DNA of 64,000 nucleotides from Pelomyxa schiedti. Taxonomy: Eukaryota; Protista; Evosea. Below the pieces are notes generated by a model that was given only the letters and a program-made list of their open reading frames with translations, searched no databases and was not told the DNA's origin. Shown here one piece after another: positions 1 to 64,000 of the stretch. The DNA is taken from NCBI GenBank assembly GCA_020536535.1, contig JAHLWZ010000821.1:48036-112035 (forward strand), written 5' to 3'. Numbering within the stretch: the first letter of the stretch is position 1; every line of letters begins with the position of its first letter. The position numbers were made by a program, and so were the translations under genes.

Positions 1-1434
1 TGAACATAGATCTTTTTTATGGCAACCAAAGTGTTTGGGTACGACTGTTTGGTCTAATTATGAAGCACTATTCAACAGCTTCCAGTGCCGAAAGACAGAT
101 GCGCAGAAGCTCCATTATAAAAAGATGCAGTCTTTCTTCAAAAACCTCCACTACCGCAACGGGGACATCCCCCACCGCTAACCCCGCCACCACAGAGGTT
201 TCCTCAACGCCACATAATAATGGCACATCTACACCAGCATCAAATACATCAACAAGTACACCACCAGCAAGTACAACGCCAATTCACTTGCTCAGTCTTC
301 AACTACAGCCTCCATCTTCACCGGCACCACTTCCCCCTAACGGTGGTACGTCCCGTGGATTGTCATGTTCACTGTCTTCCCCGCCGCCTCGGCCAAACCC
401 GCCTCCTCATCACTCCACTGTTCCTTCACCCACGAAAACTACAGAAAGTGTTTCAACCGAAAAAGAGGTTTCATGGCAGGAACGAGAAAGAAGAGCAACA
501 GAAATCGAGCCACGACTCAGACCTGTAGAACACACTACAACACAAGCAACTTTTGTATGTGTAGCTTGTTTCTGAATATCATTACCCATCGTCTGTAGGT
601 TTCCCGCAGACCAAGCCAGCTGATCACACCAACATCTTCCACCCAGGAATCCAGTGGTGCGTAACATTTTGTTGTAAGGCCCCAATTTGTCTAATCACTA
701 TGCAGCACCAGATGGGTTACTACGTATAGTTATTTCAGGTGAACCAGGAGTATTTGAATCTCAAACTGTTGCCTTTAAGTATCAGCCTGAATTAAAAATG
801 CACCAAGTAACGCGTTGTTTGTCATAACTAATTTTCACTTCATTCTAGTTAATGAAACAAGTCTGTGCAAAAAAGGTTACAGTTCTATTCACTCCTGCAT
901 TAACTCACGCACCACCCCCATAAAAATAGATGTTGAATCCTGATGAGTGGTGCTTTAAATTCCTCAACCTCGATATTACATGTTCCATGGACCTAACACT
1001 TCGTGACCTGGGTGTTGTAAGCATCCGATTGTGCAAAAAAGCACAAGGTAGAAATTCATATCCTTTCCATACCAAGACAAACCAAACCATAAACCCTGTA
1101 TTTTTAAACTCTAGATACAGCCAGTACTAACAGTGTAACTAACAATAACCAAGGTTCTGTGGACGCTGCCGACTTGGGCAAGCTCTGTGACGAATTTGAC
1201 CCCGTTGTTGATGTTACCCAGGTTTCCGGCTCACAATGGAATTCTTCATCATCATCACAGCAATCCTCGCATGATGACGGCGGTGGTTCCGGTGTTGATG
1301 ACTTGGGGTTCAAGGTCACTACATACTCCTTTGAACAAGTCGCGGACTCTGAGCCCCGGGATGACTTGGATGACCTAGACACATTCTTCAACAGGCTTTC
1401 GGCTAAACGTGCTCTGGCTCCTCATCATCTGTGA
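1..1434 (+). CDS. 5'-partial multi-exon gene: Ser/Thr/Pro-rich region followed by a ubiquitin-like, possibly Ras-binding (RBD-like) domain
   Basis: Exons joined at GT-AG introns give LLRIVISGEPGVFESQTVAFKYQPELKMHQ|LMKQVCAKK|MLNPDEWCFKFLNLDITCSMDLTLRDLGVVSIRLCKK, a beta-grasp/RBD-like pattern. Acidic tail ends at TGA 1432-1434. Confidence 0.5.
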
Positions 1435-1604
1435 TGGATTAAGAGGAAGGGAGGATTCAGACATAAAGTAGTCTGGGTTCTTGCTGGTGTATTTATTGTG
1501 TAATCACAGAGAGGAGGAAAAAAAACAGTACAAACATACTGCCAAAGGGTTTTTTAATTTTTTTTTAAAACTTGTTTGTTTTACTTTGTGGTTTGTGGAT
1601 GGCT

Positions 1605-3673
1605 TTAGTTGCTGGAACTGCTGGAGCTGCTGATGGAGGGAGTGGAAAGGCCTCGCACTAGATTAGAGCAGTGCTTTTGAATGGTGTCATTGTGTGGGTG
1701 TTCTTTTTGTATGGAGGTAAACAGTGGCACCTGGGGTACCAACGCCGTCTTTCCATCTGCAAAGGTAATTAATTAGCCTTGTGCATTTTTCTTAATTGAC
1801 AACCACCTGGGAGAAATGAGAGTGTCCACATAAGAGTGCAGGCGCGTTCCAATAGAGCACTCTGTGAAATGTTTTCTTGCATGGACACCAAGAGAGCGGG
1901 TAGTTCGGCAGCTATTTGAATTTTTATGGCTGTATGGCATCGTATCAGGGAAAGTTCATGTGACTGAAGGAAATACTCTGGTTTATAGCCAAGTTCCATA
2001 ATGCCCCAAATGCCTCCTGTTGAACAACTAACGCCTTATGACCCTTTATGGCAGACAAAACACGATGAGTAATCTCGGTGAGAACCTCATTGCCTTGATG
2101 AAGTTAGATGCTGGAATAATCTCTTAATTATTAAATAGTGGCGATTTGTTCAAAAGTCATTTAGACATGCCTAGGTTAAAAAAGAAAAATGAAATGCTAT
2201 TAAAAAGTCGGGAGCCAGTCTCTTGTATAGCAGAATTTTTTCGGTAGGTTTTCATGGATTCGATTACAGGTGCAAGGCACCCGCCATTCACAATTTGCTT
2301 TTGGTGGTCTAAGATGCAGTCTGCACGGTTACACTAAGTAGAGAGGAACAAACCTAAGGAGTTTGCTGCAAGTTTCGCCAGAGCACCTATGGCAACTTCT
2401 TGTACAACAGCACTCGAAGCATGGGCAGTTAGGGCTGTAAGTAAACACTTGATACCACCTTCACGGACAATCTGCTCCTGGTTCTCTTTAAATACCGTGA
2501 TGAAAATAGTCGACAGGGATATCAATGGAGAAACCTCTGTTTGCCGCCATATTGGACAAAGCACCTGCAGCTTTTTTTTGAACATCAGCTATTGTCTCAT
2601 GTGCCCTCATTGCGTCCAGTAAAGGAATTACAGCCCCTTCTTGTCCCATCTTTTGCTGAATTTCTTCAAAAATGAGGAGAAAGTAAGCTGTCATTACTCC
2701 AACTTTTTTTGAAAGAACCTGCGTTAACTGTGAGGTTCCACAAGGCTCCACAGGCCATTTTCTGAACAACAGCATTCTTCTGGTGTTCTCTCATCGCAGC
2801 AATAATAACACTTATGGCACCGTCATTTGCAATGCGGGATTTATGTTCTTTAGCAGGTTGAGAGAAAGATGAGACAGTCACTAAATACCAGCGTTTTTGA
2901 AGGCTAGGTTGAGCAAGACAAAACACCCGTTCTCTTGAACGATTGTATTTGTTATGTGCAGGCGCATTGCTGTGAGAACAGAGTCAATACCACCACCATC
3001 CACAATTTGTTTCTGATTATCTGAGGGAGCGTTAGGGAGGAAGCAGGCCAACTTAGCTGCCTTTGTCCCTTGCAAGAATTCCCAATGCCCCACAAGCCTT
3101 GGATTGGAGGTTCACATTCTTGGAATAAATCTTCATAGCTTCGATAACGCATGCCACACCGTTTGCAGCAGCAATAAGTGCATGATTTTCTGTTCACTTG
3201 GTGTAAAAAATGGAGAGATACACCGCCCATAGTTCGTGCTGTGTAAGGTGAAAGAAGTGAGTAATATTACCTGCATCATTGGCGAGCGTCTTCAAGTCCT
3301 CACAGCACTTTTCCTGAACCTCCACATCCTTCATGTTCGCCTTCATCGTAGACAGAACGCCAGACACTGTCAACTTTGGAGTCTTCGCAATTGTGGCTTT
3401 AGGAGCCGTCGCGGGCGCGGCAGCCGATCGTGCCGGGGTTTTCACAGGAGTCTTTGGTGGCGTTCCGGCTTCGTTGGAGGCCGCTGTCGACGAAGAAGGG
3501 GGCTGCGAGGAAGAAGTTGATGACGCATTTGAGGATGTAGCGGTAGATGCGGACTGGGAACTGCTTGTCGACACTGATGTCCTTGCCCTTTTGGTAGATC
3601 TTGGGGGTGCTGGCTGTTCGTCGGTGTTTGATTTGGGATCTTCTGTCGTCGTGGCCTTGCTGGAACTGCTCAT
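1605..3673 (-). CDS. Armadillo (ARM) repeat protein, multi-exon
   Basis: Repeated units such as 'AMRxH...VQxxACGALWNL', 'VQKKAAGALSNMAAN' and 'GGIKCLLTALTAHASSAVVQEVAIGALAKLAAN'. Low-complexity N-terminus from ATG 3673. Last exon ends ...SSSSSN* at 1605. Confidence 0.85.
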
Positions 3674-3968
3674 TTTAATTTTTTTTTTCTTCTTTTGTTG
3701 CGTTTTAGTGCGTTTTTTTGTTTTTTTGTTCTTTTAGAGGAATTAAGAGATCGAAGGGGCTAAACAATCTGCTACTGGCCTTTCGGTTTTTGCTCAGTGC
3801 TTCACAGTCTTACTCACTCTCGAGTCCACCCGTGACCACATTGTAGTTTCACTGGGGACTTCGTTTCCCAGTCCAAGCTCCCAACAGTTTGGGTCTCTGC
3901 CGAACAGATACTTTGAAGGAATAGAACAGAAAGCAAGTGGTTTCTTTTTCTTTTTTAGCTACCAGAAG

Positions 3969-4377
3969 CTAAAAAAAGCTATCTTCGGTGTCCTTGTGTC
4001 TGTTTTGAAGGCGTGGTTTTTTAGGTCGAGGTTCTTTCGCTTTCGACGACGACGATGTAGTAGTAGTTGTTGAGTAGGATGATGACTTGTGGGTGGTTGC
4101 CGCCACCTCGCTTTGGGCTTGTGCTTTGAGCTTCTGCAGGCGCTTGGCACCCATTTTGTCAGATGTAGCGTTGGCAGCAGCACTTCTTTGTGCCCTGCCT
4201 CCACCACCGTTGTTGCTGTTGTTTGGTTTGGGTTTCTCGTCATTGGACTTGATGTGCGCTGTTGCCGGCTTTGGGGGTGGTTCTGTGCGGTGGACTGAGA
4301 GCCGGTGGGGCTTCTGGCCGAGGTTGTCAGAGATTGGCTTGTGTGGCTTTGCCGGACGTGGGGCCGTGGGTTCTGTG

Positions 4378-4428
<51 letters not shown>

Positions 4429-7400
4429 ACAGGAGGGGGCTGTTGTATTTGAGCTGAGGAGGCGCTTTCAAGTGCTGCTGTAGTAGCTTGCTGTTGTGGT
4501 TGCGGTTGCGGGTCGGTCTGGTGTTGTGGCTGTGGCTGTGGTTGTTGTCCTGGTGGCGGGGCTGTGGATAGTGATGGTGATGATACTTGTTGGTTGGGTT
4601 GTATTTGTACTTGCTGTGATGATTGGTCGAGGGGTTTAGTTGGTTGGGGCTGTGGTTGTGGTTGTGATTGAGCTTGTACCTGTGGCTGTGGTACATTAGG
4701 TTTGTTACTGGGTTCGACGACTGGTTGTGAGTGTTTTTGTTGATATAGTATGGCCTCCTGTAAGTCGAGCTTCACTGCTGGATGTGTGATATCGTCGTAG
4801 CTGCGTACAGGGAAATCTATTACTGTTAAAAGGAAGAAGAACTGTGGAATAGTTACATGAATGCCTTGATTTGACGTGGGAAATAAAGGCATGCCAATTC
4901 GAGTCACTATTCAAGAGAGATGAATTCCCAACAACCCACAGAGCACAACGTGCTCGGGTAAGCCCTACATTCATTCTCCGGATATCAGCAAGAAAACCAA
5001 TGCTATGGGCTATAGGTTTTTGTCCGTGAAACAAACAATAAAGCGGAAAAGCAACCAACAGGGGCCCTGACACAGGAAAAAAAAATAATATCCTTTTCTT
5101 GACCTTGGAATCCATCCTGTAATTTTGATAAATAGAGGAGGTACTGTGCCAAGTACACACCACAGTGTTTATTTCAATTTTATCAGTGTGGCCGCCAAGC
5201 TCCTTACGCACAGCCTCAAGGGAAGACTTTAATTCAATCTGCTGTTGTTTGTAAGGAGTAATGATCCCTATACTCAATTCCTGAAGTACATGTGAGAAAA
5301 GTGCAAAATGGGAATAAGAGGAGACTTCAAATAGAGTTGGGAATCCATGATGTAAAGTAACCAGAAGATTCATCACTAAACCAGCCTCTATCCTATTGAA
5401 GTGTGAAGAATTGTGCTTCCCTTCTGTGCTCCCTATTGTATCAAAAAACATCAATGGTCTAAAACGCTCGTCTGCGTGAAATGGCTGTGATGCCTTAGAC
5501 CAACATCTAAAAAGTATGTATACCTTGGTATGTGTTTTATTTGTGATGGATAAGGCATCAACCAGTGATCCACCATAGAAGTGCATGGAAGGGAAAGCTC
5601 TAATATCCCAGTGCATTCGATACTGGACAGTGAGAAGGTTGCATTGAGCCTTGCAGTCTTTAATACGCTGGAATAGACTTTGCTCATACTAGATTATGTG
5701 AGTATGTTGGAGCAGGAACACTACAAAAACCATGAATTTAACGGCAGTTTGGCTGATGACAGTGGCTGGGAGCTGGGCAGGGTCTCCAACAAGAATGCAA
5801 CGCCTTGCATTATATTGAAGAGGAATTAATGTTGAAACTTCAACTGCCTCGAAGGTTGTAAGGTCACTAAAAAAAGAGAGGAAAAAAAACTTGGGCAGCT
5901 TCGTCTATAATCACTGTCTCAAAGCCGTGATCAAGGCTACTGATCAATTCTGAACCACTATAGAGGAAGTGGGGAAATTTTATTCAGTATCGTACTTCTA
6001 TTTTACCTGCCACTCAGAGTACAACATATAATATCTGCTTCATTGAGAATGGACATTCTTAGTGCGAACTTAGCTTTCTGTATCCTCTACTAATCGTAAG
6101 TGTGACACTAGAGTAGAAAAGTATACTTTTGGATGACTTCTAATACGTTGTAGGTGCATTTGTTTCTCATCCCTAACTTGTACACGATTCCGTATAAGCT
6201 GATTTATAGCCGTTGAGCGGGTTGGATTCTATACATAGTTAGAGGTTAAACATGTGAAGGGAAACACCTACATGCTCCTCTTTATTTGCTTGGCACATAA
6301 AGGCGATACTATCAGTGAGTTTTTGTTCCTGGGAAGTTAAGCTTGCCAGTTCTATGACAGTATGGGTTCATCATTAATATGGGTTTTACTGTACTGTCTT
6401 GTGCGTGCTTGAACTCTTCAATGGCAATAGCGACCTCTGAGCTATTTTTTCTACAAGCTTCTTCAAGAAGTGAATCCAGATGTAAGTCACGAACATTTGT
6501 ATTGACATTGGATAAAATTCCCTTATGGAAAGTGAGGAATTTATCAAATTCTAGGGGTTTTACCAAACGAACTATTTTTGTGTTTTTCCTAAAAAAGGGG
6601 CTATTTTCAGCTAGCAGAGAGTTTTTCAGCCTCAAAGTAAGCGCGTCAACTGCCGCATTAGAAGGTGCACATATCAGCAAATGGTTTGTACTGGGGTAAT
6701 CTTAAAATGCGGTAAGGAAAAACTCGATTTATCATGTGATGCAAGCAAACCCAACTGTAAGGACACCTTACAGAAGTCGAGTTGCTAATAACTTGCTTTT
6801 TAGCATCACTCATTCTCAAAAGCACTGCTACAAGTCCTACTACTGTGTGTGTCTTCCCAGTACCTGGATGGAAGTGAACAAAATAAATAATTATAACAGC
6901 CCTACCAGGGGGGCCTTGCATCAACTTAAATCCCCCACCAGTAACACAGTTCTGCACCAAGGTCAAAGCCATTATACAAAGAAAAAAGTGCTTGCCTTGA
7001 TAGCAGCTTCTTGTGGTTCATTGAAACTCAAGGAATGCAGAAACACCTCAACAGGAGATGACAATTGGAGTGATGTAGGCGGATTCCTGGCAGTGCTGGA
7101 GTTCAATACATTGGGCAGCAGAGGAACATTGTTGCATTGCTGGAGGGCGTACCATTCACGGTTGATGGTGCTCATGCTCGTCATACGCCACAGACTCCAC
7201 TCTGAGTTGAGTAAAGTGACTTTTTTTGTCCTACATATTGTCACTAACCAATAATAGAGTTCTTTCCAACCTACCTGGGGTCAAGGTTGTCCAGGAAGAA
7301 CTTGACTCTTATCTCTGTTGGTTTAACTTTGCTTGGCTCTTTCTCTTCTTCTACGATTGCGAACAAAGAAACGCTTCCAGGAACTGACTCCGCTCTTGGT

Positions 7401-10400
7401 GGCTGTGAGGACACAGTTTGTGACAAAAGAATGAGGTCATGAGGAGCCACTTCAGACGCTAGGTTACTGTTGGAGCGAAGATGGAGAAACTGGAATTCAT
7501 CTGTCCTTGAGACAGAAGCAATCTGAACGGTAAACCGCGGTAGCTCTAGAAAAAGGATTACAATTCAGAACTCGTTTCTCGGGAATACTAGGAGTAACCT
7601 GACACTTCCTCTTTGGCTTTTTGAATTTGAGCAATGAACTCAGCAAGCAACAGAGGTTCGAATACTTCTTTATATTCCTGGAAGCATCTAAATGTACTCG
7701 GGACATTACGTAGTGCGCCACTGAGCTTTACCTCTGGTCATGCGTTGTGCAAAAAGGGACACAGAACACACCTTGAATGGATCCAGGTTATTGTAATCCC
7801 ATTTGAGAATCTTCTTGTGTAAATCAGCTGAAGGTCTATGTGGTACATTCCCCACAGGGGAATCTCGTGGTAATAATCTGTTGCTACTGGGTAGATCCAA
7901 TAACTAGGAAGTACCGGAAGTTTTTAGCTTTGCTGGTGAAAGATAAGAACTAATACTTGGACTTTATGGGTTGCTGATGCTTTCATTTTTCCAGTATGTG
8001 TAATCCTATCAGAGTCCTTGACCAGCTCCCCAAGGATATCATAATCATCATCCGGTCGGGTGAGTTTCCATTGAAGCCAACCCACACCCTTACGTTCTGT
8101 GTCGTTTAGTTTTGGGTTGTGAGTCGTGGCTTTTTACCAGGGAATGAAACATCATCTTCATCTGAATCAGATTCCACCTCGACAGCTGCGGAACTCTTTG
8201 TATTGTGAGCTTGTAAGGGTTGTGTCTCTGTAGTTACAGGAAGGGTCTTAGGCACTTGTGCTACAAGTGCCGGTGCCTTTGGCAGTAGGTTGGGTGCAGG
8301 AACTGAATTACTAATAATGGAGGGTTGTGGGGGGTGTAAGGAGGGACTGGGTTTTGTAGAGGCAAATTCACTTGTTGGTTTAGAGTTGACCAAGGTTGTA
8401 GGCTTTGGTAATACACTTAGAACTACAGGCAAGTATGAGGTTTGGTGAAGATTTGGCTCATTCGTTTTTGGTAAACAAGTGATTTTTTGAGTATGGATTG
8501 CTTCTGCTGTTAGTTTGGAAGTTGTTGTTGGGGCAAGGCTAGTGTCTAACGGTTCCAGCTTAAATAAGCTACACAATGTTCTAGAAATGGAAGGATTCTT
8601 CACTGAGTCTTATGTCAAGATAACAAAAGAATAAACTGTGGGCCTTTACTGGAAAGAGAATTCAAACATTTATCTTTTAATAGCTCTGGAGGTTCCAGGT
8701 CTTCACTTTTCAATACTGCATAGTCTGTTACTGCACATGTATAATTGACTTAAATGGACCTTGAACTAAAATTGTAATGCACCCAGCATACGGTTCTTGC
8801 AATTCTTCAGATGACAACTCAATTTTAAGCAAGTTGATGAGCCATGCAGGTGGAGGAGACTCCACAGCTGATGCGATTTTTGAACGACATAATGGCATCA
8901 ATTGCTGAAGAAAATATAGCAGTGATACTAAAATGGGAGGGTGGAGTTCAGGTGCCTGCTTTGTCATGAGTGGGAATTTGTCACAAGTGGCTTACTCTGG
9001 ACAGAACAAATTGTTCCACAAATAACCATAAGTCTTTGATTACCAGAAGCATTGCTTTACAGGAAACAGATTTCGGGATAATCACAGATAGGTAATCAAA
9101 AACAAGGTCCCAAGTGCTGTGTTTTGTTTTTTTCCCCAGTCACTCAACTCAATGCGCAAGTATTAAGGGAAAAGACCAAATACAATCCGAGTAACCAAGA
9201 AGACTCATGTCATCAAGAACTTGTTTGACCCCATACCAAAACGAAGGAAGTTGCTCAGTAGTCAAGGACTGTAGCATTTCGGGTACTGTGTGCTTGTTTG
9301 AGTGTCTGATAATTGTCAATTGAAATAGAGTAGAAGTAAAAAATACTTTAAAATGAAACTGGTTAACATTTTTCGGGTGTCCGCATCAAGAGTTACAAGA
9401 GCACCAAATAATGAACAAAAGAAATCTTTGGAGCTAATGCAGTCGAGGTCCCCACGAAACAGTTGTGCAAGATTAGCAGAGTATTGTACCTTTAGAAGTT
9501 AAAAACAGCTTAATTTTGGCCATACCATAGGGCAGTCTTTTTCATGAACTGGGTTGAACATACAAACGGTGACATGTGCAGTAAGAATACTTGTAACCGT
9601 AGATTTTGGAAGGATTCTGTGTGCTCTTCCAATGTTGTCCCACAGTGCAATGGCCCATCTACGGAATATTAAGGGAGAGCTCTCAAGTATTAGTCGAACG
9701 TACCCATAGTCATCAAGTTCATGCATGCACCAACTCTTAATTGCCAGAGCTGCAACCAGTACTTGATGGTCCAAAAAGGTTGTGGCCCCATTGGCATAGC
9801 ATTTTGCAGCAACACAATCACCAGCAATTCTTCCAACCCAAAGGCCACTGTGTCTAGAAGAGGCAGAAATGACATCATGGGTGTTTAGGTTGGAGCCCCC
9901 TGTCAGTGGTGGCCTATGCCTGGTGCAATTTTTGTCCAACACTTCATATCCAACCTTAATGGCGGTGTCCTTGATTATTGGGGTGTAGGTGACAGCCGAG
10001 GCAGCTACAGCTGCTGAGCGTGGAAGTTGTTGTAGTGTACCAAAAGTAAAAGTGAGGATCATGTCTAAGCAACGGTCAAATTCTTCATTGGTAGTCGTTG
10101 AATTCAAAAGGTGTGGAAGCACAAGCAGGAGTCTTTAAAGGAGAATCACTTAGAATAAAGAGATTGACTCAAGAAGTGAACACACGCTTTCTGTATGTGT
10201 TCTGGGTGTACCGACATCTTCTGTAATAGACTCTTGCACACTTCACCACACGATCTATTAACATGCTTCCATGCCAGAGGACCTGGAAATTCATATCAAG
10301 ATCACAAACGCTCCTTTAATTTTCCAGTCACATACCGATAAAATCTAAAATGCATCGCAAACATTGCAGAACAGGATATAATAAGTCATCAGGGCAGTCC

Positions 10401-11891
10401 AACACATTATTTATCACAATGAGAACAAAGGAAGGAAATTGAGCAAAAAAATAGTTCTCAAAAGTATCTCGACCAAACGACTAGAAGGTGTCAATATTAA
10501 CAAAGAGTTCATCCTACCTGTGTGAGAGTAGCAAGACCATTCCAAAAGCAATTTTTCTCAAGAGTGAATGCCGACTCTCTTTCAGTAAAATCATCAAATT
10601 CCAGGATTCCTGAATTGTATCAAATTTAAAAAGGCACCTCTCATACATACTCATGCACTCCTCCACAACAGGTTTTATAATCTCAAAGTCGGCAACAGAT
10701 AGAATTTTGCCAAATTTCTGCAATTGGCGTAGAGCCCATTCTCTGGGTACCAGTATTTTTGCATGAAGCCAGAGAGGAAGTACAAACTTGGGTACCTAAC
10801 ATGCACGTTCCGATGAAACATAAGTAAATATATGCCAGGCAATTTCTGTCCATCATCACGAAGCTCCACTCTACATTTTCCCAGAGAGAGTAATTTCTGC
10901 CCTGATTAGCGCGATATGCAACAAAAGTCGAGAGGAACATTTGTGAATGCATCATTAATAAATGTGTCATGAAGCAATTCCGGGAAGTTCAACACTTCAA
11001 AAAAGGCAATACTAGGGTTTCTCTCCATATTAGTAGTAATTCGTCTTCTCTTATAGTGATTAAGGAAGTAAATTGCAAACATTTCCTGAAGATAGTAGCA
11101 CCCAAACAAAAGGATACATCCCAGTTTGCCCAACTTGTAAGTAGTGGTCTGAGTGAGCCCTCAGGCGTGTACTTGGTAACCCTGTCAATCAATCTCCGCT
11201 TGCCTTGGTGGTAGGCAGTTACACTATTTTGTCTGTTAGGCAGTATCCCACTGATGATAATATTATATAGCCCCAAGGCATTCCATGCTCCTACTGATGA
11301 AATGTGTGTGAATTGCACTATGTACCATTCAGGGCACACTTGTAGCTGCTGGTCCATTAGTGAAAATATCTTTTGCAAAGCACTCCAGGCATCAGAGTGG
11401 TCCTTGAACTTTTTTTCGTCCCTCATGTGCTGCTCGTTCAAAACTAGCAGAATTTCCATCGAAATCTCGGAATATTTACACCAGGCGTGCCGCGGCCCGT
11501 TGTCGTCTTGCACTGACCCGCTCCCATAATTCGACGCCGAATCAGCGGCGGTGTCGCAGGATCTCACGAGGAAAGGCACGGCGTGGCCTAAGAACTCCAT
11601 GGCGCCCTCTGCCGTGTCCAACTTGGCCCAGAGGTGCTCGGGTATCCCATAACTCGTCTCTGGTGGGGCGGCCGCGTAGTCGTCGTGTGCACCACCCTCC
11701 CCGGTATCCTGTGGCGCCACGTCTTCCGCTTCTCCCGCTGACCAATCGTTTGTGTAATTGGGGGCCAATTGAGTCGCTTGCTCGTCCGCTGCAGAAGGTT
11801 CGTCGTCCCTGGGTTGTGCTTCTGTGCTCGCGGTGGTTGACGTATTCATAAACGCGCCGCTGGGTTGGGTCGCCTGAACATCGTCGTCCAT
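3969..11891 (-). CDS. SETX: Senataxin/Sen1 SF1B (UPF1-like) RNA/DNA helicase, multi-exon
   Basis: Walker A QGPPG|TGKT, LICAPSNAAVD, VIIDEAAQ, GDPAQLPAT, QYRMH, IGIITPYKQQ, DGFQGQEKD, RRMNVGLTRAR. Long N-terminal region with a Sen1_N-like LQVCPEC..V.AYH motif and a Q/P/A-rich tail. Confidence 0.88.
4381..4425. repeat. (GCT)15 trinucleotide repeat encoding poly-Ala in the Sen1 C-terminal tail
   Basis: Directly visible tandem gct units. Confidence 0.95.
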
Positions 11892-12035
11892 TCGGGTTTA
11901 TTAAATCTGATCTATAATCTCCCACGACTAGGTTTTGGCAAAACCCAAGTAGTACCGAATGGGTTCCCGTCCACAACTCCTGCCGAGTTTCAACAAGAAA
12001 AACCTGAGTCAGAGTTTGTTTCACCACTCTGTCAT

Positions 12036-15000
12036 TTATAAGAGCGGTTCTGTGAGTGGTGGGGAGAGAAGTGAGGATATAGGGGTTGTGGTGTTGCTGA
12101 GGTTGGTGGTGGGGGTGCTGAGAATCAGAGGTGAAGTGGTGTCTGTGGGGATGAGTGGAAATGGGGTGGGTGAGGTTGGTTGTGTTGGTGGTGCTGGGGA
12201 TACAGGTACTACCTCGGGTGGTGTTGTGAGTAGAGAAATGATGGAGGGAGGGGGTGTGGTGTGGGTAACGTGGAGCGGGGTTTCCGTGCTGATTGGGGAG
12301 GATGACAGAGGTGAAGATAGTGGTGTGAATGTGAGTAGGGGTGAGAGCGATGGCATCGGTGATGATGATAGTATGGGTGACGACGAGGGAGAAACTAAAG
12401 GGGATATCAGGAGAGAGGAAGACGCCGTAGATTCTGCAGTGTGAGAAGCTGCTTCTTCAAGTAAACTGCTGAGAGCTTGAACTCTCTTTGTCCTCGTCCT
12501 GCAAGTTTGTGAGAACTCATTTGTACAGTTGTCTACAACTGTTTCTGAGCCTTATCCAATTCTTGTGTGTATGCAGCACACATTCGATTTGATGACCACT
12601 GCATCAACGCTGTCCACCTTGGCACTGTAATTAATTTCCCATTTCCCTCATAAAAATCTTACTTTAGTGCTGGTGATACAACTCGAAGAGCAACCGGCTG
12701 AACCCTCTCAATCTTTCTCACGTCAAAAAGAAAAGTGAAATGTCAATAGCTAGTACTTGTAGTCCATGGAGGGGCACAACTTTCTCGATTGTTGTTATTC
12801 TTGTAGGGCGGGTACCACCGGAGAGAGACTTTGGTTTCTTATCAGGAGACTATTGAGGGAGAAATGAGCATGTGTTATAGTTTTAGTGCATACAGAAGGC
12901 AATTCAATTTTGGAATCGAGCAGGGATATAGGGTCAGAGCCAATAATAATGTAATCTTCCAGAATAATCAAAACTTTGGTTTCCGACTTCTTTGAGGATG
13001 GTACTACCAAAGTGAAGAGAACACATTTTGTGCTGGGATCTGGACTTATTAAGTAAGGTTGTGAAAAGGTGAAAATTACCCAAGTATAAGGAGTCGCCAG
13101 CTGATACAGAAGGGGGAGGCAATTTAGATATCGGAAGAGGAGATTCTGGTTCATGACACAAAAAGTTTTTGATATCACGTAGTGCCAAAAACACTTCCAT
13201 TTCTTTTATGTCGGCGTCATGTGAAAGAGTGTTTCCTTTTGCCTGTGGCTTTGGGATCAATGTAGACACGTCTGAAATTAAATCATCGACTCTAATTCCT
13301 GAGCAAAACTGAGAGTGCCATTTATTAGAAGTTTTCACTCGGTACTTTTGTAACGTGCTATCGCATCTTCATAAATATCAATAAAATAATCACTGGCATT
13401 CTGAATTTTATCAGCTACAGTAGCCAAGCTTTTGTAGTAGACACTCTGCCAAGAAGGTGAGGTGAATACGAATAAAGAAAAAGTACCTTGAGGGTGTGAA
13501 TTTGTGCTGATGATATACGATTGGTGAAAGGAGTCTTGAACAAATTTACGGCCAATTGTAGAGTGACCATGCTACATAAGTCATTTTTATAGAACAGTCA
13601 AAATGTTTACCTAAAATTCGTCCCATTTAGGAAACATCGACAAAGGTTCTGTACAACAAATGCTTTAACATCCTTCACCTGACACTAATTAGAGTGGTCA
13701 ATTTTTCTCAGTTAACCCACAGAAGTATCAGGAAGCGCATCACGCTTCGATTCATCAAGCATAATTTGGATTGGCGGCACCGTAATGGTATAGTCACATT
13801 GACTCGACGATTTCATTGCCAGGACAGCTAATGGTGTTGGTCAGTAAGGAGGGAAAATGGAGGAGGGCCACCTGGGTGCTGTAGGAATGAAAATAGAACA
13901 GTGGAGGCAGCATAGAAGAGGGGATCGTCACAGGATAGATAAGAAAGAATGGTTTCACGAAATGGATTGGAGAGTGCAGGTGGACGAAGAGGATTAGGGG
14001 CAACTGCCACTGAGATTAGAGGACTGGAGCGAGTTAGGGTGGGTGTGAGAAGGGCATCTGGAAGAGGGGCAGGCACAGCATTCGGTGACAGCGGCTGAAA
14101 GTTCGTTATCCAGGAAGAAATAATACAGTGAAGGTCATGCCTTCTTGAAAGAAAGAGATATTGGTGTACTCGGAGTTACGTGAAAGAGAATGTTCACTAA
14201 TGTAGTGAATAGGGCTTTGCATTTCAGGGTCAACGCTACTTGAGTGAGTACAAAAAGTGCAAATGCTGGGGACAGTCTGCTCTGCAGTATGAATGTTTAA
14301 GAGACAATATGATTCAGAAAATATACCTCCACAATTGCACCAGGAACAACTGATGTGCATACTTTCCCAATAACAAAATTTATGAGCAGCTGAGCCAGTA
14401 ACTTATTCATTGGAACAATTTCCAAATTAAAAAGGTCTTGCACGTAATACAGTGTGTCTTGAAGGTCCACAAAGTGGGACTCAAGCCGAGATGTGGTCCC
14501 TCCAACCCTTCCAACAAATGAATGGGTTTTTTAATTATGAGTCTTACTGAGAGTGAATAAGGAGTTCGTCCAAAGCAATACATTGCGAGGCTATGTAAGC
14601 AACGAGTTTCTCAAAATATATGGAGGCGGGAGGGGAAAGAATAAAACTTCTCACTGAAGGTATGTCAACTGCAGGAGATTGATCAAATGATAGAATAGTG
14701 ATGATATGTACGTTTGAAAACATTCATTGTCAGGACCCTTACCGCTGTTCTTATCATTGGTTCTGGGTGAGAAACAAATGATATGGCTTGTGTGTACAAA
14801 GCAAATGTCTTTTCTTTCTAATGACTATTAGCCAGGTAGAGAGAAAACAAAAAAAAAAGGTGAATACCTCGTTGAAGAAGAATTGAATGTACTTGTTGTC
14901 GAGCTTAAGGCTCAGCACCTTCAAAAATGACATGTAGTAGGCCAAAACTTCCTCATGAGCGAAATCGAAGTTATGTGCAATAATCATGTCATTGATATGA

Positions 15001-16073
15001 TTATTTGATAGAATATAGACTTGAAAGTGAAGTGAGTAAGTGGCGAACATGGGAGAGTACGAACATATTGCATTGTCAGTTTTGAGATTTTCAATTAAAA
15101 TACTCAAAGATTGTAACACTTGAATGGCAACAGCTTTGTATTTTCCCTGCCTCGCAAGGTTGAAGAGATAGCCCAACATATTTTTTTCCATAAAAAATCT
15201 AAAGCACGTCACCCCCTGCGGGAAAGTAGACAGTACACACTCGAACAAAGTTGGATCATTCTTATCACCCCATAACAGAACTTCAGCAAGATCATGAGTT
15301 GTTGAAATAAGAAGGTCAAAGTTGTCGAGGGTGATTGTGCCATTTAATTGATAGACCTTGAACAGTTCTCTGTGATGGAATTACATCAATAAATACCCAA
15401 GAATCCAAATCATTGCAAAATGCAAACACAAAGAAAGTGCAAGATGAATGTACTTCAAGTGTGGGACGGAGAATCTATCAACTGCAGCATTGTTAATACC
15501 CAATGAAGGGAGCTTTCCTCCAAACGAGGGCAAGTGCAGAGATGGAGGTAGCGCCAAATTGGGAATGTTGTCCTTCCAGTCAAACATTGCGTGTTTCATT
15601 GCATTCTTCATGTCACTCAAAACGACTTTCCCCTTTGGCAACGCACTTGCAGCACTGATTCCACTACTTGTCGCAGATCCGGTCGTCGTAGTTGCAGCAG
15701 CACCACCCAGTGGCGGCGTCGTGTTTCTGTTATTTTGGGTATTGGCAGGAGGAGGCGTAGTAGATCTTGCAGTGACGTCACCCGCGCCGGGGATTGGTGA
15801 CTTGCTGGGTGTCACTTTAGGAGGAGGGGGCGTTGTGGCGCGAGGGGTCGGGCCATTGTCAGGCGAAGTGGGCTTGACCGCGCTCGTGCCGTCGCTACCC
15901 GGCGGTTGCTGCAGTTGCACGGCGGTCGTGGCGGCAGTTGCGTCGGCGACGTCATCGACCCGTGGTGGAATTGCACTCGGCTGAGCAGTCGTCGATGGGA
16001 ATGTCACGTTGTCGACATCGAGCAGCACCCCCGTTTTTACTGTAGTCATTTTTTCTGCTAAATCCTTTTTCAT
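12036..16073 (-). CDS. CLEC16A: CLEC16A/GOP-1/TT9-family (FPL domain) endolysosomal trafficking protein, multi-exon
   Basis: [17 protein letters not shown]|[10 protein letters not shown]...[16 protein letters not shown]...[12 protein letters not shown]...[23 protein letters not shown]...FFFNE is the FPL domain. Start may be 16073 or 16049. Confidence 0.88.
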
Positions 16074-16432
16074 TGTCTGCAACAACGGACTAACAAAGAA
16101 CCATGTCGAAGGTGTGCCATTTACTGTAGTTACTCCTACATCGATGAACAATTGCAATCCAAAAACCGCTGTGTGGCAGGAACATAACCGACGGCCTGAC
16201 ACCACGAAGCGGAGGTAACAGGAGGGAAGCCCCAGAGGCGCTCGTGGGGCGTGTGTTGGCCACCTTGGTGGTGTATGTTGCACCCTGGGGAGGAGTGTTC
16301 CAGACTACCCTAATGACTGGGCACTGAGAGCGTCTCCACCCCATTCTATTTTCATTGCATTGACAAAAGAAAAGAGAAAAATTTGTCTTCTATACAACAC
16401 ATGGCCAAGGTGGAATACTCTCGGTTGTGGTG

Positions 16433-17638
16433 TCAGCAACCTGAGCCATCTTTTTTCTTCCTAGATTTCTGCCCTGGTTTAAGTACAATAGTTGGAGCGG
16501 CAGGTGCTAGGACGGTTGCAGCAAACCTGTTTGTATATGGTGAGATCTTTGGAGGAATGAAAAACTTACTTCTCGTGTATGGTTTTGGTCATCTCAGCGA
16601 GTGCTTGTGTTACATTGTTACCAGTTTTTACACTTATCTCCCTAGCGTTCAACAGTGACGAAGAGAAAGAATGGGGTGGAGGATTACATGCAGGGTATAC
16701 CGGTTTCAGTTGTCAGTGCCTAACACATTCATTAATGAGCGATTTGACAAAGTGAGCACTCACGGTAGTTTCTTCAGCTGTCACTGCTCGGGTATCTAAA
16801 TCCGTTTTGTTTCCAAGGAAAAACTAATGCAGTCAAACCAGGGGAAACCGAAACAAAAGTACACACCTTACAAGCAGTTGTATCAACATAATGGTCCACA
16901 TCTGCAGACCAATGACCAAGGTTCTCGAATGTAATTTTTTCGGTAACATCATAGAGAAGGAATGCACCGTGAGCATGTCTGAAATCTGGGTTTGCCATAA
17001 GGAAACATAAAAAGGAATGGAGCCATACAGCTGCCAGTAAGATTTCTGAATCTCTCTTGGCCTAAACCACAGTAAACAAAGGAAAGGAGGAAGCCTAAGT
17101 GAAACCTGCTGTATCCCACTGTTTGGAGGTGAGTTTGACTTAAAATACAAAGTTTACTAACCACTTGAAGTTTGACTTTCTTTCCATCGGGTGCAGTTGT
17201 GTATATGAATTTCTGGGAAGGGTCTGGTCAGTAAAGGAGGAGGAATTAGTTGGCTCACATATTCCGCACCAGGACCAGGGATATTTTCTTCCCAATTTCC
17301 TGTCTGCATGACGCAATCAGAACATAATAATAAGTTGTCATTCTTACCCCTAATCTATGCAGCAGGGATGACTTCCCAACATTGGGATCGCCTAAATAAT
17401 TATTTATTACATGCACGTAATGTCACACAAAAGCACAAGCAACAAAAGGAACCATTTCGATTGTTACCTAACAAAATGACACGGTACATAACATCACTTG
17501 GTTGTTTTAAAAGAGCGATATTAGCAAGAGAGCAAAGGTGGTTCGCGCGTTTGTTGCTTGGGTGGTTGTTGGATCTGTGGATTAAAAAAAAACAACAAAT
17601 GGAGAGGAAACGTACTAGTCTGCATTGGCTTTGGCCAT
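16433..17638 (-). CDS. Rab-family small GTPase, multi-exon
   Basis: Spliced motifs G1 ILLG|DPNVGKS, KLQV|WDTAG|QERFR, G4 GNKTDL, G5 EISVK. Basic C-terminus ending KKKDGSGC*. Confidence 0.9.
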
Positions 17639-17889
17639 GGATAGATCTATACAACACAACAAAATAAAGAAAAAACGCAGACACCACCAGAACCACCACG
17701 CTTCGCTACAAAATAAAATGTTTTTATTTCGAGGAAAGGGGTTCATTCGGCTGAAGCATCTCAAAAAAACAACACAAATCAACTCGGTGTCTGAGGCACA
17801 TTGATTCCCCTGCTGCTTAGAACAATGGCCACATGCCAAGATCCCCACCACAATTTATATTAAATGGATTCGCCCCAGGGGCTACCACC

Positions 17890-19468
17890 ATGGGAAAGGA
17901 CTTGGATTGGAATCAATGGGACAAAAAACAGATGGCAGATGTGGTGTTGGGTGGCGGTGACGCTTTAGGGGACGAGGTGGTTGATGTACTGCAAAATCTG
18001 AACAGCAGACACGCAAGAGAGGTTCTGGAGAGGGTGCTGTTGCGCCGGCCACTGTTTATCCCTGCACTTTTGGCTCTCCGCGTCATCGCGGTATATTTCC
18101 CGGCGATTGTGGAAGACAAGCCACTGTCTCGTTCTCCTACCACTGACACTTTCATCGAGCTTGACTATCAGGTCAAATGTGCGAAGACGTTACGTTAGCT
18201 TACACTGTGTGATTTCATTTTCACAGTTGGAACAACTGGCCAAGAACGCACCTTCCCAGGAGCAGTCTGATGCGTATTCATTCTTCTACGAACCACAGGG
18301 ATTGCCTGCGAGAGTCAGTTCCGCGGGTGGAATGTGGCTTGGCGCCTGGTATTTGCTCAAGGCATCATGGTTGCACTATGTACAGCACGACCCAACGGCT
18401 GCAGCTCAGTGTGCAATGAAGTCTGCCTCACTCGGTGCGTTTGTGTTCACACCTGTTTTGTCAGTTGAGATATGTAGGATATGGCCCTGGGCAATATTTT
18501 CTTGCTGTGTGCTACCAGATTGGAGAAGGTGTTATAAAAGTTACGTTATGTTTGATGCATTTCTCCGTACACTAATATATACCAGAATACACCCATGGCT
18601 CTCAAGTTGTGTAGGGATGCCGCAGGTCAAAACCTCCCACGTGCGCAATGGCGTCTTGGCAACATTTATGAGGTTGGTGACCTCGTTGAACAGAATTTAA
18701 ATGAGGCCGCGAGGTTATATGAAATTGCTGCCACAGGTTGCTTTTTTACCGATGTTGTATATTTCTCAGTATCTTAAAAACTTTGTGCCTTTCGTTATAA
18801 CAAAATTTAATGTAAGGTGGCTGCCCAGAGGCCATGTGTTGTCTGGGACTCTTTTATGAAAAAGGAACTGTGGTGGCCAAGGTATGTCTCCCAAGATCTG
18901 GGATTGTATCCTCACATTATTACAGGACATTTCCCGAGCAATAGCGTTCTATAGGCAAGCGGCTAACTACGGTTCATCCAGAGGTCTGATAAACCTAGGT
19001 GTCTCATATTACGAGGGATCAGGTGTTGAAGAAAATGTAACGAAAGCCGCTAATCTCTTCCGCGGAGCCGCTGACCAGGGAAGCCCTGAGGCCCAATGCT
19101 TTTTGGGTGCTTGTTATAACCACGGCAAGGGTGTGGAAAAAAACTTGACCGAGGCAGTGCGGTGGTACCAAAAGGCAGCCGCACAAGATCACGCCAGAGC
19201 ACTATGCTGGTTGGGGATGTCATATGAGCGAGGTGAGGGAGTTCCAGTTGACCAGAATCAGGCCCTGAAATTATACACAAGAGCCGCTGACCAGAGACTA
19301 CCCATTGCATTATTCTGCACTGCCGATTGCTGGTTCAGAGGAGTAGGTGCTACCACCCCAGACACAAGAGCAGCTTTCAAACTTGCTCTTCTTGGAGAGG
19401 GCCAAAAGCATGCTTTGTGTACCAAACTGGCTGAGGAGATCAGAGCAAACAAGCCACGGAGACACTAG
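17890..19468 (+). CDS. Sel1-like repeat (SLR) protein, multi-exon
   Basis: Tandem Sel1 repeats, e.g. AQCFLGACYNHGKGVEKNLTEAVRWYQKAAAQ and ALCWLGMSYERGEGVPVDQNQALKLYTRAADQ. Confidence 0.92.
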
Positions 19469-19569
19469 CCAACTTTGTAAAAATTACAGTCTGAAATTTG
19501 TTTATTTTTGATACAAACTCAAGAAAACTGAGTGAGAATTTTTTTTATTTTGAATTTTTTTTATTTTAT

Positions 19570-21231
19570 CTAATAGGGAATACGGCCCCCTTTTCTCTTT
19601 TTTGTGCTGTGTGCAAACCTGTTGATGGTGGCCATTGTTTCGCCTGATGAACGGGTTGCTTTGATTTGGTCGAGATAGAGAACATTCCTGGCAACACTAG
19701 CCAGATCAAAGGCCCAGTACTGGCTCATCAGTGGGCTTATGTATAGTTTACTGCCGTGTGTGCGAGGGTTTGCGTGATAATCCCCAAAGTGTCCCTGTGT
19801 GCACAACAATCAGAGGGTTAAAAAGGGAATGAGGGGCAAGCGGACCTCTACAGCGGAAGTAACAGAACACATTACCTTTGATGAGAAATTAGTGGATTCT
19901 TAAGGTTGGAATAAGGATACAATTGAATTGACCGGATTGCATGCATTAAAAACATCTATAAGTTTCTGTGCCTCCTCCATAGAGCGAGTTAAAGAAAAGG
20001 ACCCAAGAAAGCCTCCTTGCTGGTCGAGAGTGGCCACATTTTCAAGGAATAGTGAATGGTTAACTCCATGAAAGCAATCTAAAAACCGGTTGGGAGAATA
20101 TTTTGTATTGAGATTAAGTACCAACACCAAGGCCGATGAGCATAAGAAGTTTTCTAGGTACCTATAATGTACACTAAAAACTAGGTCAAGTAATTTGGAG
20201 TAGGACATTTTCAAGCATGCTGATAGCACAAATAGAAGTCATGTCCTCAGTAGGTGTTCCAAGTCCCTCTTCGTTGCCTTGTTGGAGAATTTCTTAGTTC
20301 TTCATCGATTCAGAAAGTAAAAACCTGTCATAAGACTATCTGTGCCGCCATCAACTGTAATAATTGTATCAATGGAATGTCTTAGAACGATTTGTTCGAA
20401 AGCAGCTTTTACTTGAACGACGCCTGACCTACCAATAGAGTGACCGTTAGAAGTTGCTTGTGTAAGGGGAACCTCTCAATCATGTACACAAAGCTATCCT
20501 CTATTCCTTGGGCTTTCATCCAGTTGGCCACCCACAATTCAGGCCAGTAGTCCTCACTTTCTGGTGTCCAGAGTGCTGTTAAGAAAATACTTCACAATGA
20601 GTGAATCAAACAAACGTATAAAATAAAACAGACGTACTCTGGTTACGGGAGCTTCCAGCCACCACTTTCATGCAAATTTCAGTGAGCCAGTCGGGACGGC
20701 CACCAGGGCTAAGAAGCTCCTTTCTGGCGTGCCATGACGTGAATGTCAGGTTTGAAAGCCACACATTGACACCAGCCTTTTTCAATGCAAAGTATATTGG
20801 AATCCCAGCAAAGAAATCATAACCTCCTCCACACCCTGCCACGCAAACCAAAAATGCCCACCCCCCATTCAGCCAAATAAAACCCCAGGAAAAACAACCC
20901 AACAAATTCAGCCCAGCCTCCCACAACTTCATTTCTCTTACACACAAAAAGGAACCAAAGCAAAGGAACCAACCAAACCTGCGATGAGTACGTTTGTCGC
21001 CATCGACAGCGTGTCCCACACCGGCTGGTGCATCGCCTCCAGAACGCGTGGGTTCCCGCGAGCCGCCGACGCCGTCGTGGGTGCTGCTGTTGCTGGCGTA
21101 GATGCAGTTGCAGTCGTAGATGTCGACGACGGTGGTGCTGATGGTGATGGAGACGCCGCCGTCGATGAAGACGACGAAGATGAAGATTCACACGCTGAGG
21201 GCGTGGCCGTGGTTTCGTTGTTGGTAGACAT
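19570..21231 (-). CDS. DUF1152-family protein, multi-exon
   Basis: NVLIA|GCGGGYDFFAGIP, LSNLTFT, VDGGTDSLM, GNEEGLGTPTEDMTS, CFHGVNHSLFLENVA.L...GGFLG, GHFGDYH...RT.GSKLYISPLMSQYWAFDL match the DUF1152 family as recalled. Confidence 0.8.
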
Positions 21232-21344
21232 TCCTGTAATGGAAAAAAAAATTATGACACACAAGGAGAATCTTTTCATTTTGACTCAGCAAGGGGAAAT
21301 CGACGAAACCAACTTTTTGATCAGCCCAAGGTGATGGTGCTGCG

Positions 21345-22331
21345 TTGAGAAGCTCACCCGGTGTGATGCTTCAACATCTAAAGCCATTATCCTCGGAGTG
21401 GAAAAAGGAAGACACGGGGCCGTCACTTCTCATGGAGCAATTACTTGCTACTGCTAAACTGGCAGACAGGAAAGTTGACACAACCAAGCAAGAGCCATCT
21501 GAAGAAGTGAAAACACCAAGTTTCACCGAGTCATTGATGGCAGGTCCTCAAACGGAGTCTGCGAAATATGCACCAAACCCAACAACAAAATAAGCCCGGC
21601 AAAGCACAAGAGGTGCCCAAGAAACGTGATGACCCACTTACTGAGCCAGACACCACCACACAAACAACTACGCCTCCATTCCTCACACCTCTCAAAACGC
21701 AACGAACCCTTTACCAACAAATGTACTATTGTCATCGCTGTCACCACCGCTTCCTGAGCAGTCAAAGGCACCAGGAGCAGCCTCAGTTCTACTAAAATCG
21801 AAATTCCTTATCACTTCCATGCCGCCGCAGAACTCCTCCCTGCCGGTTTGTAAAAATACTCCCCAGTGTTCCACCAACTCTAATGACATTAATGCATTCA
21901 CACCAAACACAGCCGGCAAGAAAAAGGGGCTCCGATACCTTGGACAACCTTTTGTGCCAAGGGGTCAAGTCAAACCCTCTGGGGAGCCGGTGCTCCAAAG
22001 ATGATAGTAAACACAAAAGAAACATCCGCATCCAGGACAGCAGAAGAAAAAGCAAACAACAGTGGGCTAGATAACCCTGAGGACTCTGGCACCACATTCA
22101 CACCCACAGCAAAACCAACAACAGAGGCCATCATGAAATTCACTTTTGATGCAAATTGGCAATGAATGTGTGCCTTGGAAGCATTTGGAAAGCACACTCA
22201 GTGGTACAGCTTGCATCCAGTCAACACAACTACAAGTACGAATTGTATGTGTTGCCTTAGTATTGGATTTTTTTTTCGGGTTTTTTATTTGTGTGACTTT
22301 TTTTTCCACAAACAGAACCAGTCGGAAATAA
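21345..22331 (+). pseudogene. Disrupted low-complexity coding remnant of unknown origin
   Basis: Consecutive T/P/Q/K-rich ORFs in shifting frames with stops and no clear GT-AG introns to join them. Confidence 0.3.
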
Positions 22332-22752
22332 AACTTGAATTGAATGATTTTTTTGAGCTTCAAAAGGGGGACGGGAAGGGGCACTAACACGTGGTCGAGC
22401 AGGGTGAGGAACACCACCGAAGTGGTAGTGTTGGGCCTGCATTTATGATTGATTGATTTGTGGCTCACTGTAAAAAAAAACCCATTGACATACTGATTTA
22501 TTAACAGTTTTAAGGTCAACAAAACCAAAGCGCTTGGAACTCATGTTTGCACACTTTAATCAGTATCAAGCTTTAACCACAGAGGGTGTTTTAAAAGCTT
22601 TGCACTTCACACTAGAGTGCAAGTTCAAGTGCCTTAATTGAGGTTAAGAGCAGGGAGAGGGAAAAGAGTAGACCAACCTGTTTATGTTGTGGTGTTACGG
22701 TGGTTCCTGAGGAGATGGGTAGTCACGGTATTTGACTACTTGAATTCTCTCC

Positions 22753-24011
22753 TCAGGAGTTAACCTCATCCTCCTCTCTTGCACAAATCAACACCGATAT
22801 CCTTGAATCTTGTGACTTTGGCAGTACCGGAGGATGGGAGCTTGTTTTGCTATTAGTGAGGTATGGATGCATTGGTAGATATAACCTGTTGTGCATGGAG
22901 ATCCCGGAATTCTTTTTGGGCTGCTTCTTGCCGGTCAGCATGAAGTTGTCTGAGTATCCTCTCTCTTTCACTGGAAGGTTTTTACAACAAGTATGGACTG
23001 GAATTTTAAATACTACCTGTCAGAGGTCGAATTCCGCTGAGATGCAGCCTCGCGTGCCTTGTATTTCTGAGGAAATGTGTCAAAAAAAAAAAAGAAATAA
23101 TTGTTCACAGGAAGACCTTTCGTATTGCCTCAGCATGTTCAAGGAGATCTTTGGCTTTGGTCAATCGCGAAAGAGAACTGGCAGGAGGAAGAATGAGAGC
23201 ATTTCCTGCTTCTTCAAATCCCATGGCAGATAGCATCTGTTTACCTCCCGGGGCTGAACCCACACTCTTGCAAGGGTCAGTAAAGAAAAAAAAGTGAAGT
23301 GTGTCAAGACCTCGCGAAATTTTGAATTAGAAAGGGGCAGCCTCCTAACTCGCTCATTTGTAGGGTTGGCCAAAATGTTCTTTATTACCATCAACAGAGT
23401 CCTTTGGCAATCCCTGGAAATACCGTTAAGTTGAGAAATTAAAAACGACAACCTATTTCTATAAAGAAAATATCAACAAACCAAAAGACAGCATCAGAGG
23501 CAGGCATCATGTGATCCATCAACGCACTGGAAATAGAGTCCATCTCTTCATCCATATCAACTACAAACCCATAATTAGAATCCATCCACCCACCCACCGC
23601 AAACTAACACAACATCTTTTCCGCCCACGGTCCCGCCGCGTAATACATTTCCTACGAGTTACAACAAGCACGAAGAGACCGACGCGACGCACCAGTGACG
23701 TGATGCAGCGGCAACTGATTGTCGGGCACAGTTGTCCCACAACTCATGCACAGCTGCTCGCGCCCACTACCACCTCCTCGCTCGGTTGACGTCGCCACTC
23801 CTGGATGTTGTAAGCAATCACTTTCGGTTTTCCCTGAAGAGCAACAAAGTACTAGCAGATACTTTCTGAGCTGACTGTAGAAGGGAGAACCATCCAGTAG
23901 TGAATGGCACTTGAGTGGTAATTTTATTGTGAAGTACTCCGGCGGATACACCCTCGACTGGCCCCACTGAACGGTTTTTTTCATCTGCAGTGACTTTCGT
24001 TTGTTCTCCAT
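22753..24011 (-). CDS. PUB-domain protein (putative p97/Cdc48 cofactor) with an N-terminal CxxC..H element, multi-exon; both ends approximate
   Basis: CQRTLLMVIKNILANPTNERVRRLPLSNSKFRE|..VGSAPGGKQMLSAMGFEE is a PUB signature. Upstream CMSCGTTVPDNQLPLHH. Confidence 0.72.
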
Positions 24012-24032
24012 TTTGTTTCAGCGTTTTTTTTC

Positions 24033-25858
24033 ATGGGGATCCCCACTCGTGGGGCTAAGCGGGAGTTGCGCGTTGTAGTGGTTGTTGTGGCTCTTACTGG
24101 GGTGTTGATTATGGGATGCGAGTTGTGTGAACCGGGATATTTCTCGACCCCTGGTTGATTCCTCATCCTCCATGGGATTTCATATTTACATTTGAGAATT
24201 CCATGTTTCCTTGTTTCTGTTGGTATTCTAAATGGAACTCTTTTCGTAGAGTGTGGTTTGTATTCAAATAGTACATGCCCGGAAGGGAACTGCCTTCTGA
24301 AGAAAGCTTGTTTGCCTTGTGACCCTGGTTACTATGCCCCTGATTATGGGAGCCAGAACTGCACCCCTTGTGCTGTTGGCTCAGAGGCTCCTTATTCAGC
24401 TACTGCGAATTGTACGCTGTGTTCACCTGGATACTATGCTCAGAAAGAGGGTACCAGTGAAGTAATTTCTCTTACCTCTCTCTTGTGCTCTAATTTAACT
24501 ATATCATAATACCAGTGTTCGGCTTGTGATCCTGGTTACCACTCAAGTAACCCCGGTAACTATTGGCCGAATATATTCTATTCGCATCCAACAATATGAT
24601 CGCTTTCAGGAGCCTCTAGTTGCGCTATTTGTGGAGCAGGGCAGTATGCACCTGGAGCATCAGCTGAGTGTAGTGATTGCCTTGCAGGTACATACAGCGA
24701 GACTGGAGCTGGTGCCTGCACTGAGTGCACCGCAGGGTATTGTGTTATTACTTCAACACTCTTGTACTCAAATCAAAATTAGGACTTACCAGCCAAGTAA
24801 CAGCTCAAAATCTTGTTTGGATTGTAATCCAGGTTTGTTCACAAGAACATCCCTCCACTCTCCAGCATCAACATGATTTTCGTCAGTGAGCGATTATTCA
24901 CCACACCACTATGCTAAATAGCACTTCACTTAGAAATTCTACAGGTTCGTACTCCTCTCAAAATGGTTCCACTTTTTGCACTCAGTGTGACCCTGGTACC
25001 TACAATAATGAAACTGGAAAGGCACAGTGCCAGTAAGAAAAGTACTACTCAACAAAGCTCCATTCACTGCAGGCAGGTATTGTGGGCTTGGAACCTTCTG
25101 TTCAATATATGGAGCTGTCAACTGCACAAATTGCACCGCGGGAACAAGCTGCAGTAGCGGCGGGTGCACTTTCTGCACCTCATGTCTTGATGGATGGTAC
25201 CAGCCGCGACAGGTAGAAACCAAAGTCCTTTGTCGATTGACATAGATACAAGGGACAAGCCGGTTGCTTTCCATGCTATGCGGGAACATATTCAAATGAG
25301 ATAGACACAGGATATCTCTACTGCGAGACTTGCCCTCCTGGGACTTATTCAGATGTGACGTAAGCAGCAGTTACCCTAAATTTCCTTTAATAATGTGCCC
25401 AGGTACCCTTCATGCGTTGATTGCAATCCCGGTTACTATTCACCTAAGAATGGTTCTGCATACTGTACTGCTTGTGCGTCTGGTATGCATTCATCTTCAA
25501 CCAAATTCCAACTAGCTTCCCCTCCAGGCAATTATTCAAGTGAATCTGGGTGTACTAGTTGCTCAGTATGTGGAAACATGATGACCTCTTCTGAAGGAAG
25601 TGCTGTGTGTATTCCAACCAACATCGACTTTCCTCAATTCCATAACACACTGCAATTCTTCCCTCTCAGGGCTGTAAACCCAGCATAGAATTATGGTGTA
25701 TTATCTGCGCGGGACTGGTGGTTGTATTTGGCGGAATTGGTGCCACCATGTGGCTTGTAGTTCGCCGCAAAAACAAGAGAGCAGAAGAAACCCACCTCAT
25801 TGAGATTGAGAATATTGTACCATGCCCTGATGATGGCCCTGTTTATAAAGGAGACTGA
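24033..25858 (+). CDS. Type-I membrane protein with Cys-rich (ephrin-receptor-like/GCC2_GCC3) repeats, multi-exon
   Basis: Signal-like MGIPTRGAKRELRVVVVVVALTGVLIMG, many CxxCxPGxY repeats, TM segment WCIICAGLVVVFGGIGATMWLVV followed by RRK, stop TGA 25856-25858. Confidence 0.85.
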
Positions 25859-25959
25859 GTCTGATGGTGAGCCACCCTCAACTCAGTTAGGACTTGTAGT
25901 ATAGCTTATATCTGTTTTTTGCTGTGGAGAGCAACAACTAGCTGTGGGTCAAATGTGGT

Positions 25960-26158
25960 GCTTTGGTTCCTTTTTGGTTTTTTGGGGGTGCAAGGCAAGA
26001 GAAATGAAGTTGTGGGAGGCTGGGCTGAATTTGTTGGGTTGTTTTTCCTGGGGTTTTATTTGGCTGAATGGGGGGTGGGTATTTTTTGGTTTGTGTGGCA
26101 GGGTGTGGAGGTTATGATTTCTTGCTGGGATTCCAATATACTTTGCATTGAAAAAGGC
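25960..26158 (+). pseudogene. Inverted duplicated fragment of DUF1152 intron 1 and exon 2 (source 20775-20961)
   Basis: Near-identical to the reverse complement of 20775-20961, with a 3-bp and a 1-bp deletion in the exon part. Confidence 0.9.
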
Positions 26159-27294
26159 CTTGGGTCCAATTAACTTGTCTAACTCAGTGCCATAAAGGAC
26201 TGGAGGAACAACGCAGAAGCAACCAGCAGGAGCAACAGCAACAGAACAGCAAAAGCAACAGCATCAACATTGGGGAGCTGTCGGGGATATGCCTCGGGGA
26301 GACCCGGCGGGCGTCGGCCAACTTGGAGGCCTGGTACACCTCGACCGGCCACCGAACGAACCGGCGGTCCTGTTTTCCCTTTGATCGAACAAACCAAATC
26401 GAAGAAAAAGTAAGTAATAATATCTTTTCTCTTTTGTGCTGTAAGCACTGTTGTTGGTGGGGATAGTAAAGGAGAGTCTTCATTGTCAGCTGAATCACAA
26501 AATCAAGCTCAGAGAGAGGTGGCAACACTGCACCTTGTTTTCTCTTTTGGTTGGCCCTTGTGTTGGTTGCTCTGTTGAGAAGTGAGATGACATAAAACTG
26601 AACATAGACAAACCTGATGTTGCCTGGAGTTCTTCATGGCTTCTAGTCTGTGGAAGGCTTTCATTTTCCTGGAAGACACTTGAGCAGAGTGCCATCAACT
26701 GTGCTGTTGTTAATTTAACAAAGGGTGTGGACATCCCTTTGTAAGTCATGGGATGCTAGTGCTTGGAGTGATGGTGATGTCAGTGCTATTGTGAGATTTT
26801 TGCTTTTCATATGTTTCCGATGAACCAGTGTCCAAAATGTCCAGTATTCTCACAGTGGCATCGCTCAGACCAGTCAGGGAAGTGGCCATGTAGTATATTC
26901 CAGCAGTGACAGGGAGTGGGTGCACAATGTACTTGCTGCAATATCATCCTTTTACCGTGTTTGTTGGGTCAGGTGAGTGAGGACGAATTGTGGTTTTTGA
27001 AGAACCTACCTTGAGGCTCGACGGAGGTGGGGCAGTGACGGCTGGATAGAACCTTATACTTGTATTGTAGTACATTTTTGCTGTTGTTTTATCTTTAATC
27101 ATAAGGAGGGAGGTGGCCGGGGGAAAGAAAAACAGCAGAGAAAGGGGTCGTGGCATACTCCCAGAGTCCATGAACCTTACTGTGCAGCCGTTGGAATATA
27201 AGCACAATGACCACTTGGAATGGTTTCAGCAGTATTCAGACATAGAATTAATTTGCTACTGCAACAAGGTGTTAGGGGAAAAAAAAAAAACACC

Positions 27295-27362
27295 CAAGAC
27301 AAGACAAGACAAGACAAGACAAGACAAGACAAGACAAGACAAGACAAGACAAGACAAGACAA
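27295..27362. repeat. (CAAGA)13 pentanucleotide microsatellite
   Basis: Directly visible. Confidence 0.95.
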
Positions 27363-27490
27363 TTCGAACGGGTACCTGAGATTGGAAATCTCAGGTTGGC
27401 TTTTGTTGTAGGGATTGGAGCAAATGAGCCACGCTGTGTCGCGTTCCCCGAACTCGGCAACGACGGGCGCCGCGCCGTAGCGTCTCCCCC

Positions 27491-27701
27491 CGATCACGAA
27501 CCGATCGCCAATAATGCTTGCGGAGCGGCACCTGTCGTCGACGTTGTGCTCGTCTTGATCCAGCCCCAGCTGCCTCAACCACGGCAACAACGGCGGCCAG
27601 CTGTGCGTGAAATTTGGGCTGGACCAACTTCGCCGGCGACGAGCACAACGTCGACGACAGGTGCCGCTCCGCAAGCATTATAGGGGATCGGTTCATGATC
27701 G
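27491..27701. repeat. Inverted repeat with 64-bp arms (27491-27554 / 27638-27701), 3 mismatches, 83-nt spacer
   Basis: Arms compared base by base. Confidence 0.92.
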
Positions 27702-28038
27702 TCATGTTCATTCTCTTTTTGATTACAGGGTAATTCTTGTCCTGTCAAATGACTCAACAAATCCCACAACACAGTACGAATTTAGTCTGAACATAGGAGT
27801 CTGAGGTTGAGTCAAGGGAAAAACCTGGCATTTTTGGTTGTTAGCAACACAGGGATAACAATTAATAATCATCTCGCCACAATAAAATCGACCCAGAGCA
27901 ACGAATCAGTCGCCTCCCGAAGCCAACGCACAGACTGATCCTGCCCGTGTACCAGAAGCAGTGAAGGGCAGATGACGCATACAAACGACACACCACAACA
28001 ATTCATCACGTCAGGTGGTGAGGGTGGTGGTTAGGCGG

Positions 28039-28487
28039 CGATTCCGCAGTACCTGTTTTCACTGGGGCTGGGAGTTACACTGCTGCAGATTAGGAAGGCC
28101 GGTGGCACTTTTGTGGGATCGTGGTGCAGTGTTCTCGCTGAGAACGTGTGTCTGTGCAGTTGCGCCAATGGAACCTTCCATGGAAGGCATCCGGTGGCGA
28201 GGCGGCGATTCCGCAGTACCTGTTTTCACTGGGGCTGGGAGTTACGCTGCTGCAGATTGCTCCTTTGAGGAAGACCGGTGGCACTTTTGTGGCATTGCGG
28301 ATGCAGTGTTCGAAGGCTGGACCCTCGCTTTGGTTGACCGGCACTGTGCGTGGCCAGATATGGTTGCACATCATATTTTGCTATCACCACTCAAAATATG
28401 ATGCGCCACCATATCTGGCCACGCACCGTCCCGGTCAACCAAAGCGACGATTCCGCAGTACCTGTTTTCACTGGGGCTGGGAGTTAC
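28039..28487 (+). repeat. Three exact copies of a 40-bp core (28039-28078, 28206-28245, 28448-28487) in rearranged gene-fragment DNA
   Basis: cgattccgcagtacctgttttcactggggctgggagttac occurs three times. Copies 1 and 2 share a further ~55 bp of diverged sequence. Confidence 0.92.
28325..28447. repeat. Fold-back hairpin: 56-bp stem with 4 mismatches and an 11-nt loop
   Basis: 28325-28380 is the reverse complement of 28392-28447; loop ctatcaccact. Confidence 0.93.
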
Positions 28488-28884
28488 GCGTAGGAGGTGC
28501 ACCTCTTACGCGAGCCGCGAGTGGGCATGGAGGATGTATTCACTGAGCTTCTGCAAATACAAGCAGTATGCGGGTTCCCTTCTCTCCCGAGGTATAATCC
28601 CCCGACAGCAACGTGGTTCAGGCCATCAGCGGTTACAAAGAAGGAGTGCAGTTCTTGTGAAAATTTTCCTTTACCCCCGTGATCATCTCCAATACAAGAA
28701 CACTAACTTGGCAAAATTACATGGATTTGTGACAATTTTCTTACTTTTCTGGGTCTAATTTTTCCTTTTTTCCACTCGCATGCCAAACTTTGTTTTAGGG
28801 TTTTTCTCATGGGAGTGATGCTGTGTTTGTCAGGTTGAGCATTGGCCTGAAGCAGTCCACAAATCACTGAGCAATCCTCAGTTG

Positions 28885-30108
28885 TCACCAAAAACCTGGA
28901 CTTGATTCATCAGGGGAGAAGAAAACAGGGTCTGTGGTTGGAATTCTGAAGCCACCAATGTGGAAACCAGTGCCACCATCATGCAATTCAAACTGGATAT
29001 CAGAGGTTTTCCGGTACTTCAATTGGTCATGTGACGTTGAGACAATGAGGCCTGAGGGAAGGCTTGCTGCTGCCCATGTGCACGGGGTGCAAAGAGAAGG
29101 TGTTGTGAGGTTTTTAGTTGAATACACTTGAAATTCTGTTGCCGGACAACCCATGACAAAGATGTGATGTGAGCCCACAGGGATCACATGATTCACACAC
29201 TTTGGAAACAGCTTAACTGGATTTCCAGTTGCGGTGTCCTTCAAAATAATGCATGATGAATAGCCATAGTGCAAGGAGCATGTGGAACCATCAGGCATCC
29301 ACAAGATTCCAAAGGGTTCACGCTTGCTGCACTTTACAACCGATTTGACAACCACATTCTTGCTGTTGAAGCTGGCTTCCAAGTCTATGAATTCCACGAA
29401 TGACAGCGCAGAGCTGAATGCCATCACATCATCATCACACAGCGGTGAGAACTGCAACAGCGTGGCATCAACTCCCTCGAATCTCTGCTCCTCTGACAGA
29501 ACCAGGCCCGCCCCACCGTCGCAACGGGGGTCAAGAACCTTCCAGACACACATCTCCCCCCGACTTGGAAGTCCCACAATCCACTTGCTGTTGCACCACA
29601 CCAGGCAGTCCAGTCTCCCAAGAGACGCCAGGACCTCGGACGGCGCGCGCCCGCCGTCGTCGCCGCCATCCGCCGCAGCCGCCACGTCCTCGACTCGGTA
29701 CTCCCTGACCACCACGCCGGCTCGCAGCTCCATCGAGCAGGCCAGCACCCTGCCCTGGCCCACGCAGCCGCGCACCGCCCCCCACTTCCCCTCCTGCCTG
29801 AACCAGCGCGACGACACCAGGCCCAGCGTCGGCGACACGCTCGCGCACAGCCTGTGGCCTCGGATCGGCAGCTGGAACACGGCGTGCGCGGCGGGCCTGA
29901 CCACCCAGTCCCTGGCCCACGCGCGCGCGAGCGACGTCGACTGCGCCCATCGGACCAGCGACGGGGCTGGGGGCGTTGGTGGCGGCGGTGATCTTTTGGC
30001 GACAACGGGGGCGCAGAGCAGGGCCAGGGCTTGGGACTTGGCAGTGGTTGTTGTGACCCTGGGGTCCATCTGCAAGTGTGGCTGTTGATGCGGGTGCTGT
30101 TGTCCCAT
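28885..30108 (-). CDS. Intronless lineage-expanded hypothetical protein, probably with a beta-rich C-terminal part
   Basis: Uninterrupted ~407-aa ORF from ATG 30108 with TAKSQALALL, WARDWVV, VSPTLGLV, CNSKWIV motifs, paralleled in the 49007-50353 protein. Confidence 0.8.
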   Translation of the reverse strand: MGQQHPHQQPHLQMDPRVTTTTAKSQALALLCAPVVAKRSPPPPTPPAPSLVRWAQSTSLARAWARDWVVRPAAHAVFQLPIRGHRLCASVSPTLGLVSSRWFRQEGKWGAVRGCVGQGRVLACSMELRAGVVVREYRVEDVAAAADGGDDGGRAPSEVLASLGRLDCLVWCNSKWIVGLPSRGEMCVWKVLDPRCDGGAGLVLSEEQRFEGVDATLLQFSPLCDDDVMAFSSALSFVEFIDLEASFNSKNVVVKSVVKCSKREPFGILWMPDGSTCSLHYGYSSCIILKDTATGNPVKLFPKCVNHVIPVGSHHIFVMGCPATEFQVYSTKNLTTPSLCTPCTWAAASLPSGLIVSTSHDQLKYRKTSDIQFELHDGGTGFHIGGFRIPTTDPVFFSPDESSPGFW

Positions 30109-31854
30109 CGTAGAATCGTGGGCGAGTGATTTCTCAGAACAGTTTTTTTTTGAAAACTGGAAATTGTTTATTATTAAAGGCAAAGATGTCACTGTCGGGG
30201 TCGGTGCTGGACAGTAGTGAGTAAATTGCGTTGTAATGGAGACCCGCGATAACAACGTTATGACGCAAATTCCGCAGATCTAGAGAATGTCATAATGAGC
30301 AGTTTGGACACTGATTCGCCTTCCGAAGAAGATAGTAACACTCTCACTCTTAGTAGTAATACGCATTACAAACGCAATATTACCATGACATGCTGCATAT
30401 GATTTATTCTTTTATATAATTTATTCCAAGTGATTTCGGGGTTCAATATTCTCAGGAGTTTCCCGGAAATGAACATACAACCATCTCGGTGTGAACATGG
30501 GAACTGTATAACCTCGTTATAATTGTTTTTCCCTCTATCAGCCGCTTATATGTCTGTGCTTTGAAAGCCCTTCATCAATCACCATCACTGGAAGTTACAA
30601 ACTCGTGCTATTCAACTTTGTTATCTGTGATCAACCAGCAAAGTTACGAAGTACCGCCACCCGTTTCTGATAGTCAGTTTAATTCTCATGCCTTCCAAGG
30701 AAAGTGCTGAGCTGGACCCCCCTGCTAAAGATGCTGTATGGACCCTTTTTATGGACTTACTTGCAGACTTGGCCTCAGCTCTACAAACAGTTTTAATTTT
30801 TTATGTTTTTCGACTTACATACATGTTATCCTTAACAGGTAAGAACATACAATGCATTAACGTGCCTCAAAATACTGACTAATTGCACTACAATACCAAT
30901 TATCAGTTCCCGTGCATGTTGTCCGTCCATCTCCTTCTTAGGTCTTTGACTCTATTCCAGTTATCCCTCGAGTGGTGTACGGTCCAAATGAAGCACTCCG
31001 AGAGCAACTCTTCGATGCAATTTTTACGGTATTTCAGCATGCAGAGGATGTAATTCATTTGGATATGATGCAGTGTATTGTTCGGCAAGTAATATACCAA
31101 TGCATTTCCCCTGTTCGCACTCAGCTATTAAAATAGGTGTGTTCAATTTATGTACAGCGGAAACAACTAGATGGGCTCAAGAAAATGACGAGAATGGTGA
31201 CAGCTAAATTTTGGAAGCTAAAGAAACTAAGTTCGAGAATGAACCTTGCCGAAGCGTTTTGTTGGTCTCTTGACACGGAGCAAAGACCCATATTCCTAGA
31301 TGATCTTTTATCTTACAATCTCCCCTTTCGGCATCTTGGCCAGAAGTACCGCAGACTTTCCATGTCCTGGGAAAAGCTTTCTACCTTCGTACTGTTTTGC
31401 ATCATTATTTTCTTTTCAATAATGGAAATTTAAGTTTGAGAACCTCTCAGCCTTGAAGTCAGATGATGAACTGGACATTGAGGACATTCAAAGTCATCTC
31501 TACTTATCCTGTCAGCTTGTTGTTCATCTCAGTGGTAGTAGCTATCCCCACCATCCCAACCACATTGACTCTTTCTGCAGAAAGTCCCAAACAGCTTGAC
31601 TCCCAATCACAGGCTCAAAGAAGTATAGGTGAGCACCTTAGCATCATTGAGAAGAAAATCCCCAAGAAGCTACATTGTGAGTTTCCTCCCAGGGTAGCCA
31701 TTCTCCTGCCACTCGTTCGTCAAATTGTACAGAGTTAGCTTCTCTTTTCTGCCAAGGGACTTCTTTGTTTGTTTCAATAAAACTCACAATAAGAGAGCCC
31801 CAACTTTTGCCCAGCAGCACACCCTAAAAAAAAGAAAAACGATACGGGTTTTTG

Positions 31855-34800
31855 ATGGATAGCCCTCGTAGGGATTCACGCGTGCGGCGGCGACCTTTTG
31901 GGGTGGAGGATGATGACCACGACGACGAGGCCACGGCAACGCGGTCCCATAATCTGCCAACAGCAGCCGATTTTCAGGACCTGCAGGTCTCCACGAGGGC
32001 CACAACCACCAGCAGCAGAGGCGTGCCCAGTCGTGTGACTGCTTCCACGACTGCTCCCACAAGTGGGGAAACTGCTGTTGTTAGGACTACTAGTAGTACA
32101 ACCAGCACCACGGCAATGGGGCGTGGTGGTGCCGGTGGATGTGGTGGCGTGTCTGAGTTTCAGTTTGGGTTCCCGTTTGAGCCTTATGACGTCCAGGTCT
32201 CATTTATGCAAACTTTGGTGGAGGCAATTGTGGGTGGGAGATTGGGCCTGTTTGAATCACCAACTGGAACAGTGAGTCTATTCTATTGTCTATCTGCTCT
32301 AGTCACCACTTGCTTTTTACTCTTTTCAGGGAAAGTCACTAAGTATAATCTGTGGTACACTCCACTGGCTGACCACTCAGAGTACATGTATTTGATTTGG
32401 CTATTTACATTTTTTCCATGTGGTTTCAGCTCTGTCTAAGTCGGGTCTAGTGCCATTGGAAACCCAAATTTCCACTTCTGCCAGCAATGTACTTGCCAAT
32501 CCTGAAACTACATCCTCGTCATTGACTGAAGCTGACGAACTCGAGGAATCTGTACCCACAGAGACATCTCCAGCATCTGAAGTTAGTGTACCTGACTGGG
32601 TTCTTGACTATAAAAATCGTATGGCACAAGAAGAAACCGCTTCAAGGCACGCGGAGCAGCAAGCAATGGTATCCCAGCATCCCAAGCCAACTAATGTTCC
32701 CTGCTAGCGAGACCGTCTTCGAAAACGGCTCAACGAGATAAAATTAAGTGTTGCATCAGGAGATTTGCACCCTTGTAAGATTCGAAGAGTGTGTTTTCTT
32801 TCACCCTACCATCTCCTGACATCACTGCAGGTTGAAGGCGCCACAGCAGCTGAGTCTGACTCAAAATTTTCATTGACTGATTACGACAGTGATGGGGGGG
32901 AGGAGCCATCTAGTGGAAGTGACTCTGACAGTGATGGCCCAACTACTGAAGGAGGTGATGACTTTACATTTGATGAAAGAAAGGTTTTCTTTTCTACAAA
33001 TACCAACCTTTACAATTCCTTTAGATTTTTTATTGTAGTCGAACCCACACACAGCTCTCTCAATTTGTCAATGAAGTCAAACGAACGAAGTATGCCAGTG
33101 ATCTACAACTTGTGTGCTTGGCATCCAGAAAGCAGTTGTGCATAAACACTAGTGTAAACTCTCTAGGGTCAGTGAACAAAATGAATGACAAATGCCTTGA
33201 TCTAATAAAGAGCAACGGTTCTTTCCAAGATTAATTTACGTGCACTCACTTGCTACCAGGGTGTCCATTTTACACAGACGCTGAAGGTCAAAGTCTGTTC
33301 CGAGATCATGTTTTGGTACTCAACTATTGTGCATAACGTGTATTGAATGCGTATAGGCTCAGGTGCAAGATATTGAGGAACTTGTCTCACTCGGCAAAAA
33401 ACTGCTCTGCTGTCCATACTATGGGACACGAATGGCCATCAAACCCGCGCAACTAGTTGTCTTGCCTTACCAGATACTGTTTTACAACCAAACGAGAGAC
33501 TGGTTGGGCATAAACCTCAATGTACCTCCTGCAACGACCGAAAAAGGAATAAAATTTCTTCAGGAAAATGTGGTAGTAATTGATGAAGCACATAACCTTG
33601 CTGACGCCATAAACTCCATTTATAGTGTTGAGTTAAATCTTGCCCAGGTTTGTGTCTGTTCTGTTTCACTATGAATGACAATAAAAAGATTGAATGTGCT
33701 CACACACAACTTACACAATATCTTGATCGATATCAAACACGGCTAAATGCAAAGAACATGGTTTACATCAAGCAAATTTTGTATATTATTGCTGCTCTTA
33801 CAACTGCACTTTCGTCAGGAACACAAAGTTACAAATTAATCTCCCAACTCCAATAACCTTTACCCAGCTGGAATCAAAAGCATAAATGACTTTATCTTCG
33901 ATTTAAAGATTGATAACTACAACTTCTGGAAACTAGAGCGGTACTTTCAAAGGAGTGACATTGTCCACAAGGTTGTACTCCCAGGTGAACCCGGACTTAT
34001 TTTGTTGCATTCTTAGGTCATGGGTTTCTGTGACAAAGTGATTCCTCAGACCAGTGATGTCCCATCTACCGACGACGACTTGATTGGGCGACACAGGCCT
34101 GCCCTTGGGCAAGTGGAAAACTTCTTATTAGCTTTAACAAACGCCGATCGTGATGGACGTATTTTGATCACTATAAATGGTATCGAGTTTTATGGCAACT
34201 TATCCATTCACACTTCTTCTAGCACAGAACAAACAGGCATCCAGTATTCGGTTTTTACTCTTGAATCCCGAAGCCCACTTTGCAGATGTCATTGAGCAAT
34301 CAAAAGCAACGATACTGGCTGGTGGCACATTACAACCAGTAAGTAAGCCCACAGGCAAAAAAAAATTTTCCCTAAAGCCTTTACAGATGTCAACATTCAA
34401 ACTTCAGCTAATGGACAAGAAAGTTTTAAAACAAATAACAGAATTTTCTTGCGGGCATGTGATACCACCATCTAATTTGCTACTGGTTCCGTTATGTGAA
34501 GGTCCCACTGGTTCTTCTTTTGAGCTCAATTTTTCAACACGCTCGGCACCTAATGTGGTAAGAACAACAACCTCAAAAGGAATTACTCCCTCTCTATCAA
34601 AAGATGCATGACCTGGGTCGAGCCTTGTCAAATCTATGCAGTATTGTTCCTGATGGCGTTGTTTGTTTTTTTCCAAGTTACTCTTATCTGGAAGAGGTTA
34701 TGAGATATTGGGAGCACACAGGCGTCAAATCCCAAATTGCCCGAAAAAAGGAAGTAAGTGGTGTACACTGTTTGAATAGCTCAAAGTTTAATTCTTTCAA

Positions 34801-35565
34801 GTTGTTTACTGAACCAACTGACTCCAATGCCGTGGAGTTAGTACTGAGAAAATATCGCGCCGCTATAGATACAAGCTTCCCCGTGGAAGTAATTCCAAGT
34901 TAATCGGTTCGCCCACTAACCACTCTGTTACCAGGGATCACCAAATAAACCAAGAGGAGCGGTGTTATGTGCCGTAGTTGGAGGAAAAATGTCTGAGGGA
35001 ATCAACTTCTCTGATGGAATGGCAAGGTAAAAAGTATGGCTATGGGGTCTATGTGTAACCTCGGCCTTAAGGTGTGTAATCATGGTCGGGATGCCATATC
35101 CAAATATCAAAGACCCCATCCTCGCCGAAAAGATGAAGTACATCAAAGAGCGTTCAATTTCCGCTTCGATCCCCGATGCCAGCAGCCAGTTTTATGAAGA
35201 TACGTGTATGAAAGCTGTCAACCAATCAATAGGTTTGGTTTCGCAAATAACTCCACCGCTGATTCTCTTTTCTCCAAATAGGCCGAGCCATCAGGCACGC
35301 ACAAGACTATGCTGTAATTATCCTTGCTGATGTTCGCTACACACGGCCCGCTGTTCAATCCAAGCTTCCACATTGGATGCAGGACCGAATTTTAACACCA
35401 AAAACAAACATTCCTGGAATGCCTTCCAGACCTCCTAAATTTGGTGAGAGCTTTGCTGCTGTGGCCCAGTTTTTCAGAAACAAGAAACCCCATCAAGTTG
35501 CCCTTGAGGAAATGAGGAGGAACAAAAGGGCTACCCACACCTCTACTGTCACTAAAAATTCATAG
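31855..35565 (+). CDS. DDX11: DDX11/Chl1 Fe-S cluster SF2 DNA helicase (XPD family), multi-exon
   Basis: [16 protein letters not shown]|[99 protein letters not shown]. Confidence 0.93.
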
Positions 35566-35635
35566 TCACATAAGAAAAAAAAGTCCTTTGGGGACAGTTT
35601 CTTAGTTCTTTTTTTACAGTGTGTATAGAGGAATT

Positions 35636-36930
35636 CTACAAATTACGGGGTTGCATTTCAATGGCAGCATCAAGGTTTCTCCACTGTTTTCACAGGGTGA
35701 GTTAGCTGTTGCTGGGTGGATGTTAAACATACTTTGTGATAAAACGAGAACATCTGTGACTTGATCATTCTTTGCAGTGCTATAACACAAAATATACATT
35801 CGGGTATAATAAACAGCAGCATGCACAATTCAGCCGCGAAGTGAAACGGAGTTATAGTTTCTGCTCTCAGATTGCTGATAAACAGAAAGCACAAAAGAGG
35901 AAACTGCGGAAATACAGTGAGAAGCCCAAAGGCTGCTAATTGAGGTACCTTGTTTTGAATGCTATTACAAAAAAGATATGTGCACAAAAAAAAAAAAGAA
36001 AGAAAGACCAACATTCTCTGTCAAATTGCCTGAGTACCCCGTATATAATCTGAAAGGTTCAACCAAAACCCAGAATGAATAAGCGATGGCAGTGAAAACC
36101 ATGCGAATTCTCGTCATATCATCACTCTGGAGAATGAAACAATATGAGAACAATGCTTGGTGACTAAATTGAATAGGGGTTATTGTATGTGTGCTTGTAA
36201 TGTATCTTTATGCAAGCGCTTGCTACATGACAAGCACTCATTCGTGTGTAGCGTTGCGCGTTTCCAACAACAAGGCAAGCAAGAAAAGGTTCACCTTGGA
36301 AGCAAAAACCCCTATCTCGCAGGGAGCCCACAGCACCGAGAAGTACACGTTGAAGTAGACCAACATCTGCAGCGGCAAGCTCGAACTGATGACAGCAGGA
36401 GGCCCATCAACCACACCCACCACCTCACCATTCCCCCCATTCCCATTCCCATTCCCATTCCCATTCCCATTCCCATTCCCATTCCCATTATTCCCGCTTC
36501 CATTTCCAACACCACCACCAGCTCCCATAATCGTTCCTGGTGCACTCGTCGCCGTCTGCGCCGCGGGTGCCGTGGGCGGTGTCGTGGCAACGGCGGGGGC
36601 GTTGGCGGGTGTGGGAGACGTCGCGGCCGGCGGCGCCGTGGGTTGCTTGTTGCTCTCTCTCTTTGGTGGCAGCGACCCCGCGGCGGTTGTGGAACTGTCA
36701 TTGTGGTCCTCGTAGTCGTTGTAGTTGTCGTGGTCGTTGTCGTGGTCGTGGTCGTGGCCGAGGACCTGGAGGGGCACGTCGCGTGCCCGGCGGGCGGGGC
36801 GCTTGTGCGACGTGGGCTTGGCGGGTTTAGACTTGTGGGACTTGGCGCGTGCGCTCGCGGCGCCGGACGACGGGTCGTCAGCGTCTTCACCAACCGACTG
36901 TGGCGACGAAGAACGCCCGCGGTGCCTCAT
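35636..36930 (-). CDS. TMEM17: TMEM17-like ciliary transition-zone membrane protein with a long low-complexity N-terminus
   Basis: SSSLPLQMLVYFNVYF...VEPFRLYTGYSGNLTEN|VPQLAAFGLLTVFPQFP matches the TMEM17/TMEM216 family signature. Confidence 0.85.
36436..36490. repeat. (CCCATT)n hexamer repeat encoding (GN)n in the TMEM17 N-terminus
   Basis: About 9 tandem units, directly visible. Confidence 0.9.
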
Positions 36931-37278
36931 TGCCAAACGAAAAAATTGCTTCCCAGAAGCAGCTCCTTCGAGGTTCCTCTGGGGGAACTCACCTCACTCT
37001 GTTGGAGTACGTGGGCGTGGAGTTGCATCTCATCTTCAGTGACTTTTCATCGGGGTAGCACTTCGCAGGCTTCAGATACATCCGCGAATTCCACAGTTGC
37101 AAAATTGGGGGAAGGCAATAACGCACGGGGTCCCCAATGCACGTAGAAGGTAAAGAGTGCTCCCCATTGGGCACTCTTTTAAAAAAAGAGGACCACCCAC
37201 CAAATCGTAAACAAAATAACCAGACCAAACAAGCATAAAGCCAAGGGGTATCAAGCCCACCAGTAACCCAAAGCAAGA

Positions 37279-38846
37279 ATGGCCAACAACACAAACGCCA
37301 ACAATACCAATATCGATACCAATGCTAATAGTATACCAAGTGATGCCCAAATTCTGATGGTCAATGGTATTAAATAATTTACCCTTTTTTTCCCTCTTTT
37401 TGTTAACATATTAATCTCTCTTATGTTACGTCTTTTTCCAAATTCTAACAAATTCTAAATTCTAACCTGTTTTCAAATGTAGTTATTGAGGCTTCGGGGA
37501 TCAAGAGCACCAATGTCATTGGGAAGCAGTCGGACTCTTTTGTCACTGTTCACGTAAACGAGAAGATGGTGTCTCAGACGCGAATAGTGGAAAACTCGCT
37601 GTCTCCAAAGTATAACCAAGTTTTGAGAGTCCCACTGTCCGCAAATATCATCCAAGACACTGTGCAGGTGTTTGTGTATGGGTCTCACTGGTGGAGCAAC
37701 GAATTCATTGGCAGAGTTGAAATTCCCGCTCCAATGATTGCCCTCGTACTGAACACGGCGCAACATGACACCTGGCTCAAGCTCCTGCCTCCCCAGAGGT
37801 GCATTGACCCTAAGAATCGCTATCCTGGCTTCATTCACCTCGGATTTTCTGTGGAGGCTCCTACGGAACCTTCATCACCTATCGGTTCACCAAACGCACA
37901 AAAGCAAGCTGTCACAACACAAGCTCCTGTAGTTCCTTCTCCACAACCAAATCCATTGCAATGTGTGGCGGAGTGCCCGATGTGTGGAATTATGTTCCCT
38001 CAGTCTGTAATCGTGGAACATGTAAACTCATGTCTCGAGAAAGGCGAGAAGAAGGAACCGAATAATGAAGAACTCCCATGCTACCCCCCTCCCTATCTTC
38101 CTCCGCAAGGAGCTGTAGCCAATACTATTCCAACGGTTTTCCCGCCATCAGTTACTCAACCATGCGGGTTCTGGATTCCACAGTTCCAAATCCAACCAAC
38201 ACAAATTCAGGGGCAACAACAAGTGTTGCCTTTCATTCTTCAACAACCCCTTATCACCGGTAATCAACAACTTCTGGCCCAACTTCAACCACCCCCACCA
38301 CCTCCGCAGCAACAAGTAATGCAGCAGCAACAAATTCCACAATTACCACCCCAAATGTATACACAGCAACCACAACAAAATCAGCTGCCAACTCAACAAG
38401 TACCTTCGCAACCCCAATCTCAACCACAGTCACAAGCACAACAGCTATGCACACCATTCTTCACGCAGATGTATCCCCAAATGCAAAACCAACAACTGCA
38501 ACCGCAACCACAAACCCCAACACAACTACAACCGCAATCGCCTCCACAGCTTCAAACACAAACACAAGCACAAGCACAACGACAACTACAACCGCAGTCT
38601 CAACCACAGTCTCAAACACAACAACTTATTCAATTACTCCAACCCCAAATGCCACCACAACCCATACCACAACTTCCATCACCACCTCCAGTTCAATTGC
38701 TGCTGCAAGGTCAACCACAACAAACCCCACCTCCCCCACAACAACAACCTCCAGTGCTCACAGGCCAATCACCACTCTATCTCCCCACCCCATCGAACCA
38801 GTGCTACGCCTTTATGCAACCCTACTCCGGACAAAAATCTCTATAA
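37279..38846 (+). CDS. C2-domain protein with a UBZ-type zinc finger and P/Q-rich tail (intron 37367-37482)
   Basis: C2: LMVN|VIEASGIK...SDSFVTV...TRIVENSLSPKYNQ...EFIGRVEIP...TWLKL...GFIHL. Finger: ECPMCGIMFPQSVIVEHVNSCL. Also a PPPY motif. Confidence 0.85.
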
Positions 38847-39749
38847 AAACCAAATCCCGTGTAATCCCTAGAAAACAATTAACAATTAACATTCGCTCTT
38901 GCTTAATTCTTTCTTTCGGTGTTTTGCCCTTGGTCCAACTTGGTACCATCATGTTCCTTCTTTTTTTTGTGCGAAGCCGAGGGGCATGCGTCAAGACGTC
39001 AAGGTGAATAGCCGCGTTACGCGGGAATTGTGAGCGACATAACCCACAATTGAGGGATGGAACTTGCTCAAGCTGTTAGCAGTTACGGAACCTAGCCGAG
39101 GTTCCTCGACTTTTGAAGGATTCTTTTTGAGTTACGATGAGCTACGAATCTCTACCCGTATTTTGAGCTGGCACATTTCGAGGTATATTGGTAGCCTCAA
39201 CTCTGAGGTTATGCATGGTGTGGTTTTTCCTCACAGACCATCAGCAGAGTATTAGTTTTTCCGACCAATGCATATGGTGATGGGTGCCGGTTATGTTGAA
39301 TATCTATCTAGTTCAGGAACCCAACCAGGCCGTGGTAAAGATATCACTGTAAATCAGCCACGCTATTTATAATGATAATTCATTTCTTTGACAGACCTCT
39401 CTGGTGAACAAAAGGTGATAAAATTGGTAGTAAAGACCTCTCTCAAGGAATCCTATGAGTAGAGACCATTGAAGTTACAAAAACGCATGCGTTTCGAATT
39501 ACCACTTCTCACTTCATGTGCACCACACATGTGTAATTTTATGGATTTCACTGTACTTGAGAGCATGGGTAAAAAAACATTTTCGACATTGCTCTAAAAT
39601 GACGAACTCCCAGACGCATGAAAAAGGTTCACATGCAACAAAAACACTCGAAGTCCACCAAACCAATATCTGAATAGAACATTAGATTTTCTCTAGATAC
39701 TAAGAACTAGATTTCGCAGTTGCAAAAGTAAAAAAAAAAACGCGTACCG

Positions 39750-39801
39750 AGATCTGTGTCGCACGAGCGGCCACGCCGTAGATCTTGTCACGAGCGGCCA
39801 C
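39750..39801. repeat. Tandem imperfect direct repeat (agatct..tgtc..cacgagcggccac x2), possible subterminal repeat of the hAT element
   Basis: 39750-39774 and 39780-39801, upstream of the transposase remnant. Confidence 0.55.
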
Positions 39802-40119
39802 ATACTGTATAAATTTGTTCAATGCTATGGTTGTCGTTTCCTTTCTCCTGTTTTTCTTCTTCCGAGACGCGTACCTCGTTTGCTAACCGTTGTCGACAAC
39901 GCAATAGTGCGCGAGCCGTACGACGTGAGGAATGTTTCCACAATTATGTGTACATTTATGGAGCTCGCGACCCACAATGAACTTGGAGCTCTGGTAGTAC
40001 TTTTTTTTCTCCTGCCTCACAAACACATAGCAACTTATTTAGTCACGTACTTTCTCTTCGGCCGTAAACACCAAGGTACTGCCTGTTGTGGTTTCTTATC
40101 ATTCATTTAAATAGTATTT

Positions 40120-42000
40120 TCCATTTCCGAAAGAACAACCTTAAAGGAGAACAACACTGTGGCTCTGTGTGTATAACTTGCAGTATCTTGCTAAACTTAC
40201 ATTTCTTCAAGTGCATAATAAATAAAGAAACATTCCCAATGATTTTCCACAACAAGTCTAGGTATTGGATAAAATGTCCATTGGTTTGATAATGTGAAAC
40301 AGTATCCTTCGATTCTACAACATAATATCACCAGTACCAAATGCCATGTACCAAAAGTGTCAAAAAACAATCAATTCTCTCGAATTTACTACCATTTACC
40401 ACACCCCAACAACACTCAACACCCTGGCCCAACCAAACCAACCCCCCCATTATGGTGTCTATTATTAGTGGCCAGTGGGGCAACACCAACCACACAATCA
40501 ATCCTACCACTTGAGGGCAAATTCTCTTTGCTTGTTGAGGTTGGTCCAATTGCGGTTCTTTTGATGCCATGATGATGAGTGTGGGGGTGGCAACACCCCC
40601 ACTTCTTCACTCTCACAAGAGAACCCAATTCCCTCTCAACAACAAACAGTCCCCTTTGGTGTGGGTTCTTCTTCTTTGCTGTGGTTCGGCTGGCTTGCCT
40701 TGGCTTCTTGCCTCTACATAATAGTGCAGTAACACCGCTAGGCAGAACCAAGTTGGTTTGAAGATTTTTCCTTCTTGCATCAATGCGTTGGTGCGAGAAA
40801 AGTGGGAGTGTAGATGCTGGACAGCCGTTTTTTGTGACAACCGCGTCGATTGTTCACAACCATTACATATCACCCAGGCCGAACCTGCCAATAACCCCGA
40901 AAAAGGGCTCGCAACAACATTTGGACTTCCTCAACTGGCTCATCGTTACTACTTTTTCGAGTCCGCTATATGGATGACAATCTTCAATTTACTCCGGAGG
41001 TTGTATACTTACCCCAAAAACACACTGCCATAAATATTTTGGACTGTACTAAGGTTTGTTTAATTGCAAAGCTTTTTCGTTCATACTTACCAGGCAATCA
41101 TTACTAAATGGCAATGGAAAGTTATAGTGGAGGTATTTAATCACTTTAAAGTTTGATTTATCTAAGGTAATAAGGTTACTGATGGTTCCAATATGGAGTC
41201 ATCGGTTCGACAACTGAACCACCTTTGGGTTCATTGCTATGCTCACCGTTAGAACCTTTGCATGCAAGAAACATTACCACAGCCTTTTCTTGCCAAGGTT
41301 AGAAAAATATTTTTTGTCACCTTTAATATTCAAATAAATTGATGCCCTTGTCAGTAAGATTCGACGCTCACCTAAGCGAAGTGAGATCTTGAAACAATAT
41401 TGCACAGAAGAACCCTACCAACCAAAGCCTGTATGCCTTGAGTTCCTTACTTTTGGAATACTTAATAACTTGTTTAGAATCACAGAATTCGTTGGTTGGG
41501 AACATACTTAATGTTGTCATCTATGTCAAAGTATTTTTGTATACTTTTAAGTCTTCATTGACTCATTTAAGGCTACGAATCCCTATTACTTCCGCCCTTG
41601 CTGATCCTGACAGTGGTTTTACACTAAAGCAGACACAAGACTTGTCCACTTCAGAGTGGAATGATCTTGAGGCGTTAACACTGTTGTTACAGGGTCCTTA
41701 TGAGGTTTTTCTTTTATCAGTTGTTCATTTTTTCACTCTTACAAGGTAGCTTTACATTTACAGTCTGATAAGATGACTTTAGCTTTGGCATATAAGTTTG
41801 TACCTTTTTCTTCTGTTGTGACTTATTCCTCACAGTGCCACTGCAGAGACGAGCCGCCAAAATATATTACATGAAATTGAGCAACAGTTTTCTTTGAGCT
41901 AGTACTGATCTGAATAGAATTACAAAAGTTACCTTATGTCTAGGTCCTCATACAAAAGACCTAGTTTTCCTCTCTGAGGAATTGAAACAGGTTGAAATTT
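40120..42000 (+). mobile_element. Decayed intron-containing hAT-superfamily transposase gene; boundaries approximate
   Basis: Motifs in hAT order: CxxC (BED-like), NIWTS (~40916), HTAINI, VTDGSNM (41175), HCYAHR*NL (41232-41252, in-frame TAG), RIRWLGTYLML (41484), LSTSEWNDLEALTLLLQGPYE|VALHLQSDKMTL, LGPHTKDL.FL. Segments are separated by short GT-AG introns. Confidence 0.82.
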
Positions 42001-42519
42001 GTGCTCCATTGGTTATTTAACACCTTTTTAGAATGGTTAAAAGGCCTTAGCAGGCTTTGTTTGAATCTTAGTTATCCCAGCAACTACTTTTACTGTTGAA
42101 CGACGGCCTGACTTGTGGAATGCTAAGACTACAAGCTTTCAACCTCACATGGCTGATCTACAAGAACTGCTACACCACCACTCCGTCTAGTATTTAAAAG
42201 GGATAAAAAAATAGTTTCCAAGTTGAATGAAAAAAACGAAAGGGCGCACCCGCTATGACTAGACTCTAGACTGAGGACCCAACCTGGCTCAAGAGTCAAG
42301 AGATCTAACATCCGGAATAGCACGATAGCTGTGACGTCAGTTAGCACCAGCAACACGGACAATAACCAGAGTAAATGAAGAATAAAAGATACCCAAAGTT
42401 GTCCCTCTTTATTGCTTAGAAGGCCCCGGATTACTACACATCCTTTCCCCAATCCCCCCAATCATCATCATCAATCAATCATCAATGCACATCGTCGTCA
42501 TTTTACTACCCATTTACCA

Positions 42520-43000
42520 CAACTGCTATGAACCAAGTTGTTCGATGAAATCATAAAACCAACACCCCTGGAGGGGATTGGGATATGGGATATTACGGAG
42601 TGAAATGTAACAAAGAAAAGATATTCATTTATGGGAATTCGTTAGTAACCTCACAAAGCATTGACATGGAGGTAGGGATTCGTGGTTGGATACAAGCAGC
42701 TGTACAAAGCAACAAGGATCCTTGGGTGAACATAGTAATTGGCTTCCTTAACACTTTACTGATCATTCCTGGACAATGAGGTATGGCAATATCATATGAC
42801 TTCTATCAAATATCATTCCAGAGTTCCCAGAAACATTATGATCTAAACTAACAAGTGGAAGAATGAAGAAAGCTAAATTCTAGCCAAGTAGGCACATTCC
42901 CTCTTTGTGGTATTAGATTGACTTCTTCAAATACACACCAGCAGAATCCCAAAGCTTTGCTGGAATAATGCCCTCCCTGCAAGCAAGTTGCCATGCCCAT
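42520..43000 (+). mobile_element. Possible very decayed non-LTR retrotransposon ORF2 C-terminal remnant
   Basis: KPTPLEGIGIWDI resembles the post-RT 'P..xGGLGIxD' motif. GTFPLCG...H...LLE*CP resembles a decayed CCHC knuckle. Many stops. Confidence 0.3.
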
Positions 43001-43694
43001 CAACAGTCTCAGCACAATAAAAACGGCACAAAAGCAATAAATCATCCAGTGGGCAAATTGATGATGTCACAGAGGGTTAAAAAAGATTGGTTGGGAAGGG
43101 AAATGTCACTGACTAATGATTACTGAAGACTAATGGGAAAAAAACAGAGGCTTTGTAAAGACCAAAAAAAAGAGAAAACTAGAGACATAAAAACCTCAAG
43201 ATGGACTCTGGTTTGTTGGGCGCAGCTCTTAGGTTGCTTAAGGAAACGGTATGGCTGTTAGGGATTGCAATGAAAAATAAAAAAAATAAAAAGGTTGAGC
43301 TTCGAGGCCTTAAGTACGACACTGATCTTGTGCCCACTCATATTGATGAACAGCTATATTTTTTTGCCAACCTACTCGTGAGTATTAGTCACACTTGTCA
43401 GTTTCATTCCCATAACAATGCAATAGAACAAGAAACTGAAAGGTCTGAGGGCCGAAGATTTGGAGCTCATCAGGCGTCACGTCTCCAAACCCGCAATGTT
43501 TGATTCTTGAGTCCTGTGTGGGGTATTGGGGCAACAGATTGCCAGATTTGCAGAAAAACAAAACAAACAATTTTTTGTAATTCAAAAAAACTCTAGAACT
43601 CAAGTGTCGTACTAGCGGTAAAATAACCTACAAAACCCACTCGAGATGTCGTCAGATTCCGCCATTGTTTCTTCGCCCTCATCGGTTTCTTCGT

Positions 43695-43793
43695 CAATTG
43701 GCTGAATAAAATAATCAACAGACCGGAACGCCGTCATTTTCGTTATCGTCGCTCAGTCTCGGCGGTCTGGTGTTTTTTTTATTCAGCCAATTG
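43695..43793. repeat. Inverted repeat with 31-bp arms (28/31 match) and 37-nt spacer, upstream of the RPA1-like gene
   Basis: caattggctgaataaaataatcaacagaccg (43695-43725) versus the reverse complement of 43763-43793. Confidence 0.88.
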
Positions 43794-43869
43794 TTTCTCC
43801 CTCACCGTCGTCGCTTGTTGCTTCATCTTCATCTTCATCTTCATCTTCATCTTCAACCGACACATCGCA

Positions 43870-45647
43870 ATGTTCGAGGTGGATACTATTGATCTAGCTG
43901 GCGCGGCGCTGCTTGGAACGGAAGCGAGCCAGGGGTTCTCGGGGCCTATCTATCTTGCTAAGGGCACGCTTACCAACCCCGAGAATAACCGAAGATACGC
44001 CAATGCGGAGGTTTTGATCCCTGTTGGGACTGGTGATAGAACACCGGCAGAAGGGGATGAATTGAGGGTTTTGGACGGATTTCGCAGTCCTATGAGATGG
44101 TACGGACTTCCTTAATTATAACTCAGTTATTTATACAGTATATCACGCGTGATTCCCCTGACCTCAAAAAAGTAAAGGAAAGCCTATGTTGTATACAATC
44201 ACATCCTACGTTACGTCGTTAAGTTGCTCTCTTGGGGTCTCAGCTCAGGCGCTCAAAGAGGAAGTAAATACCAGTGGAAATTCCTTGTTGCCTTGCAAGT
44301 ACCGCCATGATTGCGCGAGTGACGAAAAGCTAGAGTCCATGGGGATTTTACATTGCAAGACCCAGCAAGTCAGTGGTTCACTTGCCAGTTGCACCAGCGA
44401 TTTGGGTGGAGAGAGCCAAGCATTGCACAAGCTCACTGGGGAAAGAAATCACGTTCATTCCAAGCCTCAATTAGATATGCACCCACAACTCCCTTGTAAA
44501 CGTAGATCGCCACTCACCCATGATATCCCACCGCCCAACCCCCAAGTTCCTCCACAATCCTCACACCCCACGACCACCCAATCGGTGGGCTTACCGCCAC
44601 ACAGTGGACACACCCTTCCCCCATCAGCGACTACTTCCTCGATGTTGTCCTCACCTTCCTGTACGGTAGCTGCGCTGAAAGTTGGACAGAGAGATGGGTC
44701 ACTTACTGCACGCGTGATGGCCTATTCGGGCTTTGTTACCTGCAAGGGTTCCCTTCAAGGCTTGCTATTAGATCAACATGTGGGCATCTTCTTTTTCTAC
44801 TGTTTTGTTTTGTTTTGTTTTGTTTTGTTTTGTTTTGTTTTGTTTTGTTTTGTTTTGTTTTGTTTTGTTTTGTTTTGTTTTTGTGATTTCCATTTTCCAC
44901 TACTTAACTCAGCAACTAAAAAAAACCAGGGTTGTGAAATAAGGTTCATTGTGGGCAAGGAGGCCTATGATCTAGCACGGATTCGCACTCTTAAACAGGG
45001 GACCGTGTACCACTTTAGGAACCTCATTGTAGAAAAGCGAAGATACCCCAGACAACGTGACGGGACGGATGTGGAAGTCCACTTTTCACAGGTTGCTAAT
45101 ACCCACTGGGAGGAAGTGGCAAACCCTCCCCCGGACTTTGCTCAAGGCCACCGCAACTGGTCCTTCCTCCAGAATAAAGAAGATTACAATAGTTGGACCC
45201 CAGAAAAACAAGCAGGTTGTTAATGCGGTACTTCTCACTCACTGACATACTACACAGATTTCTTGGGATGTGTACTGACCTGTGAAAAGCTCAAGGGATC
45301 AGAAACGTGTGTGTATGCAACGATGGGGCAGGATGGGGAACTTCACTATGTCACTGTTGTACCCTGGGCTACGTCTATTTCCACGGCAATTTCCTGTGGT
45401 TCGATATTGGCCATTAGGAACATCGCGCTGATGGCAGGCAAGCCACATGCAGCCTTCACTTCCACACTAATCCACCTTTTTAGACGGCGGCACTAAGCTA
45501 AGCGTTTCACCCACGGTGTCATTCTTGTATGTCAATCCACCTGTGCCCCAAGTAGACACCCTTAAAGCCCTGATTGTTGCAAAGGCTGAGGCATTAGCCC
45601 CCCTCCCTCCCAAGAGATCGCGTACTTCCAGCCATCGACGTAGTTGA
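43870..45647 (+). CDS. Divergent RPA1/RPA70-like ssDNA-binding OB-fold protein (DBD-A and DBD-B, no DBD-C), multi-exon
   Basis: VAALKVGQRDGSLTARVMAYSG...LLDQH|GCEIRFIV...LKQGTVYHFRN (DBD-A-like); DFLGCVL...VTVVPW...ILAIRNI|..GGTKLSVSPTVSFLYVNPPVPQVDTLK (DBD-B-like); stop TGA 45645-45647. Confidence 0.7.
44801..44883. repeat. (TTTTG)16 microsatellite inside an intron of the RPA1-like gene
   Basis: Directly visible. Confidence 0.95.
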
Positions 45648-45761
45648 TGCTGGCACATCTCACCTCCACAAAGACCTCCAACAAAGTTTGCATTGCCAAA
45701 ACAGCCTTCTTGTTCTTTGTTTCGAAAAAGGGAAACCAAAAAACAAACAATTGACAAGAAA

Positions 45762-48146
45762 ATGCAGGGTGACGAGAGCGACGGATCCATTGAAATCACC
45801 CTAGGGGCAGAGGCGGCGCGCCACGCCACGCGGGCCACCAGCCGAGCGACCAGGCTGGCCCGAGACTCCCGCAAGGCCGCCCACTGCTCCCACGCCCTGT
45901 GCCTCGCCACCCGCCACGCCCTCCTGGCCTCCCTGCGCCTCCTCCCCCCGCCTCCCGCTGCCTCCCGCTCCGCCTCGGCTCCTTCGGCCCCAGCGCGGCG
46001 GGCTCATCGCGACCACGACCAGCAACATCAGCAGCAACCGGACCCTATGCCGACGGCGCCGGCTGCGACTAGCAGTGCCACTTGCACCACGACCAGTACC
46101 ACTGCGACTGCAGCCAGTGGCTCGGACATGGAGACGGGTTATGGAGGTGGCCTAAGCACGAGCGGCACCGGCACGAGTGTGCAGTATGGGAGCGGTGCCG
46201 CGGTGGAGGAAGAGGAGGCGCTTGCTGTGTTGGTGTCTCTGGTGCCTAGGGATCTGCTATCTGTTGTGGAGAGGGCGTGCGAGGAGATCGACGGCGGGGC
46301 TGACAATGCAAACGGAAACGAACCAAAACGGGGAAAAGCTCACAAAGGAAAAAAAGGAGCAAGTGGAATAGAACGAGCCGCTGGAAAAGTGTTGAAGTGG
46401 GTGCAGAAGAACCTGAGTGATGTGTTTGTTGCACTGTGGGGAAGGGCGTGTGATAGCGAGCAGCTGGATTTGAGGGATGGGTGTCAGCCTTGGGTGCTGG
46501 AGTATGCTACACTTGCGTTTGTGATGGTGTGCAAGGCCCTTGGGCTAAGAAGTAGGTACATTGCTGCCATTGCGCCGGCTCCTCTGGCTGGCCCGGGGGA
46601 AGAAAAATCAACGCGGAAGAGGAGGGGCAAAGGCAATTCGGAGGAACGCAACTCATCAGTTCCGGAAGGGGAGACGAAGCGACGGAGGACAACAAGAACA
46701 GCGAAGCAGGCCCCAGTGGCAACAACTGCGGCTGCCCCTCCTTTGGTGAAGGAGGAAACTGAGATGGAAAGTAAATCACCCTGCAAAGAGGGATCTTGGG
46801 CGGAAGTGCAATGTGGCACCCATCCAAAGTCCTGGACAAAATTCTCTATCAGGAATGGGATGAAATGTGAAGAGGAAGAAGGTTCCATGCTATTTGCATA
46901 TGTTGTGGCAATTACACCAGGCGAAAATTATTGGCTAAAGGATGTGACAAGACGGTACACGACACAATCTACATATAGAGGTATCCCTCTTCGACTCAAG
47001 GGCAAAGGATGGGCTTGGTGGCTTTCCTCTCTTACGAAACTTTCTTCATCCACGGGGAGCCAAGCAATCCAATGTCAAGAAAACATAGATGAGGATCTCT
47101 GGATGATGGAAGGCATGAATTGTGAGGATGCGATAAGCATGCACCCATTTTATTGTGCCAAACCATTTCTAAACAGGTTTGAAGCCATACCACCATCCAC
47201 ACAACCTATCGCTATAGCCAATTTTAAAATGCCAGGCAAAAAACTGTCACCATCAAGTATTCAGGATGAGGACTCTGAAGAAGAAAGTGAAGTGGATCAT
47301 AAATCATCCTCTGTGTCCACTACACTTTCCCCTGTGGAGATTTTTTGGCGGTCCCAAGTACAACCAGTGCACACCAAAGACAAATGGCTTTGTGAAGGAA
47401 GAATCATATCCTCCGGAGAAACTCCACTGAGAATACTCAAAAAACGATGTAAACCCACACCAAAAGGTGGGAAGAAAAATCTCAGAAGTGCAGCAACTGA
47501 AATTCATCAGGAAAGTACAAGTGAGGTCTTTGGACTTTGGCAAACTGAACCATTTGTACCTCCTGTTGTGATTGATGGTATAATACCCCGAAACGAATGG
47601 GGAAATGTATGGCTGTTCAAAGAAGAGATGATACCCGTTGGGGCCGTTCACCTTCCAGGAGTATCGCACACACTGGCCAAGAAACTTGGTATAGATGCCG
47701 CTCCAGCAATGGTAGAATGGGAATATGGAATGGCTGGATCCAGACCAAGAATTGATGGCTGCGTTGTAGCTGTCGAGTATGCAGAGATACTATCTTCTGC
47801 GATGGATGAAACTGAATCCCGGAAGGCTCAGGTAAATCGATTTCCTGCACTCGATTCACTTATACTAATCACCTCCCAGGAGGTTGTAGACCAAAAGCAG
47901 AACCGCGGCGTATTGCATTGGAGGATACTCACCCGGAAGTTGATTTTACGGCAAAGAATCCAGCAAGACCGAGAACAAGGATTTACTGGAGTGTGGAATT
48001 CCAAAACCAACACAACCGGCAACAATGCTCCCAACAACATTACCGCCGGTACACCCACAACACCACACAAGCATTCATTCACAGAGCAAGTACCCAATGG
48101 AATGAGGTGCTCTTGTGGAATCGTAGTAGCTGGAGAAACAATTTAG
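45762..48146 (+). CDS. XPC: XPC/Rad4 nucleotide-excision-repair damage sensor (probable intron 47832-47879)
   Basis: Transglutaminase-like WAEV, AYVVA, LKDVTRRY. BHD1-3: HPFY...RFEAI, TKDKWLCEGR, VFGLWQTE, IPRNEWGNV, AKKLGIDAAPAMV, PRIDGCVV. Confidence 0.92.
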   Translation: MQGDESDGSIEITLGAEAARHATRATSRATRLARDSRKAAHCSHALCLATRHALLASLRLLPPPPAASRSASAPSAPARRAHRDHDQQHQQQPDPMPTAPAATSSATCTTTSTTATAASGSDMETGYGGGLSTSGTGTSVQYGSGAAVEEEEALAVLVSLVPRDLLSVVERACEEIDGGADNANGNEPKRGKAHKGKKGASGIERAAGKVLKWVQKNLSDVFVALWGRACDSEQLDLRDGCQPWVLEYATLAFVMVCKALGLRSRYIAAIAPAPLAGPGEEKSTRKRRGKGNSEERNSSVPEGETKRRRTTRTAKQAPVATTAAAPPLVKEETEMESKSPCKEGSWAEVQCGTHPKSWTKFSIRNGMKCEEEEGSMLFAYVVAITPGENYWLKDVTRRYTTQSTYRGIPLRLKGKGWAWWLSSLTKLSSSTGSQAIQCQENIDEDLWMMEGMNCEDAISMHPFYCAKPFLNRFEAIPPSTQPIAIANFKMPGKKLSPSSIQDEDSEEESEVDHKSSSVSTTLSPVEIFWRSQVQPVHTKDKWLCEGRIISSGETPLRILKKRCKPTPKGGKKNLRSAATEIHQESTSEVFGLWQTEPFVPPVVIDGIIPRNEWGNVWLFKEEMIPVGAVHLPGVSHTLAKKLGIDAAPAMVEWEYGMAGSRPRIDGCVVAVEYAEILSSAMDETESRKAQVNRFPALDSLILITSQEVVDQKQNRGVLHWRILTRKLILRQRIQQDREQGFTGVWNSKTNTTGNNAPNNITAGTPTTPHKHSFTEQVPNGMRCSCGIVVAGETI

Positions 48147-49006
48147 TCCATTCCGTGAACTTGCTTTTTTTTTTAATCAAGATTATTATTGGGACTCTCC
48201 AAAAAATTCGGAAAAATCACTTTCCAAGTGATTAGCTCTCTCTGGTCGCCTTGGTTTGAGCCTGTATTGGGAGAGACGGTGTAACATTTGTTGTAGACGA
48301 AGGCGTGAGCAGCCCGCCTGGATCCACCATGGTGGAGAGGAGAAAAACCTCCCACACAGGGAAAACTTGTTGTATACACACCCGCCAAAAAGTGTATACA
48401 AATTTTGGGTCCGTTTTGCGGAAAAAAGAAGAAGGAAAAAAATTACCAGATGGAAAAAAACTTGTGTGGTTGGTTCTATCCTGTGGCTATAGGTCTAAGT
48501 AAGTTCTATTGACTGGGTGGATTTCTCGTAATCTGTTGGGAGCCTGAGGAGCTATTCGGGGGACACCTAGAACGGACTCTCGTGCCCTTCTAAAGCTGGC
48601 ATAACACCATTGTAGTTGTCTGAGCGAAAAGCAAAGTAATAAAGAATAAACTCTGGGGTTTGTGGTTGGGCTTCTTACACACAAGTAAAACAAACAACCA
48701 CCTTACACCCCAGCACCACAAACGTAGCCACCGATGTTGAAGCAGTGCCGCCAAGTCGCCGCGCACAATTACCTCAACTGGTACCATCGCCGACAAGGCT
48801 GCGGCCAGTGTGTTGCCGATTTCACCCCCCACCACCTTTGCCGTGGTTGCCACAACAATCCCTGGCAACTACCTTCACTGGCACACGTGTCTTTCGCTAG
48901 AGCCGGTTGTATACAAATTTTTTTCCGTTGTATACAAATTTTTTCTAAGTCGATTTTTGTATACAAAATCCGCCGTGGGGAGTCCCAAATTTACTTTTTA
49001 TTTATT

Positions 49007-50353
49007 ATGCAGCCGTCCACGTTGCACAAGAAGGTACCTAATCAACGTGGGAAGGTGGTCTCAGTGGCACCCACGTCGCAGTCACAAACCGCGTTCACCG
49101 TGTCCGAGACTACGGTGTCACGATCCGCGCTACTGCGAGTTACAACACAGGTTACTACCACGACTACCACGACGACCGAGACCGTGAGGGCTACGGCGAG
49201 GGACCAAGTTGTCGCGCTGGCGCTCGGGGCGCACCCCCGGTGCGGGGCCAGGGGCCCGCTGCTGTCGATTATGGGATGCCCCCTGCTGGTAGTGAGGCTG
49301 CTGTGGTCGTGGCTGATGGACAATTCCAAGTTCTATTGTGTTGTGCTGGCCAATCTAGTAACCGACGGCCAGCAGAATGTGGTGATGACGTTTGGGGTCT
49401 CGTCGGCGCTTCTGACGCTGACGCATGACCTGAGGTGGTGGGTGGAGCGGCCCGGAGATTTGCTTATGGGAGCCAATCGGGACTACTTGGTGGTGAAGAG
49501 GGCGTCACTTGTGCAACTGCAGGACAGGGCAACTGGCCAGAGGATTCCGCTGCTTCATTGCGCAGCGGGGAGCACCCAAGCTGCGAATTGGAAGTGGCTT
49601 GTGGTGTTGAACAAGTACCAGCACGAGGTGGTTGTTGTTGAAATCCCAAAGAAGAGCTCAACAACGGCAACTATCATCAAGGAGCCAACCACTTTTAAAA
49701 TTGACACAACGTGGGTGTGTTTTGACCCTGAAGTCGTGGGCACCAATGGAGACCTCCTGTTGATTCGCTGGGGTAATTACGCCCTCTCTGTGTTTGGAAT
49801 TTTGCTGGTGGACCTTGTGCAGACTTGTGCATCCACCAAATTGGCTGTTCTAAGCTCGGTGGCACAAAGATGGACTGACCTGCCTCCAGGATTTTCACTG
49901 ATTGGTATGTCCGGTTTCACTTGCCATGCATTTACCAATGAGCGTGGTTCCCATTCGTTTATCTGGAAACCACCCCGCTGTGGTTACTACGAATCTTCTG
50001 GTGACGTCATCACGATTGATGGGTTAACTGGCAAGTGGCAACCAACACTTCCCGGCCGCCCACTAGTTTCTCTGCTTGTATCCCACAGTCAGTCACGTTT
50101 CTGCACGTTTTGCTCTGGTAAGGCTTATGAAGAGTGGGATGTGAATGACACAACCAAATCTGTGAGGACTCAGAAATGCATGAGTGTCTGTGTTGATGCT
50201 TTTTTTGAAGGTGGGCTTCTATTTCAGATTGGCAAATCCAGACAAGAGATCCACGTGAGTGAGGAGTCCTCTGGCGCCACCATCGTCACTTTCAACTTGT
50301 TCAGACCTCTTCTTCAAGTCACACACCATTTCTGTTTCCCTCTGTCTGAATAA
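49007..50353 (+). CDS. Intronless lineage-expanded hypothetical protein
   Basis: ~448-aa open frame from ATG 49007 with TARDQVVALALGAHPRCG, FGVS, ANWKWLV, FFEGGLLF motifs. Confidence 0.8.
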   Translation: MQPSTLHKKVPNQRGKVVSVAPTSQSQTAFTVSETTVSRSALLRVTTQVTTTTTTTTETVRATARDQVVALALGAHPRCGARGPLLSIMGCPLLVVRLLWSWLMDNSKFYCVVLANLVTDGQQNVVMTFGVSSALLTLTHDLRWWVERPGDLLMGANRDYLVVKRASLVQLQDRATGQRIPLLHCAAGSTQAANWKWLVVLNKYQHEVVVVEIPKKSSTTATIIKEPTTFKIDTTWVCFDPEVVGTNGDLLLIRWGNYALSVFGILLVDLVQTCASTKLAVLSSVAQRWTDLPPGFSLIGMSGFTCHAFTNERGSHSFIWKPPRCGYYESSGDVITIDGLTGKWQPTLPGRPLVSLLVSHSQSRFCTFCSGKAYEEWDVNDTTKSVRTQKCMSVCVDAFFEGGLLFQIGKSRQEIHVSEESSGATIVTFNLFRPLLQVTHHFCFPLSE

Positions 50354-50470
50354 TTCTCTCTTGGACACCAGGTTCAGACAGAGGGAAACTGAGATCTTTC
50401 CATCAGTTTCGATACAAGGAAACTGGTTCGAGACAAAACTGTAACCGACATTCTGTGCCAGTGTTTTTTG

Positions 50471-51773
50471 ATGTCGACGTCAGCCACTCCGCGGGACGTT
50501 GTTTCATTCCTACTCGTTGCGGTACTAGTAGTGGTATTTGTAGCCGCGACGGTTGGGAAACCAAGCGTCGAGGGTGGCGGTTATGTTGGCGGTACCGGCG
50601 ATGGTGGCGACGATGGCGGCGACGGCGGCGGGTGCGAATCGACGTGGGACGTTGGGATGGACAGGGCTGGGCATGACTACTCCAACTTCGCACTGTCAGG
50701 CGAGGACCCTGCGTTGTGCATGGACGAGTGCTGCAGCCAGGCTGACCTGTGCCAGTCTTGGGTTTATTGCCAGCCTGGTGTGTTGTGTTTGTATTATTGC
50801 GTTCTTGTTGTTGTTGTTGTTGTTATGTGTGTTTGTGCGGGCGTATAATAAGTAAGATATACTGGGTTGTTAATACAATAACCCAGGAAATGATATGTGT
50901 AACGAAATATGCATATGTGTAGATTGAACACTCCTCACATATGTAGGAATTACAAACCCGGTTCTGCCTTGGTGCTGGCTGAAGGATGGTGTTCCGACTA
51001 GCTCACCATTGACTGGAGTGACCTCTGGCGTGTTGGTTCCAGATTACTCAGTGCCACCGCTTCTCCCATCGTCGTTCTCTCTTAAAATGCGAGGTTTGTG
51101 GATGCCGATTCCAAAGGGGAGTTTCTTGAGACTAATATCTGTCCCAGTTCAACAGAATCCTGTGCCAGGTCAAGCAAGCGCGATGTCCGGTGATATGAGC
51201 TTGGACTATGACTATTCATCTGGTTAACTGCCGCTTATTCTTTGGCGAGTAATAACAGTGCAAAAGGGCAAGTTTGCTGGCACTATGAAGATGATGTTAG
51301 TGGATCTCTGACTGCAATAGCTCTTGACTACGCATCTCTGAAACAGTATACTCTTCAGGAAGAAATTCTGGCCAATGGCACTGTGACTGTTTTCTGCAAC
51401 ACTTCCGCAATCTCTGGGGTCCTTTTTGGGCCCACTTACTTGCGGGATCATCTTTCCTTCTCTGGTGTGTTGGTGACTTCATTCAAAACGAAACTAAAAC
51501 TGTATTGTTAATATCATGATATTAATTTAAATTAATCCGTTTTTAAATAACATAATATGTTATTAATAAGTATTTAAATTACATTAAATCCGAACGCAAA
51601 TAAAAGCACCATCATGGGTTCTGACACAGGAAGCCACGGAATTCACCAGTGCTGACCTGGGATTACCCATGAATGGAGGACAACCAGTTACAATGTATTT
51701 CTCCAACACAGCACCACAGCAACCACTGCGAGCCTTCTCAGGCAGCCTCATGTACGAAATGGTGTCATACTTG
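50471..51773 (+). CDS. Secreted protein with a PAN/apple (PAN_4-like) domain, multi-exon; 3' end uncertain
   Basis: Hydrophobic N-terminus, then GMDRAGHDYSNF...CMDECC...CQSWVY..PG|...CWLKDGVP...GVTSG. Confidence 0.72.
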
Positions 51774-51979
51774 ACAACCACAGCACCAACCCTCAACTAT
51801 TGCAGTGACACAATCCTCATTTGTAATGCATAGGACGTGGTGCAACACCGAAAATCAAGGAACCTACAATTCTTTCGATACATTCTTCATTTACAGGAAA
51901 TACATCAGCAGGAAATTTCCCCTCCTTTTTTCTTTTTCGTTTCTTCACAAAAAGCGCTGGCCAATAAACGCAACGAGAC

Positions 51980-54276
51980 ATGAACAACCCAGCATTCCCA
52001 CCATCAAAAAAAAGTTGCGATGCAGAAAGGATCCTTGTGGTCTCCCACGTTGTTTGGGACCACGTTGTTTCACCTGGTTGGCTCGACGGACCCCGCCAGG
52101 CGACAACAGGAAGAATCAAGCCCGATCGCGATTATGGGTGTTGTCGTCACGTCGACTTGTTCAGCGCCGCCGAGGCCATGTTTCCCCTCGTGGCCCTCGT
52201 GTGCTCCAGGGTGCTTACTTACGAAGCAGACCGCAGGCCCCCTTACCACCCACCGTGTGGTGAAACTTATGGGATGATCCGCACCATCATCAGTGCATCA
52301 AGCGTTCCCTCTTCGTCGTGTGTCTCGTGGATCATCAAAAACAGGCACAGATTCGACAACATCACAACGCCGTGGGTTGTAAAAAGCAGCAACGCACACC
52401 ATTTTGCAGTTGCAGTGAAGGAAGTGGTGGCGACGATTATGGGTCTGTGCCTCGGTGGGCACCTCAGCCAGGCCCAAGCCATGGTCCTTGGTGAAAATCG
52501 TGATAGCGAGAGTGACGGGAGGATGATAAACAGGGTTCCACAGTGCTCGTTCCCAGCATTGTGGGACGGGAGGATCGTTGCCAGTTGGGCCAAAGTGGTT
52601 CCAGCAGTTTTATGCAACAACGCAGTTGTGGGAGCGGTTGTGAGGGAGAGGGTGATTGAGAACTTGAGGGGCGCAAGCGGAAGGGAGCCCACTTTGTTGC
52701 CAACTGTTTGTGGTTCAGGCCACCTGGACGTGGTCAAGTGGTTGGTGTCTGTGGCTGGAGTCACGAAGGAGGATGCTCCTTGGATGTTGCGTCGTTCGCT
52801 GTGGTGGTCCTTGATTCGCGGGAAGACTGAGGTTTTCAGGTATCTGTTTGATGAGTGGTGCTGCAGGAGCCTGCCAGAGTCAGTGTTTTCTGAGGTTTAC
52901 CATTGGTGTGCGAGGGGTTTGGCACCTGGAAACATCAAGTGGTGCGTGGCTAACTTGGGACCACCAATGGAAAGCACCAAGTACGACGTGTTGTGCAACA
53001 AGCACAGCACTCTGGAAGATTGCCTTTGGATGGAAGAAGATCTCCACGCACATGGCTTTGACCACATGTACCTGGCATCAGCAATGCGCAAAGTGGATGT
53101 TGCCAAGTGGGTGCTCTCTGCCTTGCCGTCACCACCTGAGAATGTTTTCAATGCCCTCTGCAGGAGTCTTGGAGATGTTGGGTTTGTCCAGTGGTTGATG
53201 ACCGAGAAGGGTTTCACACCAACATCATCAACGTTCAAAGCAGCGTGTTCAACATCAAGGAAAAAAGGATCCACACTTGCAAAGTGGCTGTCGACCAGGG
53301 TGTCACTCTCTCAAAGTGACTTCACCAATGCACTTTTGTCAGCACTCCGTTGGAGCAACATGGAAGTTGCAGAGTGGTTGGAGGGAACCTTCCACGTGAT
53401 GGATTCTGTGAACTCCAGCCCTGAAGTTGCTGGGATCACATTGGTTGATCTGTGCAAGATACCTGATGACTACAAAGGCAAAGTGGCGGGTCTCCAATGG
53501 TTCCTCCATCACCTCTCTCAGCCTTCCAAGATCAACAGTGTCCACCTTTGCCATGCCATTTCTGAGTCAATTGAGAATGAGCGTGGGAATTACGTTCACG
53601 TGTTGTTGGAGAACTTCCCTGAATTCGATCCACATGCTGACCCCTGCCAGACATGTCTCAGTGACATCGTGATGGAGTTGCTCAGTAAGTTCGATGTGAA
53701 GGCCCTTGACCTTCTGGTGTCTGGCAGATGTACCTCGCCGTTATTGACACCTGAGTTTGTTGCCCAGTGTCTCACATCACAGTACTTCGAGCCAGAGTCA
53801 AGCAAAGCAGTCAAGTGGGCAATTTGCAAGTTCGACCTGCAATACTCCCACATCCAAGCCAACGGAAACAGTCTCTTGATCAAGCTCCTGTCAAGGAAGA
53901 AGAACGAGTGTGTGCGGTGGCTCCTGAGCACGTTTGAAATCCCACTGTCTGATTTGCTTCCTGTGCGTGCTTCAAATCACTCCTCCCATCACTTTTTCAC
54001 AAGCACACACAGGTAATGGAGAAGAAGCTAGTGTCCGCAGCACCAGACCTTGCAGGGTTACAGGTTATTCTGGACCACTACGGCCCTGCAATTGATGCCA
54101 CTGTGATACGCCAACACTTCATGCCTGTGCTGGTATTCACACCACACCGTGCAATCTACACAATGACCAGGTTCGGAATCACCATGGACGAGTTCCGTGA
54201 ATACGCTGCAACACTGGGCCCATATGACCTGTACAGAGAGACAATGATGTGGTTTGGTCTGCCCCTTGCTCCCTGA
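51980..54276 (+). CDS. Lineage-expanded helical (degenerate ankyrin-like) repeat protein, paralogue A (intron 53963-54012)
   Basis: 678-aa ORF plus final exon; C.SGHLDVVKWL and NMEVAEWLE repeat-like motifs; aligns along its length with paralogue B. Confidence 0.8.
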
Positions 54277-54355
54277 ACAGGCAGCAGACTACTCTGCCGA
54301 CAATCACATTCGTTGATTTGTCCAACAACACCTGAGAGAGTGCGAGTTTGTGAAA

Positions 54356-54437
54356 GCGTCGGTGGCGGAGTTGGTCTAACGCGGTGCACTCAAGATGCAT
54401 TTCCTTTGGAGCCTGGGTTCGAATCCCAGCCGGCGCA
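54356..54437 (+). tRNA. tRNA-Leu(CAA): tRNA-Leu(CAA)
   Basis: Acceptor GCGTCGG/CCGGCGC, anticodon arm GTGCA-CTCAAGA-TGCAT, long variable arm, T-loop GGTTCGAATCC, followed by a T-run terminator. Confidence 0.96.
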
Positions 54438-54619
54438 TCTCTTTTTTTTTCCCCCAAAGCTAAGAAGTCGGCTATGTGGTATCTTAAGATAAGATACGCC
54501 ACGGGATTCACCCAAAGTGATTCCGAAAGTGGCTGAAGGAGGGATACGTTTCGTCAAGTCTCACCCTGATGATGTGGGAGTATGTTGAGTGGTGTGAGAA
54601 ATCTGGTAATTGGAGGGTA

Positions 54620-54900
54620 CAGCATCCAGGCCTCTTCCTCCTGTTGTTTAAGATCCACGCCACGCACGCCGGCGCCGGGGCGCTCGCCGCGCTCGTGATG
54701 GTGTTGATTGGTTCTTTTTTTGTGTTTGTTGTGTTGACTAATGCCAAAAAAACACACGCCACCGAAGACCACCCTACGGCTGTCGGACGGTGCCAACTCC
54801 GGTCCAGGCACCAACACGACACAACTCCGTGTGTTGCACTCACTCCCATGAGCACGTGAATGGTCGCTTCCTTCGTGATTGACGCATCGAGGCCGTAATT
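54620..54900 (-). pseudogene. Inverted fragment of the same repeat-protein family, between paralogues A and B
   Basis: NTITSAASAPAPACVAWILNNR matches TIISASSVPSSSCVSWIIKNR (A) and AITGASCVPAPSCVAWIVNNR (B). Confidence 0.6.
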
Positions 54901-55022
54901 AGTCGACTCCAACTGGAAGAACAACAGAGGTTCCGACCCCCTGGAGCAACCGACTACCTCGAACAAGGTATTTTTTTGATTCACAGAATTTTTCAACGAA
55001 GCAGCCTTCGTTGAAGAAGAGA

Positions 55023-57438
55023 ATGGACAGCCCGCCATCACGGGTCTGTGGTGATGCCGACCGGGTTCTTGCGGTGTCACGTTTTGTTTGGGAACACGTC
55101 GTTTCGGCAGGGTGGCTCGACGGCCCAAGAGACCCGCAAGGAAACCCCAAGGCCCACCCAGATTATGGGCGCCGTGGTGTCGACCTGTTCCGCGCAGCCG
55201 AGGCCATGTTCCCCCTCGTGGCCCTCGCGTGCTCCCGGGTCCTTGCCCCCGCCCCAACCTGCCTGCTGCGTTTCCGCTCACCTGGGTCCGATGACAATTA
55301 TGGGACCCTCGGCGCCATCACAGGTGCTTCTTGTGTCCCGGCACCGTCGTGCGTCGCCTGGATCGTCAACAACAGGCACATCAGCTGTTCCTGTTCACTC
55401 ACACCACAACCGGACAAGATTATTTGCAACGCTGTGGGTATGGAGTTCTCCGCACATTGCGTTTCAGTTGCAGTGAAGGAAGTTGTGGCGACGCTTCTTG
55501 GTCTGTGCATGGGTGGCCACATCAGCCAGGCTCAATCTGTGTTAGGTAGTAATAATAAGATAACTTGATAATACGATACCACTCTAATTGTAATTTAATT
55601 ATGGTCATTGATTAAATTATAATTGTAATTAGTACTTTATTTAAATAAATAAGCGTCTTTAACTAAATTCATTAAATAATTAAAATTGGCACATAGGGAA
55701 GTTCCCAGCACTGTGGGATGGGCGGACCATCCCCAGCTGGGCCTGTGGTGATGATGGAAGTGATGTCAACAGTGTGATGATCAGCAGACTGAAAGCCATT
55801 GTGAAGGAGAGGGTGATTGAGAATGTGAGGGGTGCAAGTGGCTCATATCCCACTTTTTTGGCGAGGGTATGTGGTTCAGGCCACCTGGATGTGGTCAAGT
55901 GGCTCATTTCCGTAGCTGGAATCACGAATGAGGAGGCTCCTTGGTTGTTGAATGATTCGCTGAGGTGGTCTTTGATTCGTGGGAAGATGGAGGTCTTTAA
56001 GTTCCTGTTTGATGACTTGTGCTGCAGGAACCTGCGTGCATCAGCACTTTCTGATGCATATCGGTGGTGTGCAATTGGATTGGCACCCAGCAACATCAAG
56101 TGGTGCATGGAGAATTTCTCAGAGCAACCAGAAATGGAAAACATGGTGTCCGACGTGTTGTGCAACAAGCACAGCACTCTGGAAGATTGCCTTTGGATGG
56201 AAAAGGATCTCCACACCAACGGGTTATTTTTGCTCCAACTGTCATCAATACACAAAGTGGATGTTGCCAAGTGGGTGCTCACTGTCTTGCCATCAACCCC
56301 TGGTGAGAAGATTTTGAATTGCCTGGGAGGGAGTATGGGAGATGTGGGGTTTGTTGAGTGGTTGATGACTGAGAAGGGTTTCACACCAACATCATCAATG
56401 TTCAAAGCAGCGTGTTCAACATCAAGGAAAAAAGGATCCACACTTGCAAAGTGGCTGTCGACCAGGGTGTCACTCTCTCAAAGTGACTTCACCAAGGCAC
56501 TTTTGTCAGCACTCCGTTGGAGCAACATGGAAGTTGCAGAGTGGTTGGAGGGAACCTTCCACGTGATGGATGCTGTGAATTCCAACCCTGAAGTTGCTGG
56601 AATCACATTGGTTGATCTGTGCAGGAAGAGGGATGATCGCAAAGGAAAGGGTCTCCAATGGTTCCTCCATCACCTCTCTCAGCCTTCCAAAATCGATGTG
56701 GCCCACATCTGGCACGCAATTTCTGAGTCAATTGAGTGTCAACGACGGAATTACATTCACATGTTTTTGGAGAACTTCCCTGCACTTGCATTATATCCAC
56801 TAAGTTACCAGAATCAAAGGCTTCTCACAGAGGTTGTGAAGGAGTTGTTCTGTGAGTTTGATGTGAAGGCCCTTGAGCTTCTCATATCTGGCAGAAGTAC
56901 CTCTCGATTGTTTACCCCTGAGTTTGTTTCAGAGTGCCTTACGTCAGACCCGTTACAGCCGCAGTCAAGCAAAGCAGTCAAGTGGGCAATTAGAAAGTTC
57001 AACTTGCAATACTCCCACATCAAAGCCAAAAAACAGCGCCTCCTGTTCCACCTCTTCTCCAAGGGAAAGAACGAGTGTGCACGCTGGCTCCTCAGCACGT
57101 TTGACATCCCTTTCTCTGACTTCCTTCAGGTGTGTGGGTGGTTTTTGCCCCTCCTTCACTGACACATGACCCAAATGTAAATTCACAAGGTCCTTTCATG
57201 TCAACCAGACCTTGCGGGGTTACAGGTTATTCTGGACCACTATGGCAGCGAGATTGATGCCGCCGTGATACGCAAACACTTCATGTTCATGGTGTCAACC
57301 TCACCACACCTTGCAATCTACACAATCAACAGGTTTGGGATCCCCTTTGAAGAGTTCCTCGAATACACTGCTTCTCTACCGAGCTACCGGCTCTCCAGGG
57401 AAACTGAGATCTGGCTTAGTTGCACAATTAAGCTCTGA
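55023..57438 (+). CDS. Lineage-expanded helical repeat protein, paralogue B (introns 55546-55696 and 57130-57189)
   Basis: Splicing gives a continuous frame collinear with paralogue A; stop TGA 57436-57438. Confidence 0.8.
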
Positions 57439-57495
57439 ATTCGTCGACGATGTATACCTTGTCATTTTGATTTCCTTTCGGAAAGAAAAAAAAAA

Positions 57496-60400
57496 ATGGA
57501 GTGTATCGTCACGGGCGACACCGAATCCATCGAATCGGTGTTCGCGACGGTCGCCCAAACTCTCCTCTCGCTCCCTTTCGACACTGGGTCGTCGGGCATC
57601 GACATCACAGTTCCCGTGCCCCCGCCGGCCACGGGCTCCTCCCCCTCCCCCTCCACGACCAAGCCGACGCCGCTGCCGCCGCCGCCTTCTGTGCTGACGC
57701 TACGGCGGAGCCCAGCCACCGCGGGCGCAGGCATACATTCCGGATGCGGGCGGGGCGGGGGCGCCGCCGGCCGCTGCGTGGCGCTGGTGGTGGGCCCGAA
57801 GCTGGGCGGGGTGCCCGCGGGGGGGTTCGGCGACTGGAGGGCGATGACCGAGGCGGCGTGGGAGATGCTCAAGGGCTGGTGCGGCGACGAAGGCAGCGTC
57901 GCGGGGGGGCTCGTCGTCGTCGACTGCTGCTGCTGCGAGTGCGAGGACGACGGCGGCGGCGGCGGCGGAGAAGGAGGGGGAGGGGGAGGGGGAGGGGGGA
58001 CGATCCAGAACCAGTAACAGAGCAGTGTGCCGAAGAACCGGGGGATTGTTATGAGGACTATTTTAGGCAGAGGGAGGCTGCAATTATGGCTCTGTCGTTG
58101 TCGGTAGGTCAGGAGGAGGAGTCCCATTACTAAATTATTAATACTACTTACTTAATATATATATATATATATTAAGTAAATATTTTGGAGAATTTAATTA
58201 AAATAAATAATTTAGATGGAATAGTGACTACAGTTACCAGCTCCATGCTGACAAGTTGATTGGGTGGACCACTGATACCAGTGCATTTGTGAATGGCTTT
58301 ATTTCTTCAATTGTGGAAGCGGCGTCAAGTGGTGGAAGAAGCCGTAAAATATATTTTGCCAGTGAGTGTGTTTTCATTCCCAACTCCCGTTCACATTCTT
58401 GATGCAGATGGACTCCACCACAGCAAGGAGAAAATGAGCCACTCATTCTACTGGAGGAAAGGCGGCTGCACACATCCAATTGACATCACTGAAATGGACG
58501 CTTCAACTGCAAGAAGAATGTGTTCCCTTCTAACAACAACAGAGAAGACCGACCCAATTAATGAAGCAAGGGAGACCATTTCGGCAACTGCTCTGAGGAC
58601 ATGGGTGCAAGCACGAAATTGGAGTGCTGTGGATGAAATCATCCTCGCAGATACCTTGAAAGAGAAGAGGGTAAACCTCTCACAATTAGGTTTGGACTCG
58701 GTTCCAGAAAGGCTCCGGGGATTGTCATGCAAAACCTTGGACCTGTCCCGCAACAACATCGCGGAACTTCCGGAATGGCTCATACACTCCCCAAGGCTGA
58801 GTGACGTTATTCTTGTTGAAAATCCCTTGAGAGAACCACTCCGATCACACTCTGAAAAGTGGGTTGCACTGAAAAGTGCTGCCATTTTTCCAGAAAGCAC
58901 AGTTCTATCAAGGCGGTACAAACTCATTCTGATTGGGGAATCTGCCCCAGCAGCTGAAGCATTGCAAAAGTGCTTGGTGAACAATAAAAACAAAGCAAAG
59001 GTGGCGAGTTATGCTGCGTTCTCCTCCACTCAAGTGTTGACACACGAGTATCTGAAAATTCCCAAGAGGAGCGAAGACCTGTGGACTGTTTGGGAATTGG
59101 GTTTGCTCCCCTGTTTTTATTTCTTTCATCTCAAACCAAAACAGGAGGAACAATCAAAGACTTCTACCTTGGCCCGTTTTATCCATGCTTCTTTTGCAGT
59201 CACTCTGTTTTTATGTTTGTCTTGGATCTCGAGGCCCAAACGTGCCTGCCAAGATTGAAATTCTGGCTGCATGAAATTTCACTGTGCCAAAAGCAAGCGA
59301 GCATGCATGCAAAAAGCAGCCACGGTCGCGCCAACGTCATCATTGTTGGTTCGTTCACAGATTCAACGTCACCAGAGAAAGCATCCTCTAAACTGCAAAA
59401 TCTGTTGGCCGACTTCTCTTCCCAACCCGAATGGAGGAACCTGAATTTTCGGGCAATATTCGGAATCAACTTCCAGTCAGGACAAGGTTTCCAATCACAT
59501 GAAAATCCTGAACACACTATAGAGACCACGGTCAGAGCAGAAAGGCCTGTGGAATCGATTGCCAATTTGCTGCACGACATTGCAAACCAAGAAAGTATGC
59601 CGGTTCCCAAAAGTTGGCTTGATTTGAGCACTGTTATTTGCAAACAGAAAGGATACAGTCTCAGGTGGGCTGAATTTGTGGCACTTGCCAAACGTTGCGG
59701 TTTGGGGAAAAATCACACAGACAAACAAAAGCAGTGGCAAGAAATCCAAATCTGTTGTGATTATTTGTCCGACATTGGGACCCTCATCCACTTCAGGCAC
59801 AAATACTTCGGCTTTGACTCTTCCTTGGTTGTTGTGCACCCCGACTTTTTCCTAAATCTTTTGAAGGAAATCCCTGGCGCTGTTGGCAATATGGAATATC
59901 CTTTTCAGGAATTCTATCACCGTTCTACAGGTGCTCATATCGAGGCAGCTAAGGAAATTAGATGTTCCAAGGGTTTTCCCCTTGATGCTGCATTGCTGGA
60001 AAAACTGGAAATCCTGATTGGAAGTCAATTGTCCTTCTTCTTCTTGCCTACTGGAATCCCAACCCAGGACTGCAACCAAGAGGAATTGGCTTCCTTCTGG
60101 AGAGTCCCTCCTACCACAGAGGGAACTAAATCGGTCTTTAATGGGAGGGAAATCAAGTTCACCTTTCTGCTCAACAAGGAATTTTCCCGAGTCATGGCCT
60201 CATTGTGCAACCTTCCAGAAATTACTCCCCTTCTGTTCTGGAGAGATGGAATCCTGATTTCTTCCACCCGCAGTGCAGAATATGACCCAAAGAGGGTAAG
60301 CCAAAGATTAGTGATGACACACACAGATGATGGTGAGCACACCACAACAATTGATATTTGCATGCACACAATCTTCAAGCAGGAGGAGGGACCGCAGCAA

Positions 60401-62008
60401 CTCTCTTGGAGCCACAACTTGATGTCAACTGTGTTGGATGTATTGTTGTGGAACCGAGCTCCAACAATCCAGTCAGAGATGATCCCCTGCCCACATTGCT
60501 TGCTGTCATCTGCCCAATCGTGTCCCACTCCAATTCAATTTACCGCCCCCGCACTTCCGCCAAGAATGAAGAACTTTACACGTGCAGAAGTTGTTGAGAG
60601 GTTGTTGGGAAGTGGAAGAGAGCATCTCACATGTAAGCGGGATGGAACAACTTCAGTAAGTGTGTGGGATTGTGCACCAGACTTGCTTGACCGTGGCTAT
60701 TCTGTTTTCCTGGATGCAAATGATATAATCTTTACAAGCCCCTCGGAGATGACAACTAAATCTACAACCCGGCGGACAGAAGCAGAGGAACCCACGACGA
60801 TGGCAAAATGGAGAGGCCACTTGGTGAGAGTGGTGAAAGGAATGAGGGATGTCAACTGTGCAAGAAAAGCACACATCTCCTCCATTCCCGAGCACCCAAA
60901 GGTTGCCAAGTTCATAGGCCTGTTCTTGGACAAGGAGAGGGACTCTGTCGGCAAAGTGATGGAATGTTCAATTCCAAGAGTGCCCACGCATCTAGAGGAA
61001 GCACTTGGAGCAGAATCAATGATAAGACTCAACAACACTCCTTTCCTTGGGCCATTGTTGAAAATCTGCATTCAAAAAGGGAATGGGTTGCTTCTGGATC
61101 AAGTTTTGTCAATGACTTTGAGGGAGAAGATTCTGAAAGACATTGCGCATGGTTTGTGCCACCTCCACGGGTTAGTTCCTCCAGTCATTGCTAACCTTGA
61201 TATTGGTTTGTATTTGCCAAACACTACAAAGTACCAAACAACTAACCCACAACAGGCAATGTTTTGGTAATCTCACTGGATGAATCACAGCCGGGCCCTT
61301 TTGTGAAGGTTAAATTCTTATTATTGTTTCCTCTCACGTTAGAAGAAATGAAGATTGGTGACTATATCTGCACACAAACAGAACGAAACTCAACCCGGCC
61401 TTGTTGGAGCCCTGAAGAAGCAGCCGAGGGAACATCGCTCCTCAACACCCAGACTGATGTGTGGAGGTTTGGTGCGTACACTTCATTCCGCTCCGCACAC
61501 TCCCACTGTTCACGCACACCGGACTTATTCCCGAACAGGAGTTCTCACACACCGGCTGGTTTACCCCCTGGAATCCTCCGTTGAGCTGCAAATAAACTTA
61601 CACCCACCACCCGGCGATTCCAGTTCGAAGTTCGGCACCTCCTTCCATCACATACACTCCACCATGCATCATCACCCCGCACCTCATTCCCCCAATAATG
61701 GGCCCAGACCCAGGACTCAGAGGGTGAAGCTTCGCCAACTCGGCACCGCTCTGTCTATTCTGCAACGACCACCCGGTTCCACAACCACTATCACACCAAC
61801 CAACACCCAACACCAACACCAACACCAGCAACATCATGCACAACCACAGCAATTCATCAGCGGATTCTTTCCGCTCTCATCAACTACAACTACAACACCA
61901 ACACCGCGTTGTTGCTGGGCACAGCAACTTATGACGTGCTGTTGGATGCCGGATCCATCACACAGACCATCCATACACAACCTCCTGGACATTTGGAACT
62001 ACCTGTAA
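57496..62008 (+). CDS. Roco-family protein (LRR-Roc-COR-kinase) with degenerate GTPase and kinase motifs, multi-exon
   Basis: LRRs (LDLSRNNIAELP, LVENPL); Roc KLILIGE...VWELG|G...FWLHEI...VIIVGSFTD; COR VPKSW, YLSDIGTLIHF, FWRDGILI, CPHC, APDL; kinase HPKVAKFIG, DIAHGLCHLH, TDVWRFG, CCWMPDPSHRPS. Confidence 0.87.
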
Positions 62009-62029
62009 CCCTAATAAAAAAAAAAAAGA

Positions 62030-62101
62030 TTCCGATGCCGGGAATCGAACCCGGGGCCACTGAGTGAAAGTCAGAGATGTTGCCAACTACACCACATCGG
62101 A
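62030..62101 (-). tRNA. tRNA-Glu(TTC): tRNA-Glu(TTC)
   Basis: Reverse complement TCCGATG TG GTGT AGTTGGCA ACAT C TCTGA CTTTCAC TCAGT GGCC CCGGG TTCGATT CCCGG CATCGGA A. Perfect acceptor and T stems, one T-T mismatch in the anticodon stem, downstream T-run terminator. Confidence 0.95.
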
Positions 62102-62107
62102 TTTCAC

Positions 62108-63112
62108 GAGGAGTAAAGCCCACACGTCGGGGTATTTATTACGAACCTTTAAAACTGGGAACGCCAGAGGGGGTTGAGGGGGGTTGGTGTTGTTGGTGTC
62201 TGCTACGGTGTTGTGTTGGGTATCTTATTTTTGGTTTGCGCGATGCTTTGTTTGTTTTGTTGTTGTGTGTTTGGTTTGACGGAGGTTTGACGGCTACTGG
62301 TTTAATGTCCAGTGAGTTGGGGATTACGTTCAGGATCTTGTGAGGGTTCGTGTTTAGCTTGTGCTGGAGGTCGGAGTTATGTCCGCATCTGTTTAGGATG
62401 TGCTTCATCATTTCCGGAGAGTCACATCCATAGTGGCAAGCTGGGACCACATCGCCATGCGGTTGTTGAGTGGTTTCATGTTGGTGGCTACTTGAGGGCT
62501 TGATTGCGGATCGATGGTGGGATTCTGGGAGTGTTAAGGTTCTTGACTAAGTTGAGCCAGTTGGTTTCAGTTGGCGGAGTGTTCATGGCAGTGTGAAGTT
62601 TGTGGTGTAGGGGTTTTGTGGGTCGTTCTTTCATGATACTCCTGTAGATGTCAGTGGGAGTGCTCATGTGGGCTGGAATATGCTTATTGAGGAGGGCAAT
62701 CTCCCAAATTGGGCTGGTGCCATCTTTGTTTGTGGGGTTGTGACGATTGGGGTTGCGATAGGCTGAAACTGCTGTTGCAACGTTCCACCACCTCATATCC
62801 AGCAAGGGTGTAGGCAGCCCCCCTTGCTTTTTGAGGGTGGTAAAAAGGAACCTCCTTTTAACGGGAGGGTATTCACTCTGGATCCTTATTTCACCACCGA
62901 TCCCAGCTTCAGGCCCCTGGCCAAAACCCCCAGGGAGGGAATGGAATGACGACATTTGTAGATAAGATAGAATAGATGGTTTGTCTTTGGCTGTGTTAAA
63001 GCTGTCGGACATTGTTGGTCAATTTGGGGAATGTGGTCACGCCCGGGATCGATCCCACAACCTCTCGGTTTTGGTGATTTCATCTGAAACCGCTAAACAA
63101 AAAGGTCTCCCT
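62108..63112 (-). mobile_element. 5'-truncated, decayed non-LTR retrotransposon flanked by a 16-bp target-site duplication that overlaps the tRNA-Glu 5' end
   Basis: Exact direct repeat ccacatcggatttcac at 62092-62107 and 63113-63128. ORF2 C-terminal motifs LKKQGGL, IYRSIMK, NW..L.KNLN.PRIPPSIRN (zf-RVT-like) and CHYGCDSPEMMKHILNRC (CCHC). TAA stop at 62139-62141 overlapping AATAAA. Confidence 0.85.
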
Positions 63113-63136
63113 CCACATCGGATTTCACAACTTCGA

Positions 63137-63699
63137 ATGAGAGAGTTACAGATTTTTTTAAAAAACAAATGAAACGAAACCACCCAAAGGAATTAAATTT
63201 TGTATTTTTTTTCCTTCCTACTTTTCCCCTTAAACTTCGGAGGGGATAGGCTCCGCTCCCTTGGGACAGTTTTTTGTAGGAGTGTTACAATCGTCATCAC
63301 CTCAGAGAGTTCCACAATCTCATCTCCCCAGAAATGTGGAAAGAGACTTTGCTGGGATCTGAGCCGATCTGCTCCTGGTGCAAAGGGGGAAAAAAAAAAA
63401 AAAAAGAGGCAAAGTCACTTTACAACTGTGTTTTAACAAAAAAACAAATAACCAACTGTGTTGCACTCTCCCGTGCCGGCTCCATAGGTGACGAAACGAC
63501 AACCACAGCCAACGCAACAGCTACCGCAACACCCAATTCTCTTGGCTGGGCTAGGCTCTGACTGTTATGACGATTGCGACTTGTGACTACGAGTACAAAC
63601 ACAGGCGCAACCGCGATCGCAATCGCAAACGCAACCGCAATCACAACCGAATAGCGGTCGCGAACCCGCACTTTTTAAAAAAATCTGTAACTCTCTCAT
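63137..63699. mobile_element. Candidate non-autonomous TIR element (563 bp) with perfect 28-bp terminal inverted repeats
   Basis: atgagagagttacagatttttttaaaaa (63137-63164) is the exact reverse complement of 63672-63699. No coding capacity. The only possible TSD is the outer AT. Confidence 0.6.
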
Positions 63700-64000
63700 G
63701 AGTTCCTTTGTCTGTTTTGGAGTTTGATAACCAAAAAAAAGCGGACCCCCCTCACTTATTGTTTTTCTTTCGATTCAAATTCCAACAAGGCTCCATATAA
63801 AGAAGTCCCAAGGGGGTCCAAACAGGGTAATAGGCTTAAGAGATCAAATTTAGAAGGTTAGATTGGACCATAGCCATATGATTAGACAATAGCATACTGG
63901 GCCACAGGGTCAGAGGGGGTAACCAACAGAGAGGACCTGACCCTTACCAACTACCATGAGACCCACGAAGATAGGAATACTGCCTCCCAGCAGCATCAGT

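What the first reader, a model, noticed from the sequence alone, without database searches (positions are those of the whole stretch)
62030..63128. Non-LTR retrotransposon inserted exactly at a tRNA 5' end, with a TSD spanning -6 to +10 and the tRNA left intact
Seen: a 1005-bp LINE-like fragment (zf-RVT-like region, CCHC knuckle, stop and AATAAA) lies between two exact 16-bp repeats. On the minus strand the repeat reads GTGAAA|TCCGATGTGG, i.e. six leader bases plus the first ten bases of tRNA-Glu. The element is co-oriented with the tRNA, its 3' end faces the gene, and the downstream copy regenerates the complete tRNA with A and B boxes. Known: Dictyostelium non-LTR elements insert ~50 bp upstream (TRE5) or ~100 bp downstream (TRE3) of tRNA genes, and yeast Ty3, an LTR element, inserts near the Pol III start site. 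Inference: staggered cuts bracketing the mature tRNA 5' end would be a different safe-haven targeting geometry and possibly an independent origin in archamoebae. No PD-(D/E)xK motif is visible after the CCHC knuckle, so an APE-type (L1/Tx1-like) element is more likely.
Basis: partly seen in the sequence, partly recalled or inferred. Interest (0 to 1): 0.9.

Follow-up and report, generated by a model that had tools for sequence, protein, structure and literature searches.

The report
LINE that lands on tRNA starts
The amoeba Pelomyxa schiedti carries a family of jumping genes (LINE retrotransposons) that insert at the first bases of tRNA genes, always pointing the same way as the gene. The copy in this window is a short, broken member that left its tRNA-Glu intact. 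The strategy is known from social amoebae; here it occurs in a new lineage and reaches further into the gene.

Summary
An exact 16-bp repeat (62092-62107 and 63113-63128) flanks a 1005-bp element (62108-63112, minus strand). The repeat is six leader bases plus the first ten bases of tRNA-Glu(TTC), and the tRNA downstream is complete.

The element is not a 5'-truncated fragment. It keeps the family's true 5' end (about 100 nt of leader plus the start codon) and true 3' end, with internal deletions and a frameshift. It is a non-autonomous copy.

The targeting is a family trait. In the same genome (Pelomyxa schiedti) other 3' ends abut tRNA-Gln, Ile, Ser, Met and a Pro-like tRNA, at -8 to about +7 of the tRNA. 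Other 5' ends follow the first 10-28 nt of tRNA-Glu, Gln and Leu. All copies point the same way as the gene. Insertions inside the tRNA truncate it, so "tRNA left intact" is not general.

Fuller copies encode an APE endonuclease, a reverse transcriptase (RT) and a CCHC finger. They have no restriction-like endonuclease, no RNase H and no poly(A) tail. The closest relative is a Mastigella eilhardi transcript. More distant relatives are APE-RT-RNase H elements, not L1/Tx1.

The geometry is not unprecedented. Dictyostelium purpureum NLTR-A sits 2-6 bp upstream of tRNAs (PMC5006619). This scan had already found this Pelomyxa family on other DNA (s1-585511, s1-611410). It is a new variant of a known kind.

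The parts
62030..62101 (-). tRNA-Glu(TTC), complete, regenerated downstream of the insertion
   Evidence: ARAGORN. Sequence. At least 25 copies of this gene with the same GTGAAA leader exist in the genome.
62013..62029 (-). T-run (T12) directly after the tRNA, a probable Pol III terminator
   Evidence: Sequence. Function inferred.
62092..62107 (-). Downstream copy of the 16-bp TSD (tRNA -6 to +10)
   Evidence: the repeat finder D3, 100% identity.
62108..63112 (-). Internally deleted, non-autonomous copy of the tRNA-targeting LINE family (1005 bp)
   Evidence: 58 matches in the same genome. Both termini are shared with other copies.
63013..63112 (-). Conserved 5' leader of the element. It begins AGGGAGACCTTTTTG and holds a T5 run and a GGGATCGATCCC palindrome.
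   Evidence: Alignment A1 of 7 copies. No Rfam match in the equivalent region of copy C832.
62488..63012 (-). ORF remnant of 174 aa. It starts at the element's own ATG (MSDSF...) and is fused by deletion to the post-RT part of ORF2 (...GGLPTPLLDMRWWNVA...). It ends at a frameshift stop.
   Evidence: the ORF listing. 58% identity to residues 338-455 of an intact ORF. No Pfam hit.
62139..62450 (-). ORF remnant of 103 aa with the CCHC finger (C-X3-C-X7-H-X4-C, about 62385-62438). It runs on into the 3' UTR because of the 216-bp deletion.
   Evidence: the ORF listing. Compared with intact C-termini.
62302..62307 (-). Site of a 216-bp deletion relative to other copies. It removes the last 58 codons, the natural stop and the start of the 3' UTR.
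   Evidence: Gap between query 806 and 811 in all longer copies. Coordinates in C1517.
62108..62301 (-). Conserved 3' UTR tail, 85-96% identical in more than 15 copies. It holds TAATAAAT about 35 nt from the end, ends in ...GTGGGCTTTAC + TCCTC, and has no poly(A).
63113..63128 (-). Upstream copy of the 16-bp TSD. This is an orphan tRNA-Glu leader plus the first 10 nt.
   Evidence: the repeat finder D3. Sequence.

Best explanation
Window 62108-63112 (minus strand) is a non-autonomous, internally deleted copy of a Pelomyxa schiedti non-LTR retrotransposon family. Full members encode an APE endonuclease, an RT and a CCHC finger.

The family integrates by target-primed reverse transcription at the 5' edge of Pol III genes, mostly tRNA genes of many kinds, always in the gene's orientation.

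Inferred steps:
1. The endonuclease nicks the template (antisense) strand within about -8 to +7 of the mature tRNA start. In this window the nick is between -7 and -6.
2. The free 3'-OH primes cDNA synthesis on the element RNA. That RNA is recognised through its conserved, non-polyadenylated 3' UTR.
3. The sense strand is cut 16-20 bp or more further in, at +10 here and at +20 to +28 elsewhere.
4. Repair duplicates the stretch between the two cuts.

When the first nick lies upstream of +1, as here, the downstream copy is a whole tRNA gene. Only an orphan leader plus 10 nt is left at the element's 5' end. When the nick lies inside the gene, the tRNA loses its first bases.

The targets differ in sequence and include one small-RNA gene that is not recognisably a tRNA. 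Recognition is therefore most likely of the Pol III initiation complex or start-site architecture, not of a DNA word. That last point is inference.
For: **Shown**
- The exact 16-bp TSD and the complete tRNA.
- 3' junctions next to tRNAs, all co-oriented:
  - Gln at -6, -8 and +3
  - Ile(TAT) at -6/-7
  - Ser at about +3/+4
  - Met, matching the tRNA model from position 4
  - a Pro-like tRNA at about +3
  - decayed tRNA remnants
- 5' junctions where the conserved element start follows the first 10 nt (Glu), 20-22 nt (Gln, twice) or 28 nt (Leu-CAA) of a tRNA.
- A second complete short copy in tRNA-Gln with a 20-bp TSD, +3 to +22.
- A genome-wide pattern count. 9 of 53 matches to the 3'-end motif are followed by a B-box core at tRNA distance. 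The reversed-pattern control gave 2 such hits among its 17 matches. All nine are real tRNAs.
- Chance of one junction landing within 10 bp of a tRNA start in the right orientation is at most about 4e-4. This uses the rough upper count of 2160 tRNA candidates and is my arithmetic.
- RT domain in sibling copies (PF00078, E 4e-28 to 6e-32), collinear with the window's sequence.
- APE domain:
  - PF03372, E 3.4e-13, at C966:36063-36704, contiguous with element DNA
  - weak hits in the Pelomyxa proteins P0005 and the L075 fragment
  - a clear hit in the Mastigella homologue P0165
- No space for a restriction-like endonuclease after the CCHC.
- The same geometry at an unidentified multicopy unit of about 102 nt that ends in a T-run.
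- Contig C5317 repeats both junctions.
Against: - The assembly comes from amplified single cells (PMC8887013), which can create chimeras.
- Four or five 3' ends have no recognisable Pol III gene beside them: C173, C198, C1650 and the C711/C1517/C3542 flank. About five further motif sites could not be inspected.
The link between the 5' leader and the APE-RT ORF rests on deletion derivatives only.
- The variable pyrimidine tail of about 5 nt makes each 3' junction uncertain by a few bases.
- The nick positions, their order and the role of Pol III factors are inferred from DNA scars, not observed.
Confidence: 0.85

Rival explanations
1. Sequence-specific targeting. The endonuclease recognises a short DNA motif common to Pelomyxa Pol III gene starts, for example the conserved leader ending in TGAAA, and not the transcription machinery.
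For: Untouched tRNA genes in the fetched loci mostly have leaders ending TGAAA, TTGA or TGAA. Several 3' junctions sit just 5' of such a leader: GTGAAA, ACTTGAAA.
Against: Other junctions lie before TGTTCA or AACAAGT, or inside the tRNA at +3 to +7 in Gln, Ser, Met and a Pro-like tRNA. No common word surrounds these nicks. The sense-strand cut varies from +10 to +28.
Confidence: 0.15
2. The association is secondary. One or a few old insertions next to tRNA genes were spread by segmental or tandem duplication of tRNA clusters, or copies far from tRNAs were lost by selection. There is no active targeting.
For: tRNA genes are multicopy here (at least 25 tRNA-Glu copies). C5317 is a near-duplicate of the window locus. 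The C711, C1517 and C3542 copies share one flank.
Against: The junctions involve at least seven tRNA types with unrelated flanks, different junction positions and different TSD lengths (16 and 20 bp). They come from two subfamilies only about 58% identical in protein. Selection alone does not give base-level precision and strict co-orientation.
Confidence: 0.04
3. Assembly or amplification artefact. The 16-bp repeat and the junctions are chimeras made by whole-genome amplification or by the assembler.
For: The assembly was built from seven micromanipulated, amplified cells and is fragmented into 5337 scaffolds (PMC8887013). C5317 has an odd micro-version of the element, 22 nt of 5' end joined to 128 nt of 3' end at a GCG microhomology. 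That could be a chimera.
Against: The same architecture recurs at many loci with different tRNAs and with element termini conserved to the base. Two contigs support this locus. Chimeras do not create precise TSDs.
Confidence: 0.03

Closest known systems
Dp_NLTR-A of Dictyostelium purpureum (Spaller et al. 2016, PMC5006619; review PMC5911963)
   Same: A non-LTR element with an APE domain, found 2-6 bp upstream of the first base of the mature tRNA sequence, at many tRNA genes, in an amoebozoan. The window copy sits 6 bp upstream.
   Different: NLTR-A has an RNase H domain where the zinc finger would be. The Pelomyxa family has a CCHC finger and no detectable RNase H. The Pelomyxa window runs from -8 to about +7, so some insertions truncate the tRNA. 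TSDs reaching +10 to +28 are documented here. Whether the RTs are related could not be tested, because no NLTR-A sequence was at hand.
TRE5 and TRE3 of Dictyostelium discoideum
   Same: APE-RT-zinc finger non-LTR elements that use tRNA genes as safe landing sites. Internally deleted, non-autonomous derivatives exist. TRE5-A ORF1 binds TFIIIB (PMC5911963).
   Different: They land about 50 bp upstream or about 100 bp downstream, never at the gene's first bases, and end in oligo(A). No TRE relative appeared among the best RT matches, although those lists carry few names.
Ty3 of Saccharomyces cerevisiae and DGLT-A of Dictyostelium
   Same: Insertion within a few bases of the Pol III transcription start, directed by TFIIIB in the case of Ty3 (PMC5006619, PMC6673722).
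   Different: These are LTR elements with an integrase and short fixed TSDs, inserted about 12-15 bp or more upstream of the mature tRNA start. The mechanism is unrelated to target-primed reverse transcription.
Elements that insert inside small-RNA genes: Dada DNA transposons, and the LINEs Keno, Mutsu and Dewa (PMC3706591)
   Same: Multicopy Pol III or snRNA genes serve as targets. Some insertions lie inside tRNA genes.
   Different: Each of those families recognises one specific sequence in one gene type. The Pelomyxa family uses many unrelated tRNAs at the same relative position.
RIME/ingi-type deletion derivatives (from my own knowledge of trypanosome elements)
   Same: A short non-autonomous element made of the 5' and 3' ends of the autonomous LINE, presumably moved in trans.
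   Different: A different host and clade. Here the 3' breakpoints differ from copy to copy.

Membership tests
Non-LTR (LINE) retrotransposon, APE type | Reverse transcriptase of the non-LTR kind | tested here: met
   PF00078, E 4e-28 to 6e-32, in sibling copies collinear with the window element. Best solved-structure matches are R2 and LINE-1 ORF2p. The window copy itself has lost the RT.
Non-LTR (LINE) retrotransposon, APE type | N-terminal apurinic/apyrimidinic-type endonuclease | tested here: met
   PF03372, E 3.4e-13, at C966:36063-36704, contiguous with element DNA. Weak hits in P0005 and L075. PF03372 at residues 61-281 of the Mastigella homologue P0165. Not read on a single intact Pelomyxa ORF.
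Non-LTR (LINE) retrotransposon, APE type | No LTRs, and variable-length TSDs typical of target-primed reverse transcription | tested here: met
   The two termini are unrelated sequences. TSDs are 16 bp and 20 bp.
tRNA-gene-targeting retroelements (functional class) | Recurrent insertion at a fixed position and orientation relative to many different tRNA genes | tested here: met
   Glu, Gln, Ile, Ser, Met, Leu and a Pro-like tRNA, at -8 to +7, all co-oriented.
tRNA-gene-targeting retroelements (functional class) | Recognition through TFIIIB, TFIIIC or Pol III | not testable with these tools
   Only indirect support: the targets differ in sequence, and one multicopy small-RNA unit with a T-run is also used.
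NLTR-A/NLTR-B lineage of dictyostelids | RNase H domain downstream of the RT | tested here: not met
   No PF00075 hit in Pelomyxa C-termini or in Mastigella P0165, even at E up to 5. Only about 100 aa follow the CCHC.
NLTR-A/NLTR-B lineage of dictyostelids | RT groups with NLTR-A in a tree | not tested
   No NLTR-A sequence was obtainable by reference. The nearest unnamed relatives are APE-RT-RNase H ORFs, so a link is possible.
L1/Tx1 clade | RT groups with L1/Tx1 elements; zf-RVT C-terminal domain; poly(A) tail in L1 | tested here: not met
   In the RT tree the family lies on the other side of a branch with 99% SH-aLRT support from the hits that carry zf-RVT. No named reference clades were included. 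zf-RVT scores only E 0.15. No poly(A) at any 3' end.
R2/CRE/NeSL-type site-specific LINEs | Restriction-like endonuclease (PD-(D/E)xK) after the CCHC motif | tested here: not met
   Intact C-termini end about 100 aa after the CCHC, with no domain hit.

The most novel reading that the evidence does not exclude
An archamoebal LINE lineage, present in Pelomyxa and expressed in Mastigella, reads the Pol III initiation complex itself. It nicks the template strand at the transcription start and cuts the sense strand inside the A-box region. On this reading it marks every active Pol III gene, including an undescribed multicopy small RNA of about 102 nt. It either arose independently of the dictyostelid tRNA-targeting LINEs, or shares with NLTR-A an ancient amoebozoan ancestor that already targeted tRNA starts.
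Probability: 0.4. Interest if true: 0.65.

Novelty: new variant of a known kind. Interest (0 to 1): 0.55.

Why it matters
**What is already known.** tRNA genes are the classic safe haven for retroelements in compact genomes. Known non-LTR examples come almost only from dictyostelids.

**What this case adds**
- A second amoebozoan lineage, the anaerobic Archamoebae. Its genome paper does not mention transposons or tRNAs, and no paper in the library joins Pelomyxa schiedti with retrotransposons.
- The insertion window overlaps the gene's first bases. This shows both the safe outcome (tRNA rebuilt by the TSD) and the costly one (tRNA beheaded).
- Base-level scars for both strand cuts, which constrain where the endonuclease sits relative to the Pol III start site.
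- Insertions may help flag unannotated Pol III genes.

**Limits.** The principle and a near-identical position (NLTR-A, 2-6 bp upstream) are published. This scan had already noted the family elsewhere in the genome.

Tried and rejected
- **Reads:** No empty-site or long-read check was made and read laying was not used.
- **More genome DNA:** No full-length copy (for example C966 or C900) could be read, and five further 3'-end motif sites stayed uninspected.
- **Full tRNA catalogue:** the RF00005 search scored only 63 of about 2160 rough candidates. A genome-wide distance table was not possible. A pattern count was used instead.
- **tRNA-like or Pol III promoter in the element's 5' leader:** no Rfam hit. 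The B-box-like palindrome does not form a T-arm. Dropped.
- **TAATAAAT near the 3' end as a replacement upstream box for the tRNA:** native tRNA upstream regions show no consistent A/T box. Left open, not claimed.
- **Clade naming:**
  - PDB matches to R2 and L1 are equally good.
  - The Atlas search gave only generic RT clusters.
  - Cluster look-ups gave no taxa except Mastigella.
- **tRNA targeting in the distant RNase H-bearing relatives:** seven metagenomic contigs hold no tRNA. Only one of them has more than 0.6 kb after the ORF, so this says little.
- **Restriction-like endonuclease type, LTR/integrase type and chance insertion:** all rejected on the evidence above.

Full report
**1. 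The observation**

On the minus strand the window reads: upstream flank, GTGAAATCCGATGTGG, 1005 bp, GTGAAATCCGATGTGG continuing into TGTAGTTGG....
- ARAGORN calls tRNA-Glu(TTC) at 62030-62101 on the minus strand.
- The repeat finder reports the 16-nt repeat at 62092-62107 and 63113-63128 as exact. The neighbouring bases differ, so the duplication is exactly 16 bp: six leader bases and tRNA positions 1-10.
- The downstream copy continues into a complete tRNA followed by T12.

**2. Organism**

The genome has 52,367,397 bases in 5337 contigs. A sibling ORF is 100% identical to "Pol protein [Pelomyxa schiedti]". The published P. schiedti assembly has 52.4 Mb in 5337 scaffolds, built from seven micromanipulated cells (PMC8887013). 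That paper does not mention transposons or tRNAs. No paper in the library joins P. schiedti with retrotransposons.

**3. What the 1005 bp are**

The element has 58 matches in the genome.

- **3' end.** The last 195 nt are 85-96% identical in more than 15 copies. They end in ...GACGTGTGGGCTTAAC plus about five pyrimidines, with no poly(A).
- **5' end.** The first bases, (A/G)GGGAGACCTTTTTGTTTAGCGG, are a boundary shared with seven other copies. The window copy therefore starts at the family's true 5' end.
- **Leader and ORF start.** About 100 nt of leader are followed by the element's own ATG at 63012.
- **Losses.** The reading frame is fused by deletion to the part of ORF2 that follows the RT (58% identity to residues 338-455 of an intact ORF). 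It is then broken by a frameshift. Just after the CCHC finger the copy lacks 216 bp that all longer copies have.
- **Other short copies.** They join the same 5' region to different points of ORF2.
- **Conclusion.** The window copy is a non-autonomous deletion derivative with both ends intact.

**4. What the family encodes**

- **RT.** Sibling copies have a non-LTR-type RT (PF00078, E 4e-28 to 6e-32).
- **C-terminus.** About 220 aa follow the RT, then C-X3-C-X7-H-X4-C, then about 100 aa to the stop. There is no room for a restriction-like endonuclease, and no RNase H hit.
- **APE.** An APE domain (PF03372, E 3.4e-13) lies at C966:36063-36704. It is directly contiguous with DNA 92-96% identical to the stretch upstream of the RT in copy C997. 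Weak APE hits occur in that copy and in the Pelomyxa protein P0005, which runs on into the RT.
- **Closest relative outside Pelomyxa.** This is a 1420-aa ORF from the Mastigella eilhardi transcriptome: 43% identity, APE at 61-281, RT at 583-813, no RNase H. The family is therefore shared with, and expressed in, a related archamoeba.
- **More distant relatives.** At about 30% identity they are almost all unnamed metagenomic APE-RT-RNase H ORFs.
- **Tree.** In a quick RT tree the Pelomyxa clade is sister to those (SH-aLRT 85). It is separated by a branch with 99% support from the hits that carry zf-RVT. No named clade references could be included, so the clade remains unnamed. L1/Tx1 is not favoured.

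I did not build a consensus or read through stops, as the tool notes ask.

**5. Targeting is a family property**

3' junctions (first target base relative to the mature tRNA +1), all co-oriented:

| Target | Contig | Position |
|---|---|---|
| tRNA-Glu | window | -6 |
| tRNA-Gln | C1718 | -6 |
| tRNA-Ile(TAT, with intron) | C478 | -6/-7 |
| tRNA-Gln | C2765 | -8 |
| tRNA-Gln | C832 | +3 |
| tRNA-Ser | C2312 | about +3/+4 |
| tRNA-Met | C3920 | Rfam tRNA model from position 4 |
| tRNA-Pro-like | C597 | about +3 |

- **Decayed remnants.** tRNA remnants with T-runs follow the ends at C729 (27 bits, just under threshold), C791, C806, C258 and C312.
- **No Pol III gene seen.** None is recognisable at C173, C198, C1650 or the flank shared by C711, C1517 and C3542.
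- **5' junctions.** The element start follows the first 10 nt of tRNA-Glu (window), 20-22 nt of tRNA-Gln (C258, C832) or 28 nt of tRNA-Leu(CAA) (C4844).
- **Second complete copy.** C832 has both ends: a 1.17-kb copy in tRNA-Gln with a 20-bp TSD, +3 to +22.
- **Pattern count.** The 3'-end motif occurs 53 times, against 17 for the reversed control. It is followed by a B-box core at tRNA distance 9 times, against 2, and all nine are real tRNAs.
- **Chance.** With at most about 2160 tRNA candidates, one junction falls within 10 bp of a tRNA start in the right orientation with probability of about 4e-4 or less. Chance is excluded.
- **A non-tRNA target.** The same geometry holds for a multicopy unit of about 102 nt. 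It has at least 10 copies at 92-96% identity and is followed by T7. It has no Rfam or ARAGORN hit. It is met once at a 3' junction (C659) and once at a 5' junction (C819).

**6. Mechanism**

The scars fit target-primed reverse transcription.
1. The first nick falls on the tRNA template strand at the left edge of the TSD, here between -7 and -6.
2. cDNA is primed on an RNA recognised through its specific 3' UTR. Conservation of that tail in all deletion derivatives and the lack of poly(A) fit this.
3. The second cut falls on the sense strand 16-20 bp or more downstream, inside the D-arm/A-box region.

A nick upstream of +1 restores the gene. A nick at +3 to +7 beheads it. tRNA genes are abundant (at least 25 tRNA-Glu copies with the same leader), so either outcome is cheap for the host.

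Targets differ in sequence and no word is shared at the nicks. Recognition of the Pol III start complex is therefore the likeliest basis, as for Ty3 and TRE5-A (PMC5911963). This is inference. A leader-motif model (TGAAA) is the main rival.

**7. Is the locus real?**

Contig C5317 (501 bp) carries the same upstream flank, the same 16-bp repeat twice and the same tRNA at 97.8% identity. Its element is reduced to 22 + 128 nt. It also lacks a 563-bp MITE-like insert that the window has just upstream. Two independent contigs thus support both junctions. No contig shows the site empty of the LINE. Reads could not be consulted.

**8. Comparison with what is known**

- The Pelomyxa family differs in domain set (CCHC, no RNase H), in host lineage, in a window that crosses into the gene, and in documented TSDs reaching +10 to +28.
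- TRE5 and TRE3 land tens of bases away from the gene. Ty3 and DGLT-A are LTR elements. Dada, Keno, Mutsu and Dewa each recognise a specific sequence (PMC3706591).
- Earlier notes of this scan (s1-585511, s1-611410) describe the same family on other pieces of this genome. My independent checks agree with them.

**9. Verdict**

This is a new variant of a known kind: a tRNA-start-targeting APE LINE of Archamoebae, seen here as a dead, non-autonomous copy.

Noticed in passing
window 63137-63699: A MITE-like 563-bp element with perfect 28-bp terminal inverted repeats, probably flanked by a TCAT duplication. It sits about 14-18 bp upstream of the tRNA-Glu start. At least 3 copies at 95-97% identity occur elsewhere (C158, C702, C373). 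It is absent from the otherwise matching contig C5317, so it was inserted after the LINE.
   Followed up: partly
L076:2813-2915 (C659); also C727, C807, C1224, C1012: A multicopy unit of about 102 nt (at least 10 copies at 92-96% identity, tandem at about 730-bp spacing in C807 and C1224). It has a T-arm-like hairpin and a T7 run, and no Rfam or ARAGORN match. The LINE uses its 5' end as it uses tRNAs. It may be an undescribed Pol III small RNA or an odd tRNA.
   Followed up: partly
L032 (contig C5317, 501 bp): A second version of the window locus. The LINE is reduced to 22 nt of 5' end joined to 128 nt of 3' end at a GCG microhomology. It could be an allele, a paralogue or an amplification chimera.
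   Followed up: partly
L079 (C711:88280-90174): Head-to-tail cluster of several partial copies. One 3' end is followed after 39 nt by the inner part of another copy's 5' region. This would fit repeated insertion at one target, but no tRNA is left there.
   Followed up: no
5' breakpoints in C258, C2312, C819, C4458 (L081, L016, L082, L025): Several short copies share nearly the same 5' breakpoint, about 347-352 nt from the 5' end, but have different 3' breakpoints in ORF2. This could reflect a splice donor, a preferred template switch or the edge of a 5' module. Unexplained.
   Followed up: no
tRNA upstream regions in window 54286-54355 and loci L006, L034, L040, L080: Leaders of untouched tRNA genes mostly end in TGAAA, TGAA or TTGA just before +1. 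This may be the Pol III start context of this species.
   Followed up: no
L006:1029-1121: tRNA-Ile(TAT) with an intron. ARAGORN's default run called it tRNA-Leu(AAG). With intron search on, it was called Ile(TAT).
   Followed up: yes
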